Below, piece by piece: positions 1 to 64,000 of a stretch of DNA of 64,000 nucleotides. The stretch covers positions 8,667-72,666 of the forward strand of contig JBILMH010000001.1 in NCBI GenBank assembly GCA_044375625.1, read 5' to 3'. Origin of the DNA: Alphaproteobacteria bacterium (GTDB taxonomy: Bacteria; Pseudomonadota; Alphaproteobacteria; CAISOG01). The position numbers and the translations under genes are program-made. The first letter of the stretch is position 1. The number at the start of each line of letters is the position of its first letter. Below the pieces are notes generated by a model. It had not been told where the DNA came from, ran no database searches, and saw only the letters and a list, made by a program, of their open reading frames with translations.

Positions 1-334
1 CACGCTGGATCCCGCCCGCCACCAGCTGTTGCAACTTGCTTCGCAGGTGCGAGATAAGTTGGCGGCGCGTGGCTATGACACGGGGCAGTCAACGACCCAA
101 ATCGTGCCGCTGTTGGTGAGGGGGGAGGAGGACGCCTTGCAGCTGAGTCATCAATTGCGGCAGGCTGGCATCATCGCCCCCGCTATCCGCCCGCCGACGG
201 TGCCGCCCAATCAATCGCGCCTGCGTTTAGCCCTGACCGCCGCCCATCAACCCCAGGATTTGGATAAGCTGTGGCAGGCGTTGGATAGGTTATCTCCGCC
301 CAGGTTATCTGCTGCTAAGGAGGGGATGGCATGA
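1..334 (+). CDS. bioF: 8-amino-7-oxononanoate synthase, C-terminal part (5' end lies upstream of the window)
   Basis: C-terminal BioF/AONS-like sequence (…IVPLLVRGEE…IRPPTVPPNQSRLRLALTAAH…). The ORF runs off the window start, and bioH and bioC follow immediately downstream. Confidence 0.7.
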   Translation, partial: TLDPARHQLLQLASQVRDKLAARGYDTGQSTTQIVPLLVRGEEDALQLSHQLRQAGIIAPAIRPPTVPPNQSRLRLALTAAHQPQDLDKLWQALDRLSPPRLSAAKEGMA

Positions 335-1080
335 CCATCGACAAAAGCATCAGCAACGCTGCAAGCAACCCCAAACCGACCATCGTGTTGGCGCATGGGT
401 GGGGCAGTGGGGCACAATGTTGGCAGGGGTTGATGCCCTTTCTGGCCGACTATCCCGTGCAGCTGGTCGATTTTGGCTATACCGGCACGCCCGATGCCGA
501 TAACCATCCCCCCGTCATTCCTGAGGGGCAGCCCTGGATCGGGGTGGGGCACTCCATGGGGGTGATGTGGCTGTTGGAGCAGCAGGCCAAACGGTTGCAA
601 CAGGGGGATAGCGGGTTGCAAGGCTTGGTCAGCCTGTATGGTTTCAGCCGCTTTGTCGCAAACCCGAATGACCCCCAGGATTGGCCGCACGGTATCCCGA
701 CCAAACATTTGGCACCGATGCGTGCCCATCTGCCCCACAACCCGCTTGAGCTGTTGAGCGGCTTTTATAAAGCGGCGGGCAGCCCGCGTCAGCCGCCCGC
801 GACTGTTGATGGTCACGCCCTGCACCAGGGGTTGCAGTGGCTTGAGGATTGGGATCATCGTAACACTCTGCGTAATCTTAAGGTGCCCGTGCTGGCGGTG
901 GCGGCGCAGGCAGATCCGATCGTGCCCGCCGCCCTGTCACAGGCCAGCTTTGCCGACCACGACCATGTCACCCTGCATTGGGAATCGCACGGCCGCCATG
1001 CGTTGCCAGAGGATGCCGCGGACTGGCAGCCGTTGGCGGAAAAGCTTATCGCCTTTTTTCGGCGGTTGCCCCCATGCTAA
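331..1080 (+). CDS. bioH: alpha/beta-hydrolase, pimeloyl-ACP methyl ester esterase BioH-like
   Basis: The HGWG oxyanion motif and the GHSMG nucleophile elbow are present. The start overlaps the bioF stop (ATGA), and the gene sits between bioF and bioC. Confidence 0.75.
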   Translation: MTIDKSISNAASNPKPTIVLAHGWGSGAQCWQGLMPFLADYPVQLVDFGYTGTPDADNHPPVIPEGQPWIGVGHSMGVMWLLEQQAKRLQQGDSGLQGLVSLYGFSRFVANPNDPQDWPHGIPTKHLAPMRAHLPHNPLELLSGFYKAAGSPRQPPATVDGHALHQGLQWLEDWDHRNTLRNLKVPVLAVAAQADPIVPAALSQASFADHDHVTLHWESHGRHALPEDAADWQPLAEKLIAFFRRLPPC

Positions 1081-1907
1081 AATCGGCGGTGGCGCACAAT
1101 TTTGGTCTGGCAAGCCCCCACTATGATGCTCAGGCCAGATTGCAGGCGTTGGTGGCGCAGCAATTGGCGCAGGCGATTTTGGCCAGCCATCCTGCATCAG
1201 GGCTAAGCGTGTTGGAAATCGGTGGCGGCACGGGGGGGCTGACCCGCCACCTGCTGCCCACCCTCTGCCCCGCTATGTATCTGTTCAGCGATTTATCCTG
1301 GCCAATGGTGCGGCGGGCACAATGGCCGCCTGAATATGACGCGCTAGGGGAAAAGAGGGCGGTGCCACCCCCCTATCGGCTGGTAATGGATGGGGAGCTG
1401 CCCGCCCTGCCGCCTGCCAGCATTGATTTGGTGGTCAGCAGCCTGGCGGTGCAATGGTTCAGCCAGCCCGCCCTTAGTCTGCCTGGCCTGTTGCGCGTGC
1501 TGAAGCCTGGGGGGCAGCTATGGGTTAGCACGCTGGTGCAGGGCAGTTTTGATCAATGGCGGCACGATTGTGAGCAGGCGGCATTATCGGCGGGGATTAT
1601 CCCCCTGCTTAGTGAGGCGCAGTTGGTTACTCTGTTATCGGATCACGGCTCCCCAACCAAAGGCTCCCAAGTAGAAGGACAAGTGCCAGGTCACGCAAAA
1701 GGTCAGGTAACCGGCCAAGTGCATAAGATACGGCGTTTCTATCCCAGCGCCCTGGCGTTTTTGCAGAATCTACGCGCCATCGGGGCGCATCATCCCGCCG
1801 CCGCCCATCGCCCCGTCAACGCGGGTCGGTTGCGCCAGCTGCTAAAAACCCTGCCCACCCCCTATCCCGTGGATTATCACGTGTGGATCGGGTGTGTGAC
1901 GGTTTGA
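1074..1907 (+). CDS. bioC: malonyl-ACP O-methyltransferase BioC (SAM-dependent MTase)
   Basis: SAM-binding motif VLEIGGGTGGLT. The in-frame ATG at 1074 overlaps the bioH stop. The gene contains an unusual Gln/Gly/Val-rich insertion (…EGQVPGHAKGQVTGQV…). Confidence 0.7.
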   Translation: MLKSAVAHNFGLASPHYDAQARLQALVAQQLAQAILASHPASGLSVLEIGGGTGGLTRHLLPTLCPAMYLFSDLSWPMVRRAQWPPEYDALGEKRAVPPPYRLVMDGELPALPPASIDLVVSSLAVQWFSQPALSLPGLLRVLKPGGQLWVSTLVQGSFDQWRHDCEQAALSAGIIPLLSEAQLVTLLSDHGSPTKGSQVEGQVPGHAKGQVTGQVHKIRRFYPSALAFLQNLRAIGAHHPAAAHRPVNAGRLRQLLKTLPTPYPVDYHVWIGCVTV

Positions 1908-1970
1908 TGGATGTGACGGATTCACCCTTATGCTGTCATTTGCTTAGCCTGAGGCGGGTTACCAGAGTTT

Positions 1971-2306
1971 TTACAGCGCGGCATCCTGTGGCTGATATTG
2001 GTACGGGGGGCGCTGTTTGATGGTGCGCTTAATTTCTTCCTCGATTTGCTCGCTAGCCAGATCAAGTTCATAGCGTTTTTGCAGGTTCATCCAAAAGGCG
2101 GCGGAAACCCCAAGCCATTGTTGCAGGCGAAGGGCGGTGTCGGCCGTCATGGAGCGTTTGCCAGCCAGCAACTGATAAATCCGATTGGCGGGCACATGCA
2201 GCTCCCGCGCCAGCTCGGCTGGTGACATGTTCAGCTCGGCCAGCTCATCACCCAGGATGGTGCCAGGGTGGATTGGGTAGATGGGTCGTTTTTCTGGTGC
2301 GGTCAT
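1971..2306 (-). CDS. higA: HigA-family antitoxin (XRE-type HTH, addiction module antidote)
   Basis: HTH region …MSPAELARELHVPANRIYQLLAGKRSMTADTALRL…, lying directly downstream of a HigB-like ORF. Confidence 0.8.
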   Translation of the reverse strand: MTAPEKRPIYPIHPGTILGDELAELNMSPAELARELHVPANRIYQLLAGKRSMTADTALRLQQWLGVSAAFWMNLQKRYELDLASEQIEEEIKRTIKQRPPYQYQPQDAAL

Positions 2307-2316
2307 GTTGTTCTCC

Positions 2317-2619
2317 TTAATGGTAATCGACGATTTCGATGTTGAAGGGCTTTATGTGATCGTCAGGCCACTCAAAGCAGATGCGCCATTTTTGGTTTAT
2401 GCGGATGCTGTATTGCCCCTTACGGTTGCCGCCTAAGGCCTCAAAACGGTTGCTCGGTAACTGCATTAAGTCTTCACGGGATTGCGCATCCTCCAGAATT
2501 GCTAGGCGTTTCTTTGCTTGCTCCTCAAATCCCTGAAACGTTTTAACCCGCTCGCCCGCAACAAAAGCCGCTGTGCGCTTATCCCTACAGGAGAGTGGTT
2601 TTGGTTTATCCTCCGACAT
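2317..2619 (-). CDS. higB: HigB-family toxin (RelE/ParE superfamily, plasmid maintenance system killer)
   Basis: ~100-aa protein with the HigB-like end …WRICFEWPDDHIKPFNIEIVDYH, placed upstream of the higA-like gene in the same orientation. Confidence 0.75.
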   Translation of the reverse strand: MSEDKPKPLSCRDKRTAAFVAGERVKTFQGFEEQAKKRLAILEDAQSREDLMQLPSNRFEALGGNRKGQYSIRINQKWRICFEWPDDHIKPFNIEIVDYH

Positions 2620-2782
2620 ATGTTCAATATGGCAAAAAAGACGTGATACGTCAAGCGTCTAGCTTTTCCTGTTGCCACCCACATATCGGCAATCCAAAGG
2701 ATTGGCCTTAAGAAATGTTTATGGTAATGGTCGGGAATTCAACAACCCTGTTTATCATCTCAAAAAGTTTAAGTTGCCGACC

Positions 2783-3343
2783 ATGTTTATCCAAACCGAA
2801 TCCACCCCCAATCCCAACAGCCTGAAATTCATTCCGGGTCAACCGGTTATGGCGGATGGGACGGCCGATTTCCGCGAGGCGGCTAAGGCCAAACAATCGC
2901 CGCTGGCCAACCGCCTGTTCCGCATTGACGGCGTGGTGGGCGTGTATTTGGGCGGCGATTTTATTACGGTGACTAAGCAGGATGGGGACGACTGGCTGCT
3001 GCTGAAACCCGCCATTATCGGGGCGATTATGGATCATTACAGCAGTGGCGATGTGGCGGTTGCCGCCGATTCTGCCGCCCCTGCGACAGCTGGTGAGGCC
3101 GCTGAGGATAGCGACCTGGTTACCCAAATTAAGGAAGTGTTGGACAGCCGCGTTCGCCCCGCCGTGGCCATGGATGGCGGCGACATCATCTTTGACCGTT
3201 TTGAGGATGGCATTGTTTATTTGTATTTGCAGGGGGCTTGTTCCGGCTGCCCCAGCTCCTCCGCGACCTTGAAAAACGGCATCGAAAACATGCTGCGCTA
3301 TTATGTGCCAGAGGTGGAGGAGGTGCGGGCATCCAACCAATAG
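2783..3343 (+). CDS. NifU/Nfu-family Fe-S cluster scaffold protein (Nfu_N + NifU C-terminal domain)
   Basis: The start MFIQTESTPNPNSLKF is typical of Nfu_N. The C-terminal NifU domain carries the CxxC motif (LQGACSGCPSS). Confidence 0.8.
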   Translation: MFIQTESTPNPNSLKFIPGQPVMADGTADFREAAKAKQSPLANRLFRIDGVVGVYLGGDFITVTKQDGDDWLLLKPAIIGAIMDHYSSGDVAVAADSAAPATAGEAAEDSDLVTQIKEVLDSRVRPAVAMDGGDIIFDRFEDGIVYLYLQGACSGCPSSSATLKNGIENMLRYYVPEVEEVRASNQ

Positions 3344-3364
3344 GTTGCGCGCATCTTAGCAGTC

Positions 3365-3688
3365 ATGCCCCCCGTTTTGCCCCATCCAAACCCCAACCCC
3401 CTGACCCTGAACATTGACACAGCGGGGGAGACTTGTCGGCTGTGGCTGACGACTGCGGATGGCGCGGTGGTGGCACAGCGGGCGGAGTTGGTTGGCAAGC
3501 ATCACGAAAGCCACCTGTTGCCCCTGTTGCGCCAATTGTTGGATCAGGCGGCGGTTGGATTGCCCGATTTGGGCGGGGTGACGGTGGTGGCCAGCCCTGG
3601 TTCCTATACCAGCCTGCGCGTCGGGGTGGCCAGCGCCAAGGCTCTCGCTTTCGCCCTCAACCTGCCGCTACAGCTGCAAACCGCCTGA
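3365..3688 (+). CDS. tsaB: tRNA threonylcarbamoyladenosine biosynthesis protein TsaB (YeaZ), N-terminal domain only / truncated
   Basis: The YeaZ-like N-terminus is present (…LNIDTAGETC…GVTVVASPGSYTSLRVGVASAKALAFALNLPL). The ORF stops after 107 aa, and degP starts ~80 bp downstream. Confidence 0.5.
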   Translation: MPPVLPHPNPNPLTLNIDTAGETCRLWLTTADGAVVAQRAELVGKHHESHLLPLLRQLLDQAAVGLPDLGGVTVVASPGSYTSLRVGVASAKALAFALNLPLQLQTA

Positions 3689-3771
3689 TGGGGGTGGGGT
3701 AAGTACAACTACCACCCCCGTCATCCTCACCCTTGCCAAGCTAATGACTTTTTCGGTAACAGTTTTGGGTT

Positions 3772-5208
3772 ATGATGGCTATGATGAACCGATGGAATCG
3801 CCCGACAGTGGTTTTTTGCATGGCGTTGGCTTTGGCCTTTGCCACCCTGGGGCATGGCCAGATGGTGGGGCAGGCGGTGGCGCAAACCGTGCCCACCAGC
3901 CGTCAACAAGTACAGCTGAGTTTTTCCCCGATTGTTAAGCAGACTGCCCCCGCGGTGGTCAATATCTATGCCAAAAGGGTGGTTAAATCCCGCCTTAACC
4001 CGATGCTGAACGACCCGATTTTTCAAAAATTTTTCGGCAACAGTTTGATGTTTGGCCTGCCGCGTGAACGGATTGAAAATTCGTTGGGCTCTGGGGTCAT
4101 TATTCGTGCCGACGGTCAAATCGTTACCAACTATCATGTGGTGGAATCCAGTGATGAGATCACGGTGGTGTTGGCCGACCGCCGCGAATTTCCTGCCAAA
4201 GTCACTTATGGGGATAAGCGGATTGATCTGGCCTTTTTGAAAATTGAGGCTGGCAATGTGCCCTATGTGGAATTGGCGGATTCGGATGCGGCCGAGGTGG
4301 GGGATGCGGTGTTGGCCATCGGTAATCCCTTTGGCGTGGGGCAAACGGTCACGATGGGCATTATTTCTGCGTTGGCACGAACCGCGGGCGGCATTTCTGA
4401 CCTGAACTTTTTTATTCAGACCGATGCCGCCATCAACCCGGGCAACTCCGGCGGGGCGTTGGTGGATTTGAATGGGCGATTGCTGGGCATCAATACCGCC
4501 ATTTTCAGCCGTGATGGTGGATCCAACGGCATTGGATTTGCGATTCCTGCCAACATGCTGCGCGCCACTGTTGCCTCCTTAGAAAAAAATGGGCGGGTGG
4601 TGCGGCCATGGCTGGGGCTTAGTGGTCAGCCCGTCACCGCCGAAATTGCCAACAGCCTGGGGCTTAGTCGCCCGACTGGTGTGGTGGTGGCCAGGGTGGT
4701 TCGGGATGGTCCCGCCGCCACCGCTGGCCTCAAAAGCGGCGATGTGATTTACGCGGTTGAGAATAAAGAGGTTACCGATCTGGAATCCCTGCGTTTCTAT
4801 GTATCGACCGCTAAGCCCACGGGGTCGGTACGGCTGTCGATCATTCGCCAGCAACGGCAGCTTAATCTAGCCATGCCGTTGCAACCTGCGCCAGAAAATC
4901 CCCCCCGCCAGGAAACCAAGCTGGCTGGGCGTACCCCCCTGACGGGTGCCACCGTGGTCAATCTGTCGCCAGCGGTTGCCGAGGAATATGGTTTTGCCAG
5001 CGATCAGGGGGTGGCGGTGATCAAGACGGATCAGGGGACGCCCGCCGAACAGTTGGATCTGCGCGCTGGCGACATTGTGTTGGCGATCAATGGCGTGGAG
5101 GTGGATTCGGTGGCCAGCCTGCGGGATTTGGTTAAGGAGCCCAATCGCGGCTGGCAAATCACTGTTCGCCGCGGTGCCGACGTGCTGAATGTGGTGGTCA
5201 GGGGCTAG
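3772..5208 (+). CDS. degP: periplasmic serine endoprotease DegP/HtrA family (trypsin domain + 2 PDZ)
   Basis: N-terminal signal peptide, the catalytic motif GNSGGALVDLNGRLLGINTAIF, and two PDZ-like C-terminal regions. Confidence 0.9.
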   Translation: MMAMMNRWNRPTVVFCMALALAFATLGHGQMVGQAVAQTVPTSRQQVQLSFSPIVKQTAPAVVNIYAKRVVKSRLNPMLNDPIFQKFFGNSLMFGLPRERIENSLGSGVIIRADGQIVTNYHVVESSDEITVVLADRREFPAKVTYGDKRIDLAFLKIEAGNVPYVELADSDAAEVGDAVLAIGNPFGVGQTVTMGIISALARTAGGISDLNFFIQTDAAINPGNSGGALVDLNGRLLGINTAIFSRDGGSNGIGFAIPANMLRATVASLEKNGRVVRPWLGLSGQPVTAEIANSLGLSRPTGVVVARVVRDGPAATAGLKSGDVIYAVENKEVTDLESLRFYVSTAKPTGSVRLSIIRQQRQLNLAMPLQPAPENPPRQETKLAGRTPLTGATVVNLSPAVAEEYGFASDQGVAVIKTDQGTPAEQLDLRAGDIVLAINGVEVDSVASLRDLVKEPNRGWQITVRRGADVLNVVVRG

Positions 5209-5323
5209 GGAAAAGCGGTTAGTAGTGGGCACTGCACAATCATTCGGCACAGGCTTAAGTATGTGTAAGCTGACGCCCGTGAATGCTGGTGTATGATTTA
5301 TAACTTTTTTCTTATTTTGTTCT

Positions 5324-5360
5324 TGACAGCATGGCTAGTAGGCGCAATATGGTATCAGTT
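5324..5360 (+). promoter_or_regulatory. putative sigma70-like promoter upstream of phasin gene (TTGACA …16-19 nt… CAATAT/TATGGT)
   Basis: A TTGACA hexamer followed by an AT-rich -10 candidate lies ~95 bp upstream of the start. There is also a strong RBS (AAGGAGAG) at -12. Confidence 0.35.
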
Positions 5361-5453
5361 GTTGCGCCGCACCATTTTCGTGGAATGCGAAAAAATGATG
5401 TGGGGCATCAGGCCTAGCTTTATACCCATTTGCTCTAATTTAAGGAGAGACTA

Positions 5454-5996
5454 ATGACCAACAACAACACTTCAGCCAAAACAAAGGCTGCCGAAGCTCT
5501 TAGCGCGACCACCCAGGAAGCCATTCAGGGCGCCATCGCCAACGGTGTTAAAGCCGCCCAAACTTCTGGTGCCGAAGCTGCCAAAGCTGCCACCAAAATC
5601 GTCAACCTGGTTGCCCAAAACACCAGCAAGGCCAATTCAACCATGGTTGAATCCTTTGACGGTATGTCCAGCTTTATGCGTGAAAACCTGAACGCTATCA
5701 GCAAATCCAGCGCCGACCTGATTGCCGGTTGCGAAAACATTCTGAAGCAGTGCTTTAACTTTGCTCAAAGCCAGTTGGAATCCAGCCTTAGCGCTCAAAA
5801 AGACCTGGTTAACTGCAAAAACCTGCGTGATGTTTTTGAAACTCAGGCTGAATTTGCGCGCAATTCCTATGAGCAAAGCGTTAGCGAAATGACCAAAATT
5901 TCCGAAAGCTTGATCAAAATCACCAACCAGTCAGCTGAGCCAATTCAAGCGCGCATCAACGTGTCGATTGAAAAAGCGTTCAAATCTGCTGCCTAG
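5454..5996 (+). CDS. phasin-family protein (PHA granule-associated)
   Basis: ~180-aa Ala/Lys/Gln-rich helical protein with an alphaproteobacterial phasin-like layout. It has a strong RBS and a rho-independent terminator. Confidence 0.6.
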
Positions 5997-6019
5997 GCGG
6001 TTTTAACCAATCCCCGAAG

Positions 6020-6056
6020 GGGGCTGGAGGTGTTTGCCTCCGGCCCCTTTTTTTTG
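6020..6056 (+). terminator. rho-independent terminator (GGGGCTGGAGG-tgtttg-CCTCCGGCCCC + T8)
   Basis: An 11-bp GC-rich stem, a 6-nt loop and a run of 8 T, immediately after the phasin stop codon. Confidence 0.8.
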
Positions 6057-6091
6057 TACCATCGAAATCCGTAGAACTTTTCTTAAAGGTC

Positions 6092-6478
6092 ATGGTGTTG
6101 GTAAGCGTGATGCGCCCGCTGCTACCGCAATTGCAAGTCCAGCTGCAAGCCAGCCTGCCCCCCAATGCGCCTCCCCATTTGGGGCAGCAGCAGGATACCG
6201 CGACCAAGCCGCGCGAACGCCTGAAAAAACCGCCGCTGTATCGCGTGTTGCTGCTGAACGACGATTTTACCCCGATGGACTTTGTTGTTGATATTCTGGA
6301 AACTATTTTCCGCAAAAATCATGAGGAGGCTACGATCGTCATGTTGCATGTTCACAATCATGGGGTGGGGGTTTGCGGTATCTACAGCTGTGAGGTGGCG
6401 GAAAGTAAGGTGCAGCAGGTGTTGGACTATGCGCACGCCTTTGGCCATCCATTGCGCTGCACGATGGAGCGGGCATAG
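6092..6478 (+). CDS. clpS: ATP-dependent Clp protease adaptor ClpS
   Basis: Conserved core [28 protein letters not shown]…. It lies directly upstream of clpA. Confidence 0.9.
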
Positions 6479-6508
6479 GAAAAGATTTTTGCAACAGGGG
6501 GGTAACCA

Positions 6509-8869
6509 ATGTTAAGCCGTAATTTAGAAAGAACGCTGCATCGCGCGTTGGATTTTGCCACTCAACGGTACCATGAGTTTGCCACGCTGGAACATTTGTT
6601 GCTGGCGCTGACCGATGATCCAGAGGCGGTGGCGGTCATGCGTGGTTGCCATTTGGATCTGGCCAAGCTGCAACAAGATCTGAAGACCTATATCGATGGC
6701 GAACTGGCCAATTTGGTTAATCGACAAATTAAGGAATCTAAGCCAACGGCGGGCTTTCAACGGGCGGTGCAGCGTGCGGTTATCCATGTACAGTCCGCCA
6801 GCCGCAGTGAGGTGACGGGGGCAGACCTGTTGGTTGCGATGTTTTCTGAACGGGAATCGCACGCGGTGTATTTCCTGCAAAGCCAGGATGTTACCCGTTT
6901 CGATGTGGTCAACTTTTTGTCGCATGGCATCAGCAAATCTTCTGCTGGCCATCGCGATGCCGCCAGCAAGCCCGCCGATCATCAGCAGGAGGAGGGGGGT
7001 AGCCCGTCGGAGCGTCCGCATCGCCGCACCCCCAGCGCGCTGGAATCCTATACCACCAACCTGAACGAACGGGCGGCAGCGGGCAAAATTGATGTGCTGA
7101 TTGGTCGTGAAGCGGAGCTGGAACGGACAATTCATATTTTGTGCCGCCGTACCAAAAACAATCCGTTGTTTGTCGGCGATCCGGGGGTGGGCAAAACCGC
7201 CCTGGCGGAGGGATTGGCGTTGAAGATTGTGGCGGGGGATGTACCCGAAAAGCTAAAGCCCGCGGTCATTTACGCGCTGGACATGGGAGCATTGCTGGCG
7301 GGAACCCGCTATCGCGGTGATTTTGAGGAGCGGTTGAAAACCGTCATGAGTGAGCTGGCCGCCAAAGACATGGCGATTTTGTTTATTGATGAGATTCACA
7401 CCGTGATCGGGGCAGGCGCCACCAGTGGCGGCGCGATGGATGCCTCAAACATCCTGAAACCCGCGCTGGCCAAGGGTTCATTGCGCTGTATGGGATCGAC
7501 CACTTACCAAGAATTTCGCAACCATATTGAAAAGGATCGCGCCCTGGCGCGTCGGTTCCAGAAAATTGATATTCCCGAACCCAGCCCTGGCGATACGTTG
7601 GCGATCCTGCGCGGCCTTAGCGGTGCCTATGAAACCTATCACCATGTGCGTTTTGATCCGCCCGCGTTGCAGGCGGCCATCGACCTATCCACCCGCTATA
7701 TCCACGACCGCAAGCTGCCCGATAAGGCCATCGACGTGTTGGATGAGGCTGGCGCGGCGGCGCACCTGGCCAACAAAAAGGGCGCGACCAGCACGGCTAA
7801 GCGTCGCCGCCTGGTAACGGTGGCCGATGTGGAAAAGGTGGTGGCCAGAATGGCGCGGGTGCCCGCCAAACAGGTGACGCATGATGATAGAACCCAGCTG
7901 ATTCAGCTGGAACGCAACCTGAAAACCATGGTGTTCGGCCAGGATCAGGCGATTTTGGAGCTGTCGGCGGCGATAAAGCTGTCACGGGCAGGCCTGCGTG
8001 ATGGTGAAAAACCGATAGGCAGCTATCTGTTTTCGGGGCCAACCGGCGTTGGTAAGACGGAGGTGGCGCGGCAATTGTCCAAAGCCTTGGGCATTGAATT
8101 GGTGCGCTTTGATATGTCGGAATATATGGAACGCCACAGCATTGCGCGGCTGATTGGGGCGCCGCCAGGCTATGTTGGCTTTGAACAGGGGGGGCTGCTG
8201 TCGGACGCCATCGACCAACACCCGCACTGCGTGTTGTTGCTGGACGAAATCGAAAAGGCGCATCCCGACCTGTTCAATTTGTTGTTGCAGGTGATGGACT
8301 ATGGAAAATTGACCGACCACAACGGCCGCCATGTCAGCTTTCGCAACGTCATTTTGATCATGACCACCAACGCTGGCGCGGCCGACTTGGCCAAACCCGC
8401 CATTGGTTTTGCCCATAACAGCAGGGAAGGGGACGATAAGGAGGCGATCAACCGCCTGTTTACGCCAGAGTTCCGCAACCGACTGGACGCGGTGATTCCC
8501 TTTGCCGCGCTTAGCCCCGCCGCGATTGAACGCATTGTCGATAAGTTCATCATGCAGCTGGAAATGCAGTTGCAGGAGCGCAACGTCACCATTGATTTGA
8601 ATAAGGAGGCGCGCGCCTATCTGGCGACCCATGGGGTGGAGCCTGGCTTTGGCGCCCGCCCAATGGCGCGGTTGATTCAGCAGGAGATTAAACAGCCGCT
8701 GGCGGAGGAGTTGTTGTTCGGGCGGCTGGCCAAGGGCGGCATGGTGCGGGTAACGGTTAAGGATGGCCGCCTGCACTTCATCTATCCCGACCTGCCCGTG
8801 CCATCAACAGGTGGCGAGGGCGAAAAACCGCTGCGTGCCAAGCGCAAACCCACCACTGTTCCTCGTTAG
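6509..8869 (+). CDS. clpA: ATP-dependent Clp protease ATP-binding subunit ClpA
   Basis: N-terminal Clp_N repeats. Two AAA+ modules (GDPGVGKTA and GPTGVGKTE Walker A motifs). ClpA-specific length and position after clpS. Confidence 0.95.
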
Positions 8870-9047
8870 GGGATGGGGGTGGAGTAGGGCACTTTGCAAC
8901 CCTTGCCATAGCGTACAATTTTAAAAAGCTTCTGTTGACTTTATCTATTTAATAGATTATATATTTTATATGAAGCATTAATAGCATTTTTTATGAGTAA
9001 GTCTTAATATTAAAATGCATTATTGGATTAATTGATGGGTAAAAAAA

Positions 9048-9857
9048 ATGAATAAAAGTTTTTTGAACAAAAATAATGTATTAATTGTTCCAATGGAACC
9101 TAGCAAGGAACAAATAGACTGGCTTGCTTTTAGGTGGGGTCATGTTAGAGATTATGAAGAGAATTTTGATAAACCTCTTCAAGAATTCAAAAATCTACCT
9201 CCGAATACAACGCAATTGTTTGTCATGTGTATGGCAGCGGAGGGTTGGAATGTTGAAAAAGCAATTTTTCGTCTAAATGAATTTGGCATTAATGATGCAA
9301 ATGCGATCGCGGCCGCTCAAAAAGATCTAGGTTTGTGCGATAATAATAACTTATTAGATGGAAAAGCTGTAAAAATAACAATGCCGTGTTTTATAGCGGT
9401 CGATTTAGTTGCGAATTCAAAAAAACTTTTAGAAGATGCCATCAAAAAATGCCCTGACTTTTTAAAAAAAGTGGATCTAAGATGTTCCAATATGCCAAAT
9501 ACTATTTTGCGACGTGCGGATCTTACAGAGACTGATTTCGAGGGAGCAAATCTTAAAGGTGCCGATTTACGTGAAGCAAACCTAGAAAAAGCTGTTTTGT
9601 GGAAAGCAAAAATGGTTTTTGCAAGAATAGGGCGCGGTATTGTTAATTCTAAGACGAATTTTACTGGGGTAAATCTTAGTGGTGTAACCAATTTACCATG
9701 GAATCCTGAGGTCAATCGCTTTGGTTATGTGTTTGCCAGAGGGGTTGATCGTACAACACGTCAGCAGATGTATGGCGAGGATAAACTCATAGGGGGACTG
9801 TCCAACATTTTAGAGGCGGGAAATAATGTGCTTAAGGCTTTTGGCCTTAACCGTTAG
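9048..9857 (+). CDS. pentapeptide-repeat protein (unique N-terminal domain + C-terminal pentapeptide block), AT-rich island
   Basis: The C-terminal part reads …ADLTETDFEGANLKGADLREANLEKAVL…. The gene body and its upstream region are ~35% GC, far below the flanking genes. Confidence 0.7.
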   Translation: MNKSFLNKNNVLIVPMEPSKEQIDWLAFRWGHVRDYEENFDKPLQEFKNLPPNTTQLFVMCMAAEGWNVEKAIFRLNEFGINDANAIAAAQKDLGLCDNNNLLDGKAVKITMPCFIAVDLVANSKKLLEDAIKKCPDFLKKVDLRCSNMPNTILRRADLTETDFEGANLKGADLREANLEKAVLWKAKMVFARIGRGIVNSKTNFTGVNLSGVTNLPWNPEVNRFGYVFARGVDRTTRQQMYGEDKLIGGLSNILEAGNNVLKAFGLNR

Positions 9858-9890
9858 CTTTGGAAACGCTACCTTTTTCAAAACTTTGGG

Positions 9891-9917
9891 GCGGGGGTCG
9901 GTATAGAACCCCCGCGC
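9891..9917 (-). terminator. GC hairpin (GCGGGGGT…ACCCCCGC), probable terminator for convergent trpS / pentapeptide gene
   Basis: An 8-bp perfect inverted repeat sits between the convergent gene ends. On the minus strand it is followed by a TTTTG/AAAAA run. Confidence 0.4.
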
Positions 9918-9943
9918 TGTAGGAGAAGTCCGCTTGAAGCGCT

Positions 9944-10948
9944 CTACCGCAAACCCATCCGCTCCATCACCCCCTGCAGGGTGGGTTTGGCGATGGCGTT
10001 GGCATTGGCCGCGCCGGTGGTTAGCACCTGTTGCAGATAGGCCTTGTCGGCCAGCAATTGTTGCATCCGCTGGCCAATCGGGGGCAGGTGATCCACCAAG
10101 GCGGCGGTCAGTTTGGCCTTAAAGCCTGAAAATTGGCCGCCCCCCACTTCGGGCAGCACATCGGCCAGGCTTTTGCCCTGAATGGCGGCATAGATGGTCA
10201 GCAGGTTGCGTGCCTCCGGCCGGTTGGCCAGCCCCGCCGCGTCAGAGGGCAGGGCGTCGGGGTCGGTCTTGGCGCGCTTAATTTTGTCGGCAATGGTGTC
10301 GGCATCGTCCAGCAGGTTGAGGCGCGATTGGTCAGAGGCATCCGACTTGCTCATTTTTTTGGTACCGTCGCGCAGGCTCATCACCCGTGTCGCCTCCCCC
10401 ATCATCAGCGGTTCAGGCAGCGGGAAAAAGTTTTCCCCGAACTGGTGGTTAAAGGCGCCAGCAATGTCGCGGGTCAGCTCCACATGCTGCTTCTGATCCT
10501 CTCCCACCGGCACTTGCGTTGCCTTATACAGCAAAATGTCGGCGGCCATCAGGGCGGGATAGGCCAACAGCCCCAGCCCCGAATTGTCACGATCCTTACC
10601 CGCCTTATCCTTAAACTGCGTCATGCGGTACAGCCAGCCCAGCGGGGTTTGGCATCCCAAAATCCACCCCAATTCGGCATGGCCGCTGACATGGCTTTGC
10701 ACAAAAATGCTGTTGTGGGCGGGATCCAGCCCACAGGCCAGATAGGCCGCCGCCGCCTCCAACACCGCCTGGCGCAGCTTGGCCGGTTCCTGCGCCACCG
10801 TGATAGCGTGCAGGTCAACGACGCAGAACAGGGAGTTTTGCGGGGTGGCGTTCTGGGCACGCGACAGGGCAACCCAGTTGCGGATCGCGCCCAAATAGTT
10901 GCCCAGGTGAATATTGCTGGTCGGCTGAATGCCCGAAAGGATGGTCAT
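9944..10948 (-). CDS. trpS: tryptophan--tRNA ligase
   Basis: Class I HIGH-type motif (NIHLGNYLG) and KMSKS motif (KMSKSD); ~334 aa. Confidence 0.95.
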   Translation of the reverse strand: MTILSGIQPTSNIHLGNYLGAIRNWVALSRAQNATPQNSLFCVVDLHAITVAQEPAKLRQAVLEAAAAYLACGLDPAHNSIFVQSHVSGHAELGWILGCQTPLGWLYRMTQFKDKAGKDRDNSGLGLLAYPALMAADILLYKATQVPVGEDQKQHVELTRDIAGAFNHQFGENFFPLPEPLMMGEATRVMSLRDGTKKMSKSDASDQSRLNLLDDADTIADKIKRAKTDPDALPSDAAGLANRPEARNLLTIYAAIQGKSLADVLPEVGGGQFSGFKAKLTAALVDHLPPIGQRMQQLLADKAYLQQVLTTGAANANAIAKPTLQGVMERMGLR

Positions 10949-12549
10949 GGTTCTAACGTGTTGTTTTGGTTGGAATTGCTAGCTTTGGCCTTGCGCTTGC
11001 TTTTGCCCTTCAGGGGATTAAAGCGCGCCAAATCGCCCCAAGCATAAACCCGCATCCACCCCAACAGCAAGAAGTACAGAGCGCTGGCCGCCGCAATAAT
11101 CACACCAAGGCCGATAACCTTTGCCAGCAGATGCCCGTCCAGATAGGGGGTCAGCAGCGGGCGGGTAAGAGCCAGCAGCAGTGCCATCGACAGGGCGGCT
11201 ATCACGATTTTTTGCAGGGTGTTGCGTAGGCGAAAATCGCCCAACCAATAGCCACGCTTATGCGACAGCCAGGCCAGGGCTGCAACATTGCCCCAGGAGG
11301 ATAGGGCGGTGGCCAGGGCTATGCCAACCTGCGCCATTGGCCAGATCAGCAGCAGCTTTAGGATAAGGCTGGCGCCCAACCCTGCCAGCGCGATTTTCAC
11401 CGGCGTGCGGGTATCACCATGGGCGTAGAACCCTGGCGTAAAGACTTTAATCAGTACATAGGCGGGCAGGCCGATGACATAGGCCTGCAGGGTGGCGGCG
11501 GTGGCGATGGCATCGGTGGGCAGAAATTTGCCGCGCTGAAACAGGGTGACGATAATCGGAAAAGCCAGCAGCAGCAGGCCGATGGCGGCGGGCAGGGTGA
11601 TGGCCAACCCCAACTCTATCGCCCGATTTTGAATATGGTGGCTGCCCTGATGATCGCCATCCGCCAGTTTTTTGGACAACAGCGGAATCAGGCTGGTGCC
11701 CAGGGCAACCCCAATAACGCCCAGCGGCAATTGGTTCAGTCGATCGGCAAAGTACAGATAGGAAATGGCGCCCTGATCCAAATAACTGGCCAGCTGCATA
11801 TCGATAATCACACTAAGGTACAGGCCGCCCGCACCCAGGGAGACGGGCACCATCCGCCGCAACATGGTGCGCACCTCTGGCGTCAGGGCGGGACGGCGCA
11901 GGCGTGGTTGCACCCCTGCCTTTTTGCAAGCGCGCCAGCACCAGGCCAGCTGCAACACACCAGCCAGCGTTATCGACCATGACAGCCAATAGCCCGCCAC
12001 CGCCGCATCCCCAACCCGTAGCAGCATTGCCAGGATCATGACGGCGTTTAACAGGGTTGGCATGCTGGCAGGAACCGCAAAACGCTCATGCGCGTTCAGC
12101 AGGCTGCTAAGCAGGGTGACCAGCGACACAAAAAACAGATAGGGAAAGGTAATGCGGCAAAAATCAATCGCCAGCGCCAAGACATCAGGCTTGCTGCCAA
12201 AACCTGAGGCAAAGGCATGAATGACATAGGGCATCCCGATTTCCACCAGCAGCAGAAAGGGGATTAGCACGGTTACCAACACCGCCAACGCCTGTTCGGC
12301 AAACAACAACGCCCCCTGTTTGCCATCGTTTTTCAGGCATTTGGTGTATTGCGGCACAAAGGCGGCGTTAAACGTACCCTCACCAAAAAATTGGCGAAAA
12401 AAATTGGGCAGGCGAAAGGCTACCAAAAAGGCGTCGGCGATTGGCCCCGCCCCCAACACCGCCGCCAACATCGAATCGCGGATGAATCCGACAACGCGGC
12501 TAAGCATCGTTAGGCCGCTGATGGTGGTAAAGGCTTTGGCAAGGCTCAT
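10945..12549 (-). CDS. murJ: lipid II flippase MurJ (MviN)
   Basis: N-terminus …LSRVVGFIRDSMLAAVLGAGPIADAFLVAFRLPNFFRQFFGEG…; 534 aa and multi-TM. Confidence 0.9.
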   Translation of the reverse strand: MSLAKAFTTISGLTMLSRVVGFIRDSMLAAVLGAGPIADAFLVAFRLPNFFRQFFGEGTFNAAFVPQYTKCLKNDGKQGALLFAEQALAVLVTVLIPFLLLVEIGMPYVIHAFASGFGSKPDVLALAIDFCRITFPYLFFVSLVTLLSSLLNAHERFAVPASMPTLLNAVMILAMLLRVGDAAVAGYWLSWSITLAGVLQLAWCWRACKKAGVQPRLRRPALTPEVRTMLRRMVPVSLGAGGLYLSVIIDMQLASYLDQGAISYLYFADRLNQLPLGVIGVALGTSLIPLLSKKLADGDHQGSHHIQNRAIELGLAITLPAAIGLLLLAFPIIVTLFQRGKFLPTDAIATAATLQAYVIGLPAYVLIKVFTPGFYAHGDTRTPVKIALAGLGASLILKLLLIWPMAQVGIALATALSSWGNVAALAWLSHKRGYWLGDFRLRNTLQKIVIAALSMALLLALTRPLLTPYLDGHLLAKVIGLGVIIAAASALYFLLLGWMRVYAWGDLARFNPLKGKSKRKAKASNSNQNNTLEP

Positions 12550-12573
12550 GAAATTAAACTTAATGAGCGTTGA

Positions 12574-12878
12574 TTAGCCGCCCTGCAGGCTGGTGACCAT
12601 CAGGGTTACGGTATCGTTGGACACTTCATAGAAGCCGCCAGTGGGCAGAAATTCGCGAATCTGCCCATCGGTTAAGGCAACAACCACGGGCTTGCCATCC
12701 AAAATGCCCGCCAAATTGGCATGGTGCACCAAAATTTGCCTCTGGCCAATGCTGTCATGCAACGATACGGATTGCGCGTTCAGCTCAATTGGGGGCTGAT
12801 TGGGGGTCAGCAGGCGCACCAACAACTGTTGATGCTGCCCGCCGCCATCATGACCGCTGGTGGATTGCAATACCGCCA

Positions 12879-12879
<1 letters not shown>
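12574..12879 (-). CDS. atpC: F0F1 ATP synthase subunit epsilon (short form)
   Basis: Beta-sandwich domain pattern (LLVRLLTP…ILVHHANLAGILDGKPVVVAL…GGFYEVSNDTVTLM), immediately after atpD. Confidence 0.75.
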
Positions 12880-14453
<1,574 letters not shown>

Positions 14454-14627
14454 CTAGCTGAAAAAATCGGTGCGACATCAGTTGATCACGTGGCTGATAT
14501 AAACCGTTTTGTCCCAAAGGTTAAGTCAAAAATGCATCGACCTGTGGGATGGTGTTTTTAGTGGCTTTTGCGGGGATAATCGAATCGTCATGAACCATCC
14601 GATTCGGGGCAATTATGCGTGACCTGC

Positions 14628-15113
14628 CTAGCTTTTTTTATAAGCGGCGGCCAGTTGCCCCAAAGTTTCCTGTTGCCGCTTGGCGGCGATTTTGCCTAAA
14701 GAAGGCGGGCGTTCAATCGGTTTGGTCAATTGGCTAATGACAGTGACCGAACCGCTGGACGGCGCGCTGACGGCATCGGGCTGCGTATGACCCCAGGCCT
14801 GAACCACCTGATCAATCTGCTGTGCGGACAGGGCGGCATCAGATTTCGATAGGGAAGCGGAAGAGGTTGCAGGTTTTGCGTCGTTTTTGACTGAACCAGC
14901 GGCTTGTTGGCTAAAGCGATCGGCAATGCCATAGCTTTGCGCCACCTTTGCCACCATGCCAGAAACCGCGCCGTTAAGCCAGGGATCAACAATGGCCAGC
15001 AGCAGGCGGCTATCCTCACGGCAACGCTTACGCAACAACAAACTCGCCCGTTGATAGTCGTTATCGCTATCAGCAAGCGCCTCAAGAACCGCATCGGTTA
15101 GAACAGCAGACAT
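14628..15113 (-). CDS. hypothetical protein (161 aa, Ala/Ser-rich)
   Basis: Clean ORF between ccmF and atpD in the same orientation, with no recognisable motif. It sits where atpG would normally be. Confidence 0.4.
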   Translation of the reverse strand: MSAVLTDAVLEALADSDNDYQRASLLLRKRCREDSRLLLAIVDPWLNGAVSGMVAKVAQSYGIADRFSQQAAGSVKNDAKPATSSASLSKSDAALSAQQIDQVVQAWGHTQPDAVSAPSSGSVTVISQLTKPIERPPSLGKIAAKRQQETLGQLAAAYKKS

Positions 15114-15198
15114 AGAATTAAGAATGGCGCAATTTGGTTAAAAACTTGTTAAGGCAGGGGTGGGAGGGGGGCGCCCGACTTAAGGCGCATGTCTAGCC

Positions 15199-17265
15199 TT
15201 AGAGGGCTGGCGGCTGGTGCGAAATTGGCTTCAAAGATTGCCAGCTGCGGATGGCGCCTAGCCAGGCGGCCAGGGTGGCCAGCACGACTGCCGCCCACAG
15301 CCAACTTATCAGCGGGTTGATCAAGAATTTAATGGTTAAAGTGCCCGCCGCAATATCGGGTTGGCCAATGACCACATACAAATCGCGCCACAGTCCATAA
15401 TCTACGGCTGCCTCGCTGGTTACCATTTCCTCAACCTGATAGTGACGTTTTTCGCTGGTCAGCAAAATGGGGTGGCTGGAAGGATTATGGGCGGGGCGAA
15501 TGGCCACCACCGCCTGCCAAGTGCTATAATTTGCTCCGTTTTGGCCGATAGGAATTTCCCGCAACTGTTGCAGGGTTAGTTGATAGGAACCAGCAACCAC
15601 ACCCTTACCAGGCGCCAGTTTGACGATATAGGATTGCTGCCACAAGCTGGCGCCAACCATGCCGATAGCCGCCAACCCCGCGGCCAAATGTGCCAAAGCC
15701 ATAACCCGCCGTTGAGGTCGCCAAATCGGCGCCCAATTTTGGATAATTGCCAGTCCCCCCATGGCAACAATCACACCCCCCGCTATCCAATGCCAACCAA
15801 TCCACAGATTCAGTACGCTGGCCAAGACCAACAAAGCCAGGGCTGGCCAACGGTATCGCTTTAGGCCAGGTGATGTTGGTGATTTATCGGTTCGCGCCAA
15901 ATGTGGCAATCCGACCACCCCGCCTAGCAACAACAACAACAGGGGCACCACCATCTGCTGATAAAAATCGCCCGCCACCGCCATCGGGGAATCGGTAACC
16001 GTCTGATGCAGCAGGGGATAGGCGGTGCCCAGCAGCACGGTGACAGCGGTTAAGGCAAAAATTAAATAGCCAAACAACAGCCAGGCCGATGGCGAAAGCC
16101 AGGAGGTTTTGGTCGCCACGGGGGCTGTTGGGGCAACGGGGACGCGCAACGCGAATAAAGCAAGGCTGGCCAGGGTGACCACCGCCGTAATGGCCAGCAG
16201 CACACTACCCCTGGCAGGATCCAGGGCAAAGGCGTGGACAGAGGTTAACAGGCCGGATCGTACCAAAAACATCGCCAACAGCGTGCTGCCCAAGGTAAAA
16301 ATCGCCAAAAGATGGGGGGCAGATGCCCATGCAGCTTCCTGCACAGCTTGCACCTGTTGTTGACCCTGCTGCTGTTCTGATGGCTGTCGTTGCAAATTCA
16401 GGGCGTGCATCAGGGCGCTGGCAAACAGCCAGGGAATCAGTGCGGCATTCTCCACCGGATCCCAAAACCACCACCCGCCCCAGCCCAATTCCCGATAAGC
16501 CCACCAACTGCCCAGCGCGATCCCCAACGTTAACCACCCCCAGGATAGCAACAGCCATGGGCGCGCTAGGATTGTCCAGGCTGGTTCATCCCCGCTGCTT
16601 TCAGACGATGCGGTTGATACGGTGGTGGCGGCGAATGGGGTAGGGCAATGGTTGCCCAACAAGGCCGCTATCGATAGGGCAAAAGCGATGGTGATTCCTG
16701 TCAGGCCAAGGTACAGCACGGGGGGATGGATGGCCAGGCCAATATCCTGCAGCAAGGGGTTTAAGCCAGCGCCAGATTTAGGCGCAATCGGCAACCGCCA
16801 AAATGGGTTGGAAAGGATTAAGGCATAGCCTGTCAGCAGGATTTGTAGCCCCCCCAGAACCGCTAAGGCACGGCCAGTTAGCTTAGGAGCCAATCGTTGC
16901 GCGGGATGCCAGGCCAGCGCCGCCGCATATAATCCCATCCACAGCAGCCACAACAGCAGGGATCCCTCATGATTGCCCCAGGCGCCCGTGATGCGATACA
17001 GCAACGGGGCGTTGGCGTTGGTGTTTTGGGCGACATTCGCCAGGCTAAGGTCAACATTGACATAGGCCGCAATCAGACTGGCCATCGATAGGGTTAGGAC
17101 TGTGGCGTTTAGGCCAGCAATTTCAGGCAAAAAGCTGCTGAATCTTGGCCAAAAGCGACTGCCCGCCAACAGCTGTAGCCCTGCCAGACACAGGCTAAGC
17201 TGCAAAAGGGTTTGTCCCAAGTCACCGAAATCAACAAAACTGGTCATTATAGGGGCGTTTTCCAA
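15199..17265 (-). CDS. ccmF: cytochrome c-type biogenesis protein CcmF (heme lyase subunit)
   Basis: WWD-domain motif WGGWWFWDPVENAALIPWL; 688 aa polytopic membrane protein. Confidence 0.9.
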   Translation of the reverse strand: MENAPIMTSFVDFGDLGQTLLQLSLCLAGLQLLAGSRFWPRFSSFLPEIAGLNATVLTLSMASLIAAYVNVDLSLANVAQNTNANAPLLYRITGAWGNHEGSLLLWLLWMGLYAAALAWHPAQRLAPKLTGRALAVLGGLQILLTGYALILSNPFWRLPIAPKSGAGLNPLLQDIGLAIHPPVLYLGLTGITIAFALSIAALLGNHCPTPFAATTVSTASSESSGDEPAWTILARPWLLLSWGWLTLGIALGSWWAYRELGWGGWWFWDPVENAALIPWLFASALMHALNLQRQPSEQQQGQQQVQAVQEAAWASAPHLLAIFTLGSTLLAMFLVRSGLLTSVHAFALDPARGSVLLAITAVVTLASLALFALRVPVAPTAPVATKTSWLSPSAWLLFGYLIFALTAVTVLLGTAYPLLHQTVTDSPMAVAGDFYQQMVVPLLLLLLGGVVGLPHLARTDKSPTSPGLKRYRWPALALLVLASVLNLWIGWHWIAGGVIVAMGGLAIIQNWAPIWRPQRRVMALAHLAAGLAAIGMVGASLWQQSYIVKLAPGKGVVAGSYQLTLQQLREIPIGQNGANYSTWQAVVAIRPAHNPSSHPILLTSEKRHYQVEEMVTSEAAVDYGLWRDLYVVIGQPDIAAGTLTIKFLINPLISWLWAAVVLATLAAWLGAIRSWQSLKPISHQPPAL

Positions 17266-17419
17266 AAAAATGATGCTGTGGGCGGGTGCGAGTTATGGAT
17301 GATGCGTGAGGCGACTGCTAGGCTTAAGTTTTTGTTAAGCGCCTAAGGCATAAACTGATTTTGGTCAATGGTCGCATTTTCTCCTGCCATTTTCTTTTGC
17401 ACTTTATTTTGAGAATTTA

Positions 17420-17752
17420 ATGCCATCTGGATTCCTTCACCATCTATTTATGCAGTTTGATGCTATAGCCAAACGCCTGCCAGAAGATACTACAAAGGCT
17501 GGCGAAGGCATGCGGGAGGGTGTCCCATCCTGGTTCATTTTGTATGGATTGGATGAGCCAGGGGGGGAGCGGTTGCAGCAAAAGCACTTCAAAAGCTCAG
17601 GAATCACGGTAGATCAAATCAAATCCACCGAGGCCTTTAAAAATCTTATTGCGATAGGGGATCGGGCGGGTTTTCGCCTGGAATTGTCTGAGCAGGTTGA
17701 TCCCAATGACAGTGTTCCCGTCTATCTTTTGGTCGTAAGCGGCTGGGTTTAG
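17420..17752 (+). CDS. hypothetical small protein (110 aa) immediately upstream of pentapeptide-repeat gene
   Basis: ORF in a lower-GC pocket that ends 6 bp before the next gene start. No known motif. Confidence 0.4.
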   Translation: MPSGFLHHLFMQFDAIAKRLPEDTTKAGEGMREGVPSWFILYGLDEPGGERLQQKHFKSSGITVDQIKSTEAFKNLIAIGDRAGFRLELSEQVDPNDSVPVYLLVVSGWV

Positions 17753-17758
17753 GGGGCA

Positions 17759-19039
17759 ATGGCCATGACCAATCAATTGACAGATATCGAAAAAAAAATC
17801 CTGGAACACGAAGCGTGGGTTGATGGAGAGGAAACAGGATCTCGTTTGGTGCTTTCTGGTCGGTCCTTAGCAAGAATCCAAATGCCTAATCGCATGCTTA
17901 AGTCGGCAAAAATGATGGGTTGTGATCTGCAAGAGGGCAATTTTGCAGGAACCGATCTAAGTTTTTCAGATTTGTTTTGTTCCAATTTGGAACGCGCCAA
18001 TTTTTCCGAAGCCAATTTGATGCGTGCCAGCATGCGTGGGGTTAAAATTCGTAACGCCAATCTACGTGGAGCCAATTTAACGGAGGCCGATTTGCGGGCG
18101 GGGGCGATTGTTCGCCATGTTAATGAGGCCGCGGAAGAGGTCAGGACGGATCTGTCGTTCAGTCGGTTGGATGACGCCGTTATGCCCAATGTTAATCTAA
18201 ATGGCGCGGATTTGCGCAATGCCATCATGACAGGTGCTAACCTTAAAGGGGCTTATCTGCGCGGATGCAACTTGAGTTCCGTGGATTTGCGTAATGCGGA
18301 TTTATCCAATGTGGACTTGTCCAATGCTGATTTAAGCTTTGCCAATCTTAAGGGGTCATCCCTAAGCTATGCTGTCATCAGTCGTACCAGTTTTGACAAC
18401 GCTGTTGTTGATAATATGGATATCACGGGCACAGTCTTTGATGATAGCGCCCCGGCTGAACTGGTTGACATGCTGCAAGATAAAAGCCGCAACCAACCCC
18501 GCAAATTGGATGAGGTGTTGGCCAACCATGTGCAATGGATTGATTCACAGGGTGCCAAGGGGCAGCGGGCGATATTGGTCAAACGGGATCTTAGTAGTTT
18601 TGATTTGAATCATGTCAATCTTAGTGGGGCTGATTTACAAGAAGTTTTACTAATTGAGGCCAATTTGTTCCGTGCACTTTTGGTCATGACGAATCTTAGT
18701 GCCGCCAACTTGCGGGATGCCAATCTGTCCAAAGCCAATTTGGCTGGTGCCAATTTAACAGGTGCTGACCTTAGCCATGCCGATCTTAGAGATGCTGTTC
18801 TTAAGGCTATCATTTCGCGTGCCAGTAGTGCGCTCCCAGGTTCCAAATTGTGGCCAACCAACCTTAGCAATGCCAGGTTGGTGAACAGCAATCTTAATGG
18901 CGTGAATTTGACGGGGGCAAACCTGGCTGGTGCTGACCTTCGGGGAGCCAGCCTGCGTCGCGCCGTGCTTATAGGTGCCAATCTGACGGGGGCTAATATC
19001 GATAAAGCCGACTTCACCGATGCCATTTTGAAACAATAG
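17759..19039 (+). CDS. pentapeptide-repeat protein (426 aa), paralog of 53353..54723
   Basis: Long runs of A(D/N)LxxANLxGADLxxA…, with a central non-repeat linker (HVQWIDSQGAKGQRA). GC is lower than the flanks. Confidence 0.8.
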   Translation: MAMTNQLTDIEKKILEHEAWVDGEETGSRLVLSGRSLARIQMPNRMLKSAKMMGCDLQEGNFAGTDLSFSDLFCSNLERANFSEANLMRASMRGVKIRNANLRGANLTEADLRAGAIVRHVNEAAEEVRTDLSFSRLDDAVMPNVNLNGADLRNAIMTGANLKGAYLRGCNLSSVDLRNADLSNVDLSNADLSFANLKGSSLSYAVISRTSFDNAVVDNMDITGTVFDDSAPAELVDMLQDKSRNQPRKLDEVLANHVQWIDSQGAKGQRAILVKRDLSSFDLNHVNLSGADLQEVLLIEANLFRALLVMTNLSAANLRDANLSKANLAGANLTGADLSHADLRDAVLKAIISRASSALPGSKLWPTNLSNARLVNSNLNGVNLTGANLAGADLRGASLRRAVLIGANLTGANIDKADFTDAILKQ

Positions 19040-19294
19040 AGTGGATTGTTTGGGACTGTTTCTGGCTTTATGATTCTATAAGCAATTAAAAAACAATGAT
19101 TTTTTAATCGGGCTTGGCAGAGAGACGCGATTTGTTTATAGTCCGTTCCTATGGCTGTTCGATACACCAACGATCTTCCGATCCTATGCTTAACCAACCA
19201 GGCATTCATGCAGACGTTTACGCTAACCCCGTTTGCGTCTAAAGGAATGACTTCGTTAGGCGCCTGAGTCACCCTTTAGCTGTTAATGGTCGCA

Positions 19295-19756
19295 ATGCCC
19301 AAACCCAAACTGCTGCTGTTGCATGGTCCCAACCTAAATATGTTAGGTTTGCGTGAACCATCGATTTACGGATCGGTGACGATGGCGCAAATTGATCAAC
19401 GCTGCCAACAATTGGCATCTGAGCTGGGCTATGACCTTAACTGCCGCCAAAGCAACCATGAGGGGCAGTTGGTTGATTGGTTGCAGGCAGCCGCAGGCGA
19501 ATTTGTCGGCATTGTCATCAATCCTGGTGCCTACAGCCACAGTTCAATTGCCTTGCTGGATGCCATCCGCGCGATTAGCATTCCTGTTGTCGAGGTGCAT
19601 TTGTCCAACATCCATGCGCGGGAGGCTTTTCGAAGCCACAGCGTGACGGCGGCCGGCGTTGTTGGCCTTATCAGTGGCTTTGGTGCCGACAGTTACCTGC
19701 TGGGCGTTCGCGCCGTGGCACAGTTGTTGGCCGATTCTGTTTCTTCTTCATCCTAA
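19295..19756 (+). CDS. aroQ: type II 3-dehydroquinate dehydratase
   Basis: …[21 protein letters not shown]…[16 protein letters not shown]… (DHquinase II signatures). Confidence 0.9.
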
Positions 19757-19767
19757 CCATCTATTGA

Positions 19768-20265
19768 GTGACCCCTATGACTGCTTTAGCCGATCTTGAC
19801 CGCAAATTGCTTCGCCAGCTGGCCGAACTTATCAACGATACTGGCCTTTCAGAAATTGAGGTGCAGTCGGGCGATTTCCGCCTAAGGCTGGCCAAACAGA
19901 TTACGGTGCAGGCCACGGTGCCCGTTGCTGCCCCTGCCGCTTCTGCCGTGGCGGTTCATGCGCCAGCGCCCGCTGCTGAGGCTGCTGCGGTTACAGCGGA
20001 TCCCGCCAAGCCTGTGATTGGCCCCGACCATGTAGGCGCCGTGTTGTCGCCGATGGTGGGCACGGTCTATCTGGCTTCTGAGCCTACCTCACCGCCCTTT
20101 GTAAAGGTTGGCGATACGGTAGAGCAGGGACAAACCCTGTTAATTGTTGAGGCGATGAAGGTGATGAACCCGATTCAGGCGCCGCGTGCAGGCAAGGTCA
20201 CGCACATCATGGTCACCAATGGTATTCCGATTGAGTTCGGCGAGCTGTTGATGATTATTGAATAG
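19768..20265 (+). CDS. accB: acetyl-CoA carboxylase biotin carboxyl carrier protein
   Basis: Biotinyl-lysine motif EAMKVMNPIQAP at the C-terminus, with an Ala/Pro-rich linker. It lies upstream of accC. Confidence 0.9.
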   Translation: MTPMTALADLDRKLLRQLAELINDTGLSEIEVQSGDFRLRLAKQITVQATVPVAAPAASAVAVHAPAPAAEAAAVTADPAKPVIGPDHVGAVLSPMVGTVYLASEPTSPPFVKVGDTVEQGQTLLIVEAMKVMNPIQAPRAGKVTHIMVTNGIPIEFGELLMIIE

Positions 20266-20311
20266 CATTAGCTTACGACAACGTACCGAACATTTTATTT
20301 AGGTTAGACGC

Positions 20312-21670
20312 ATGATTGCCAAACTTTTGATTGCCAACCGTGGGGAAATCGCCCTGCGTATCCATCGCGCCGCTAAGGAGCTGGGTATGGCAACCGTTGC
20401 CGTCCATTCCACCGCGGACGCCGATGCCATGCATGTGCGGTTGGCGGATGAAAGCGTTTGCATCGGCCCCGCCGCCAGTAAGGATAGCTACCTGAATATG
20501 CCAGCGATCCTGTCGGCGGCCGCCATCACGGGGGCGGATGCCATTCACCCTGGCATTGGCTTTTTAGCCGAAAATGCCCGCTTTGCGGAGATGGTGGAGG
20601 ATCACGGCCTGATTTTTGTGGGGCCCAGCGCGGAACATATCCTGTTGATGGGCGATAAACTGACGGCTAAAGAGGCCGCAACCAAGCTGGGCATTCCGAT
20701 TGTGCCGGGCACGCCCGAACCGGTGGAGGAGGATGCGGTGGCCTTAGCCTTTGCTGAGGAGGTTGGCTATCCCGTGCTGGTGAAGGCGGCTGGTGGCGGG
20801 GGCGGTAAGGGCATGAAGGTGGTGATGACAGCTGAGGAAATGCCAGAATCGCTGTCGATTGCCCGTCGTGAGGCGCAAACCCATTTTGGCAACCCCGCGG
20901 TTTATATCGAAAAATACTTGCCCAGCCCGCGCCATATTGAGGTGCAGATTCTGGCCGATAAATTCGGCAACGCTGTCCATTTGGGGGAACGCGATTGCAG
21001 CCTGCAACGCCGCCACCAGAAGTTGTTGGAGGAGGCGCCTTCGCCCATCCTGACCCCTGAGCAGCGGGCAGAGCTGGGCACGCAATGCGTTAACGCGGTT
21101 AAGGAGCTGGGATACTACGGCGTCGGAACCTTTGAGTTTTTGTATCAGGATGGCCAGTTTTATTTCATCGAAATGAACACCAGGTTGCAGGTGGAACATC
21201 CCGTGACCGAGATGATCACCGGCATTGATTTGGTGCGCCAACAGCTGTTGGTGGCGGCTGGTGAAAAACTGCCGTTCAAACAAAAGGATATTAAATTCAC
21301 GGGGCACGCAATGGAATGCCGTTTGAACGCCGAAAACCCAATTAGCTTTGCCCCCCGTCCTGGCAAAATTAGCGATTACCATGCCCCTGGCGGCTTTGGG
21401 GTGCGGGTCGATTCGGCGCTGTACAACGGCTATAGGGTGCCCTCCCACTACGACAGTTTGGTCGCCAAGCTGATCGTCCACGGCAATGACCGCGCCACCT
21501 GCGTCGATCGGCTAAAGCGGGCATTGGGCGAATTTGTGATTCTGGGGATTGAAACCACGCTGCCGCTGTTCCAACGGCTGTTGGAGGATCCCGACTTCCT
21601 GGCCAGCAATTTTGATGTTAAATGGTTGGAGGGCTTCGTCGCCGAACTTCAGGAGAAAAAGGCGGCTTAG
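20312..21670 (+). CDS. accC: acetyl-CoA carboxylase biotin carboxylase subunit
   Basis: ATP-grasp protein starting MIAKLLIANRGEIALRI… (canonical AccC start); ~452 aa. Confidence 0.95.
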   Translation: MIAKLLIANRGEIALRIHRAAKELGMATVAVHSTADADAMHVRLADESVCIGPAASKDSYLNMPAILSAAAITGADAIHPGIGFLAENARFAEMVEDHGLIFVGPSAEHILLMGDKLTAKEAATKLGIPIVPGTPEPVEEDAVALAFAEEVGYPVLVKAAGGGGGKGMKVVMTAEEMPESLSIARREAQTHFGNPAVYIEKYLPSPRHIEVQILADKFGNAVHLGERDCSLQRRHQKLLEEAPSPILTPEQRAELGTQCVNAVKELGYYGVGTFEFLYQDGQFYFIEMNTRLQVEHPVTEMITGIDLVRQQLLVAAGEKLPFKQKDIKFTGHAMECRLNAENPISFAPRPGKISDYHAPGGFGVRVDSALYNGYRVPSHYDSLVAKLIVHGNDRATCVDRLKRALGEFVILGIETTLPLFQRLLEDPDFLASNFDVKWLEGFVAELQEKKAA

Positions 21671-21702
21671 ATATTTGAAAAATTTTTGAAGGACGGCTGA
21701 TT

Positions 21703-22884
21703 ATGACCAGAAAAGAGCTCGAAAAGCTTTTACAGGCTGGTGAGTCTAATAAAATTGAGTTCAAAAGCAGATTCACTAAAGACAACAAATTGCCTCAGAC
21801 AATTTGCGCATTTGCTAATAATCTAGATGGTGATGGCAAACCTGGATATATCATTATTGGCATCAATAATGATAAAACATTTAGTGGATTGCGTGATACC
21901 GATCAAATACAAACGACAATTGCTGAATATCGTTCAAACGCTAACATTAATCCGTTGCCATCTATAAGTGTACAACTCATCTCATGTGACGAGGGTGATG
22001 TGCTGGTAGTAAAAGTAGAGCCTTCATCAACCCCACCTCTACGCTATGAAGGGGTGGTATGGGTTAGAACGGGATCCAGCACTAGGAGGGCAAATCCAGA
22101 AGATGAACGTCGGCTTTCAGAGAAACGAACATCTTTGACAAAAACTTTTGACGCTGAGCCATGTAGAGATGCTTCTGTTGATGATCTAGCATTGCGCTTG
22201 TTTGATGAGTATCGCGGGCACGCAGTCAATTCTAGCGTTATAGCCGAGAATCATCGAAGTACCGATGAAAAATTAGCCTCTTTAAGTTTTTTTGATTTGA
22301 AAAATCAATGTCCGACTTATGCAGGGATATTATTATTTGGCACCAATATTCGGAATTTTTTACCAGGAGCTTATGTGCAATTTCTAAAGTTTTCAGGTAG
22401 TGATATTTCGGATCAACCAGAAGACATAGATGAAATCAATGGAGATTTAAGGACGCTTGTTGACAGAGTTTATGAGAAAATTCGTTCACATAATCGTGTT
22501 TCTCTGGTCAAAGGTGAACGTTTTGTAGAGAAGAATGTTCCAGAATATCCCGAATCTTCTCTGCGAGAATTTTTGAATAATGCTATTATACATCGTGATT
22601 ATCAATCAAATACTCCAATTCGGTTTTATTGGTATGAAGATCGCATAGAAATTTCAAGTCCTGGTGGTCTTTATCCTCCTGTAACTTATGATAAAATTGA
22701 AAAAAGGACTGGCTATAGAAATCCAATTGTTGCAAATGCGATGAAAGAGCTGGGGTATGTCGAAAAATTTGGCCGTGGCATTCAGACTGCTCAAAAAGCA
22801 CTGCAGGATAATGGTAACCCAGCAGCAGAGATTGCAAGAGAAGAAGGGTTTTTTCAGGTGACAATTTATAGGCGGGAATCATGA
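21703..22884 (+). CDS. AlbA_2 (Schlafen-like divergent AAA) + HATPase_c_4 domain protein (often annotated as putative transcriptional regulator / RecG-C-like)
   Basis: N-terminus …ESNKIEFKSRF…ICAFANNLDGDGKPGYIIIGINND… (AlbA_2). C-terminus …REFLNNAIIHRDYQSN…IEISSPGGLYPP…YRNPIVANAMKELGYVEKFGRGI (HATPase_c_4). GC is ~40%. Confidence 0.7.
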   Translation: MTRKELEKLLQAGESNKIEFKSRFTKDNKLPQTICAFANNLDGDGKPGYIIIGINNDKTFSGLRDTDQIQTTIAEYRSNANINPLPSISVQLISCDEGDVLVVKVEPSSTPPLRYEGVVWVRTGSSTRRANPEDERRLSEKRTSLTKTFDAEPCRDASVDDLALRLFDEYRGHAVNSSVIAENHRSTDEKLASLSFFDLKNQCPTYAGILLFGTNIRNFLPGAYVQFLKFSGSDISDQPEDIDEINGDLRTLVDRVYEKIRSHNRVSLVKGERFVEKNVPEYPESSLREFLNNAIIHRDYQSNTPIRFYWYEDRIEISSPGGLYPPVTYDKIEKRTGYRNPIVANAMKELGYVEKFGRGIQTAQKALQDNGNPAAEIAREEGFFQVTIYRRES

Positions 22885-23918
22885 AGATTGTTGCATTTTT
22901 TAACAACAAAGGTGGGGTAGGTAAAACAACCCTTGTTTACCATTTAGCCTGGATGTTTTCGCGTAAAAAAATTAAGACACTGGCGGTTGATTTGGATCCG
23001 CAAGCTAATCTGACGGCTATGTTTCTGAAGGAGGAACAATTAGGAGAAATTTGGCCAGATGGTGAGCATCCTAAAACCATTTATGGTGCTATCCGTCCGC
23101 TTACCAAGGGAACTGGTGATGTTCTTGATAATCCGCATGTGGAAGAAATACCAGATGTTATTCTCGATATTCTACATGTGGAAGAAATAGCGGAGTCTTC
23201 TTTAGGTTTAATTCCTGGAGATCTAGGGTTATCGCTTTTTGAAGATAAATTGTCAGAATCTTGGCCTAAATGTCATAATGGAGATGAGTCAGCTTTTCGC
23301 ACCATGACGGCTTTTTACCGTATTATTGAAAAAGCTGCTAAAGGATATGATTTGGTGCTGGTTGATATAGGTCCGAATTTGGGAGCAATCAACCGATCCG
23401 CTCTTATTTCCTGCGACCACGTTGTGTTGCCCTTGGCGGCGGATTTGTATTCGTTGCAAGGACTAAAAAACTTAGGGCCAACGTTGCGAAGTTGGCGCAA
23501 GACCTGGGGGGAGTTAAAGTCTAAAGCTCCAGGTGATTTGTCATATCCTAGTGGCGATATGAAACCAGCTGGATATGTGGTGATGCAACATGGCGCCAGA
23601 AAGGATCGTCCAGTTAAGGCTTACGATCGTTGGATGGCCAAAATTCCTGAAGTCTATCGGAAGTTTATTTTGGCCGAAGAAAACCCTAACGAGACCATAA
23701 CCGTTAACGACGATCCGTATAAATTGGCTACACTTAAGCACTATCACAGCTTAATGCCATTGGCACAGCAGTCACATAAGCCAATGTTTGATTTGAAACC
23801 TGCTGATGGAGCCATTGGTTCTCATGTTGAGTCAGTACAGGGTTGTTATCGCGATTTTGAAGCTTTGGCGAAAAGATTGGCACAAGAGATCGAATTGGTA
23901 TGGCCAGATGGTGCCTAG
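22881..23918 (+). CDS. ParA/Soj-like deviant Walker-A ATPase (AAA_31/CbiA family) with ~120-aa C-terminal extension
   Basis: N-terminal MKIVAFFNNKGGVGKTTL… and DLDPQANLT. The start overlaps the upstream stop (ATGA), and the gene is in the same low-GC island. Confidence 0.7.
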   Translation: MKIVAFFNNKGGVGKTTLVYHLAWMFSRKKIKTLAVDLDPQANLTAMFLKEEQLGEIWPDGEHPKTIYGAIRPLTKGTGDVLDNPHVEEIPDVILDILHVEEIAESSLGLIPGDLGLSLFEDKLSESWPKCHNGDESAFRTMTAFYRIIEKAAKGYDLVLVDIGPNLGAINRSALISCDHVVLPLAADLYSLQGLKNLGPTLRSWRKTWGELKSKAPGDLSYPSGDMKPAGYVVMQHGARKDRPVKAYDRWMAKIPEVYRKFILAEENPNETITVNDDPYKLATLKHYHSLMPLAQQSHKPMFDLKPADGAIGSHVESVQGCYRDFEALAKRLAQEIELVWPDGA

Positions 23919-23936
23919 TATTGAGTTATAACCCCC

Positions 23937-24539
23937 ATGCCCATTTCTGACCAAAGCTTGCTGTTGCATGCCTATCGTCGTGGGTTTTTCCCAATGGCTA
24001 AGGGGCGGGAGGAGTCAGAGATTTATTGGGTTGCCCCCGATCGGCGCGGCATCATTCCGTTGGATAGCTTCCACATTCCGCACAGCCTGCGCAAATTTCT
24101 GAAGCACAGCGGCTTTCACTACAGCATCAATCAGGCGTTTGAGACGGTGTTGTTATCCTGCGCTGCGCCGCGCGCAAAACAGCCCGACAGTTGGATTAAC
24201 CCGGCGATTGCCGCCCTGTATCGGGATCTTTGGCAGCGCGGCTTTGCCCATAGTGTAGAGGTTTGGCAGGGGGCGGTGGGGGAACAGCTGGTCGGTGGGT
24301 TATACGGCGTGGCGATGGGGGCGGCGTTTTTTGGCGAAAGCATGTTTAGCCGTCAAACCAATGCCAGCAAGGCGGCGTTGGTAGAGCTGGTACGGCACCT
24401 AAACGAACGCGGATTTCGCCTGTTGGATGCCCAATTCTATACCCCCCATTTAGGGCAGTTCGGCGCGCAGGAAATTGACCAGGCCGACTATCTGGTTCTG
24501 TTGGACGACGCCTTAGCCCGTGACGCACGTTTTGTTTAG
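23937..24539 (+). CDS. aat: leucyl/phenylalanyl-tRNA--protein transferase
   Basis: …RGFFPMAKG…WVAPDRRGIIPLD…LVGGLYGVAMGAAFFGESMFSRQTNASKAALV… (Aat signatures). Confidence 0.85.
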   Translation: MPISDQSLLLHAYRRGFFPMAKGREESEIYWVAPDRRGIIPLDSFHIPHSLRKFLKHSGFHYSINQAFETVLLSCAAPRAKQPDSWINPAIAALYRDLWQRGFAHSVEVWQGAVGEQLVGGLYGVAMGAAFFGESMFSRQTNASKAALVELVRHLNERGFRLLDAQFYTPHLGQFGAQEIDQADYLVLLDDALARDARFV

Positions 24540-24783
24540 GGGAAATGCTCTGAATCGCCCCACAGCATGGGTGACAAGTTGGCGGTTTGGCGTATCATGA
24601 GGGCGATTGAACCGCTATAGTCATTCCACTTTAAAAATCTACAGTGCTGCAAATGTCACGATCTCTGTGATACGGTGCTCATGTACGTCCGTGTACGCTC
24701 CGCTCCGTTTCTCGACCTCGTAACATTTTCGCAGGCTGTATATTTCTAAATTGGAACAACTATAAAACCCATACGTCCCGCCG

Positions 24784-27700
24784 ATGAAGCCCGCCGCCAA
24801 CGCCCTATCCATGACCAATGCCGCCATTAAGGCCACAGGCCAGCCCCCCTTAACGCCAGGGCAGGCGGTCACCCTGTACGCCGCACCGCAGGGTTATCGC
24901 GCCCTACAGCTGGCTGGGTGGCAGCGGGCATCCCCTGGCCGCTGGCTGGTGGTGACGGCGGATGAACGGGGCGTAGCCAGCTGGGCGGCGGATTTGGCGG
25001 TGGTTGCGCCGGATCTGACGGTGCTGACCCTGCCCGCCTGGGACTGCCTGCCCTATGATCGCAGCCCCCCGCACGCGGCGGTGATGGGGCAACGGCTGGC
25101 CACCCTGCATCAGTTGCAGGCTGACCCCGCCCGCTCCACGATAGTGTTAGCCCCTGTGGCGGCGTTGTTGCAGCGGGTGTTGCCCGCCACCGAGCTGGCC
25201 AAGTTGGTCTTTCCGTTGAAAACAGGAGCGTTGCTGAACCGCGACAACCTGCTGCGCTGGATGAATGACCAGGGTTATGAGCGGATGGAAACCGTGCGGG
25301 AACCTGGACAATACGCGGTGCGCGGCGGTCTGTTGGATCTGTTTGCGCCCGCGGGGGATCAGGCCTTGCGCCTGGACTTTTTCGGGGCGGAGCTGGAACG
25401 GTTGCGGCGCTTTGACCCGCTGAGCCAACGCAGCCTGGGTGAGGTGGAGGAGGCGTTGCTGCTGCCCGCCAGCGAGATAAGCCTGAACGAGGCGACCATC
25501 CGACGATTCCGCGATAACTACCGCGCGACCTTTGGCGCGGCCGCCCTGCATGACCCGCTGTATCTGGCGATTACTGAGGGGCGACGGTTTAGTGGCGCCG
25601 AACACTGGTTGCCGCTGTTTTACGATCATCTGGCCAGCCCGCTGAGCTATTTTGGCGCGGACACCCGAGTGGTGATGGAGGAGGAGGCGTTGCCGCGTGG
25701 CCAGGCCTTTTTGCAAAGCGTGCAGGAATACGCCGCCGCCCGTCGGCAGCATGCCCGCACCGGTGACACCCCCTATCGCCCGCTGGCGGAGGAGTTGTTG
25801 TACCTGAAGGCGGCGGAGTGGCAGCAAGATTTAACCCGATACCCGCTGGGGCAATGGCTGGCGCGGGAACGCCTGCCTACGCATCTGCCAGGCCTTGCGG
25901 AGCAGCAACATTGGTCAGTGGGCGGTGAGCAGGGCTATAATTTTGTGACCATCCGCCAGGATGCCGCGCAAAACCTGCTGGCCAAGGTGGTGGACTATAT
26001 CCAGGCCGAATGGGCGGCGGGGCAGGCCGTCATCCTGACTTGCTATTCTGAGGGCAGCAGCCAACGGTTAAGCCAACTGCTGCGGGAGGCTGGCTTAACC
26101 AACCTGCGCCCCGCACCGACTTGGCCAGACCAGCCCCAGCCGCAATTGTTGGAGCTGGTGCAATGGCCGTTGGCGGCGGGGTTCCGCAGCGAAGGGCTGA
26201 CCGTTATTTCCGAGGCCGACATTTTTGGTGAGCGGTTGGGTGCCAGCCCAAGCCGTAGCCGTGGCCGTCGGGCGGAGCATTTTATCCGCGACCTGACCGC
26301 CCTGCTGCCAGGTGATTTGGTGGTGCATGCCGATCACGGTATCGGAAAATTTGAAGGCCTGACGATGATCAGCGCGGGTGGGGTGCGCCACGATTGCCTG
26401 TGCCTTATCTACGCCGACAACGCGAAGCTGTATCTGCCGGTTGAGAATTTGGAGTTGCTAAGCCGTTTCGGGGGGGAGGAGGCCGCCGCGGGCGTCGCCC
26501 TGGATCGCCTGGGCGGGGCAGCCTGGCAAGCGCGTAAGGCGCGGGTGAAGAAACGCCTGATGGAAATGGCGGGGCAGCTGATTCAAACGGCGGCCAGCCG
26601 CGCGATGGCGCAGGCGCCCGAAATTGCCCCTGACCAGACCGCCTATCAGGCCTTCTGCGCCCGCTTTCCCTATGCGGAGACCGAGGATCAGGAGCAGGCG
26701 ATTGCTGATGTGCTGGCCGATTTGGCGGCGGGTAAGGCAATGGATAGGCTGGTTTGCGGCGATGTCGGCTTTGGCAAGACTGAGGTGGCGTTGCGGGCAG
26801 CCTGCGCCGTGGCGCTGTCGGGTTGGCAGGTGGCGGTGGTGGCGCCAACCACCCTGTTGGTGCGCCAACATGCCGCCAATTTTACCAACCGTTTTGCTGG
26901 CCTGCCCGTCCGCCTGGGCGCGCTGTCCCGCCTGACCCCCGCGGCGGTGGCGACCGACACCAAAAAAGCCTTGGCCAGTGGGCAGGTCGATGTGGTAATC
27001 GGCACCCACGCCCTGCTGAGCAAGTCGATGAATTTTGCCCGCCTTGGTCTGGTCATTGTGGATGAGGAGCAGCATTTTGGCGTGGCGCAGAAGGAGCGGT
27101 TGAAGGAGTTGCAGGCGGGCGTTCACGTCCTGACCCTGACCGCGACGCCGATTCCCCGCACGTTGCAGCTGGCTTTGTCGGGGGTGCGCGACCTAAGCCT
27201 GATCACCACCCCGCCCGTTGATCGTCTGGCGGTGGAAACCCATGTGATGCCGTTTGACCCCGTGGTGCTGCGTGAAGCCCTGCTGCACGAATACCATCGC
27301 GGCGGCCAAAGCTTTTTTGTGGTGCCGCGCATTGAGGATCTGCCCAAGTTGCAGGAGGAGTTGGCCGAATTGGTGCCAGAGATCAAAATTGCCGTCGCCC
27401 ATGGCGGCCTAAGCGCGGGCGATCTGGAGGCGGTGATGGGGCAATTCCTGGATCGTCGTGCCGACCTGTTGCTGTGTACTCATATTATTGAATCGGGGCT
27501 GGATATTCCGCACGCCAACACCATCATCATCCACCGCGCCGATCGTTTCGGCCTGTCGCAACTGTACCAGCTGCGCGGGCGGGTAGGGCGGGGCAAGGTG
27601 CGCGGCTATGCCTATCTCACCCTGCCGGCGGGGCAGGTGGTGACCGAATCCGCCACCCGCAGGTTGCAGGTGATGGCGGGACTGGATCAACTGGGCGCGG

Positions 27701-28380
27701 GATTCCAACTGGCCAGCCATGATTTGGATATTCGCGGTGCGGGCAATCTGTTGGGCGATGAACAGTCGGGGCAGATCCGTGAGGTGGGGATTGAGCTGTA
27801 TCAGCAGATGTTGGCCGACGCGGTGGCAACGGTTAAGGCGGGCGGTACAGCGGGCGGCGGCGATGGGGCAGCAACCCAGCCGCAGGGTCAGGATTGGACG
27901 CCCACCATTCAAATCAGCGATACCGCCCTGTTTATCCCAGAGGACTATATTGGCGATTTGAATCTGCGCCTGCAAATCTATCGCCGCCTGGCGGATCTGG
28001 CCACCACGGCGGAGGTGGAGGCGATGGCGGTGGAGCTGATCGACCGTTTCGGCAAGTTGCCGGCGCAGGTGGACAATTTGTTGCAGCTGCTGATCATCAA
28101 ACAACACTGCAAGACGTTGAATATTGATCGGTTGGAGGCGGGGCCAAAGGCGGTTGTGCTGTCCTTCCACAACCATCAATGCCCCAACCCAACCGCGTTG
28201 GTGCAGATGATTGCCAGTGACCCGATTCGGTTTAAGCTGCGCCCTGATCAGCGCCTGGTGTACAGCCTGGGTGGATCCCTGACCCAACTAAGCGCCCTGG
28301 CCGCCTGTCAACACGTCTTGGCGCGGCTGGCGAAACTGGCGGAGCCAATCCTAAATGCGCAGGCAGTTCAACAACGATAA
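24784..28380 (+). CDS. mfd: transcription-repair coupling factor
   Basis: 1198 aa with a UvrB-interacting N-terminus, a central RecG-like helicase (GDVGFGKTEVA Walker A; DEEQHFGV) and the TRCF C-terminal domain. Confidence 0.95.
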   Translation: MKPAANALSMTNAAIKATGQPPLTPGQAVTLYAAPQGYRALQLAGWQRASPGRWLVVTADERGVASWAADLAVVAPDLTVLTLPAWDCLPYDRSPPHAAVMGQRLATLHQLQADPARSTIVLAPVAALLQRVLPATELAKLVFPLKTGALLNRDNLLRWMNDQGYERMETVREPGQYAVRGGLLDLFAPAGDQALRLDFFGAELERLRRFDPLSQRSLGEVEEALLLPASEISLNEATIRRFRDNYRATFGAAALHDPLYLAITEGRRFSGAEHWLPLFYDHLASPLSYFGADTRVVMEEEALPRGQAFLQSVQEYAAARRQHARTGDTPYRPLAEELLYLKAAEWQQDLTRYPLGQWLARERLPTHLPGLAEQQHWSVGGEQGYNFVTIRQDAAQNLLAKVVDYIQAEWAAGQAVILTCYSEGSSQRLSQLLREAGLTNLRPAPTWPDQPQPQLLELVQWPLAAGFRSEGLTVISEADIFGERLGASPSRSRGRRAEHFIRDLTALLPGDLVVHADHGIGKFEGLTMISAGGVRHDCLCLIYADNAKLYLPVENLELLSRFGGEEAAAGVALDRLGGAAWQARKARVKKRLMEMAGQLIQTAASRAMAQAPEIAPDQTAYQAFCARFPYAETEDQEQAIADVLADLAAGKAMDRLVCGDVGFGKTEVALRAACAVALSGWQVAVVAPTTLLVRQHAANFTNRFAGLPVRLGALSRLTPAAVATDTKKALASGQVDVVIGTHALLSKSMNFARLGLVIVDEEQHFGVAQKERLKELQAGVHVLTLTATPIPRTLQLALSGVRDLSLITTPPVDRLAVETHVMPFDPVVLREALLHEYHRGGQSFFVVPRIEDLPKLQEELAELVPEIKIAVAHGGLSAGDLEAVMGQFLDRRADLLLCTHIIESGLDIPHANTIIIHRADRFGLSQLYQLRGRVGRGKVRGYAYLTLPAGQVVTESATRRLQVMAGLDQLGAGFQLASHDLDIRGAGNLLGDEQSGQIREVGIELYQQMLADAVATVKAGGTAGGGDGAATQPQGQDWTPTIQISDTALFIPEDYIGDLNLRLQIYRRLADLATTAEVEAMAVELIDRFGKLPAQVDNLLQLLIIKQHCKTLNIDRLEAGPKAVVLSFHNHQCPNPTALVQMIASDPIRFKLRPDQRLVYSLGGSLTQLSALAACQHVLARLAKLAEPILNAQAVQQR

Positions 28381-28386
28381 GCTGGA

Positions 28387-28794
28387 TTAAAACTTTCGCT
28401 TTGCCCACCCAAAAACCCCATAGCGTAGTAGGGCGCGGGCGTTGTGAAGGACGCTAACGGGGCGTTTTACAATCGCATCCTGGAACAGGGCGATGGCGGG
28501 GCGATTTTCCCTTTGGTAAATATATCCAATCCCCAACATCAATCCGCAGTGGCGGCAGACCAGCTTTTTATCGGTGGCGAATTCCTGGGCAAATTCCTGG
28601 ATAAGATTGGGCGACAATTCCTGTGCCGACCTGTCCATCATCACGCGATCTAGGTACAGTCGGCGCAGCGATCCAAAGCCGTCTTTTTGATACAGGCACA
28701 GCGTTGTGGCGCAGCATCGGCAGGTTATTGTGTAGAACCGAAAAACGCCGCGGCGATTGGCCAAAAACGAATCGCGCTTTGCCACTGCCATCAT
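28387..28794 (-). CDS. hypothetical protein with two CxxC pairs (possible zinc-ribbon)
   Basis: ORF between the convergent mfd and recA ends at ~52% GC. It contains CRCC…CRHCG but no family I can name. Confidence 0.25.
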   Translation of the reverse strand: MMAVAKRDSFLANRRGVFRFYTITCRCCATTLCLYQKDGFGSLRRLYLDRVMMDRSAQELSPNLIQEFAQEFATDKKLVCRHCGLMLGIGYIYQRENRPAIALFQDAIVKRPVSVLHNARALLRYGVFGWAKRKF

Positions 28795-28842
28795 GGGCTA
28801 TCACACCTATCACACTTAGCACACCATTTTGCGCAAAGGCCG

Positions 28843-30000
28843 CTAAATGTCTTCAGCGTCGCTGATGGCCGCGCCGCCGCCCAGGCCGCCACCCTCATTG
28901 GCCTCAGCCGCCTCAGCGCTGGTAGGCTCCGCGATTAGGTTTTCGGCAACCAGGCCAGCGTTTTGTCTGATGTAGGCCTCAATACTGTCGGCCAAGGCGG
29001 GATTATCCTTCAGGAATTGTTTGGAATTCTCGCGCCCCTGACCAATCCGTTGCCCCTGCGCGCTGAACCAGGCGCCCGATTTTTGCACCACGCCAGCGGC
29101 CTCACCCAGGTCAATCAGCTCACCAATTTTGGAAATACCCGCGCCATAGATCATGTCGAATTCCACCTGACGGAAGGGGGGTGCCAGCTTATTTTTCACC
29201 ACCTTAACCCGCGATTTTTGACCCAGGATGACATCCTTATCCTGAATTTTGCCGATGTTGCGGATATCCAAACGAACCGAGGCATAGAATTTTAGGGCGT
29301 TACCGCCGGTGGTGGTTTCGGGATTGCCCCACATCACCCCAATTTTTTGGCGCACTTGGTTCAAAAAGATCACCATGGTGCGGGAACGGGAGATAGAGGC
29401 TGTCAATTTCCGCAAAGCCTGGCTCATCAACCGTGCCTGCAATCCCATATGGGAATCGCCCATATCCCCCTCCAACTCCGCCTTTGGTACCAGGGCGGCA
29501 ACCGAATCGACCACCAACACATCCACCGCGCCGCTGCGCACCAGGGTGTCACAAATCTCCAACGCCTGTTCCCCATGATCGGGCTGGCTGATAATCACAT
29601 CGTTCAGCACCACGCCCAGCTTTTGGGCATAGGCGGGATCCAGGGCGTGCTCTGCGTCAATAAAGGCGCAGGTGCCGCCCGCCTTTTGCGCCTCAGCAAT
29701 CACATGCAGCGCCAGGGTGGTTTTACCAGAGCTTTCCGGGCCAAAAATTTCAATAATCCGCCCACGGGGCAAGCCGCCAACGCCCAGCGCGATGTCCAGG
29801 CCGAGAGATCCTGTCGAAATCACCTCAACCTCCACCGCCTGATCCCGTTGACCCAAGCGCATGACCGAGCCCTTGCCAAAGGCGCGCTCAATCTGCCCCA
29901 TCGCGGCCTCTAAAGCCTTCAGGCGCTCGCCCGCCTTTTGGTCGGTGGGTTTTAATTCGGTCACATTGGTGTTGGAAGATGACGTTGCGCGAATCGACAT
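28843..30000 (-). CDS. recA: recombinase RecA
   Basis: …[22 protein letters not shown]…[38 protein letters not shown]… with N- and C-terminal low-complexity tails. Confidence 0.95.
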
Positions 30001-30125
30001 GGGGGCATCCTGTAAGTAAGAGTTCCGATTGTGGTTCTAGTCATAGCGCTTTCGTTGCCTGCCCGCAACATTATGTATGCGCGGATGTAGCACGGGGGTT
30101 ATCGCATCCCATCTCTCCGTCTGTT

Positions 30126-30290
30126 GTCATCCTACTCCTTGTAAGTAGGATCTCCTTAGGCTTTTACCGATTGTGCAGCGGTTAGGGTTTGAGACCCTAC
30201 CCATAAAGAGTAGGATCTATGCGATGGTATCGCCTGAAAAGCGGTGAGGATTTGAGATTCTACCCACAGGGGGTAGAATGACATTGTGAG
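30126..30290. repeat. cluster of short palindromic (hairpin) elements shared with 38846..38944 (GTCATCCTACTCCTTGTAAGTAGGATCTCC; GATTCTACCC…GGGTAGAATGACATTGTGA)
   Basis: Each element is an imperfect palindrome. Near-identical copies recur ~8.7 kb away, in the corC-hflC intergenic region. Confidence 0.8.
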
Positions 30291-30342
30291 GTGGCGACAT
30301 TGCGTCCATTCTTTACCCCGCCCCCGCCATTATTTGCCCCCG

Positions 30343-30410
30343 CCCCTGTCTTTTTTCGCCCCCTCCCCTGTCTTTTTTCGCCCCCTCCCCTGTCTTTTTT
30401 CGCCCCCTCC
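30343..30410. repeat. 22-bp tandem repeat x3 (CCCCTGTCTTTTTTCGCCCCCT), followed by a CCCCCTCCC…GGGAGGGGG palindrome
   Basis: Direct reading gives units at 30343, 30365 and 30387. A related sequence (TTTTTTGTTCCCCCTCCCCCAACC…GGGAGGGGG) occurs at 38465-38515. Confidence 0.85.
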
Positions 30411-30541
30411 CCCAACCCCCTCCCGCAAGTGGAGGGGGAACACTCCCACCCACATCGTGCCTTGTCATCTGGACTTGTCATCCAGAGGGGGCATGCTTAA
30501 ACTTAGTTTTTGTGCCGCAATAGCAGATGGGGTGGGGTTGG

Positions 30542-31429
30542 ATGATTCCTTTTGATGATCGCGATGGCCTGATATGGCTGGATGGTAAGCTGGTTCCCTG
30601 GCGGGAGGCGCGCGTGCACGTGCTGACCCATGCATTGCACTATGGCAGCGCGGTGTTTGAGGGCGAACGGGTCTATGATGGCCGCGTCTTTCGGGAACGG
30701 GATCACGCCATCCGCCTGCAAAAATCGGCCGAAATTTTGGATTTCGAGATCCCCTTTAGCCTCGAACAAATGGCGCAAGGCGTGCAGGAATTGATTGCGC
30801 AGAACAACATCCCCAATGGCTATTTGCGGCGTTTAGCCTGGCGCGGCAGTGAGATGATCGGGGTGTCGGCGCAACACACCCGAATCCACCTGGCGATGGC
30901 GGTGTGGGAATGGCCCAGCTATTTCCCGCCGGAGTTGTTGCAGCAGGGTATCCGCCTGGCCACCTCAGACTGGGTATGCCCGCCCCCCAACGCGATGCCA
31001 ACGGCCAGCAAGGCGGTGGGCAATTACATGATCCGCACCCTGTCGAAACATAAGGCTGAGCGGGCGGGCTTTACCGATGCGCTGCTGTTGGACTGGCGTG
31101 GCAATCTGGCTGAGGCGACGGGCGCCAACCTGTTCCTGCTGATCGATGGCGCGCTGCACACCCCAACGCCCGACTGCTTTTTGAACGGTATCACCCGCCA
31201 AACCGTTATTGCCTTAGCGCGGCGGCGGGGGATTGAGGTAATCGAACGGCATATTGCGCCGTCGGAATTGGCCGCGGTGGGTGAAGTGTTCCTGACCGGA
31301 ACCGCCGCGGAGGTCACGCCGGTTGGTCGTATTGATGATCGCAGCTTTGCGGTGGGCACCCTAACCCGCCAGCTGATGGCCGATTATCAGGACTTGGTGC
31401 GCGCCTCAGCCGATGATGTTGTTATCTAG
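30542..31429 (+). CDS. ilvE: branched-chain amino acid aminotransferase (class IV PLP fold)
   Basis: …WLDGKLVPWREARVHVLTHALHYGSAVFEGERVY… and …ELLQQGIRLATSDW…. The start is taken at MIPFDD. Confidence 0.8.
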   Translation: MIPFDDRDGLIWLDGKLVPWREARVHVLTHALHYGSAVFEGERVYDGRVFRERDHAIRLQKSAEILDFEIPFSLEQMAQGVQELIAQNNIPNGYLRRLAWRGSEMIGVSAQHTRIHLAMAVWEWPSYFPPELLQQGIRLATSDWVCPPPNAMPTASKAVGNYMIRTLSKHKAERAGFTDALLLDWRGNLAEATGANLFLLIDGALHTPTPDCFLNGITRQTVIALARRRGIEVIERHIAPSELAAVGEVFLTGTAAEVTPVGRIDDRSFAVGTLTRQLMADYQDLVRASADDVVI

Positions 31430-31466
31430 GTTGCCAGATGCCGTCGAACCCGCTAGTGATAGTCTC

Positions 31467-32348
31467 ATGATAACAAGCTCTGTTCAATCTGGCGCGGTGC
31501 AGCTGCCTGAAATGGCTGATACCGAACACTTCCAGTTCTCTGATCGTGGTTTCGAACCGATTGTGGTGGAATCCATGGAGATTCGCCTGGCCAGAACCCC
31601 TGAGGAGGTTTTGGCATCGCAACGGCTGCGCTATGAGGTGTTTTATGAAGAAATGGGGGCAACCCCCATTCGCCAGATGGCAGAATTGCGCCGTGACTAT
31701 GATGCCTATGACCGCTACTGCGACCATTTGTTGGTGTTCGATCGTAGGCGGCCAGAGGGCGCACAGGTGGTGGGCACCTATCGCCTGATTACCCGCGACG
31801 TTGCCAAACAAATGGGACAATTTTACTCAGCCAGTGAGTATGATATCAGCAAGATTTTGGACTATCCTGGTGAGCTTTTGGAGTTTGGTCGTTCCTGCGT
31901 GATGCGTAGCTATCGGACGTTCCCGGTGATGCAACTGCTGTGGCGCGGGATTGCCGCCTATATCTTTACCCACCAGGTGGAAATGATGTTTGGGGTGGCC
32001 AGCTTCCCTGGTCAGGATGTGCAGGCGCTTCGCGAACCGCTGAGCTTTCTGTATCACCATCATTTGGCACCAATTGAGCGGCGGGCGGTCTGTTTGCCCC
32101 AACATTATGTCGATATGAACCTGTTGCCTTCAGATCAGGTGCACACCAAGTCGGTGATGAATAAGCTGCCCCCCCTGATTAAGGGGTATTTGCGGGTGGG
32201 TGCCTGGGTGGGCGATGGTGCCTATATCGATCGGCAATGGAATTCTGTTGATGTCTTTATTTTGGTGAAGACTGATAAAATTACCCCGAAATACATGGAA
32301 CATTATGGCTTAAGCGGGGTTGTCAACGATCCACTTTTGCCAGAGTAG
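31467..32348 (+). CDS. olsB: ornithine-lipid biosynthesis N-acyltransferase OlsB-like (GNAT/hemolysin-like)
   Basis: ~295 aa with …RLRYEVFYEEMGA… and …VGTYRLI…, directly upstream of a PlsC-type acyltransferase, as in olsBA operons. Confidence 0.7.
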   Translation: MITSSVQSGAVQLPEMADTEHFQFSDRGFEPIVVESMEIRLARTPEEVLASQRLRYEVFYEEMGATPIRQMAELRRDYDAYDRYCDHLLVFDRRRPEGAQVVGTYRLITRDVAKQMGQFYSASEYDISKILDYPGELLEFGRSCVMRSYRTFPVMQLLWRGIAAYIFTHQVEMMFGVASFPGQDVQALREPLSFLYHHHLAPIERRAVCLPQHYVDMNLLPSDQVHTKSVMNKLPPLIKGYLRVGAWVGDGAYIDRQWNSVDVFILVKTDKITPKYMEHYGLSGVVNDPLLPE

Positions 32349-32357
32349 GATAGGGCA

Positions 32358-33275
32358 GTGTTAGCGGTTGGCCGATTACTGGCGTTCGTGCTGGTCACCC
32401 TGCTGTTGATACCTGTGCAAGTGGTGATGTGCCGTTTGCCTGGTCGTGCCCCATTTTGGATTACCAAATTTTACCACCGACTTTGTTGCCGATTGTTTGG
32501 CATTCGCCGCATTGTGCGCGGGCGCCGCAAATTGCCTAAGGGCATGCCCCGCCTGATTGTTGCCAATCATCTATCCTATTTGGATATCACGGTGTTGGGA
32601 TCGCTGCTGCCTGCCAGTTTTATTGCCAAGTCCGAAATTGCCAAATGGCCTTTATTTGGTTTGTTGGCCAAGCTGCAAAAATCCCTGTTTGTCAAACGCA
32701 GCTCAGAACAAACCGCCAAACAACTGCATGATATGCGGGCACGTTTTCACAATGGCGACACCCTGATTTTGTTTGCTGAGGGAACGTCGGGGGATGGAAC
32801 GCGGCTGTTGCCCTTTAAGTCATCGCTGTTTGGCATTATCAACAGGTTGGATGACCAGCCGTTGGTGGTGCAACCCGTGGTGATCAGCTATGTCGCCTGC
32901 AACGGTATTCCGGTTGGCCGTAACGAGCTGCCCCATCTGGCCTGGTATGGGGATATGAGTATTTTGAGCCACGGATGGAACATGCTAAAAATTGGTCGTA
33001 TCCAGGTGCTGATAGACTTTTTGGATCCGATGACGGTTCAGGCTAGCGATAACCGTAAGCGGATTAGCGAGCAGTGCTTTGAGGTGATGCGCCAAACCTA
33101 TGAACAGAATATGCGTAGCTGGTCAGCGGTGGATGGCATCCCCAGGCGACCACGCAGCCTGCGCCAACGCCTAAGCCGTAAGCCGATGGCGGCGATTGCC
33201 GCTACCCCTGCTGCTCCTGCCAGCACCGCATCCGCAACAAAAGTGCCTTCCCCCGACAATCAGGCCGTGGCCTAA
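32358..33275 (+). CDS. olsA: lyso-ornithine lipid O-acyltransferase OlsA-like (PlsC/LPLAT family)
   Basis: HX4D motif (IVANHLSYLDI) and FAEGTSGDG motif, with an N-terminal TM segment. Confidence 0.75.
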   Translation: MLAVGRLLAFVLVTLLLIPVQVVMCRLPGRAPFWITKFYHRLCCRLFGIRRIVRGRRKLPKGMPRLIVANHLSYLDITVLGSLLPASFIAKSEIAKWPLFGLLAKLQKSLFVKRSSEQTAKQLHDMRARFHNGDTLILFAEGTSGDGTRLLPFKSSLFGIINRLDDQPLVVQPVVISYVACNGIPVGRNELPHLAWYGDMSILSHGWNMLKIGRIQVLIDFLDPMTVQASDNRKRISEQCFEVMRQTYEQNMRSWSAVDGIPRRPRSLRQRLSRKPMAAIAATPAAPASTASATKVPSPDNQAVA

Positions 33276-33280
33276 TTGGG

Positions 33281-33736
33281 ATGGAAGCGGCGGAAGGATT
33301 AGAGAGGGCGGTGGCGATGGCGGCATCCGATCTGCTGGTACGGGCGGGGCAGCCCGCCGATCTACCCTGGCTGAATCAGGTTAGTCCTGAGTCACAGGCG
33401 GCGTGGCGTGATGCCTTTGGTGCCAACCCGCCGTTGGCGCTGTTGATTGCTGAGCTGGCGGGGCATCCCGTGGGCTATTTGGCGCATCATCCGGGTTATA
33501 ACGTCGAAACGGCGGAGCGCGGCTGGCACATCATCGACCTGTTGGTGATGCCGTCGCATCGTCGCCAGGGGGTGGCCAGCGCGCTGTTCGCCATCGCCCG
33601 CCATCAGTGCAGGCAGGAAGGCGGGGGGTGGATGAGCTGGACAATTGATCTTAGCAATCATGATGCCCAAGCGTTTTACCGTCGTCATGGTGCCCATGTA
33701 ACGTCAAGCTTGCGAATCATGCATGTCCATTGCTAA
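33281..33736 (+). CDS. GNAT-family N-acetyltransferase
   Basis: …VMPSHRRQGVASALFAIARHQCRQEGG… (Q/RxxGxA acetyl-CoA binding motif). Confidence 0.7.
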   Translation: MEAAEGLERAVAMAASDLLVRAGQPADLPWLNQVSPESQAAWRDAFGANPPLALLIAELAGHPVGYLAHHPGYNVETAERGWHIIDLLVMPSHRRQGVASALFAIARHQCRQEGGGWMSWTIDLSNHDAQAFYRRHGAHVTSSLRIMHVHC

Positions 33737-33797
33737 AACCATTTTTGGTTGAAACTGCTTTGGGTGGATTTTTTGGGGAAAAAGGACGGGAAACAAC

Positions 33798-35231
33798 ATG
33801 ACCAACAAAAAACTGTATATCAAAACCTATGGTTGCCAGATGAATGTTTATGATTCTGGCAAAATGGCTGACGCGCTGTCGGTGCAGGGCTATGAGATGA
33901 CAGAGCAGGTGGCGGATGCCGATATGGTGGTCATCAACACTTGTCATATTCGGGAAAAGGCGGCGGAAAAGCTGTATTCCGATCTGGGGCGTCTTAAACC
34001 CTTTAAGCTGGCACGGCGGGAGCAGGGGCAGGACATGATCATCACCGTCGCGGGCTGCGTCGCGCAGGCCGAGGGGGCGGAGGTGTTTGAGCGCGCCCCC
34101 TTTGTGGATATTGTGGTCGGATCCCAGGCCTATCACCGCCTGCCCGCAATGGTGGGGGAGGCGGAGTCGATGCACCGCGCCGGGCGCAAGGTTCGCCGCC
34201 GCCTGTTGGACACCGATTTCCCCAGTGAGAGCAAATTTGATGACCTGCCCGCCGCGCAGACGGGCAACATTTCCGCCTTTTTAGCGGTGCAGGAAGGGTG
34301 CGACAAGTTTTGCAGCTTTTGCGTGGTGCCCTATACCCGTGGCGCGGAGTTTTCGCGTCCAGCCGATCAGATTCTGGCGGAGGCGCGCAATTTGGTGGCA
34401 AAGGGGGGGCGCGAAATCACCCTGTTAGGGCAAAATGTTAACGCCTGGCATGGGATTGCCCCCACTGCCGCCAGCCATGCGGCTGGCAGTTCAGAATGGG
34501 GATTGGGACGGCTGATTCAGGAGTTGGCGGAGATTCCTGGCCTGGCACGCCTACGTTACACCACCAGTCACCCGCGTGACATGGCCGATGACCTAATCGC
34601 CGCGCATGCCGAGGTGCCGCAACTGATGCCCTATCTGCACCTGCCCGTCCAGTCAGGCTCCGATGCCATTCTTAAGGCGATGAACCGCAAACACAACGCC
34701 GATGACTATCGCCGCCTGGTGGATCGGATTCGCGCCGCCGCCCCCAACCTGGCGCTGTCTTCAGACTTTATTGTCGGTTTTCCTGGCGAAAGTGATGCGG
34801 ATTTTGCCGACACCCTGCGCCTAATCCGCGATGTTACCTATGCCCAGGCCTTTTCCTTTGCCTACAGCGTGCGGCCAGGTACGCCGGCGGGCGAAATGGG
34901 CGCGCAACTGTCGCGCCAGGTTAAGGAGGAACGCTTGGCGGAGCTGCAAGCCCTGCTGCGTGACCAACAGACCGCCTTTAACCAAAGCAAGATTGGGCAG
35001 GTGATGCCCGTGCTGTTTGTTGAGGCGGGGCGGAAGCCTGGCCAGCTGTTGGGCAAATCGCCCTGGTTGCAATCCGTGCATCTGATGGGGGATCCGCGCC
35101 TGATTGGTCACATTCTGGACGTTCGGATTAAGGATGGCCACCTTAACAGCCTTAGCGGCGAATTCCTGATGACCGAGGGGGATGAGGATGATTGGGGCGA
35201 CGACCACGCCGCCTGCTGCGCGGGTCATTGA
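33798..35231 (+). CDS. miaB: tRNA-2-methylthio-N6-dimethylallyladenosine synthase
   Basis: [16 protein letters not shown]-terminus (UPF0004), a radical-SAM CxxxCxxC ([10 protein letters not shown]) and a C-terminal TRAM domain. Confidence 0.95.
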
Positions 35232-35335
35232 TGGGGTGATAAAAAAATTCCCCAAATGTTCATTGTGTACAAACAAACAAAATGGTACAATTGCCCTTGG
35301 GTCAAACAAAATATTGTTTGTTGGAAAGGTGTGAC

Positions 35336-35605
35336 ATGAGCCGTATATCAATTGAAGTAAGTCCAGAGCAGCACCAACGCCTTAAGGCTTTTGCTGCTTT
35401 GCGCGGTGAAACTATCAAAGATTACATTTTGGGCTGTGCCTTGCCGCCATCAGCGTCTGCAGAGGTTTTGACGGAGGAACAGGCCTTGCAAGAGCTTGAG
35501 CAACTATTGCTTCCTCGTGTTGAAGCGATTAAACGCGGCGAGATCAGTGCCAAAAGCTTTGAGGAAATTATCGCCGAAGCACGCAATGAGGCGGCAGCGT
35601 TGTGA
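35336..35605 (+). CDS. parD: type II antitoxin, ParD/RHH-like
   Basis: Small protein MSRISIEVSPEQHQRLKAFAALRGETIKDYIL (ribbon-helix-helix-like) overlapping the downstream toxin. Confidence 0.6.
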   Translation: MSRISIEVSPEQHQRLKAFAALRGETIKDYILGCALPPSASAEVLTEEQALQELEQLLLPRVEAIKRGEISAKSFEEIIAEARNEAAAL

Positions 35606-35913
35606 AACCTTTTTGCATTTCTGTTGCAGCTGAAAAAGATTTAAAACAGATTTGGCGATATACCGCTCAACATTATGGTATATTGCAAGCGGATTTATAT
35701 ACTAATGTTCTGCTGTTAGGGTGTCAAAAAATCGCCCAGCAACCGTTGGTCTTTCTCTCTCTTAGATTGGCCAACCAAGATTTTAGAGTGTATCGATATA
35801 AGAATCATTATATTTTGTATTTAGTTGCTGATGATAAGGTTGTAATTGTTGCATTTTTTCATGAGCGCATGGATATAATGGTTCGACTAAGAGCAAGGTT
35901 AGAAAATAGTTAA
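35602..35913 (+). CDS. parE: type II toxin, ParE/RelE family
   Basis: 103 aa. The start overlaps the antitoxin stop (GTGA). Typical ParE layout (…AEKDLKQIWRYTAQHYG…VYRYKNHYILYLVADDKVVIVAFFHERMD); lower GC. Confidence 0.7.
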   Translation: MKPFCISVAAEKDLKQIWRYTAQHYGILQADLYTNVLLLGCQKIAQQPLVFLSLRLANQDFRVYRYKNHYILYLVADDKVVIVAFFHERMDIMVRLRARLENS

Positions 35914-36023
35914 AGAAAAGCCCCCCCCAAAGTTTTTTCGCCACCAGCCCCTCCGCATGGCTAGCCAAATGTGGTGGCGGGGGGTATGCTAAGGGAATAC
36001 AGCAACCCCCTACTGTTTTTGCC

Positions 36024-36998
36024 GTGTCACCACAACCACCCCCACCATCCTTAACGGCTAATGAGCCGTTGCATCTGCAATTCGACAACAACAGCCTGTT
36101 GCCCAATTTGTTTGGCCAGCATGAAGCGAATCTGCACCAAATCGAAAAATCTTTGGGCGTTACCCTGTCCACCCGTGGCAACCGCGTGGCGATTGCGGGT
36201 TCCCCCTCTATGGTGGAGGCCGCCCGTCAGGTGCTGATCCTGCTGTACGAACGCGCCAAGCGCGGCGTGGTGCTGGACGGGGGGGAGATTGATGCGGCAA
36301 TCCGCGCAACCGCCGCTGAGCCTGGCAACCAATTGTTTGTTGAGGGCGGCGGTATCAAAACCCGCAAACGCTATGTTGAACCACGCACCGCTGGCCAGCG
36401 CGCCTATGTTGAGGCGTTGCAGAAACATGACATGGTGTTCGGGGTGGGGCCCGCCGGGACGGGCAAAACCTATCTGGCGATGGCGATGGGGGTGGCGATG
36501 TTGGCCGCCAACCAGGTCGATCGCATCATCCTGTCACGGCCAGCGGTTGAGGCGGGGGAGCGGTTAGGATTTCTGCCCGGCGATCTTAAGGAAAAGGTCG
36601 ATCCCTATCTGCGGCCGCTGTACGACGCGCTGTACGACATGATGCCGTCGGATCAGGCCGCCAGGCGGATGGAAACGGGGGAGATTGAAATTGCGCCGCT
36701 GGCCTTTATGCGTGGCCGTACCCTGCACCACGCCTATGTAATTTTGGATGAGGCGCAAAACAGCACCACCGCACAAATGAAAATGTTCCTGACCCGTTTG
36801 GGGGAGGGGAGTAAGATGGTGATTACGGGGGATCTTACCCAAATCGACCTGCCATCGGGGCAACGGTCAGGCCTGGCGGAGGCGGTTGATATTCTGAACG
36901 GCGTGCCCGGCATTGCCATTACCCGCTTCACCGATCAGGATGTTGTGCGTCACCCATTGGTCGGTCGTATTATTCGAGCCTATGACGCAAAATCCTGA
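36024..36998 (+). CDS. phoH: PhoH-like ATPase (YbeZ)
   Basis: N-terminal KH-like region plus a P-loop NTPase (GVGPAGTGKTYLAMAMGV). phoH-ybeY-corC is a conserved operon. Confidence 0.9.
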   Translation: MSPQPPPPSLTANEPLHLQFDNNSLLPNLFGQHEANLHQIEKSLGVTLSTRGNRVAIAGSPSMVEAARQVLILLYERAKRGVVLDGGEIDAAIRATAAEPGNQLFVEGGGIKTRKRYVEPRTAGQRAYVEALQKHDMVFGVGPAGTGKTYLAMAMGVAMLAANQVDRIILSRPAVEAGERLGFLPGDLKEKVDPYLRPLYDALYDMMPSDQAARRMETGEIEIAPLAFMRGRTLHHAYVILDEAQNSTTAQMKMFLTRLGEGSKMVITGDLTQIDLPSGQRSGLAEAVDILNGVPGIAITRFTDQDVVRHPLVGRIIRAYDAKS

Positions 36999-37551
36999 TT
37001 CGGCTATGCCACCCAATATCCCGATAAATCTTATCATCGATGATGCCGATTGGGAGCAGATGTTGCCCGACGCGTTGGCTGTTGCAGGGCAGGCGTGGCA
37101 GCAGGTGGCGGCGCTTCACCCAGAGCTGACCAAGCATCGGATCGACATCGTGTTGGCGGATGATGACTTGCTGCACCAACTCAACCGCGACCATCGGGGG
37201 CGGGATAAGCCCACCAACGTGCTATCCTTTTCCTACGGCGATGACGATGCGCCCCCCGTGCCTGTCGAACAGCTGGCCGAACAGATGGCCGAGCAACCAA
37301 CGGGGGAGCTGTATTTGGCTGCGGGCGTGGTGGCGGCTGAGGCGGCGGCGGCGGGGCTGTCGATCGCGCATCATTTTGCCCATTTGATTGTTCACGGTTT
37401 GTTACATTTGTTGGGTTACGATCATGAGCTGGATGAGGAAGCGGAGGAAATGGAAGCCTTGGAAACAAAAATTCTGGCGCAAATGGGCATTGCCAACCCC
37501 TATGACGCTTGCGACACCAACCATAAGACACCAGGCAGGATCCCATCATGA
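36982..37551 (+). CDS. ybeY: endoribonuclease YbeY (rRNA maturation factor)
   Basis: Zinc-binding motif HLIVHGLLHLLGYDHE. Confidence 0.9.
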   Translation: MTQNPDSAMPPNIPINLIIDDADWEQMLPDALAVAGQAWQQVAALHPELTKHRIDIVLADDDLLHQLNRDHRGRDKPTNVLSFSYGDDDAPPVPVEQLAEQMAEQPTGELYLAAGVVAAEAAAAGLSIAHHFAHLIVHGLLHLLGYDHELDEEAEEMEALETKILAQMGIANPYDACDTNHKTPGRIPS

Positions 37552-38423
37552 CCACCATTTGGCGCAGCATTGTTCATAAGCTTAAGCCTGAATCGGGTGA
37601 GCCAGGCTTACGCGCCGCCCTGGAGGGGTTGATTGAGGATCATAGCGATAACACCCGCCCCCTGGGGGAGGAGGAGAGGGAGCTGATCGCCAACACCATT
37701 AAGCTGCGCAACCTGACCGTGCGCGATGTGATGGTGCCCCGCCCCGACATTCTGGCCATTGATGAGGATGTGACGATTAAGGATTATTTGGCGTTGCAGG
37801 GGGATGATGGATTCTCACGCCTGCCGGTGTACCGCGAAACCCTGGATAACGTTATCGGCATGGTGCATATCAAAGACCTGTTGCCGCACTGGGGCGAAAC
37901 CGCGACCCCGATTAAAGACCTGATCCGTGAGGTTTTGTATGTGCCGCCATCGATGCAGGCCTATGATTTGCTGTTCCAGATGAAGCTGACCCGCACCCAT
38001 TTGGCGGTGGTGGTCGATGAATTTGGTGGCACCGACGGCCTGGTCACCATCTCTGACCTGATTGAGGAAATTGTTGGCGAAATTGAAGATGAACATGACG
38101 CGGCGGATCAGGGCAACATCTCCAGCCGCAACGATGGCAGCTTTTTTGTGCGCGCCCGCACCCCGTTGGAGGAGTTGGATCAATCGCTGAATTTAAATTT
38201 GGCCGAAGAGGTTGAGGAGGATATCGACACCGTTGGCGGCCTGGTCAGCACCCTGGCGGGTGAAATTCCCAAACGGGGGCAGGTGGTCGAACTGCCCGAA
38301 AAAAATCTAAGCTTTGAGGTGTTGGATGGCGACGGCCGCCGCCTGAAATGGCTGCGGGTTTGGGTAAACGCTGGCTCTGGCGCCGATGTTGGGGGTGGGG
38401 CAGGGGGTGGTACGGCTTCTTAA
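37548..38423 (+). CDS. corC: HlyC/CorC family transporter-associated protein (CBS pair + CorC_HlyC domain)
   Basis: CBS-domain region followed by the transporter-associated domain, overlapping the ybeY stop. It carries an unusual Gly-rich C-terminal tail. Confidence 0.85.
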
Positions 38424-38425
38424 AG

Positions 38426-39100
38426 CTTTTTTCAGGTCGGTTGCCCGCTTTTGTTCCCCTCCCTTGTTTTTTTTGTTCCCCCTCCCCCAACCTCCTCCCG
38501 CCAGGGGAGGGGGAATATCTGAACACACTCTCTCCGCATGGGGAGGGGGAATACACTCCACCCTTGCACTGGGGGATTGTTGTCGCGCCGCTCTAATGCT
38601 ATGAAAATGATACGAAAAACACTCCACCCTTGCGGGGGAGTCGCGGGGCGCAAGCCCAGCGGTGGGGGGTAAGTAGGGCTTCGTCATCTCCGTGTTTTTT
38701 GAAAAGGGGGGCGGAGATCCAGAGCCCTGTTGTCGCTTTTCCAAGCCCTAGCACCGCATGGATCCCCCGCCTTCGCGGAGGATGATAACTTGAGAAGGCC
38801 TTTTCAGTTTTGTCATCCTAGCCCCGCCTTTTCCGCCGCGCCGCTGTCATCCTACTCCTTGTGAGTAGGATCTCCTTACCGTCCGTGCCGCTTGTACAGC
38901 GGTTAGGATTTGAGATTCTACCCATAAAGGGTAGAATGACATTGTGATGTGGATGCATCGCACTCATCCACTCCGCCTCTCCGCCGTCATCTCCGTGTTT
39001 TTTTGAAAAGGGGGGCGGAGATCCAGAGCCCTGTTGCCGCCTTTCCGCGCCCTAGCATCGCATGGATCCCCCGCTTTCGCAGAGGATGACAGTCTATCCC
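38426..39100. repeat. composite intergenic repeat region: ~108-bp direct repeat (38681..38786 and 38985..39092) with terminal inverted repeats flanking palindromic elements shared with 30126..30290
   Basis: The two ~108-bp copies are ~95% identical and begin/end TCATCTCCG…CGGAGGATGA. The internal elements GTCATCCTACTCCTTGTGAGTAGGATCTCC and GATTCTACCCATAAAGGGTAGAATGACATTGTGA are near-identical to the recA-ilvE intergenic copies. Confidence 0.85.
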
Positions 39101-39101
39101 C

Positions 39102-39968
39102 CTATTTCTTGCCGCCACCTTGATCCATGAACTTAAAGAATCGGCTGTTGGGGGACAGGATAAGGCTGGTATCGCTGTTGGCCAGGCTGTTGCGATAAGC
39201 CTCCAACGAACGGTAATAGCTGTAAAATTCGGGATCGATGTTCAGGGCGTCGGCATAGTTTTTAATCGCCTCCGCATCACCCTCCCCCCGCAATTTTTGC
39301 GCATCGCGGGTGGCCTCAGCCAATAGGATGGTGCGCTCACGGTCAGCGTTGGCGCGAATTTCTGCCCCCATTTGCGCGCCCTTAGCCCGAAATTCTTTGG
39401 CTTCACGATCCCGCTCACTGATCATGCGGTTGTAGATAGCCTGGCTGGTTTCCTGCGGCAGGTCGGCACGGCGAATCCGCACATCGACAATTTCTATGCC
39501 AAAGGGGCGACTGGCCTCACCCACCTCACCGCGAATATCGGCCATAATCCGCACCCGATCGTCTGACAGCACGCTGCCCAGGCTGACATTGCCCAACACC
39601 CGCCGCACGCTGGAATCAATAATGTTGCTAAGACGAATATCGGCGTTGTTCTCATTCCGCACGGTTTGGAAAAATTTCAACGGATCCTTGATGGCATAGC
39701 GGGCAAAGGTATCGACCTCAATCCTCTTTTGGTCCGCCAGGGTGATTTGCTTGCCAGACGGTTCCACATCCAACAACCGCTTGTCAAAGCGCATCACCTC
39801 CTCCCACGGCAATTTGGCCTTAAGCCCAGGGGTTTGGATAACCCGTTTGGCCTCACCAAATTGCAGGACAAGTGCCTGTTCTGTCTCCTGAATCGTGAAC
39901 AGGCTGCTGCTGACCAGCATCAACAGGGCAAAGCCTGCAAACAGAGCGATCAATTGTTGCCTAGGCAT
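39102..39968 (-). CDS. hflC: protease modulator HflC (SPFH/band 7)
   Basis: N-terminal TM segment plus an SPFH domain. It lies immediately downstream of hflK with touching coordinates. Confidence 0.9.
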   Translation of the reverse strand: MPRQQLIALFAGFALLMLVSSSLFTIQETEQALVLQFGEAKRVIQTPGLKAKLPWEEVMRFDKRLLDVEPSGKQITLADQKRIEVDTFARYAIKDPLKFFQTVRNENNADIRLSNIIDSSVRRVLGNVSLGSVLSDDRVRIMADIRGEVGEASRPFGIEIVDVRIRRADLPQETSQAIYNRMISERDREAKEFRAKGAQMGAEIRANADRERTILLAEATRDAQKLRGEGDAEAIKNYADALNIDPEFYSYYRSLEAYRNSLANSDTSLILSPNSRFFKFMDQGGGKK

Positions 39969-41209
39969 TAGCGGCCTCCATCAGTTTTTGGTGGGTTGCT
40001 GGCCGGTGCGCCGCCAGATCCGTTGCCCAGGCCGTTCAGCGGCAGATAAGGAACCACTCCGTGACTGGATGCCGATGGATCCACCACCACCTTGCGGGCG
40101 TTTTTCAACACCTGCTCCATGGTTTCCAGATACATCCGTTCCCGCGTCACCTCGCGCGAGGATTTGTAGGCGTTGTACACCGATAGATAGCGTTCGGCGT
40201 CCCCCTTAGCGGCGTTAATCACCTGTTCGCGATAGGCGGCAGCATCCTGACGGAATTTGGCCGCCTCCCCCCGTGCGCGGGGCAGAATATCGTTGCGATA
40301 ACCCTCAGCCTCATTGGCCATCCGTTCCATATCGGCGCGGGCGCGTTGCACCTCATTAAAGGCATCAACAACTTGCGAGGGGGGATCCACCGCCTGCAAC
40401 TGCACCTGGCTGATGGTAATGCCCGTTTGATACTCATCCAACAGCCGTTGCATCAGCGATTGCACATCGGTTTCGATGCGGTTGCGCCCCTCCGTAAAGG
40501 CCTTTTGGATGGCGGTCTGGCCGATAATTTCCCGCATTGCGCTTTGCGCCACCATCTGAATAGTTTTTTCAGGATCCTGCAGGCGGAAAAGATATTTTTC
40601 TGGATCACCAATCCGCCACAGCACGGTGAAATCGATATCCACCAAATTTTCATCGCCCGTCAGCATGATATTGGTGCCGCGATCATCGCGATTGGTATCC
40701 TTGCCGCGCCGCGTTTCAGAGGTTTGGCGCGACCCAATTTCTAGGCGGTTTTCGCGGGTAACATAGGGCAACTTCACCGATTCGATGGGATAGGGCAGGT
40801 GAAAGCGCAAGCCTGGTTGGGTGGTGCGGACATAGGCGCCAAAGCGCAGCACGACGCCCTGCTGATCCGGCTGAACCCGATAAAGTCCTGTGGAGAGCCA
40901 CAGCAGCAGGAACACAAGGCCAGCTAGCAACAGCCCCTGCCGGCCGCTGCCCGCGCTGCCACCACCACCGCCTGCACCACCAGCAAAAAATGGCCGTAAC
41001 TTTTGCTGCAGCTGACGCAACAGATCTTCCAGGTCGGGACCACCACTGCCACCACCGCCGCCAGGGCTGGGGCGACGGGGAGGCTCCTCAGGGCGACGAC
41101 CACCGCCGCCCCCCGTACCCCAAGGGTTGCCACCATTGCCAGTCCCCCAGGGGTTGTTCATATGTTTCCACATTATCAAAGCTTCTTTGCGTGACTTGGT
41201 TGGTGACAA
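39968..41209 (-). CDS. hflK: protease modulator HflK (SPFH/band 7) with Gly-rich N-terminal region
   Basis: N-terminus MNNPWGTGNGGNPWGTGGGGG…, a TM segment and an SPFH domain (…DAFNEVQRARAD…). Confidence 0.9.
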   Translation of the reverse strand: MSPTKSRKEALIMWKHMNNPWGTGNGGNPWGTGGGGGRRPEEPPRRPSPGGGGGSGGPDLEDLLRQLQQKLRPFFAGGAGGGGGSAGSGRQGLLLAGLVFLLLWLSTGLYRVQPDQQGVVLRFGAYVRTTQPGLRFHLPYPIESVKLPYVTRENRLEIGSRQTSETRRGKDTNRDDRGTNIMLTGDENLVDIDFTVLWRIGDPEKYLFRLQDPEKTIQMVAQSAMREIIGQTAIQKAFTEGRNRIETDVQSLMQRLLDEYQTGITISQVQLQAVDPPSQVVDAFNEVQRARADMERMANEAEGYRNDILPRARGEAAKFRQDAAAYREQVINAAKGDAERYLSVYNAYKSSREVTRERMYLETMEQVLKNARKVVVDPSASSHGVVPYLPLNGLGNGSGGAPASNPPKTDGGR

Positions 41210-41398
41210 TCTACCATTTCACCCAATAGGGTGGACAGGCCAATTGCCGTTAAATTGCTTTGGCACTATAAAGGCAATACCGACGGCTGACAAGTTTTAT
41301 GACAAGCCTACCTACTGGCTATATCGCGGATTGTTGGCCAAAATATCCCATGATGGGATGCGCAAAAATAACAACTCTAATCTTGGCAATGCCCTTTA

Positions 41399-42553
41399 AT
41401 GGTTGATTTACTCCCCCCGCTTCATGAGCAAGTTACGGCTATTTTGGTGGCCAGCGGCTTAGGGGATGCCGCATCGCCCGCCAACGTGCGGCTGGAACAT
41501 CTGGCCGTTGGGGATGGCCAACTTCGTTTGCTGGTCAGTGTGCCGCCGCCAGAGGTTGCACGGCTGGGCAGTCGGTTGGAGGATTGGCGGCTGACGCTGC
41601 TGGCGGTTTTGGCGCAGCATTGGCCTGCCTATCAAACTCAACTGGCGCTGACCACTCATCAGGACAGGTATCAAGACACGCATCAGGAAGCTGCTGCCCC
41701 GACGCTTAAGCCAAAGCCCGCACCTACCAAGGCTACGCCACCCCCGAACCGCACCAGCCTGCTGCCGCCCCAGATTGCGCGGGTTATCGCGGTGGCCAGC
41801 GGTAAGGGCGGGGTGGGGAAATCGACCACCGCGCTGAACCTGGCGATTGCCTTTGGGCAATTGGGGTGGCGGGTAGGGCTGTTGGATGCGGATATCTATG
41901 GCCCCAGCCTGCCACGTTTAATCGGTCAGCCGCACACGCGCCTAGCCGCCCAACCTACTGAACCTGGCGCAGGTAAGCCCCCCCGTCCGCCGCTGCCCAC
42001 CGTGCCCTTTGCGGGGTTGGCCTGTATGTCCATGGGGTTTTTGGTGGCGGAGCAGGAGCCGATTATCTGGCGTGGCCCCATGGTGATGGGGGCGGTGCAA
42101 CAGCTGTTCAGCGATGTGGATTGGCCAGAACTGGATCTGTTGGTGGTGGATATGCCCCCCGGCACGGGCGATGCCCACCTGACGTTGGTGCAGCGGGTGC
42201 CGCTGAACGGTGCCATCATTGTGTCCACGCCGCAGGATTTGGCGCTGATTGATGCGCGTAAGGGCTTGGCGATGTTTCAACGCACGCAGGTGCCGGTGTT
42301 GGGCATGGTGGAGAACATGAGCCTGTTTCACTGTTCCCATTGTGGTCAGCATACCCCGATTTTTGGCCATGGCGGGGCGCAGGCAACGGCACAGGCTTTG
42401 GGCATTCCCTTTTTGGGCGCCCTACCGCTGGATCCCGCCATCATGCTGGCCAGTGAGGCGGGGCAGCCCATTACCCTGACTCAGCGCGATCATCCCGCCA
42501 GCCAAGCCTATCGCCAAATTGCCGAACGCTGCCGCCAGCAGCTGGAATGTTGA
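41399..42553 (+). CDS. apbC: Fe-S cluster carrier ATPase ApbC/Mrp (NBP35 family)
   Basis: Deviant Walker A VIAVASGKGGVGKSTTALNLA, a C-terminal CxxC (CSHCG) and an N-terminal DUF59-like extension. Confidence 0.9.
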   Translation: MVDLLPPLHEQVTAILVASGLGDAASPANVRLEHLAVGDGQLRLLVSVPPPEVARLGSRLEDWRLTLLAVLAQHWPAYQTQLALTTHQDRYQDTHQEAAAPTLKPKPAPTKATPPPNRTSLLPPQIARVIAVASGKGGVGKSTTALNLAIAFGQLGWRVGLLDADIYGPSLPRLIGQPHTRLAAQPTEPGAGKPPRPPLPTVPFAGLACMSMGFLVAEQEPIIWRGPMVMGAVQQLFSDVDWPELDLLVVDMPPGTGDAHLTLVQRVPLNGAIIVSTPQDLALIDARKGLAMFQRTQVPVLGMVENMSLFHCSHCGQHTPIFGHGGAQATAQALGIPFLGALPLDPAIMLASEAGQPITLTQRDHPASQAYRQIAERCRQQLEC

Positions 42554-42619
42554 TAATAGTTATCAGTTGTGCAATAATAATCGATATGAAAACGGTGCAT
42601 GGTGCTGAGGGGGGTAGCA

Positions 42620-42883
42620 ATGGCGGGAAGTTATGAGCTGGGCAGTCAGCTTAGCCTATTTGTTGATGATCTGGTGGCAGCGGGGCGCTACAATTCCAAA
42701 AGTGAGGTGGTTCGTCAGGGGTTGCGCCTGCTGCAGGAGCGGGAGCAGTTGCGGCAGATTAAACTGGATGAGGTGCGAAAAGCCTTTCAGGAAGGCATTA
42801 ACAGTAGTCGGGGCAACACGGCTGAGGCGGTGTTTGATCGGTTAGAGGCCAAATATGCGGCGATGATCGCGGTCAGCGATTGA
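42620..42883 (+). CDS. parD: type II antitoxin ParD (COG3609-like)
   Basis: …LSLFVDDLVAAGRYNSKSEVVRQGLRLLQERE… is a classic ParD fold sequence, overlapping the downstream ParE. Confidence 0.8.
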   Translation: MAGSYELGSQLSLFVDDLVAAGRYNSKSEVVRQGLRLLQEREQLRQIKLDEVRKAFQEGINSSRGNTAEAVFDRLEAKYAAMIAVSD

Positions 42884-43188
42884 TGCTTCCCGTTGTTTTT
42901 TCACACAGGGCGGCTGATGATTTAGAGGCGATTGCCGATTTCATCGCACAGGATACCCCCGCCCGTGCCGTAGCGTTTTTGCAGAAGTTGCGTCAGCAAT
43001 GTCTGAACATCGGGCGTTTTCCGAACGCGCAGCCCCGTTTTCCTGAATTGGGGGATCGGGCGCGGGTCATGCCCTACAAAAACTATGTGGTGCTGTACCA
43101 GGTTTTGGACGATGCGGTTTCGATCGAACGGATTATCCATGGGGCAAGAGATATCCTAAGCCTGATTCATCATGACGGATCCACTTAG
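42880..43188 (+). CDS. parE: type II toxin ParE
   Basis: 102 aa, …AADDLEAIADFIAQDTPARAVAFLQKLRQQCLNIGRFPNAQPRFPELGDRARVMPYKNYVVLYQVLDDAVSIERIIHGARD; ATGA overlap with parD. Confidence 0.8.
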   Translation: MMLPVVFSHRAADDLEAIADFIAQDTPARAVAFLQKLRQQCLNIGRFPNAQPRFPELGDRARVMPYKNYVVLYQVLDDAVSIERIIHGARDILSLIHHDGST

Positions 43189-43229
43189 CCGTTCATCACG
43201 ATAAAATCATGAAAAAATGGTGGGGGGGA

Positions 43230-43787
43230 TTAGGGGCTGGGTGCCACCTTGCCTGACCCCATATCCCCGCCAGACTCGCCAAATTGAAATTGATTTTTCG
43301 TGGGGTGGGCGGCGTAGTTGATCGGCTGGATAATCAAATTTTTGATTAGAACTTGCGCAACCAAAGGTTCCCCAAGGCTTTTGTTGGCCACCTCCTGAAT
43401 TCTTTGTTTGATGGCGGGTTCAGAAAGTTGATTGAATCGTTCAGGCAGGGATGCCGCCTGGCGCAGGCCATCCAACACATCGTTGCGCAACCGTTCCTTA
43501 TTGCTGGCAAATTTTTCGATGTCTTTTTCATCAGTTAGCTCTAACGTTGCCGACACAAACAGGAAATCTTTGACCTGTCCATCGCGCAAGACGGGCAGCT
43601 TAAAGGCATCCATTTTAAAAAAGGTGGGCAGCTTTACGGCGGCGACCTTTTCGGCGGGGGGCAGCTCTATCGGTTCAGGAGCTGGCTCAGGCGCAGAGGC
43701 TGGCGGTGTCATTTTTTGAAAAACGACAAAGCCGCCTATGCCCAGCAGAACCAGGATAGCACCAGCAACAAAAGCCTTTTTTTTCAT
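43230..43787 (-). CDS. membrane-anchored protein, FliL-like (flagellar basal-body-associated family) / hypothetical
   Basis: N-terminal TM helix followed by …FFKMDAFKLPVLRDGQVKDFLFVSATLEL…, resembling FliL. No other flagellar genes are nearby. Confidence 0.35.
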   Translation of the reverse strand: MKKKAFVAGAILVLLGIGGFVVFQKMTPPASAPEPAPEPIELPPAEKVAAVKLPTFFKMDAFKLPVLRDGQVKDFLFVSATLELTDEKDIEKFASNKERLRNDVLDGLRQAASLPERFNQLSEPAIKQRIQEVANKSLGEPLVAQVLIKNLIIQPINYAAHPTKNQFQFGESGGDMGSGKVAPSP

Positions 43788-43826
43788 CGCGGTGCCTGCA
43801 TCGTTAGGTTAATTCCTAAGGCTGAA

Positions 43827-44306
43827 TTATTCTGGCAACACCCCGTTCGCAACCTGTTGTTTGTAGCAACGATCCAATACGGCGTTCACAAATTTTGGTT
43901 CATCCACTTCAAAGAATTGCTTAGTAAGGTTTACATATTCGTTAATGACCACCCGTGGCGGGGTGGTGGCCAGCGTCATTTCGCACAAAGCCGTTCGCAA
44001 AATGACCCGCAGCAGCAGGGGCAGGCGATCCCAAGTCCAATTCGCGCTTAGATGGGGAATCAGGGTTTGATCCCACGCATCGCTATGGCTGCTGCTATGC
44101 TGCACCAATTCCTCTAGCAGAGCATTGTCCAGGGTTTGCCGCGATTCCCGCCGATAGGTCAGCGCGTCGGACTGCTGATGCCCGGTCAGCGCCATTTCGT
44201 ACAAGGCTTGCACGGCGGCCACACGGGCAGCCCGCCGTAACCGCTGATTCGGCTTAGCGGTGTCGGTTAACGGTTGGCCAGAATCGGCGACGGGTTGATC
44301 GGTCAT
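43827..44306 (-). CDS. nusB: transcription antitermination factor NusB
   Basis: …RRAARVAAVQALYEM… (typical NusB start), downstream of rib genes as in many bacteria. Confidence 0.85.
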   Translation of the reverse strand: MTDQPVADSGQPLTDTAKPNQRLRRAARVAAVQALYEMALTGHQQSDALTYRRESRQTLDNALLEELVQHSSSHSDAWDQTLIPHLSANWTWDRLPLLLRVILRTALCEMTLATTPPRVVINEYVNLTKQFFEVDEPKFVNAVLDRCYKQQVANGVLPE

Positions 44307-44337
44307 GGGGGTACTGTCCTTAATTCACGAACTAACG

Positions 44338-45456
44338 TTAAAAACTTTCAAAGCTTTTAACGCTTAGCCCAAAGCCATCCAATCCGACAATGGTTTTCGG
44401 CTGGTTAGAGAGGAGGGCGATGTGATGCAGCCCCAATTTTTTTAAGATTTGTGCCCCAATGCCATAGCGGCGCAGCACCGGTTTGGCAGTGCCCGTTGCC
44501 TGCAGATCGTCCAGCGATGCCACCCCCTGCAACAAATCGCCCGCCCCATGCAGCAGTACCAGCACGCCGCGCCCCTTGTCCGCAATCCGCATCATCGCAC
44601 GGCGCAGCTCATCCGGGCGACCATGCTGATCCCCCAACAGGTCGTTCAGCAGGTTCAGGCTGTGCATCCGTACCAACACCGCATCGTCATCTGAGGTGGC
44701 GGTCAGGTCGCCCTTAACCAGCACCAAATGCTGTTGCTGATCGGTCAGGGCGCGAAAGGTCATCAGGCGGAAATCGCCAGCAAAATGCGATTGAAAGGGC
44801 TGTTCCGCCACCTGCTCAACCAAGCTTTCGTGCGACAGGCGATAGGCAATCAGGTCGGCAATGCGCCCCATTTTCAGGTTCAGCTGGCCAGCCAATTGGG
44901 TAAGGTCGGGCAGGTCGGCCATCTGCCCCGCATCGTTCATAATCTCGCAAATCACTGCGCAGGGGTGCAACCCCGCCAGGCGTACCAAATCGACAGAGGC
45001 CTCCGTATGCCCCGCCCGTACCAGCACCCCCCCCGTGCGCGCCTGCAACGGGTTAACATGGCCAGGTCGGACCAGGGCATGGGGGTCGGTGGCGGGATCC
45101 GCCAGCAGTTGGATGGTGCGGGCGCGGTCACCGGCACTGCTGCCCGTACTAATCCCATCGCGGGCATCAACAGTGATGGTAAAGGCGGTTTGAAAGCTTT
45201 CGCGGTTGTCGGGCACCATTAACTCCAACTGCAGATGGTGCAGGCGGGCGGCGGTCATCGGCACGGTGATGATGCCACTGGCGTAGCGGGTCATCATGGT
45301 AATCGCCTCAGGGGTAATATGCTGGGCGGCCATCACAAAATCTCCCTCATCCTCCCGCAGCTCACCATCGACCACCTGCCCATCGACCAGGATGATCATG
45401 CGTCCCGCCGCCAGCTCAGCCAGCAATTCAGGAATCGGGGAAAAAGTATGGGGCAT
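44338..45456 (-). CDS. ribBA: bifunctional 3,4-dihydroxy-2-butanone-4-phosphate synthase / GTP cyclohydrolase II-like protein
   Basis: N-terminal DHBP synthase (…GRMIILVDGQVVDGELREDEGDFVMAAQHITPEAI…) with a C-terminal GCH-II-like domain; 372 aa. Confidence 0.85.
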   Translation of the reverse strand: MPHTFSPIPELLAELAAGRMIILVDGQVVDGELREDEGDFVMAAQHITPEAITMMTRYASGIITVPMTAARLHHLQLELMVPDNRESFQTAFTITVDARDGISTGSSAGDRARTIQLLADPATDPHALVRPGHVNPLQARTGGVLVRAGHTEASVDLVRLAGLHPCAVICEIMNDAGQMADLPDLTQLAGQLNLKMGRIADLIAYRLSHESLVEQVAEQPFQSHFAGDFRLMTFRALTDQQQHLVLVKGDLTATSDDDAVLVRMHSLNLLNDLLGDQHGRPDELRRAMMRIADKGRGVLVLLHGAGDLLQGVASLDDLQATGTAKPVLRRYGIGAQILKKLGLHHIALLSNQPKTIVGLDGFGLSVKSFESF

Positions 45457-45465
45457 GGGTATTTT

Positions 45466-46368
45466 CTAGGGCGATTTTAATGTTGGATTTACAGAGTTCA
45501 GTGTAACAGGCTGTTTTAAAATGGCTAAGCGATAATGGCCAATATGTTGGAATCCCACGGCCTCATAGGCTTTGGCGGCGGCAGCGGAATCGGTGAAGAG
45601 GATGGCTTTTTCTACACCCCTCTCCCGTGCCTGTACCAGGGTTAAGGCCAGTAGGGTTCGGGCATAGCCCTTGCAGCGATGCTCTGGCGGTGTCCATACA
45701 CCCCCAATTTGCACAATATCTGGCAGGACAACACTAAAACCACTCAAACACACGGGGTTATCGTCAATGAAAAGCACCCAATAGTCTTTGCTTTTTAAAA
45801 CTTTTTTTACAAAGCTTTCTACTAATGTATCTAGATTCTGATTATCTATTGCGGCTAAAGCTTCTATTTCGTAGGCTTTGCGCCATTGAAATAGAAGGTG
45901 GCGATCAATGTCTTTGACACTAGTCATGCGATATTTTTTATCGACTTGATAAGTGGGTAACACCAATTCTTTTAAATTAATTGAGTACAAAAACTCATTC
46001 GTATTTAGGGCAGATGGCGCGTCGGATAGCCCCAACTCCTTAATGACCTGATCTGCTTGGTGATTGACCCCTAGGACGCCAGCAATCGGGCGGCTAACCA
46101 TTGCTTTGAAATCTTGCAACAGATTGCTTAACACCTCGGGATTGCTGGCCTGCATCATAATGTTGTTGTTCCAATAGTGAGCCAGAACGCCGTTGAGGGA
46201 TCCTGCCGCATCAAACGATCCCCAATACTCTCCCTCATAGGGCTGTCCGTTGTAGGTTAGACCTGCCTCCCGTAGGTTGGATCGTATATACATGCAAGTG
46301 GCAGTATAGCCAGACAGAAAAGACTCAATGGCGGTTTCATCACGCGCCTGCAGGACACGGACGGTCAT
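45466..46368 (-). CDS. two-domain GNAT-family acetyltransferase
   Basis: The C-terminal half has a canonical GNAT motif (…IGGVWTPPEHRCKGYARTLL…); the N-terminal half is a degenerate GNAT fold. The central part drops to ~40-45% GC. It is inserted between ribBA and ribE. Confidence 0.65.
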   Translation of the reverse strand: MTVRVLQARDETAIESFLSGYTATCMYIRSNLREAGLTYNGQPYEGEYWGSFDAAGSLNGVLAHYWNNNIMMQASNPEVLSNLLQDFKAMVSRPIAGVLGVNHQADQVIKELGLSDAPSALNTNEFLYSINLKELVLPTYQVDKKYRMTSVKDIDRHLLFQWRKAYEIEALAAIDNQNLDTLVESFVKKVLKSKDYWVLFIDDNPVCLSGFSVVLPDIVQIGGVWTPPEHRCKGYARTLLALTLVQARERGVEKAILFTDSAAAAKAYEAVGFQHIGHYRLAILKQPVTLNSVNPTLKSP

Positions 46369-46982
46369 AATTTTTTCTCCAAATGCGTGCTGCCTACAGC
46401 CAGCTGGCGGGCGACGTAGCGGGCCAGCATATCAACCTCCAGATTGACTTGATCCCCCACCCGCAAATCGGAAAAGGTGGTGTGGTGCCAGCTGTGCGGA
46501 ATCAGCATGATTTGAAAACCATCGGGCAACAAGCTGTTGATGGTCAGCGAGGTGCCGTTGAGCGCCACCGACCCCTTCGCGGCAAAAAAGGGCAGCAGTT
46601 CGGGCGGCACGCGCAGCGCTATCTGCCAATAATCAGCCTGGGCGGTAATTTCGGTAATGGTGGCCAGGCCATCAACATGGCCAAAGACAAAATGGCCATC
46701 GATGGTGTCCCCCAGTTTGAGGGAGGGTTCCAGGTTCAGGCGGCTGCCCACTTGCCAGCTGGCCGCCGTCGTGCATGCCAGCGTTTCGGGCGACAACTGC
46801 ACCTCAAAATGCCCTGCATCGCCCGCCACCACGGTCAGGCATATACCGTTGCAGGCGATCGACGCGCCCAGTTTTGCCCACGCCGCCGCGTGCGGGGTGG
46901 CGATGCTTAGCCGCAGGCTGCTATCCGATTCCCAGGTTAAGCGGTCGATGGTGCCAACCGCCTGAATAATCCCTGCAAACAT
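46365..46982 (-). CDS. ribE: riboflavin synthase alpha subunit
   Basis: MFAGIIQAVGTI… and a second lumazine-binding repeat (…GHFVFGHVDG…). Confidence 0.9.
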   Translation of the reverse strand: MFAGIIQAVGTIDRLTWESDSSLRLSIATPHAAAWAKLGASIACNGICLTVVAGDAGHFEVQLSPETLACTTAASWQVGSRLNLEPSLKLGDTIDGHFVFGHVDGLATITEITAQADYWQIALRVPPELLPFFAAKGSVALNGTSLTINSLLPDGFQIMLIPHSWHHTTFSDLRVGDQVNLEVDMLARYVARQLAVGSTHLEKKL

Positions 46983-46984
46983 TC

Positions 46985-47461
46985 CTACTCCTCCTCCATC
47001 TCGCTGACCGGATCCGCCCGCAGTTCGTCAATAAAGGATTCAAAGTCGTGGGCTTCGTTAAAATCCTTATAAACACTGGCGTAGCGAACATAGGCCACCT
47101 TGTCTAAGGTTTTCAGGCAGTCCATGACCTTTTCTCCAATCATATCGCTGGCAATAATGGGTTCGCCCAGGCTTTCCAGCTGGCGGACGATGCCGTTGAC
47201 CATTTGATCCAGGCGGGGCAGCTCAAACGGCCGTTTGCGCAGGGCGACCGTCATGGATCGCAACAGCTTATCGCGCTCAAACGGCTCCACCCGCCCGCTG
47301 CGTTTCATGACCTGAAATTCGCGCAGCTCCACCCGTTCAAAGGTGGTAAAGCGGGCGGCGCAGTTGGCGCAAAAACGGCGGCGCCGAATCGCACTGCCGT
47401 CATCGGATGGCCGCGAATCCTTAACCTGGCTGTCGTTCGATCCACAAAATGGGCAACGCAA
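46985..47461 (-). CDS. nrdR: transcriptional repressor NrdR
   Basis: Zinc ribbon [17 protein letters not shown]… and an ATP-cone. Confidence 0.95.
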
Positions 47462-47465
47462 TCGA

Positions 47466-48824
47466 CTATCCCACCAAACGGCTGTAGATGGGATAGGCGT
47501 TGGTCAGTTGCCGCACCTGTTGCTTCACGCGCTGCAACACCACCTCATCCAGGCTGCCATCGGCTTTAACGCCATCAAAAACATCGCCAATCAGGTTGCC
47601 GACACTCCGCCACTCCTCCAACCCAAAGCCGCGGGTGGTGCAGGCGGGCGTGCCCAACCTTATGCCAGAAGTAATGGCTGGCTTTTCGGGGTCAAAGGGG
47701 ATGGCGTTTTTGTTGCAGGTGATGCCCGCGTGATCCAAGGCCGCCTCAGCCTGCTTACCAGTAATTTTCTTGGGACGCAGATCAACGGTAATCAGGTGGC
47801 TATCGGTGCCGCCCGTGGTAATGGCCGCGCCGCGATCCACCAGGGTTTTGGCCAGCAGGCGGCAGTTTTCCACCACATTGTGGGCATAGGTTGCAAAACC
47901 TGGTTGCAGCGCTTCGCCAAAGGCCACAGCCTTGCCCGCAATCACATGCATCAGGGGGCCACCCTGTAGCCCTGGAAAGACCGCGCGGTTAATCGCCTTA
48001 CCAAGATCCTCATCATTGCTCAGGATCATGCCGCCCCGTGGGCCACGCAGGGTTTTGTGGGTGGTGGTGGTGACAACATGGGCGTGGGGCAGGGGGCTGG
48101 GGAAAGCGCCACCCGCCACCAGGCCAGAAAAATGCGCCATATCGACCATTAGGTAGGCACCGACGCTGTCGGCAATCGCCCGAAACTTGGCAAAGTCGAT
48201 GGTGCGGGAATAGGCGGAACCGCCCGCGATAATCAACTTAGGTTTGTGTTGGTCGGCCAGCCGCGCCACCTCCTCATAATCAATCAGCTGATCATCTTGG
48301 CGCACGCCATAGGGCACGCCCTTAAACCACAGGCCAGACAAATTGACGCTGTAGCCGTGGGTCAGGTGACCACCATGCGCCAGCGACATCCCCATCACGG
48401 TGTCGCCTGGTTGCAGCAGGGCAAGGAATACCGCCTGGTTGGCTTGGGCGCCAGAGTGGGGTTGGACATTGGCAAAGCTGCAACCAAACAGTTTCTTGGC
48501 GCGCTCAATCGCCAAATCCTCAACCACATCGACCCATTCGCAGCCGCCGTAGTAGCGTCGCCCCGAATAGCCCTCAGCGTATTTGTTGGTGTTCACCGAC
48601 CCCTGGGCTTCCAATACCGCCTGGGACACAATGTTCTCTGAGGCAATCAGCTCAATTTGCTGCTGCTGGCGGTGCAGTTCGCCGATTAGCGCGTCATAAA
48701 CCGCGGGATCGCGGGTGCGAACCGACTCATGAAAAAAATTGTGCAGACCCTGTTCATCAAGATGGGCGGCGGTGGCGGTTGAGATGGTCATGATCGATGG
48801 CTCCTTAGCGATTGTTTGTGGCAT
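47466..48824 (-). CDS. glyA: serine hydroxymethyltransferase
   Basis: …[28 protein letters not shown]… and the PLP-Lys region (…[14 protein letters not shown]…). Confidence 0.95.
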
Positions 48825-48828
48825 TGCA

Positions 48829-49275
48829 TTACTTGCCAAGGTCATCAGGATTGGTCAATTTGTCAACCCGTCCTTGATGACGTCCCCCCTCAAACGGGGT
48901 GGTCACGAAAATTTGCAACATTTCGGCAGCCTGGGCAGGGGTCACCACCGCCGTTCCCATGGCCAGCACGTTGGCGTCGTTATGTTGGCGGGTTTGTTGC
49001 ACCAACTCTTTGTTGTGGCACAGGGCGGCACGCACCCAGGGATAGCGGTTGGCAGCCATGGTAATGCCCACCCCCGAATTGCAAATAAGCACGCCGTAAT
49101 CGGCTGAACCGTTTTTGATGGAACGTGCCACAGCAGTCGCATAGTCATTATAGTCAACGCTGTCAGAACCGCTGCATCCCACATCAATAAAGCTTAAAGT
49201 TGGGGCATAGGATTGCTGCATCAAAAATTGTTTTAATGCAAAACCACGATGATCCGATCCGATAGCAATTTTCAT
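48829..49275 (-). CDS. rpiB: ribose-5-phosphate isomerase B
   Basis: [15 protein letters not shown]…; ~148 aa RpiB/LacAB family. Confidence 0.9.
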
Positions 49276-49383
49276 TTTGAAGCCTTATTTAAGAAAAGAA
49301 AGAAAAAAGCGGATAATCCCTTTACACGCTACTTTGTTTGTTGTAAGTCTGCCCTTGTTGAACACATTAACCAAGGATTAAAA

Positions 49384-49839
49384 ATGTCTGAAATAAACAA
49401 CGCCGATCTGACCAACGCACAACTGTTGGAAATGACGACCGATATTACTACCGCCTACCTTAGCCGTAATACAGTTAACGTAGACCAAATTCCTGAACTG
49501 CTGCGTAGCGTGTATAGCACCCTGGATCAGTTCCAACAAGGTGTTGTGGTGGAAAAAGCCGAAGCGCAAAAGCCATTCACCAGCATCAAGAAGTCGATTA
49601 CCGATGACTACATCATCTGCCTGGAAGATGGCAAAAAGCTGAAAATGCTGAAGCGTCACCTGCGCACCACCTACAACATGACGCCTGACCAATACCGTGC
49701 GAAATGGGGTCTGCCTTCGGACTATCCAATGGTGGCGCCAAACTACGCCCAACGTCGCGCCGAATTTGCCCGCCAAATCGGTCTGGGCAAAAAAGCTGCC
49801 AACAAAAACAGCGTCAAAAAAGCCAAAAAAGTAGCCTAA
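49384..49839 (+). CDS. mucR: MucR/Ros-family zinc-finger transcriptional regulator
   Basis: …IICLEDGKKLKMLKRHLRTTYNMTPDQYRAKWGLPSDYPMVAPNYAQRR… (the Ros/MucR C2H2-like signature); alphaproteobacteria-specific family. Confidence 0.9.
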   Translation: MSEINNADLTNAQLLEMTTDITTAYLSRNTVNVDQIPELLRSVYSTLDQFQQGVVVEKAEAQKPFTSIKKSITDDYIICLEDGKKLKMLKRHLRTTYNMTPDQYRAKWGLPSDYPMVAPNYAQRRAEFARQIGLGKKAANKNSVKKAKKVA

Positions 49840-49882
49840 GCTTTCGGTTTAGACTTCGGTCTGAACGATTTTGCTAAAAAGA

Positions 49883-49933
49883 GGGGGCTGTAGCACTTGC
49901 CGTTAAGCAGGTGTTGCAGTCCCTTTTTTTTTC
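49883..49933 (+). terminator. rho-independent terminator after mucR (GC-rich imperfect hairpin + T9)
   Basis: GGGGCTGTAGCACTTGC…GCAGGTGTTGCAGTCCC followed by TTTTTTTTT, placed between the convergent mucR and uvrD ends. Confidence 0.6.
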
Positions 49934-49969
49934 TATGGCTATCTGCTTTTTGGCTATAGCGACAATGCT

Positions 49970-52450
49970 CTAAATTGTGGTCACAAAGCTGGCCATGACT
50001 TTTTTGTGGCCGATGCGGTCAAAACGCACCTCAAGCTTGGTGCCATCGACCGCCGTTATCGTGCCATCGCCAAACATCTTGTGGCGAACACGGCTGCCGA
50101 TCCCGATGCCGTTCACACTGCCCGAAATGGTGCCCGAAATGGTTCCAGAGACAGCGTTTGCGCTAGCTACCCGCCGCATGGGGGGTGGTTGCGGGGGTGT
50201 GTAAGTGTTGTCGCGGTTTTGGATCAGCAATTGGCGGGCATAGGATTGCGGTTCAGCGCTGGGTTTGCCAGCCGCACCCGCACCACTTCTACCAGTGCTG
50301 CCACCCCGACCCCAACCGCCGCCGCTATTGCCGCCACCGCCTCCGCCACCATAGGATGAACGTCCCCATCCACCTGATCCGCCGCTGCCCCGATAGCCGC
50401 TAAGCTGGCCTGCCTGCCCGCCTTGGCCACTATTAAAGCTTTGACGCCGTTCTAACAGCTGTGGGGGTAGCTCATCCAAAAAGCGTGAGGGTGCATTTTG
50501 TTGCCACTGGCCATGCACGCGGCGGTTGGCGGCGTGACAGATGGTCAGGGATTTTTTGGCGCGGGTAATGCCGACATAGGCTAAGCGCCGCTCCTCCTCC
50601 AACCCCGCCGGCCCGGTTTCGTCCAGGGCTTTTTGGTGGGGGAACAACCCCTCCTCCCACCCGGGCAGAAAGACGGTGTTGTATTCCAACCCCTTGGCGG
50701 CGTGCAGGGTCATGATGGTCACCATATCCTCAGCATTTTCACTGGCGGCATCCATGACCAGGGCAATATGCTCCAAAAAGCCCGCGATACTGTCAAAGGC
50801 CTCAATCGCGCGCAGCAGTTCTTTCAGGTTTTCCAATCGACCTGCCGCGTCGGGGGCGGGATCGGCCTTCCACATGGCGGTGTAGCCCGATTCATCCAGG
50901 ATTAGCCCCGTCAGCTCAGCGGGCGGCATGGTGGTCAGCAGGCTGCGCCAACGGGCGATATCGCGCACAAAATCTCCCAAAGCCTTACGGGCGGCGGGGC
51001 GAAGCTCATCGGTATCCATCAGCTTTGTTGCGGCGGCCAGCAGCGGCATATCCATCATGCGGGCACTTTGGTTTAGCAGTTGCAGCGACGCCTCCCCCAA
51101 CCCGCGCTTAGGCTGGTTAATGATGCGCTCAAAGGCCATGTCATCGGATGGTTGTACCACCAGCCGCAGATAGGCTAGGGCGTCTCGCACCTCCGCCCGT
51201 TCATAGAATCGGGGGCCGCCAATCACGCGATAGGGCAGGCCGATGCTGAGAAAGCGTTCCTCAAAACTGCGGGTCTGAAAGCCTGCCCGTACCAGGATGG
51301 CGGTATCGCCTAACATCTGCCCCTCACGGCGCAGCATTTCGATTTGGTCGCTGATACTCCGCGCCTCCTCCTCATCATCCCACAAATGCCAAACCGCGAT
51401 CGGCGTGCCGGTGGCAGCCTCCGTCCACAGGGTTTTGCCCAGGCGGCCTTCGTTGTTGGCAATCAGGCTGGTGGCGGCTTTTAGAATTTCGGGGGTGGAG
51501 CGATAGTTTTGCTCTAACCGAATGACGGTGGCGCCAGGAAAATCCTCCTCAAAGCGCAGGATGTTGCCCACCTCCGCTCCGCGCCAGCTGTAGATCGACT
51601 GGTCATCATCGCCAACACAGCACAGGTTGCGGTGATTTTGTGCCAACAACCGCAGCCACAGATATTGGGAAACGTTGGTGTCCTGATACTCATCCACCAA
51701 AATATAGCGAAATTGTTCTTGGTAAGATGCCAACACCTCAGGCTGGGTTTTGAACAGATGCAGGCATAATAAGATTAGGTCGCCAAAGTCGCAGGCGTTC
51801 AGGCTTTGCAGGCGGGCTTGATATTCCGTGTACAGATCCCGAATACGTTGATACACCGCGCTGCCCAAATCGGTACTGCTTAGCTGATTGGGCAACAGGC
51901 CACGATCTTTCCATCGTTGAATGGTGGCGGCAATCATCCGCGGTGGATAACGCTTTTCGTCCAGCCCATAGGCGGGCAGCAATTTTTTGATCAGGCGCAA
52001 CTGGTCATCGGCATCCAAAATCGTAAAGCTGGGGGTCAGCCCGACGGCCTCAGCATGTTTGCGCAAAATCCGCACGCACAGGCTGTGAAAGGTGCCCAGC
52101 CAAAGGCTTTCGGCCACCGACCCCACCAAGTGGGTCATCCGTTCGCGCATTTCCCGCGCCGCCTTATTGGTAAAGGTCACCGCCAACACCTGATTGGCGA
52201 ACGCCCGCCGTGACAGCAGGATGTGGGCAATGCGGCTGGTCAACACCTTGGTCTTGCCCGTTCCCGCGCCTGCCAGCACCAGCACGGGGCCATCGACAGC
52301 CTCCACAGCTTGCCGTTGAGGGGTGTTCAGACCGACCAGGTGGCTTGGCGACGCGCCCCCCGTCTGCGGCTGTAAGGGGGGATTACTATGGTCGTGGGGA
52401 AGGGCGTTCATCATGCAGCGGATTGTGCCGCCATTACCAACAGCATGCAA
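49970..52450 (-). CDS. uvrD: UvrD/Rep-family DNA helicase II with long Gly/Arg/Trp-rich low-complexity linker before the C-terminal Tudor-like domain
   Basis: Walker A LAGAGTGKTKVLT and the UvrD helicase motifs. C-terminus …GSGGSGGWGRSSYGGGGGGGNSGGGWGRGG…TISGTISG…, then a UvrD_C_2-like end (…MFGDGTITAV…). Confidence 0.9.
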   Translation of the reverse strand: MHAVGNGGTIRCMMNALPHDHSNPPLQPQTGGASPSHLVGLNTPQRQAVEAVDGPVLVLAGAGTGKTKVLTSRIAHILLSRRAFANQVLAVTFTNKAAREMRERMTHLVGSVAESLWLGTFHSLCVRILRKHAEAVGLTPSFTILDADDQLRLIKKLLPAYGLDEKRYPPRMIAATIQRWKDRGLLPNQLSSTDLGSAVYQRIRDLYTEYQARLQSLNACDFGDLILLCLHLFKTQPEVLASYQEQFRYILVDEYQDTNVSQYLWLRLLAQNHRNLCCVGDDDQSIYSWRGAEVGNILRFEEDFPGATVIRLEQNYRSTPEILKAATSLIANNEGRLGKTLWTEAATGTPIAVWHLWDDEEEARSISDQIEMLRREGQMLGDTAILVRAGFQTRSFEERFLSIGLPYRVIGGPRFYERAEVRDALAYLRLVVQPSDDMAFERIINQPKRGLGEASLQLLNQSARMMDMPLLAAATKLMDTDELRPAARKALGDFVRDIARWRSLLTTMPPAELTGLILDESGYTAMWKADPAPDAAGRLENLKELLRAIEAFDSIAGFLEHIALVMDAASENAEDMVTIMTLHAAKGLEYNTVFLPGWEEGLFPHQKALDETGPAGLEEERRLAYVGITRAKKSLTICHAANRRVHGQWQQNAPSRFLDELPPQLLERRQSFNSGQGGQAGQLSGYRGSGGSGGWGRSSYGGGGGGGNSGGGWGRGGSTGRSGAGAAGKPSAEPQSYARQLLIQNRDNTYTPPQPPPMRRVASANAVSGTISGTISGSVNGIGIGSRVRHKMFGDGTITAVDGTKLEVRFDRIGHKKVMASFVTTI

Positions 52451-52542
52451 GCATGATTTGGCCGTCGTTTTATCGTTGCCTTTTATGGGATTACAGGATT
52501 ACGCTCGCTACATAGCCTGATGCTTACTAACGGAGAAAATTC

Positions 52543-53271
52543 ATGCGCCAATCCTCTTTTGTTTTTGCCCTGGTTTTAGCGGTTTTTCTGCCCGTTGCTT
52601 CCGCTATGGCGGATGAACATGGTCATGAACCGCGAACGATTAACACCACCGGCACCTGCAGTAAGGTGGTGGTTCCTGACCGCGGCCGCCTGCAACTGAC
52701 CGCGGTGGTGGATGATAAAGATTTAAAAACGGCCAGCACTAAGGCAAAGGATCAGTATGAAAAATTGCGCACCGATATCATCGGCATGAAGCTGCCCGAT
52801 GGAGAGCTAACGACCAGTGAATATGTGGTGCAAGAACAATCGGATTATCAAGGTGGCCAGCGCATTAAGCGCGGTTATCAGGCGCGTTTCGGCTTGTCCG
52901 TTGTAACGTCTGACTTGTCACGTTTGGGCGATATTATTGAGATGGGGGCTAAGAACAACATCCCTGAAGTTAGTCAGCTGCAGTTGTTTCTTTCCACCGC
53001 AAAAGCTAAAGAGGCCGAACGATCCTGCTTGGCGGATGCGGCGGTGGATGCGCGGGAAAAAGCCAGCAAACTGGCGGCGGGTATTGGGGTTAAGCTGGGC
53101 GCGTTGCAACGGTTGGATGCATCAGGCGGTTACGCAGTGCCGCCTCCCCCTTTTCCACAGCCAAGAATGCGCGCTATGGTTGCTGGAAGTGATGCGGTAG
53201 CATCGCCAACGGTTGAGGCGGGGCGCCAAACCATTGATGTGACCGTTAATGCCGCTTTTTTGGTAGAGTGA
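52543..53271 (+). CDS. SIMPL-domain (DUF541, BP26/Omp28-like) periplasmic protein
   Basis: Signal peptide plus the pattern …SQLQLFLSTAKAKEAERSCLADAAVDAREKASKLAAGIGVKLGAL…, typical of the SIMPL family. Confidence 0.7.
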   Translation: MRQSSFVFALVLAVFLPVASAMADEHGHEPRTINTTGTCSKVVVPDRGRLQLTAVVDDKDLKTASTKAKDQYEKLRTDIIGMKLPDGELTTSEYVVQEQSDYQGGQRIKRGYQARFGLSVVTSDLSRLGDIIEMGAKNNIPEVSQLQLFLSTAKAKEAERSCLADAAVDAREKASKLAAGIGVKLGALQRLDASGGYAVPPPPFPQPRMRAMVAGSDAVASPTVEAGRQTIDVTVNAAFLVE

Positions 53272-53352
53272 ATCTATAAGAACAAACAAATGAGCCGGCT
53301 TATAAGCTGATAAAGATTTATTAACCCTATAGACCCTACAATGAATCGTTGA

Positions 53353-54723
53353 TTGTTGCTGGGGAAATCGATGGCTGGTTCAAAACATTCGGTGTCGTCA
53401 AAAGAACTGATAGCACAGATTCTTAGCCATAACAGTTGGCTTGCAGGGCGGGCAGGATCCAGAGCCAATCTGTCGTTGATGGATCTAAGTGGTTTGGGGC
53501 TAAGTTCCATCAACCTTAGTCAGGCTAAGATGGATGGCGCCAACCTGACCAGCGCGCTGTTGGTGGAAACCAACCTTAGCCAGGCCGATTTGTTTGCATC
53601 GAATCTAACAGGCTGTGATCTTAGGCAGGCAAAATTGGTTGATACCAATCTGCGTGGCGCCGTGTTGTATAAGGCGGATCTTCGCCGGGCGGATCTAACG
53701 CGGATAGATTTGCGTCCAGGAGCTTTTTTAACCCATTTTTCTAAAAAACAGGCAGCGAAGGAGAAACCCTCAGCATCGAACAAAATTTCTGAACCCGTTG
53801 CGAATTTGCAGCGGGCAAAGCTGGATGATGCCCTGATGGTTGATGCTTTGCTTTGTTACGCCGATTTTAACGGCGCATCGTTGCAGCGTATCAATTTAAC
53901 TGGTGCTGATTTAACCGGTGCAGACCTTAGCAATGCTGACCTTACGGGTGCCTGTTTGCGTAACGTCAAATTGGCTCAAGCCCGCATTCATAATACGATT
54001 CTGCGTAACGCCGACCTTACAGGCGTGCTGATATCCGATGAACAGCTACAAGCGATGGATCTTTTTGGCGCTTATGCAAGATTGCCTGTAGTGGGTAAAC
54101 AATTGGCTGTCGAAGAATCGGATGTCGATATTTCAGAAAAAATTCTTCGTAGCCTAAGCGTGAATTTGCAAGATTGTATTAGGCAGCATGAGCAATGGGT
54201 TCAGTCGGGGGGTGTGCATGGCAAGCGTGCTGATCTTTCTAACCAAAACCTTCAGGCACTTAGATTGGATTCATTGAATTTAACAGGTGCAAAGCTGGCC
54301 AATTGCCAATTGCAATCTGCCAGTTTGGTTAAAGCCGTCTTAACCATTGCCGATCTGCGCGGAGCTGTTTTGTGTGATGCCGTGCTGGAGGATGCGATGC
54401 TGGAGGGCAGCAATTTATCGGGCGCGAATCTTAAGGGGGCAAATCTTAAGGGGGCGCGCCTAGCCAGCAATGCCCATCGGGCAACCAACCTTTCCAACGC
54501 CAATTTGCAGCATGCGGATTTAAGCGGCGCTGACCTTAGTCATACCAATTTAAGAAATGCCGATCTTCGCAATACCAATTTGGCGCGCACCAATTTGTCG
54601 GGTGCAGACCTTAGTGATGCAAACCTTAGCGATACATTGTTGGATAAAGCGGTTTTGAATGGCGCCATTCTGGACAATGCCAAATTTGGTCTTAGTGAAT
54701 CCATGGCCGCCATCATCAGCTAA
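53353..54723 (+). CDS. pentapeptide-repeat protein (456 aa), paralog of 17759..19039
   Basis: Extensive A(D/N)LxxxNLxGA repeats and a central linker HEQWVQSGGVHGKRADL resembling the HVQWIDSQGAKGQRA linker of the other copy. GC is lower than the flanks. Confidence 0.8.
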   Translation: MLLGKSMAGSKHSVSSKELIAQILSHNSWLAGRAGSRANLSLMDLSGLGLSSINLSQAKMDGANLTSALLVETNLSQADLFASNLTGCDLRQAKLVDTNLRGAVLYKADLRRADLTRIDLRPGAFLTHFSKKQAAKEKPSASNKISEPVANLQRAKLDDALMVDALLCYADFNGASLQRINLTGADLTGADLSNADLTGACLRNVKLAQARIHNTILRNADLTGVLISDEQLQAMDLFGAYARLPVVGKQLAVEESDVDISEKILRSLSVNLQDCIRQHEQWVQSGGVHGKRADLSNQNLQALRLDSLNLTGAKLANCQLQSASLVKAVLTIADLRGAVLCDAVLEDAMLEGSNLSGANLKGANLKGARLASNAHRATNLSNANLQHADLSGADLSHTNLRNADLRNTNLARTNLSGADLSDANLSDTLLDKAVLNGAILDNAKFGLSESMAAIIS

Positions 54724-54814
54724 CTTTCTTTCTTAATTCTTCCTTAACAGACATATTCGATTGTATAAGACTAACAATCTGCCAGCCAACCTGCTAAGCC
54801 TATGAGAAGGTCAC

Positions 54815-56032
54815 ATGCCACAAGAATTTAAAAAAATTAAGGTTCTTTCGCCCGTTGTTGAGATTGATGGGGACGAAATGACCCGCATTATCTGGGCGAT
54901 GATTAAAGAGAAATTGATCCTGCCCTTTCTGGACATTGATTTGCGCTATTATGATTTGAGCATCGAAAACCGTGATGCCACCGATGATCGGGTGACGGTG
55001 GAGTCTGCCGAAGCGACCAAACAATATGGAGTTGGCATTAAGTGTGCAACCATCACTCCGGATGAGGCGCGGGTTAAGGAATTTGACCTGAAGCAAATGT
55101 GGAAATCGCCCAACGGTACCATTCGCAACATCCTGGGGGGAACCGTTTTTCGCGAGCCCATTATCTGCCGAAACATTCCGCGTTTAGTTTCAAGCTGGAC
55201 TAAGCCGATTGTTATCGCCCGTCATGCTTTTGGTGATCAGTACCGCGCGACGGAGTTTCGGATTCCTGGCCCCGGCAAAATGAAGTTGGTTTTTGAACCA
55301 GCCGACGGCGGTACGGTTCACACCGACTTAGTCTTTGATTTTCCAGGGCGGGGCGTCGGTATGGCGATGTACAATTTGGATGAATCGATTACTGGCTTTG
55401 CCCGCGCCGTGTTTAACTTTGCCCTAAGCGGTAAAAAGCCCGTTTACCTTTCCACCAAAAATACCATTCTGAAAACCTATGACGGTGATTTTAAAGATAT
55501 TTTTGAAAAAGTTTTCCAGGAAGAGTTCAAAGAAGAATTTGAGCTGGTGGGATTAACCTATGAACACCGCCTAATCGACGATATGGTGGCCAGCGCCCTG
55601 AAGTGGGAGGGTGGCTTTGTCTGGGCATGCAAAAACTATGATGGTGATGTGCAAAGCGATGTGGTGGCGCAGGGGTTTGGATCGTTGGGTCTGATGACCT
55701 CTATCCTGCTGACCGCCGATGGAAAAACGGTGGAAACTGAGGCGGCGCACGGAACGGTTACCCGACACTATCGCATGTTTCAGCAGGGTAAGCCAACCTC
55801 AACCAACCCGATTGCTAGCATTTTTGCCTGGACGCGCGGCCTGTGGTATCGGGCGCAGTTTGATCAGACCCCTGAGCTGGCCAGCTTTGCCGAAAAGCTG
55901 GAGCAGGTTTGCATCAATACTGTTGAGGCGGGTTTTATGACCAAGGATCTTGCCTTGCTGGTCGGATCAGAGCAACCGTATCTTAACACCGAAGCCTTTA
56001 TTGATAAGTTGGCTGAGGGGATGAAAGCTTAA
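54815..56032 (+). CDS. icd: NADP-dependent isocitrate dehydrogenase (homodimeric, eukaryote-like subfamily)
   Basis: …[21 protein letters not shown]…[20 protein letters not shown]…; ~405 aa. Confidence 0.9.
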
Positions 56033-56154
56033 AAACTTAAAAGCCAATAGAGCTTTGCAAAAATGGCCGCTTGGAATCACCATTTTGAATCATATAACCT
56101 GGGGGTTGCATGATTTTTAGGCGAAGCCAAGCGGCCTAGGTATAAGCCCATCAA

Positions 56155-57585
56155 TTAGGCGGTAAAATATTGCTCAAACTCGACCGGGTGGGTGGTATGC
56201 TCCAGACGGTAAACTTCCTGCATTTTCAGCTCAATAAAGGCATCGATCATGTCATTGTCGAACACGCCGCCAGCGGTCAGGAATGCACGATCCTGATCCA
56301 ACGCCTCCAGGGCTTCACGCAGGCTGCCACAGACGGCCGGCATCTTTTTTAGATCTTCAGCAGGCAGATCGTACAAGTTTTTGTCTATGGCCGCGCCCGG
56401 ATGAATTTTGTTTTTGATCCCATCCAATCCCGCCATCAACATGGCCGAAAAGGCCAGATAGGGGTTGGCGGTGGGGTCGGGGAATCGCACCTCAATCCGC
56501 TTGCCATTGGGCGAATTCACGAACGGAATGCGAATGCTGGCCGAACGGTTGCGGCTGCTATAGGCCAACAACACAGGGGCTTCAAAGCCTGGAATCAGGC
56601 GTTTGTAGCTGTTGGTGCTGGGGTTGGTAAAGGCGTTCAGGGCGCGGGCATGTTTGATAATGCCGCCGATGTAGTACAGGGCATTTTCGGAAAGACCCGC
56701 ATATTCATCCCCCGCGAACAGGGGCTTACCACCCTTCCAGATGGATTGGTGGCAGTGCATGCCCGAACCGTTATCGCCAACCACAGGTTTGGGCATAAAG
56801 GTGGCGGACAGGCCATATTGATGCGCAACCATTTGGACAACATATTTGTATTTGACCATCGTATCAGCCATGTTCAGCAGGGTGCCAAATTTGACGCCCA
56901 ATTCATGCTGGGCAATCGCCACCTCATGGTGATGCTTTTCGACTTCCACGCCCATATCGGCCAAGGTTGACAGCATTTCCGCACGCAGATCTGACCCCTG
57001 ATCCATGGGGGCTACGGGGAAATAACCCCCCTTATTGGGGATACGAAAGCCGCTGACCCCCTCTGGGAACAATTTGTCGCCCTCAAATTCGGCATCAAAA
57101 AGGCCTTCATCGCTGCGGACGCTATAAAAGCTGGTGGTAGCAGAATTTTTGTAGCGCACATCGCGGAAGACAAAAAATTCAGCCTCTGGCCCAAAATAGG
57201 CGGTGTCGCCAATGCCACTTTCTTTTAGATAGGCTTCGGCACGGCGGGCAATGCCGCGTGGGTCGCGGTTATAGGGCTTGCCTGTAGAGGGTTCCAGCAC
57301 ATCGCAGAACAGCACCAGGATGGTGTGATCCGCGCTGAATGGATCAATCACCGCGCTGGCCAAATCAGGCTTCAGCAGCATGTCGGATTCTTCAATGCCT
57401 TTCCATCCTGCGATAGAGGATCCGTCAAACATAATGCCTTCATTCAGCAGGGCTTCATCAATCGTGCAGACCGCCTGATCGGTATGCTGCCATTTGCCGG
57501 CGGGGTTGACGAAACGAAAGCTGACGTATTGCACGCCATGCTCTTTGATCATCGATAAGATTTTTTTGGTGTCGCTCATTGTCAT
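56155..57585 (-). CDS. glnA: glutamine synthetase type I
   Basis: …[24 protein letters not shown]… N-terminus, the catalytic region (…[16 protein letters not shown]…) and the adenylylation-loop region. Confidence 0.9.
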
Positions 57586-57744
57586 AAATCCTTGACAGTA
57601 ATAGGGGTTGGGGCACACAAGAGAGATATCTATCGCACGTCGCAGGTGGTATCGCAAGCACCATTTTGTAAAGTCATTTTTATATTTTTTGTTTTCCAAT
57701 AAAATTAAAATAAAATTATCTATTTACCGGTGTAAAAGTAGCTT

Positions 57745-58860
57745 ATGGAAAAAATTTGGAATAAAATTACAAAAGCGGGCAATCCAGGGCGTGCTTATGC
57801 CTTTGTGCTGCCGCTGTTGCGGCAATTGCCGCCTGAGGCCGCGCATCACCTGTCGCTAAAGCTTATCGGGATGGTGCCCTGGTCGATGCTGCCGATAAAT
57901 CAACCAGAAAAAAATGCCCGTTTTGATTGCCTGGGATTATCCTTTCCCAATCGGGTGGGGTTGGCCGCGGGGTTCAGTAAGAATGCCGAAGCCCTAACAG
58001 GCCTATTCGCCCTGGGTTTTGGCTTTGTGGAAATTGGTTCCGTTACCCCACGGCCGCAACCTGGCAACCCAAAGCCACGGGTGTTTCGCCTGCCCAAGGA
58101 TCACGGCCTAATCAACCGTTACGGCTTTAACAGCCAGGGGCATGATGTCGTGTATCGCCGTCTGGCCAATTGGCGCGATGCGGCGGCCAAGCGGGGTTTT
58201 GGTGGCATTGTTGGGGTTAATTTGGGCAAGAATAAAGACAGTGAGGGGGAACGGGCGCTGCGCGACTATGCCGACGGGGTAAAATTGTTTGCAGGCCTAG
58301 CCGATTATTTGGTGATCAATATATCCTCCCCCAATACCCCTGGTCTGCGCGCTTGGCAGGCGAAAGCCGCCCTGCAACCGCTGTTGGCCAGCGTGCTGGC
58401 GGCGCGGGCTCAGGCGGCTAGCAAGCCCCCGCTGCTGCTGAAAATTGCCCCCGACCTAACGTTGCCCGAGTTGGCCGAATTGGTTGAGCTGTCGTTGGAG
58501 CTGAATATCGATGGGTTGATTGTTGGGAATACCACCATCAGTCGTCCAGAGGGGCTGCATGCGGTGCCCGCAACCCTGGCGCAACAGGGGGGGCTGAGCG
58601 GTGCACCGCTGATGCCGTTATCGACGCAAATACTGGCCGCTGCCCGCCGTATGGCTGGGGCAAAGTTACCGATTATTGGGGTGGGGGGCATCAGCAGCGC
58701 CGCCGATGCCGCCACCAAATTTGATGCGGGTGCCACCCTGATTCAGCTGTACACAGGGCTTATCTATAACGCTGGCCTGCTGCCCGCATTACTGGCGCAG
58801 GATAAGGCGGCTATAGCCCCGCTAGCCAATCGCGCAGCTGGCCATACAAATCGCGCTTAA
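57745..58860 (+). CDS. pyrD: dihydroorotate dehydrogenase (quinone), class 2
   Basis: N-terminal membrane-association helix (…AYAFVLPLLRQLPPEAAHHLSLK…) and the FMN-binding core (…GFGFVEIGSVTPRPQPGNPKPR…). Confidence 0.85.
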   Translation: MEKIWNKITKAGNPGRAYAFVLPLLRQLPPEAAHHLSLKLIGMVPWSMLPINQPEKNARFDCLGLSFPNRVGLAAGFSKNAEALTGLFALGFGFVEIGSVTPRPQPGNPKPRVFRLPKDHGLINRYGFNSQGHDVVYRRLANWRDAAAKRGFGGIVGVNLGKNKDSEGERALRDYADGVKLFAGLADYLVINISSPNTPGLRAWQAKAALQPLLASVLAARAQAASKPPLLLKIAPDLTLPELAELVELSLELNIDGLIVGNTTISRPEGLHAVPATLAQQGGLSGAPLMPLSTQILAAARRMAGAKLPIIGVGGISSAADAATKFDAGATLIQLYTGLIYNAGLLPALLAQDKAAIAPLANRAAGHTNRA

Positions 58861-59359
58861 ACGCCACGATAATGTCGGGCAGCGTATCAATGTTTTGCCA
58901 ACGCCAGGCCTGAAATTCGGCGGGGGCGGTCGTGCTGTCGTGAATAGCGATCTCATGCGGTTCGCCGATGAAATCTAGGGCAAACCAACGCTGGCATTGC
59001 CCCTGATAGCGGCTGTTCCACAATCGTCCAATCAGATCGGGTGTTAAGTCGTAATGCAGCCATTCGGGATGCATCGCCACCAATCGTGCATGGCGGGCAT
59101 CAATCCCCACCTCCTCCTTCAGCTCACGCCACAGGGCTTGCAGCGGGCTTTCGCCATCATCTAGCCCACCCTGCGGCATTTGCCAAGCCGTACTCGGCTG
59201 ATCGTTATCGTTGCGTTGGCCAACAAAGACCTGCCCAAGGTGGTTGCGAAGGGCTATGCCAACCCCCAGACGGTAGAGGTGGCCATCAATCAGCCGTTCG
59301 GCTTTGGCAATCGCCTGGTCATCAGGGTTGGCCAGCGTAGGGAATTGTGGATTGGTCAT
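58811..59359 (-). CDS. rppH: RNA pyrophosphohydrolase (Nudix) RppH
   Basis: Nudix box …WQMPQGGLDDGESPLQALWRELKEEVGI…. Confidence 0.85.
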   Translation of the reverse strand: MTNPQFPTLANPDDQAIAKAERLIDGHLYRLGVGIALRNHLGQVFVGQRNDNDQPSTAWQMPQGGLDDGESPLQALWRELKEEVGIDARHARLVAMHPEWLHYDLTPDLIGRLWNSRYQGQCQRWFALDFIGEPHEIAIHDSTTAPAEFQAWRWQNIDTLPDIIVAFKRDLYGQLRDWLAGL

Positions 59360-59397
59360 TTGGGTTTGATCAGCCAGGGCGGTTCGTGTTTGGACTT

Positions 59398-60618
59398 TTA
59401 GTGTTTTGATTTTTGGTGTTTGGACTTGTCGGAACCTGGGGCAGGCGGCTTGACGGCATTGGTTTGGGGGGGCGCCGCCTGTTCCTCAGCTGCTGTAGTA
59501 GGGGCAGGGGATGGTGCAGGTGTAGGAGAGGGTGCAGGTGTAGAAGAGGGTGATGGCGGCGCTACTGCTGCTGCTGCGGGCGGATTGTTGGCGGTGCGTT
59601 GCTCTGTTATTGCGCTAAGGGGAACCAGGGCGAAGCCGCGCTCACCAAGTTTGGCGATCCAGGCATTAAGCGGTGCCAGCAGGGCGGGGTAGGCGGGTAA
59701 GCTGATGGCGGCCGCCCCCTCCGCCTTGGCGGTGGATTCAACGCGCTGCAGCTGGCTGTTCAACGTAGCCTCATCAACGGGATGATCCAGGGCAATGGTC
59801 AATGTGGCGGTGGGCACCCCTGCCACTAAGCTGCTTTGCACTACTGAGGCCGTGGGCGTGGCCAACAGATAGCCCCGCTCACGCAGGCTGGTTAGAAGAG
59901 TTGTGGCCGCCTCGCTAGCCTGCCAAAAGGCCTCATTCGCATTGGGCATAAGCCCGACAGCCCCCTCACCCCGTTCCAGCAGCCAGTCAAGCCGCCCGAT
60001 ATTCTGCATTGCCGTTAGGTCGGCACTCAGGGCAAAGGGGCCCGCATCCTCCAACAGCTTCGATTCGCGTGGATTGGGTTGGGCGGAGCTTTGCAGGGGT
60101 AGGCTTAACACCACCTCCCGCCGTTGGCTGCGGGTAAAACCCAACCATTCCTTCAGCTGGCGACCATAGCTGGAAAATCCCAACGTCACAGCGGCGGGCA
60201 GGGATTGCAGCATCTGTTGGGTCAAATTGTGCTGCAGCCCAAGGCCGTTGACCAGCACGGCAATCTTGGGGCGCGTATCCTTTGCATCAAAGGGCGCCGC
60301 AAATTTGTGCCAGGGCAAATCGCGCTCAGCAGTGCTGTTAATTTTGGCCACCTCTTCACGGGTGCGATTAATCTCGTTAACCCCCTGTTGGATCAGCTCT
60401 GGCGGAATTTCAACCAAGGCCATGGGTATCGCCAGCTGGCGTCGCGCCAGGGTGGCATCCTTACCCATTTGAATCCAAAAAGCCGCCGCCGCCCACAGCA
60501 ACAGGTTAATCAGAATAAGCCGTTGCGGCCAACGCGCAGGATTGGGTGACCGCCTGGCTAAAGACGTATTAGCGCGTCGGCGGTTATCAGCCTTTTTGGT
60601 GTCGCCCGACATGGCCAC
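59398..60618 (-). CDS. divergent polysaccharide deacetylase family protein (YibQ-like) with Pro/Ala/Ser-rich C-terminal tail
   Basis: N-terminal TM segment and a central domain, in the position typical of the ctpA-associated divergent deacetylase in alphaproteobacteria. The C-terminus reads …PSPSSTPAPSPTPAPSPAPT…. Confidence 0.6.
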   Translation of the reverse strand: MAMSGDTKKADNRRRANTSLARRSPNPARWPQRLILINLLLWAAAAFWIQMGKDATLARRQLAIPMALVEIPPELIQQGVNEINRTREEVAKINSTAERDLPWHKFAAPFDAKDTRPKIAVLVNGLGLQHNLTQQMLQSLPAAVTLGFSSYGRQLKEWLGFTRSQRREVVLSLPLQSSAQPNPRESKLLEDAGPFALSADLTAMQNIGRLDWLLERGEGAVGLMPNANEAFWQASEAATTLLTSLRERGYLLATPTASVVQSSLVAGVPTATLTIALDHPVDEATLNSQLQRVESTAKAEGAAAISLPAYPALLAPLNAWIAKLGERGFALVPLSAITEQRTANNPPAAAAVAPPSPSSTPAPSPTPAPSPAPTTAAEEQAAPPQTNAVKPPAPGSDKSKHQKSKH

Positions 60619-60624
60619 CTGCTG

Positions 60625-62067
60625 TTAGGGTTGTGCCGATGGTGACGACGATGCGTTAGGCTTGGCCACTGGGGATGCGCCATTCACTTGCTGGAATTTC
60701 GACAAACCCCGCAACAGATCGACAGCCCGTGACAGCTGATAATCCTCAGCATCCTTGGCACCGCTGTTATCCTGGGCGGCGGGCGCATCGTCAGCGGGCG
60801 TCGCCTTGCTGGCACCGCTATCTTTGCTATCACCCTTGCTATCCCCTTTGCTACCGCCCTCTTTCGGCTGATTTTTCAGCTGATCGTTGTTGAGGGCGCC
60901 TGGCAAATCGGCTTCGCGTTTGCGTTTGGATTCATCCATCAATTCCACCTTGGCGGGCGGAACGGTGATGTCTGGCTCAATCCCCGTGTTTTGAATCGAA
61001 CGGCCAGATGGGGTGTAGTAGCGGGCGGTCGTCAACCGCATGGCACCATGACCGGGCAGGGGGATAACGGTTTGCACCGAACCCTTACCAAAAGATTTGC
61101 TGCCCACCACCACGGCGCGATGATGATCCTGCAACGCGCCCGCCACAATTTCGGCGGCGGATGCGGAACCGCCGTTAATCAACACCACCATGGGAACATT
61201 CGGGAACAGTTCGCCCGTTTTGGCAAAAAAGCGTTGCCCTTCCTCTTTTTTACGGCCACGGGTCGACACAATCTCCCCCGCGTCCAAAAAGTCATCCGAC
61301 ACGCTGACCGCCTGATCCAACAGGCCGCCAGGATTGTTGCGCAGATCCAGCACCAAACCGGTCAGGCCATTTTTGTTGGCATGTTTCAGCTCTTCAGCAG
61401 CCTTTCTGATCCCAACCTCAGTCTGTTCATTAAAGACGGTTACGCGCAGATAGCCAACATCCTGAATCATGCGGGAACGCACCGACACAATTTTGATGAC
61501 CGCGCGGGTCAGGGTGACATCAAAAGGTTCCTTGGTACCACGACGAATGCTAAGTTTAATCGCGCTGCCCGGTTGGCCACGCATTTTCTCCACCGCGTCG
61601 TTCAACCCCATCCCCATCACGGGTTGACCATCCAGGTGGGTAATCAGGTCGCCAGGTTGCAAGCCAGCCTTAGCCGCGGGGGTATCATCAATCGGCGACA
61701 CCACCTTAACCAGGCCGTTATCCTGTGTGACTTCCAGGCCTAACCCCCCAAAGCTGCCACGGGTTTGCACCTGCATGTCACGAAAATCGTCTTCGTTCAT
61801 ATAGCTGGAATGGGGATCCAGGGATACCAACATGCCGTTGATGGCGTTTTCCATCAATTTCTTATCGGTTACTTCCTCAACGTAATCATCCCGCACCTTA
61901 TTGTACACATCGCCAAACAGGTTCAGTTGTTCGTACAAATCGGCATTGCCGGTGGTGGGCGTTTTGGCGGGCGTTTCGGCCGCCGCCGCGGGTTGGATAG
62001 CCAGACCATTAACCAGACCAAGAAACAGCACAAGAAACAAAAGATTCGATTTCACGATTACACTCAC
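60625..62067 (-). CDS. ctpA: carboxy-terminal processing protease (S41A)
   Basis: PDZ domain plus the S41 catalytic region (…VVLINGGSASAAEIVAGALQDHHRAVVVG…). Confidence 0.9.
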   Translation of the reverse strand: MSVIVKSNLLFLVLFLGLVNGLAIQPAAAAETPAKTPTTGNADLYEQLNLFGDVYNKVRDDYVEEVTDKKLMENAINGMLVSLDPHSSYMNEDDFRDMQVQTRGSFGGLGLEVTQDNGLVKVVSPIDDTPAAKAGLQPGDLITHLDGQPVMGMGLNDAVEKMRGQPGSAIKLSIRRGTKEPFDVTLTRAVIKIVSVRSRMIQDVGYLRVTVFNEQTEVGIRKAAEELKHANKNGLTGLVLDLRNNPGGLLDQAVSVSDDFLDAGEIVSTRGRKKEEGQRFFAKTGELFPNVPMVVLINGGSASAAEIVAGALQDHHRAVVVGSKSFGKGSVQTVIPLPGHGAMRLTTARYYTPSGRSIQNTGIEPDITVPPAKVELMDESKRKREADLPGALNNDQLKNQPKEGGSKGDSKGDSKDSGASKATPADDAPAAQDNSGAKDAEDYQLSRAVDLLRGLSKFQQVNGASPVAKPNASSSPSAQP

Positions 62068-62525
62068 TTAGTGGAACAATTCACCCCAGCGCCGACAGCG
62101 CCAAGCCAACCTTATTTTCAGAACGACAGGCCAGCTTTGATGTCATAGCTTAACACAACGCATTTGGGTAGTCATTCTTTACCGCGTCATCATCATAAAC
62201 AACCGTTAAAATTCCTTTAAGATTGTTTGTTTTTGTTTTGTTGGTGCTGCCCTGTTATCGTATAAAAATTGTCGATCATGGTTGGCCATGATTCCCCGCT
62301 GTTTTGGGGCAGGATGGGGACAGGATGGTTGGGTAGTCGTCTCCAACCCCGTCTTAAATCCTAATGATTTTTCGAAGATCTGATATGTAATAGTAAATGA
62401 TAAAAAAAATTACAATAAAAAATTCACGGAAAAGTCGGTTACTTAATAATTAGTGCTTTTTTAAATATAAAAAGGGGCTGAAACCTAACATAAGAAAGGA
62501 ATTTTATTAGGTGTCATCCCCAAAT

Positions 62526-63197
62526 TTATCTTAAATTCGTATTTCTGAATTGTCCGACATTCCATTCAATTTGAGTGTTTTGTGCTGATGCAGCTTGGCG
62601 TTTTTGTGCTTTTCTTAAGCCTTCTTCATCCAAGGCATTAACATAGGTTTTTGAATCCAAAGTAGTAATAAAAGCTTGTCTAGCTGCCTCATCATTATAA
62701 ATAGCAAATTGCACATTCATTTTTCCACCTGCGAGACTAAATTGATGCAACGCAGACATCATTGTTCTGGCTGACTGTTCATCGGTAAGTTCGCCCAAAA
62801 AGCCTGTTCCCATAGCAGGTACAGCAATAGATTGAAGTTGGTGTTCTTCTGCAATTTTTAAAGCATTATAGAAACCTGTTTGAACAACTTTAAACTCATT
62901 GTTTTTTCCAGAACATACAGAGGCCACATGAATATGATATCTTGCGTTTCCGCCTCCCTCAGTTAACAGTACCGTCCCAAAATTCTGAGGCCCCGTTTCG
63001 CGCAAAAAGCGTCGATATAAATCTAGCCCATTTTTACCACCTGCTTTTTCTATTGCGCCTGCAACACCATCATCTGATGCCTTATCGTTGAAGTGTGGGA
63101 TTATATATGCATCAACAGCTAATCTTGTCATGCTCCCGTCGAATATCGTGACTACATTTTCTTCAACTTTTCCTTCGTGTCCAGAATAAAAGATCAT
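62526..63197 (-). CDS. macro-domain protein (ADP-ribose binding/processing), standalone, in AT-rich pocket
   Basis: Macro motifs: …VDAYIIPHFNDKASDDGVAGAIEKAGG…, …TVLLTEGGGNARYHIHVASV…, …IAVPAMGTGFLG…. GC is ~40%, with AT-rich flanks. Confidence 0.7.
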   Translation of the reverse strand: MIFYSGHEGKVEENVVTIFDGSMTRLAVDAYIIPHFNDKASDDGVAGAIEKAGGKNGLDLYRRFLRETGPQNFGTVLLTEGGGNARYHIHVASVCSGKNNEFKVVQTGFYNALKIAEEHQLQSIAVPAMGTGFLGELTDEQSARTMMSALHQFSLAGGKMNVQFAIYNDEAARQAFITTLDSKTYVNALDEEGLRKAQKRQAASAQNTQIEWNVGQFRNTNLR

Positions 63198-63285
63198 TAT
63201 TTCCTCCTTAAAAAACTATTAAAGATATAATATGCAGAAAAAGATAGGCTGTCAACCATAAATTTGCAAAATTAAATTGTAGTCG

Positions 63286-64000
63286 CTATTTATGTAATAG
63301 CACGCGGCCACTCATCTCGTCGGGAATAGGCAGATGCAGGATGGATAGCACGGTTGGGGCAACATCGGCCAGGCGGGCGGGGTTATCGGCGCTGGCTTTT
63401 TCCGCCGTTGCATAGGCGGCCTGCAAAGCAAAACGATGCTGGTCATCCACCAGGATACAGGGAACCCTGGCCATGCTGTGGCTGGTGGAGGGGGAACCAT
63501 TGGTAACCATGGTATCGGCGTTGCCATGATCGGCGACAATGATCACCACGCCGCCCTGTTGCATGGTGGCGGCCACCACCTTGCCCAATTCTGCATCCAC
63601 CCGTTCCACCGCCTCAACAGTCGCGGGCAGAACGCCGGTATGACCCACCATATCGGGGTTGGCGTAGTTGATGACCACCAGGGCATAATCGCCGCTGGCT
63701 ATACCATCAACCGCCACCTGGGTCACGCCCGCCGCCGACATCGCGGGTTTTTGATTATAGGTTTCAACATCGCGCGGTGAATCTACCAAAATCCATTGTT
63801 CCCCCTCAAAGGCCTGGCGCCGCATTCCATTGAAATAATAGGTCACATGCGGGTACTTTTCCGTTTCCGCGGTGTGCAGCTGCCGCAAGCCGCTCTTCGA
63901 CACCACCTGCGCCAGGGTATTTTCCAGCGGTGGTAGCGGTGACAGCGATGGATAGCTTTCGGTCAGCTTAAGATCCTCAGAGTACAAGGCCATGCCAACC
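63286..64000 (-). CDS. gpmI: 2,3-bisphosphoglycerate-independent phosphoglycerate mutase, C-terminal part (gene continues past window end)
   Basis: C-terminal iPGM region …GGVVIIVADHGNADTM…. The ORF is open to the window edge. Confidence 0.8.
   Translation of the reverse strand, partial: VGMALYSEDLKLTESYPSLSPLPPLENTLAQVVSKSGLRQLHTAETEKYPHVTYYFNGMRRQAFEGEQWILVDSPRDVETYNQKPAMSAAGVTQVAVDGIASGDYALVVINYANPDMVGHTGVLPATVEAVERVDAELGKVVAATMQQGGVVIIVADHGNADTMVTNGSPSTSHSMARVPCILVDDQHRFALQAAYATAEKASADNPARLADVAPTVLSILHLPIPDEMSGRVLLHK

Follow-up and report, generated by a model that had tools for sequence, protein, structure and literature searches.

The spacer between a corC-like and an hflC-like gene in this stretch of alphaproteobacterial DNA (the window, 64,000 nt in all) is filled with repeats, raising the question of what kind of element they are. 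The original prediction described a composite array of MITE-like units. We found that the spacer is indeed a composite of dispersed non-coding repeats, and that these repeats are a new example of a known repeat class, not a classical transposon. The reading we favour, and regard as probable, is that the spacer is a mosaic array of hairpin repeats of the NTS/SRM class, organised like the NIMEs of Neisseria, with a proposed Ssn mechanism as part of that reading.

According to a Pfam domain search the two flanking genes are convergent and enclose the array (Table 1). Within the whole window, perfect hairpins with a GTCAT head are confined to this spacer and that of recA, the two arrays comprising 7 and 4 hairpins or half-sites, respectively. 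At 38245-38785 there are ORFs on either strand that overlap with the repeats; a coding role for them was rejected as they translate just the repeats and the 3' end of corC. They are spurious, as had been suspected, and the same applies in annotation to ORFs called across such repeats in general.

Table 1 Features of the corC-hflC and recA spacers in window coordinates
Feature	Position	Strand	Remark
Sister array, recA/ilvE-like divergent spacer	30115..30490	.	
T1 hairpins of recA spacer	30126-30152, 30256-30282	+, -	
22-nt tandem repeat, 3.5 copies	30336-30412		recA spacer
C-rich hairpin of recA spacer	30403-30440		
Hairpin GTCATCTGGA..TCCAGA	30464		recA spacer
corC-like gene, CBS and CorC_HlyC domains	37548..38423	+	Pfam matches; left boundary of array
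C-rich/G-rich hairpin module	38449..38553	.	third dispersed repeat family, not GTCAT type
Two AAWACACTCCACCCTTGC copies	38550-38567, 38616-38633 (within 38550..38633)	+	duplicated 3' extension of C-rich module
Unit 1 left hairpin, type T2a	38683..38722	+	GTCATCTCCG, 19-nt T-rich expanded loop, then CGGAGATCCAG
Unit 1 centre, 33 nt, subtype A, ...GCCCTAGCACC	38723..38755	.	exchanged in near-identical strain
Unit 1 right hairpin, type T2b inverted	38758..38787	-	TATCATCCTCCGCGAAGGCGGGGGATCCAT; head GTCAT changed to ATCAT
Half-site GTCATCCTAGCCCCGCC	38812..38830	+	GTCAT head without second palindrome arm
T1 inverted doublet, 95 nt	38846..38940	.	two T1 hairpins around hairpin-bearing centre
T1 hairpin GTCATCCTACTCCTTGTGAGTAGGATC	38846-38872	+	left arm of T1 doublet
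Central hairpin CCGCTTGTACAGCGG	38888-38902		inside T1 doublet centre
Inverted T1 GTCATTCTACCCTTTATGGGTAGAATC	38914-38940	-	right arm of T1 doublet
Linker ATTGTGATG...CTCTCCGCC	38941..38985	+	holds conserved leaders abutting GTCAT heads on both sides
Unit 2 left hairpin, T2a, 20-nt expanded loop	38986..39026	+	
Unit 2 centre, 33 nt, subtype A	39027..39059	.	
Unit 2 right hairpin, T2b inverted	39062..39091	-	TGTCATCCTCTGCGAAAGCGGGGGATCCAT; one stem mismatch
hflC-like gene, Band_7/SPFH	39102..39968	-	Pfam; right boundary of array

The two direct units of ~108 bp that had been predicted do exist, unit 1 at 38683-38787 and unit 2 at 38986-39091, and shuffled sequence yielded no matches of this kind; their identity is 91.5% (97 of 106 columns) rather than the proposed ~95%. 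Both units begin with GTCATCTCCG and carry the internal CGGAGATCC...GGATCCCCCG, as the prediction stated. Their right ends differ, unit 1 terminating in ...CGGAGGATGAT, which reads ATCAT instead of GTCAT on the other strand, and unit 2 in ...CAGAGGATGAC, so that the end CGGAGGATGA proposed for both is valid for unit 1 only. Inverted elements bound the units as expected. Their designation as terminal inverted repeats was not upheld, since an end-to-end alignment matches only ~22-29 of 45 positions; both ends are separate, self-contained hairpin modules of ~30 nt in which a palindrome follows a GTCAT head and precedes an ATCC tail. A unit consists of two such modules facing outward with a 33-nt centre between them, and the centre subtypes were found again at other loci. 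Folded as DNA, the left hairpin of unit 1 (T2a) forms a weak 7-bp stem, a compact T2a form, GTCATCTCCGCGCAGGCGGAGATCCAG, being present in relatives, and the right hairpin (T2b) forms a 9-bp stem with a 4-nt loop (z -2.7). The folds of the whole units are not exceptional (z -2.0 and -0.2).

Between the units lies a core of 198 nt (38788-38985) that shares blocks of 50-94 nt at 77-86% identity with 30167-30324, in line with the prediction that a ~200-bp core contains elements found upstream of recA. Its T1 doublet folds better as DNA (z -6.8) than all shuffled versions, none of 200 folding as well, and the T1 hairpins form 9-bp stems with 5-nt loops (z -4.7 to -5.2). Relatives contain 17 more doublets of 91-95 nt, and at the corresponding place the orthologous L053 spacer has a T1 doublet of 92 nt. 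A half-site analogous to the one in the core, ATCATCCTAGCTCCG, is kept in the spacers of L003, L004 and L053, and the leader types, CATCACAAT or CCRCYCCGYT immediately preceding GTCAT, recur at unrelated loci.

Upstream of unit 1, in the C-rich module, TTCCCCCTCCCC (38476-38487) pairs with GGGGAGGGGGAA at either 38504-38515 or 38540-38551. Both the further copies of the GGGGAGGGGGAA motif and the duplicated AAWACACTCCACCCTTGC segment that had been predicted here are present: GGGGAGGGGGAA or its complement occurs three times at 38476-38551 as compared to 0.5 expected, and AAWACACTCCACCCTTGC starts at 38550 and 38616. The module is 76% identical to 30374-30440, a CCCCCTCCCGCCAGGGGAGGGGGAACACACTCC module of the same family also occurs in the relatives L066, L078, L080 and L035, and the C-rich module is followed by a AAWACACTCCACCCTTGC-type extension in relatives, too. 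The 18-nt exact-context duplicate is above chance, unlike the 13-mer ACTCCACCCTTGC alone, which is not above chance when two mismatches are allowed.

The hairpins resemble the NTS and Ssn-related motif (SRM) hairpins that are cut in Neisseria by the small single-strand-specific nuclease Ssn (Chenal et al. 2025, Nat Commun 16:2388, PMC11893778). Ssn nucleases and their hairpin repeats were first described in 2025, and the SRM carriers given there already include Alphaproteobacteria, namely Rhizorhabdus, Sphingomonas, Wolbachia, Rickettsia and Devosia (PMC11893778). The basic module in this lineage comprises ~28-30 nt, in which a (C/T)GTCAT head precedes a 7-9-bp palindrome whose loop measures 4-5 nt, and ATCC forms the tail. 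It comes in three stem types, T1 (CCTACCC / GGGTAGG), T2 (CCTCCGC / GCGGRGG) and T3 (CTCCCGC / GCGGGAG), the last being a single compensated base pair removed from the NTS consensus of Neisseria. T1 has exactly the geometry of the published NTSvar (GTCAT+7+5+7+ATC), and T2 and T3 match NTS, CGTCATTCCCGCGMAVGCGGGAATCYRG, as defined in PMC11893778. The modules also have the form of an SRM, that is, an oriented hairpin of ~28-30 nt with a (C)GTCAT head just 5' and a C-containing tail (ATCY) just 3' of it.

The published SRM search string, HGTCWYN(0-2)YYVSBRHN(0-5)WNVSBRGN(0-2)RNCYNB, has 0 exact matches in the window, so that the window's own copies fall outside the class by exact string. The T2b copies miss it by one position each (the ATCAT head in one, CTG in the stem of the other), the loops of the T2a copies are too long (19-20 nt), and T1, having C where R is required, fits the NTSvar geometry only. 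With one mismatch allowed the string is non-specific in the window (9 matches observed, 8 expected), and structural hairpin scans and relatives were used instead. Judging from their sequences, several T2 copies in the window may be decayed sites. In relatives, exact matches to the string number 10 in 108 kb of the closest metagenome-assembled genome (MAG), where 0.55 are expected, and 5 in 48 kb of a second MAG, where 0.15 are expected. T2b modules identical to that of unit 1 apart from their intact head fit the string in L010, L039 and L051, and it is also matched by CGTCACTCCCGCGCAGGCGGGAGTCCAG in the orthologous corC-hflC spacer of L003, L004 and L053.

The repeats are dispersed. Further copies of the unit architecture were found at other loci of related genomes; for the window's own genome the copy-number data amount to two arrays within 64 kb. 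The T1 pattern is present in three alphaproteobacterial MAGs, on 20, 13 and 10 contig pieces, with 41 T1 matches on the 20 pieces of the closest one. Among the matches listed, the T2 27-mer occurs on more than 120 metagenome contigs, and 66 of 113 listed contigs with this 27-mer carry an inverted GTCAT-hairpin partner, the median outer length being 98 nt. The GTCAT-7-5-7 palindromes found were of 81 distinct kinds, with many compensated stems.

The arrays also turn over very rapidly between close relatives. Relative to genomes of 92-93.5% identity homology ends at 38427 and restarts at 39092, and between sister species the corC-hflC spacer is unalignable while its flanks are 92-94% identical; five different alleles of the spacer were found. 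L002, a 99.8%-identical strain, differs from the window over 20.9 kb by two changes only. One is the deletion of one 22-nt repeat unit in the recA spacer, whose array also varies between alleles, and the other consists of 19 substitutions, all in 38723-38755, precisely the 33 nt that form the unit 1 centre. The L002 sequence comes from a metagenome assembly and the centre swap is known from one contig, but a 33-nt variant within unique flanks is hardly a k=141 chimera. The pair provides a natural comparison of strains that are otherwise identical and differ inside the arrays only. One of the two differences has a hairpin as its exact border on either side, which supports an older idea that arrays of this sort are hot spots of recombination.

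The arrays coincide with half-hairpin junctions and breaks in synteny, with junctions at the hairpin tip in L003 (GTCATCCTACCC joined to TTCCC) and in L009 (GATCCTACCCA joined to ATATT, where synteny also breaks). From locus to locus, hairpin types are freely combined with different centre segments, as in mosaic elements (BIME or NIME type) and unlike a single transposing unit. Spacers of this type will disrupt assemblies and synteny.

The hairpins are associated with a gene: at 7 of 7 ssn-like loci examined, from several lineages, one of them the closest relative of the window's organism, GTCAT hairpins lie beside or around a GIY-YIG gene of ~100 aa. Four loci captured by the hairpin pattern alone contain GIY-YIG ORFs of ~100 aa within 1.2 kb of the hairpins, and hairpins with lineage-specific stems flank or adjoin the gene of distant homologues (Phenylobacterium, Pseudoponticoccus, a Bacteroidota MAG and two metagenome contigs). 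In the closest relatives the ssn-like gene has pepA on one side and holC on the other, and behind it comes a pair of T1 hairpins, located on five contigs 63 nt downstream of P0001 (the relative's protein); this inverted pair is wider, measuring 173 nt outer to outer. P0001 matches Pfam GIY-YIG with an E of 1.5e-12, and an NCBIfam search returned sub-threshold GIY-YIG-containing models only. Its predicted model adopts a GIY-YIG fold (pLDDT 89), and a PDB search confirmed this fold only. We liken P0001 to SsnA by size, which is that of the single-domain Ssn of ~94-100 aa, by Pfam domain, by fold and by residue spacing, Y10/Y21/E68 (Y-11-Y-47-E) being spaced as Y6/Y17/E64 in Nm SsnA. No ssn-like gene was found inside the window by tblastn (E<=1). 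Relatives at 92-94% identity suggest that the window's own genome carries one, and one ssn-bearing relative shares its sample of origin with an allele whose HflC protein is identical.

In the mechanism that we propose, the modules would fold into hairpins whenever the DNA is single-stranded, i.e. during replication, repair and recombination or as incoming DNA. The lineage's own small Ssn-type GIY-YIG nuclease would bind the hairpin and cut a few nt upstream, with T1, T2 and T3 as its presumed targets. Repeated hairpin-bounded breakage, recombination or gene conversion could then reshuffle modules and centres, and the outcome would be a hypervariable spacer that sometimes acts as a synteny breakpoint. 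Under this scheme, recombination or DNA uptake might be affected. A bolder version, which we put forward as a tentative and rather unlikely possibility, holds that the outward-facing doublets (~92-107 nt) are the replicating or recombining unit of a GIY-YIG-nuclease-driven system comparable to REPIN-RAYT, Ssn nicking at ssDNA hairpins promoting both the copying of doublets to new sites and the exchange of the segment between two hairpins. If this holds true, the arrays would be programmed local recombination hot spots in many Alphaproteobacteria, and the unit 1 centre swap would show one such event caught directly in nature.

The anatomy is in kind that of REP/REPIN elements, inverted doublets that cluster like BIMEs and are spread by RAYT, a protein of the IS200/IS605 Y1 type: an imperfect palindrome with a short conserved head, inverted doublets (~92-107 nt), clusters outside genes and a lack of target-site duplications. 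That our repeats are such elements appears improbable, as the GTCAT head is that of NTS and the hairpins fit the NTS/SRM definitions (the window copies not by exact string). A tblastn search with E. coli RayT, a single distant query, against the window and 1.32 Mb of hairpin-selected loci from partial genomes gave a best E of 4.5, whereas GIY-YIG genes lie repeatedly beside hairpins in the same data. Moreover, RAYT Group 1, one large group, is reported to be rare in Alphaproteobacteria (PMC5581495).

The repeats might also act at the RNA level, either as bidirectional terminators or 3'-end stabilisers for the convergent corC/hflC mRNAs or as a small RNA. The array fills the spacer of a convergent gene pair up to the right hairpin of unit 2, which ends 10 nt from the hflC stop codon, and can form stable hairpins on both strands; in enterobacteria, REP-type hairpins stabilise the upstream mRNA. 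The same modules, however, are present in the divergent promoter spacer upstream of recA, and the lack of sequence conservation of the corC-hflC spacer between sister species argues against a specific RNA gene. A scan for intrinsic terminators gave one weak site in the spacer (1.5 expected) and no signature inside the repeat units, which did not rise above chance in the terminator and promoter scan either. No Rfam family matched the window at the gathering threshold, the spacer gave only noise at E<=10 (e.g. miRNA and snoRNA models with 15-20 bits), and a scan for tRNA/tmRNA found zero. We thus doubt that an RNA-level function explains the array, although such a role would be compatible with an array of NTS/SRM-class hairpins.

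A classical MITE, i.e. a non-autonomous IS deletion derivative that is moved by a DDE transposase via terminal inverted repeats and generates target-site duplications, would account for units of ~100 nt with inverted bounding sequences at several loci. The label had to be abandoned nevertheless: each end is a palindromic GTCAT-headed hairpin in its own right, which is also found alone or with varied partners and centres, and outside the hairpin core there is little alignment between the ends of a unit. No target-site duplication could be defined, the flanks being conserved leader and linker modules common to unrelated loci, and the allele that lacks the T1 block represents a replacement, not a clean insertion or an empty site. 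With no transposase near any copy examined, we consider a MITE origin very unlikely.

Least probable is that the hairpins serve as recombinase targets and that the arrays grow by repeated integration and excision: Neisseria dRS3/NTS is a documented phage-recombinase target used by filamentous prophages (PMC1797815), and several junctions fall on a hairpin tip (L003, L009), but no recombinase or prophage adjoins any array examined, a search of 2.9 million viral contigs found no T2 27-mer, and blastn of unit 2 against plasmids gave no match. This role could coexist with recognition by Ssn. A CRISPR array was rejected as the hairpins alternate in orientation, are irregularly spaced, enclose centres that recur elsewhere and have no cas genes among their neighbours, and integron attC sites were rejected as there are neither cassettes nor an integrase nearby.

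Comparison with known systems places the array as follows. With Correia elements of Neisseria and RUP/BOX-type MITEs it has in common a length of ~100 nt, inverted ends, an intergenic position and multiple copies. In contrast to them, there is no target-site duplication and no parent IS near the copies examined, the ends are autonomous hairpins, and the modules recombine combinatorially. REP, BIME and REPIN elements of E. coli and Pseudomonas are likewise extragenic palindromes with a short conserved head that occur as inverted doublets and lack target-site duplications, and their clusters are mosaics built from alternative linkers. Their head is GTAG, whereas ours is GTCAT, and the associated gene at our loci codes for a GIY-YIG nuclease instead of a Y1 (HUH) transposase, no RAYT having been detected.

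In NIMEs, described as Neisseria-specific, dRS3 inverted repeats flank RS segments (Bentley et al. 2007, PMC1797815), dRS3 being defined as 20 bp, ATTCCCN8GGGAAT, and the RS segments as ~50-150 bp (PMC1797815). NTS-type hairpins flank variable segments in these Neisseria arrays. Here, too, short palindromic repeats surround segments of 20-150 nt that fall into families, the arrays are syntenic but variable in content and length between strains, and the palindromes appear to be sites at which recombination swaps segments. Our arrays lack the dRS3 sequence, the outer stem being ATCCT/AGGAT or similar, their centres measure 33-41 nt, and they are short (7 hairpins or half-sites). By analogy, the array seems to work like a NIME; it is not a member of that family.

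The NTS/SRM system of Chenal et al. differs from ours in its stem sequences, in that our window copies are partly degenerate, and in that our hairpins are mostly arranged as outward-facing doublets of ~92-107 nt with a conserved or exchangeable centre. Our host, moreover, belongs to an uncultured freshwater or groundwater alphaproteobacterial lineage that is unnamed in PMC11893778. The locus presents what is probably the same kind of system in this environmental lineage, supplying T1, T2 and T3 as concrete substrates and P0001 as candidate enzyme. Both systems share a hairpin of ~28 nt in which a CGTCAT head is combined with a C-containing tail. In sister strains, the T3 copies of the orthologous spacer are one compensated base pair from the NTS consensus, copies in relatives match the SRM string, and T1 has the NTSvar geometry. 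In both, finally, the hairpins cluster around genes and lie beside or around a small single-domain GIY-YIG gene.

The spacer between the convergent corC and hflC genes contains two direct copies of one repeat unit. In the full alignment 97 of 106 columns are identical (91.5%), below the ~95% of the original prediction, and the within-window repeat comparison yielded an ungapped 91-nt block with 92% identity. A pattern scan located long sub-patterns of the units in two places of the window only, with 0 occurrences in shuffled sequence. The 198 nt separating the units recur in the recA/ilvE-like spacer (30115-30490), in line with the predicted core shared with the region upstream of recA, and the C-rich block left of the units recurs there likewise. 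Small ORFs over the repeats had also been predicted and are present. Judged by repeat copies, recurrence in the recA spacer, flanking genes and ORF positions, the original observation thus holds in large part, subject to the corrections given here.

GTCAT-headed hairpins of three types (T1, T2 and T3) can be distinguished in the window and its relatives. In each unit a left T2 hairpin (T2a), whose loop is expanded to 19-20 T-rich nt, is followed by a 33-nt centre and an inverted right T2 hairpin (T2b). GTCAT combined with a perfect palindrome is confined to the corC/hflC and recA spacers of the 64-kb window, barring a few unrelated weak matches. Folded as ssDNA and compared with shuffles, T1 hairpins are predicted to form stems of 9 bp closed by loops of 5 nt (z -4.7 to -5.2); the T1 doublet, two hairpins in inverted orientation, reaches z -6.8; folds of the whole units are unexceptional (z -2.0 and -0.2). 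Module anatomy and folds thus identify the "terminal inverted repeats" as independent hairpin modules: the ends are in opposite orientation, as claimed, yet are self-standing hairpins and not simple TIRs. A separate dispersed hairpin family without GTCAT head, CCCCCTCCCGCCAGGGGAGGGGGAACACACTCC, accompanies the Ssn-type hairpins (for Ssn nucleases see below) in the window (38449-38553, 30403-30440) and is also present in loci L066, L078, L080 and L035.

Features of the corC/hflC spacer and hairpin module patterns
Feature	Position or pattern	Strand	Remark
corC (CBS/CorC_HlyC protein gene)	37548-38423	+	flanks array
Small ORFs	38245-38785		overlie corC 3' end and repeats
Unit 1	38683-38787		direct copy; direct reading of region
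Half-site	38812		in core separating units 1 and 2
T1 inverted doublet, 95 nt	38846-38940		own small hairpin in doublet centre
Unit 2	38986-39091		direct copy; direct reading of region
Band_7 HflC-like protein gene	39102-39968	-	flanks array; followed by HflK-like gene
T1 module	GTCATCCTACYC-N5-GRGTAGGATC		from window and relatives
T2 module	GTCATC(C)TCCGCG-MAG-GCGGRG(G)ATCC		from window and relatives
T3 module	GTCACTCCCGCGCAGGCGGGAGYCCAG		seen in relatives

When a single genome from each species was scanned for the T1 pattern, 79 loci emerged: 20, 13 and 10 in three alphaproteobacterial MAGs, with single matches in Bradyrhizobium, Sphingomonas and further genera. Of the 109 T1 matches, 36 belong to convergent pairs, whose modal length is 92 nt. 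T2 doublets built like the window's unit are present at other loci (L020, L032, L051). Centre subtype A joins T2a or T3 on one side to T1 or T2b on the other, the elements therefore being combinatorial mosaics. The T2b 27-mer alone occurs in at least 120 contigs of metagenomes sampled from soil, peat, rhizosphere and freshwater. Among the matches listed, 66 of 113 T2b contigs carry a second, inverted GTCAT-type hairpin as partner; the compensated stems of these partners are of many kinds, and the outer length of the pairs has a median of 98 nt. The loci taken together yield 81 different GTCAT-7-5-7 palindromes.

Exact copies of the 27-mer GTCATCCTCCGCGAAGGCGGRGGATCC are present in at least 120 contigs (L086-L205) of widely differing soil, peat and water origin, and in most cases the 27-mer forms the left end of a ~98-nt palindromic element whose right hairpin stem differs. 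Behind an 89-nt hairpin doublet (866-954; GTCATTCCCACGAAGGTGGGAATCC ... GGATCCCCGCCTGCGCGGGGATGAC) L206 has an AT-rich stretch and a 387-aa ORF (1085-2248) without Pfam match, which is present in L206, L208 and L210 and absent in L207.

The exact HflC protein of the window is encoded by 18 metagenome contigs. Contigs L001 and L005 equal the window (99.995% identity or more); identity is 99.8% for L002, 92-93% for L003, L004 and L006, and 93.5% for the syntenic MAG piece L053, labelled "uncultured Holosporaceae bacterium Loclat_bin-11545". In all ~93% relatives homology to the window ends at 38427 and restarts at 39092, the spacers (445, 591 and 568 nt) containing like modules in different order. 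Over 20.9 kb only two differences distinguish L002 from the window: deletion of one 22-nt tandem-repeat unit (30343-30364) and 19 substitutions, all within the 33-nt centre of unit 1 (38723-38755). This swapped segment sits exactly between the unit's two hairpins, and its replacement is the other centre subtype known from other loci. Half-hairpin junctions were found in the alleles L003 (GTCATCCTACCC/TTCCC) and L009 (GATCCTACCCA/ATATT). In MAG VEQJ synteny breaks at the array. Here (L009, VEQJ01000071, 88% identity, 3300-3450) corC and the array are directly followed by sequence matching the window from 43231 onward, so that hflC, hflK, ParA-like and ParDE genes are missing; the junction falls within a T1 hairpin loop.

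Alleles of the recA spacer have the T1 block present or absent, by replacement, and between 1 and 3.5 copies of a 22-nt repeat (3.5, 2.5, 3 and 1 by strain); recA adjacency is lost in L004 and L006. In the window the 3.5 tandem copies (GCCCCCTCCCCTGTCTTTTTTC, 30336-30412) lie upstream of the ilvE-like gene. In L004 (19761-20139) and L006 (11257-11635), 92%-identical strains, an SBP_bac_3 gene instead of recA follows the ilvE-like gene, with the breakpoint at the G-rich arm of a C-rich hairpin module.

Two ParD/ParE toxin-antitoxin pairs (35282-35913, 42599-43188) bracket the phoH-ybeY-corC/hflKC block and vary among sister strains, L003 having neither the first pair nor ParE of the second. The window, L001, L002 and L005 carry a 300-aa acetyltransferase gene (~45472-46398) that is absent in L003 and L004, whose blastn alignment to the window breaks there; the borders of the gene showed no GTCAT hairpins. 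The called HflK length varies by strain (315-413 aa), and the N-terminal region of the gene (40927-41062) has Gly-rich, GC-rich repeats. The window's largest direct-repeat families are 15-nt periodic repeats in two genes (17990-18940, 53560-54640) that look like pentapeptide-repeat proteins.

When all loci were searched, four of them, L026, L046, L093 and L163, each captured by hairpin patterns only, proved to have GIY-YIG ORFs adjoining hairpins; assuming one such gene per few-Mb genome, we estimate ~0.1 by chance. The protein on L026, P0001 (102 aa), matches Pfam GIY-YIG (E 1.5e-12), and its model has a GIY-YIG fold (pLDDT 89) with UPF0213 BH0048 and the Slx1 nuclease domain as best PDB matches. 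The spacing of Y10, Y21 and E68 equals that of catalytic Y6, Y17 and E64 of SsnA. The gene is flanked by pepA and holC, and in five contigs, one of which shares its sample with allele L004, a T1 inverted pair begins 63 nt past its stop codon. Distant homologues (Phenylobacterium, Pseudoponticoccus, a Bacteroidota MAG, two metagenome contigs) are all flanked or adjoined by GTCAT hairpins with lineage-specific stems. No ssn-like gene was found in the 64-kb window. REPIN/RAYT elements are less well supported, as the E. coli RayT query found nothing in 1.32 Mb of hairpin loci, and both the GTCAT head and the associated gene favour Ssn.

The proposed check for target-site duplications found none definable, the sequences abutting GTCAT being conserved leaders common to unrelated loci. 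A classical MITE is thus less well supported, with no target-site duplication, no parent IS seen near the copies examined, and autonomous ends. A role at the RNA level, as terminator or sRNA, would be compatible with Ssn-type repeats but is likewise less well supported, with no terminator signature, no Rfam match and no conservation of the spacer. Less well supported, too, is a recombinase target, with no recombinase near the arrays examined and the motif absent in viral contigs and plasmids.

The best-supported reading is that the spacer is a mosaic of Ssn-type hairpin repeats resembling the Neisseria intergenic mosaic elements (NIMEs). Anatomy, dispersal, gene association and turnover are shown by the sequence data; by analogy with the Neisseria work, the lineage's own Ssn may bind and cut the hairpins, possibly with a consequence for recombination or incoming DNA. 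Repeat class and enzyme are already published and Alphaproteobacteria already listed as carriers; added interest lies in population-level evidence of change concentrated in arrays and bounded by hairpins, and in the regular doublet organisation.

SsnA, a 94-aa GIY-YIG protein, binds its hairpin exclusively in single-stranded DNA and cleaves a few nt upstream, and its gene typically has repeats on its flanks (PMC11893778). Three motifs are defined: the Neisseria motif NTS (CGTCATTCCCGCGMAVGCGGGAATCYRG), of which the dRS3 repeat of NIME arrays is a part, NTSvar (CGTCATACTCGGGNNNNNCCCGAGTATC) and the degenerate Ssn-related motif, SRM (Chenal et al. 2025, PMC11893778), with many SRMs in Alphaproteobacteria, for example Rhizorhabdus, Sphingomonas, Wolbachia, Rickettsia and Devosia (PMC11893778). 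The published SRM string has 10 exact matches in the closest MAG, against 0.55 expected for the 108 kb covered, and 5 in a second MAG, against 0.15 expected for 48 kb. L003, L004 and L053 have one of these matches in their orthologous corC-hflC spacer. The literal test failed for the window's copies (0 exact matches): each T2b copy is one position off and the T2a loops are expanded, which we take to mean that these copies are probably partly decayed. The geometry of NTSvar is exactly that of T1, and the NTS consensus differs from T3 by one compensated base pair.

Follow-up and report, generated by a model that had tools for sequence, protein, structure and literature searches.

A horizontally inserted orphan macro-domain gene in a freshwater alphaproteobacterium, with a candidate ADP-ribose pocket and reader-like substitutions

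The macro-domain gene that lies between gpmI and ctpA in the window, by which we mean the whole 64-kb stretch of DNA analyzed here, is strongly supported as a horizontally acquired orphan gene without a partner. Its product is predicted to bind an ADP-ribose-containing ligand in the canonical cleft, to leave it uncleaved by the MacroD mechanism, and to act stoichiometrically, a reading to which we assign a probability of roughly 0.55. Binding without MacroD-type cleavage is suggested because the pocket residues are kept and three hydrolase features are missing. The protein belongs to a rare, patchily distributed, and uncharacterized bacterial macro subfamily. Macro domains as such are already known, as are orphan macro genes and macro domains of the reader type; what is new is a coherent rare bacterial subfamily with reader-like substitutions and a C-terminal motif of its own, together with a clean single-gene insertion that documents mobility.

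An inserted segment between gpmI and ctpA

The open reading frame (ORF) spans positions 62526–63197 on the minus strand and encodes 223 amino acids, with a macro core at approximately residues 14–182 followed by a predicted C-terminal helix at residues 195–221, as judged from Pfam, AlphaFold2 (AF2), and fold matches. The initial annotation had proposed a macro fold on the strength of three motifs (GVAGAIEKAGG, TVLLTEGGGNARYHIHVASV, and IAVPAMGTGF), all of which are found in this ORF. The proposal is borne out by a match to Pfam Macro (PF01661) above the gathering threshold (E 2.8e-14, 53.5 bits, cut-off 22) and by an AF2 model with a mean pLDDT of 95 that has the canonical three-layer alpha/beta/alpha macro fold. 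The neighbors are also as first described. Downstream, ctpA (60625–62067, minus strand) has the CtpB_N-like, PDZ, and Peptidase_S41 domains of an S41 peptidase with PDZ; upstream, gpmI (63286–63993, minus strand) is represented by the C-terminal portion of a Metalloenzyme/iPGM protein, and the gene is complete in a metagenome contig of the same species (L001). Further downstream, beyond ctpA, we note a divergent polysaccharide deacetylase gene and then a NUDIX (RppH-like) gene. Otherwise the window encodes housekeeping functions of the usual kind, pentapeptide-repeat proteins, three small toxin-antitoxin pairs, and an island with Schlafen/AlbA_2 and ParA-like genes.

The composition of the macro gene sets it apart from this surrounding. 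At 39.3% GC, with a GC3 of 27%, it fits the ~40% GC segment noted originally, versus 55% GC for ctpA, 58% for gpmI, and a GC3 of 62–66% for these neighbors. In sliding windows the GC content is 34–42% over 62150–63350 and 55–62% on either side.

A search for CtpA relatives in one genome per species yielded 37 loci. The closest relative with usable flanks (L007) is found in a MAG labeled Alphaproteobacteria bacterium ZLKRG11, with 93–95% amino-acid identity for CtpA and 94% for GpmI; here gpmI is followed by ctpA after ~300 bp, without a macro gene. In the nucleotide alignment of the window with this locus, homology ends at 63299, within the last codons of gpmI, and restarts at 62319, with the AT-rich block ending at 62354. 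The inserted AT-rich segment, absent from L007, is placed from the L007 alignment and composition at 62354–63298 (~945 bp), with a right edge that may lie as far as 62320 (979 bp at most). The insert supplies a new 3′ end of gpmI (63286–63298, minus strand), including the stop codon, and the junction sequences show that the protein ends in RVLLHK instead of the RMLCTRSQ of L007. On the other side, 62068–62319 (~250 bp, minus strand) is the native region upstream of ctpA, which lies outside the insertion and is conserved in L007 at 79% identity. The initial annotation had described AT-rich intergenic flanks of ~450 and ~90 bp. The lengths hold (458 and 88 bp), but within the longer flank the foreign AT-rich DNA covers only the first ~170–205 bp past the stop codon (from 62320 or 62354 to 62525).

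In 28 related loci that have both genes (L007 and 27 others), gpmI adjoins ctpA, with a gap of 137–293 bp in 20 and ~1.2–1.3 kb in 8; in L010, the sole large-gap locus examined, the gap is filled by an M23 peptidase. None of the 28 junctions contains a macro gene, even at E ≤10. Conserved synteny with housekeeping YmdB/MacroD orthologues had been named as the outcome that would count against the original reading, and the absence of the gene from this conserved junction in all 28 relatives leaves that reading standing. Horizontal acquisition, one of the two origins raised at the outset, is strongly supported by the empty site in L007, the 28 junctions without a macro gene, and the foreign composition. 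Two JGI metagenome contigs from this species (L001 and L002), independent of each other, show the same arrangement as the window.

No integrase or IS element is found near the insert, and no tRNA or Rfam element marks an integration site within the window. A 10-bp direct repeat (repeat family D17) has its left copy (TATGTAATAG on the plus strand) at 63291–63300, exactly at the left junction, and its right copy 907 bp away at 62384–62393, which is 30–65 bp inside the right junction; such a repeat may arise by chance in AT-rich DNA. A target-site duplication was considered and rejected, the sequence being missing from the empty site of L007, and for the same reason the repeat is probably a chance occurrence or a microhomology scar. 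We infer insertion by illegitimate recombination. In the proposed scenario, a single-gene cassette of ~950 bp, comprising promoter, ribosome-binding site, ORF, and terminator, would have come from a lower-GC donor and entered at the 3′ end of gpmI after the freshwater alphaproteobacterial host lineage had split from its sister lineage. Low-GC alphaproteobacteria are plausible donors because in three homologous loci (L004, L043, and L044) the macro genes approximate the composition of their hosts (39–44% vs 42–47% GC).

The cassette carries candidate expression signals of its own. A sigma-70-type promoter, TTGACA-17 nt-TATTAT, is predicted by consensus match at 63227–63255 (minus strand, 11/12 consensus positions), inside the insert and ~30 nt before the start codon. 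A putative Shine-Dalgarno sequence, AGGAGG, is read at 63203–63208 (minus strand), 5 nt before the ATG. Beginning 5 nt past the stop codon, a terminator-like element (62463–62521, minus strand) consists of a hairpin at 62521–62474 followed by UUUUUAUAUUU (U-run). The hairpin has an MFE of -19.5 kcal/mol (z -3.1 vs shuffles), and it was missed by a simple pattern scan for terminators.

The insert leaves little room for a second gene, with only ~270 bp outside the ORF. Both flanks have stop codons in all six frames and no ORF; a degraded partner was sought in them by six-frame translation and by tblastx and blastn against every family locus, and none was recovered, in agreement with the initial statement that no partner gene is visible. 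Across the 64-kb window, no ADP-ribosyltransferase (ART), TIR, Sir2, or DarT was recognized when the ORF set was read and 10 unclear ORFs were scanned with Pfam.

Fold class and extent of the subfamily

When compared with reference macro domains, the window protein scored highest against macroH2A1.1 (23.5), followed by OiMacroD (22.7), PARP14 MD1-2 (22.4), PARP9 MD1 (22.0), PARP14 MD3 (21.9), and PARP9 MD2 (21.8); the scores were lower for DarG (16.1–16.2), the Thoeris ThsA Macro domain (14.2), TARG1 (13.5), and PARG (13.2). Foldseek agrees with this ranking. The best PDB sequence match of the family profile is the macro domain of Capsaspora macroH2A1.1 (E 9e-20), with PARP14 and YmdB close behind. 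Taken together, the reference comparison, Foldseek, and the PDB profile match place the protein in the MacroD/macroH2A structural group, in which it forms its own branch, and outside the DarG/TARG1, PARG, and ThsA groups. Subtyping among MacroD, DarG, and PARG-like domains had been proposed as a check in the initial annotation.

The closest likeness in structure and sequence is thus to macroH2A1.1-type readers (human and Capsaspora macroH2A1.1, PARP9 MD2, and PARP14 MD2/MD3), and the hydrolase determinants are absent from the window protein. The identity to these readers is only ~20%, however, and the window protein is a bacterial standalone single domain on a mobile cassette with no histone or PARP attached. 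It also differs in that the Asn of macroH2A and PARP9 MD2 is a Phe and in that the C-terminal motif is the family's own.

The fold comparison bears on the alternative that the gene is what is left, on the antitoxin side, of a DarTG or other ART-macro pair that has decayed, one of the two origins first suggested. Weak, partial matches to DarG models (PADLOC E 7.8e-4, NCBIfam E 6.6e-3) are what can be said for it. Against these, the fold falls outside the DarG group, no DarT or ART gene is nearby, the flanks hold no remnant, and the ALC1/TARG1-like domain with a C-terminal DarT-binding domain (~330–370 aa) that characterizes DarG is not found; we reject this origin as very improbable. Neither the GGG-X6-8-QEE signature nor the PARG-type fold of PARG-like macrodomains is present. 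Likewise, the N-terminal TM helices, adjacent ThsB TIR gene, and extra-beta Macro domain of ThsA (Macro + TM) in type II Thoeris are not what we find here.

A housekeeping O-acetyl-ADP-ribose deacetylase of the YmdB/MacroD type would fit the automatic JGI name given to P0001, and NCBIfam models of the PRK00431 type are indeed the best matches. Their scores, however, are 35–57 bits against equivalog cut-offs of 200–315 (the best is 57.4 vs 252), the equivalents of N25, D35, and Y126 are missing, and the gene is foreign in composition and neither syntenic (absent from L007 and 27 other loci) nor housekeeping. Residues, scores, and synteny effectively refute orthology, and we regard this reading as highly unlikely.

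The subfamily is rare. A word-indexed search with the protein alone returned only three clusters in 5.8 billion sequences, and a profile search raised this to 79 clusters, nearly all singletons on one contig each. Searching 1.84 billion representatives exhaustively with HMMER returned 92 matches at E <1e-30 and 563 at E <1e-10; past the bacterial family, the next-best matches were eukaryotic PARP14-like proteins with 3–6 macro domains and RRM/KH, WWE, and PARP domains. The names of the cluster members were uninformative. The signature of the subfamily is DA-Y-V-V-P-[QEH]-F ... A-S-Y-G-G-V-G-G-A ... P-A-L-G-T-G-I-I-G-x-L-T-x-E-Q-S-A, and in most of them the macro core is followed by a C-terminal motif (SY..E.G.K.FD...W..GM) that forms a long helix in the AF2 model. 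Architectures vary: there are tandem macro domains (P0080 and P0081), N-terminal signal peptides (P0080 and P0083), a giant protein (P0084, P0097), a fusion to a histidine-kinase-type ATPase (P0086), N-terminal "KCELP" extensions, and long C-terminal tails. The window protein sits on a long branch, with 43–48% identity to relatives that share 60–70% among themselves.

Pocket and catalytic positions

Residues were mapped by a gapless alignment to E. coli YmdB, with column counts taken over 44 family members. The catalytic Asn of YmdB (N25, the second N of NAAN) corresponds to Phe36, and the column is Phe in 42/44; the catalytic Asp (D35, GGGV-D-GAI) corresponds to Ala46 (Gly in 43/44); the His at position 39 corresponds to Glu50 (Ala in 33/44); and the loop-2 aromatic Y126 corresponds to Leu134 (Ile in 38/44, and I, L, M, or V in 43/44). 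The Asn, the Asp, and the loop-2 aromatic of MacroD-type hydrolases (E. coli YmdB, O. iheyensis MacroD, human MacroD1/2, and Af1521) are therefore all replaced. The description of the gene as an orphan de-ADP-ribosylase accordingly holds in its first half only: the gene is an orphan, with no neighbor shared among nine homologue contexts, and the enzymatic part is doubtful given that the three MacroD determinants are replaced in the whole subfamily.

The pocket itself is kept. Asp29, at the end of beta-2, which we take to be the Asp that contacts adenine N6 (cf. Af1521 D20, macroH2A1.1 D203, and D100 of the ThsA Macro domain), is present in 41/44 members. In loop 1, G44, V45, and G47 are invariant or nearly so. 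Loop 2 retains P127-A-x-G130-T-G132-x-x-G135, with P127 invariant and G130, G132, and G135 present in 44/44. P34 is likewise found in 44/44 members; in the alignment to Capsaspora macroH2A1.1 it matches the P of HPTN, and GVGGA matches QVGGA. We propose a standalone, cytoplasmic macro-domain product, of the MacroD/macroH2A structural group, in which Asp29 would engage the adenine N6 and the diphosphate would be held by the Gly-rich loop 1 together with the P-A-M-G-T-G-x-x-G motif of loop 2. Candidate ligands are ADP-ribose (ADPr) in free form, signals derived from it, and ADP-ribosylated macromolecules; the protein would engage them stoichiometrically, as a reader, a shield, or a sponge.

A different reading, possible but clearly less probable than noncatalytic binding, is that the protein is an active ADP-ribosyl hydrolase with noncanonical residues, serving as an orphan antidote to foreign ARTs (DarT-like enzymes, interbacterial toxins, or phage ARTs) that modify DNA, RNA, or protein. 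In its favor, coronavirus Mac1 and PARP14 MD1 are active without the MacroD Asp, and PARP14 MD1 reads GGLAAAL in our alignment. Loop 1 is Gly-rich, intact, and flexible; a polar Q/E/H35 is conserved beside the missing Asn, for which it might compensate; and the catalytic loop of the window protein has the additional residues N37, D38, D42, and D43. Against hydrolysis stand the Phe found in 42/44 members in place of an Asn that all characterized MacroD/Mac1-type erasers need, the aliphatic residue in place of the ribose-positioning aromatic in 43/44, the presence of the noncatalytic macroH2A1.1 among the best sequence and fold matches, and the lack of an ART in the window or the nine other contexts. 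Precedents for ADPr hydrolases that resemble orphan antitoxins and sit on mobile elements are nevertheless established and include phage NADAR and DarG-like proteins (PMC11825919; PMC13309987).

Work on PARP9 names three determinants that separate erasers from readers: the Asn used in catalysis, flexibility of the Gly loop, and an aromatic side chain that sets the position of the distal ribose, with Mac1 F132 and PARP9 MD1 F244 as the loop-2 counterparts of YmdB Y126 (bioRxiv 10.64898/2026.08.12.744356). The present family lacks two of these three determinants, so a noncatalytic reader is the better supported, though not secure, assignment. The unusually Gly-rich loop 1 of the family counts against it. 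Very few changes can turn a reader into an eraser, which favors the hydrolase reading; in PARP9 MD2, exchanging one Pro for Gly is enough to give weak RNA de-MARylase activity (bioRxiv 10.64898/2026.08.12.744356). The boundary between reader and eraser is thin, and sequence alone cannot decide it.

The window protein also departs from its own family. Loop 1 reads SDDGVAGAIEK versus SYGGVGGAVAR in the family, and loop 2 reads GTGFLG versus GTGIIG; the family-invariant loop residues changed in this protein alone are Y42D, G43D, G46A, A50E, and I133F. The acidic additions together with N37-D38 in loop 1 could reflect either restored catalysis or decay. These changes, the long branch, and the fact that all three nucleotide differences from the genes in L001 and L002 are non-synonymous lend some weight to the view that the gene is a passenger, currently functionless, brought in with foreign DNA that was fixed by chance and left under relaxed constraint. 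Neofunctionalization and relaxed selection are not separable on numbers so small. In contrast, three independent assemblies all preserve an intact ORF with its promoter, ribosome-binding site, and terminator, AF2 models the protein with very high confidence, the binding residues D29, G44, V45, G47, and G130–G135 are retained, and between strains the gene is less diverged than its flanks (99.6% vs 98.3–98.4% nucleotide identity). We consider a passenger gene improbable.

Homologue contexts and a possible role in conflict

In none of the nine homologue contexts did we find a common neighbor or an ADP-ribosyltransferase gene. The most informative for mobility is a lambda-like head-tail module (L003), where a homologue 55% identical to the window protein is flanked on one side by a tail-terminator (gpU-like) gene and on the other by a probable tail-tube gene (Pfam match below threshold). 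This homologue is AT-richer than the phage (42% vs 53% GC) and occupies a classic moron position, which shows that phages can carry the gene. In a Rickettsiales MAG (L004) the homologue adjoins GGDEF, Sdh5, RelBE, and mfd genes; in L043 it follows a ParDE pair and precedes the gene for RNase R; and in L044 and L045 it sits, in the opposite orientation, between ybeY and phoH. Elsewhere it adjoins MerR-like and trypsin-like genes (L046) or a convergent GGDEF gene (L047 and L048), follows glycogen-metabolism genes (L053), or lies near glnA (the P0051 contig). INPHARED, PLSDB, and IMG/VR contained no close family members, only remote macro domains at ≤36% identity; PHROGs gave a single weak match, to a family of unknown function, and the viral structures in BFVD matched more weakly than cellular macro domains.

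Conflict based on ADP-ribose, whether in toxin action, defense, or anti-defense, is the most plausible setting for the noncatalytic binder proposed above. Hints in this direction are the phage cargo position in L003, the ParDE and RelBE neighbors, the split ybeY-phoH pair, and a distant member (P0145) that is fused to a Tad4 domain (PF25186, 40 bits, cut-off 25). Phages use Tad4 to inhibit Thoeris by plugging the TIR active site of ThsB (PMC13402655). The P0145 contig, on which the neighbors are Rpb6 and an ADP-dependent kinase, may be cellular or giant-viral. Since no family member occurs among deposited phages, plasmids, or IMG/VR sequences, the argument for a role in conflict or anti-defense draws on one phage-like contig and one distant fusion, and we suggest only tentatively that the selective value of the gene lies in shielding or sequestering ADPr-derived signals or the modifications made by toxins or defense systems.

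Several known systems offer partial parallels. Like the phage AdfN NADAR proteins and the chimallivirus DarG2-like macrodomain, the window protein is a standalone ADP-ribose-handling domain that travels as mobile cargo without a cognate toxin, and one homologue lies in a phage structural module. NADAR is a different fold, however, and DarG belongs to another macro class (ALC1/TARG1-like); moreover, these proteins are demonstrated enzymes, whereas the window protein lacks the eraser determinants and has no close relative in phage databases. The ThsA Macro domain, which binds His-ADPR noncatalytically, resembles the window protein in being a macro domain without the MacroD catalytic Asp; His-ADPR binding is a feature of ThsA. 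Tad sponges are small standalone binders of ADPr-derived signals carried as anti-defense cargo. The links of our family to such phage sponges are the homologue in the phage module and the distant Tad4 fusion, set against none in INPHARED, IMG/VR, or PLSDB and the weak PHROGs match.

A bolder extension, which we think unlikely, is that the subfamily constitutes an unrecognized class of mobile, noncatalytic bacterial macrodomains acting as stoichiometric sponges or shields for gcADPR, His-ADPR, or similar signals, or for ADP-ribosylated targets. Such proteins would be macro-fold counterparts of Tad1/Tad2-type anti-defense proteins, carried by phages and scattered as chromosomal single-gene cassettes, and their nearest outside relatives would be the reader macrodomains of the eukaryotic antiviral proteins PARP14 and PARP9.

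Macro domains are central to ADP-ribose signaling and to host-parasite conflict, and work on bacterial macro domains has focused on catalytic classes (MacroD/YmdB, DarG, PARG, and SirTM partners). The case described here is documented by an empty site in a sister genome and by a full promoter-to-terminator cassette, and it introduces a subfamily that lacks the eraser determinants and keeps the pocket. Whether its members turn out to be hydrolases or binders, the name "O-acetyl-ADP-ribose deacetylase (regulator of RNase III)" that was assigned automatically has no support in this subfamily. If they prove to be hydrolases, they would represent a new catalytic solution within the macro fold. Should they be readers or sponges, the macro fold would be added to the set of small mobile proteins known to capture signals or modifications derived from NAD, and bacterial cargo genes would be tied to the reader macrodomains found in eukaryotic antiviral PARPs.

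The gpmI and ctpA junctions

Comparison of the junction sequences with the sister genome, a MAG in which gpmI is followed by ctpA with no macro gene between them, shows that the insertion has rewritten the last codons of gpmI (window 63286-63298). The C-terminal end of GpmI reads RVLLHK followed by the stop codon, in place of the RMLCTRSQ and stop of the sister genome, and the housekeeping gene therefore terminates within foreign DNA. At the opposite side, an imperfect direct repeat of 25 nt (repeat family D3; core GACTACCCAA on the minus strand) is present at window 62164-62188 and 62329-62353, with one copy lying within the conserved ctpA leader and the other at the insert's right-hand boundary. 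This repeat may be microhomology that was used in recombination, or it may be a chance match.

The macro gene itself (window 62526-63197) differs from its counterpart in L001, a locus from another strain of the same species (4067-4738), at 3 of 672 nt, and all three differences are non-synonymous. The flanking housekeeping genes diverge by 1.6-1.7% at the nucleotide level between the same two sequences, which is more than the macro gene does. Though the counts are small, the lower divergence of the macro gene fits a scenario in which the cassette spread through the population more recently.

Possible single-gene insertions elsewhere

In two contigs of another lineage, a homologue, P0005, stands alone between ybeY and phoH, in the reverse orientation to both (L044 10001-10657, L045 7035-7691). 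These two genes are ordinarily neighbors within a single operon, and the arrangement is a second case in which the macro gene splits two housekeeping genes whose pairing is conserved. We also note that a convergent GGDEF (diguanylate cyclase) gene follows the macro gene in two different lineages (L004 958-1860, L047 8958-9992).

Two further AT-rich pockets are found within the window. The first, at 9001-9600, has a GC content of 34% and contains only one gene, an ORF on the plus strand between clpA and trpS (9048..9857) that encodes a 269-aa protein with pentapeptide repeats; a Pfam scan gave no match for its K/N-rich N-terminal half. This pocket looks like another single-gene foreign insertion. 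Pentapeptide-repeat proteins are encoded at an unusual density here, with three in 64 kb (this one and those at 17759..19039 and 53353..54723). The other pocket, a 36-41% GC island at 21601-23950 that separates accC from the housekeeping gene following it, carries two plus-strand ORFs that overlap by 4 nt, one for a Schlafen/AlbA_2 plus HATPase_c_4 protein (21703..22884) and one for a ParA/AAA_31 ATPase (22881..23918), a pair that is possibly a two-gene defense or mobile module.

Three small toxin-antitoxin-like gene pairs are also scattered among the housekeeping genes (1971..2619, 35282..35913 and 42599..43188). From a reading of their translations, we judge them to be HigBA-like and ParDE/RHH-like, and the GC content at the pair at 35.4-36.0 kb is low as well (44%).

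Domain architectures of the macro family

Eight members of the family (P0007, P0009, P0029, P0041, P0048, P0051, P0087 and P0088) form a subgroup with an N-terminal extension, which ends directly ahead of the macro core in a conserved ...(L/N)(P/S)KC(E/K)(L/I)P..MP motif. One member of this KC-motif subgroup is carried on L053, a contig from a 30% GC genome, where it adjoins GlgX/MalQ-type genes. In the distant member P0145 (L054 716-2398), the macro domain is fused to a Tad4 (type I Thoeris inhibitor) domain. Because an Rpb6-like RNA polymerase subunit and an ADP-dependent sugar kinase adjoin P0145, the L054 contig may derive from an archaeon, a eukaryote or a giant virus instead of a phage.

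Some family members (P0080, P0083) have clear N-terminal signal peptides, and one of them has two tandem macro domains. At least part of this family therefore acts outside the cytoplasm, a surprising location for a domain linked to NAD/ADP-ribose.
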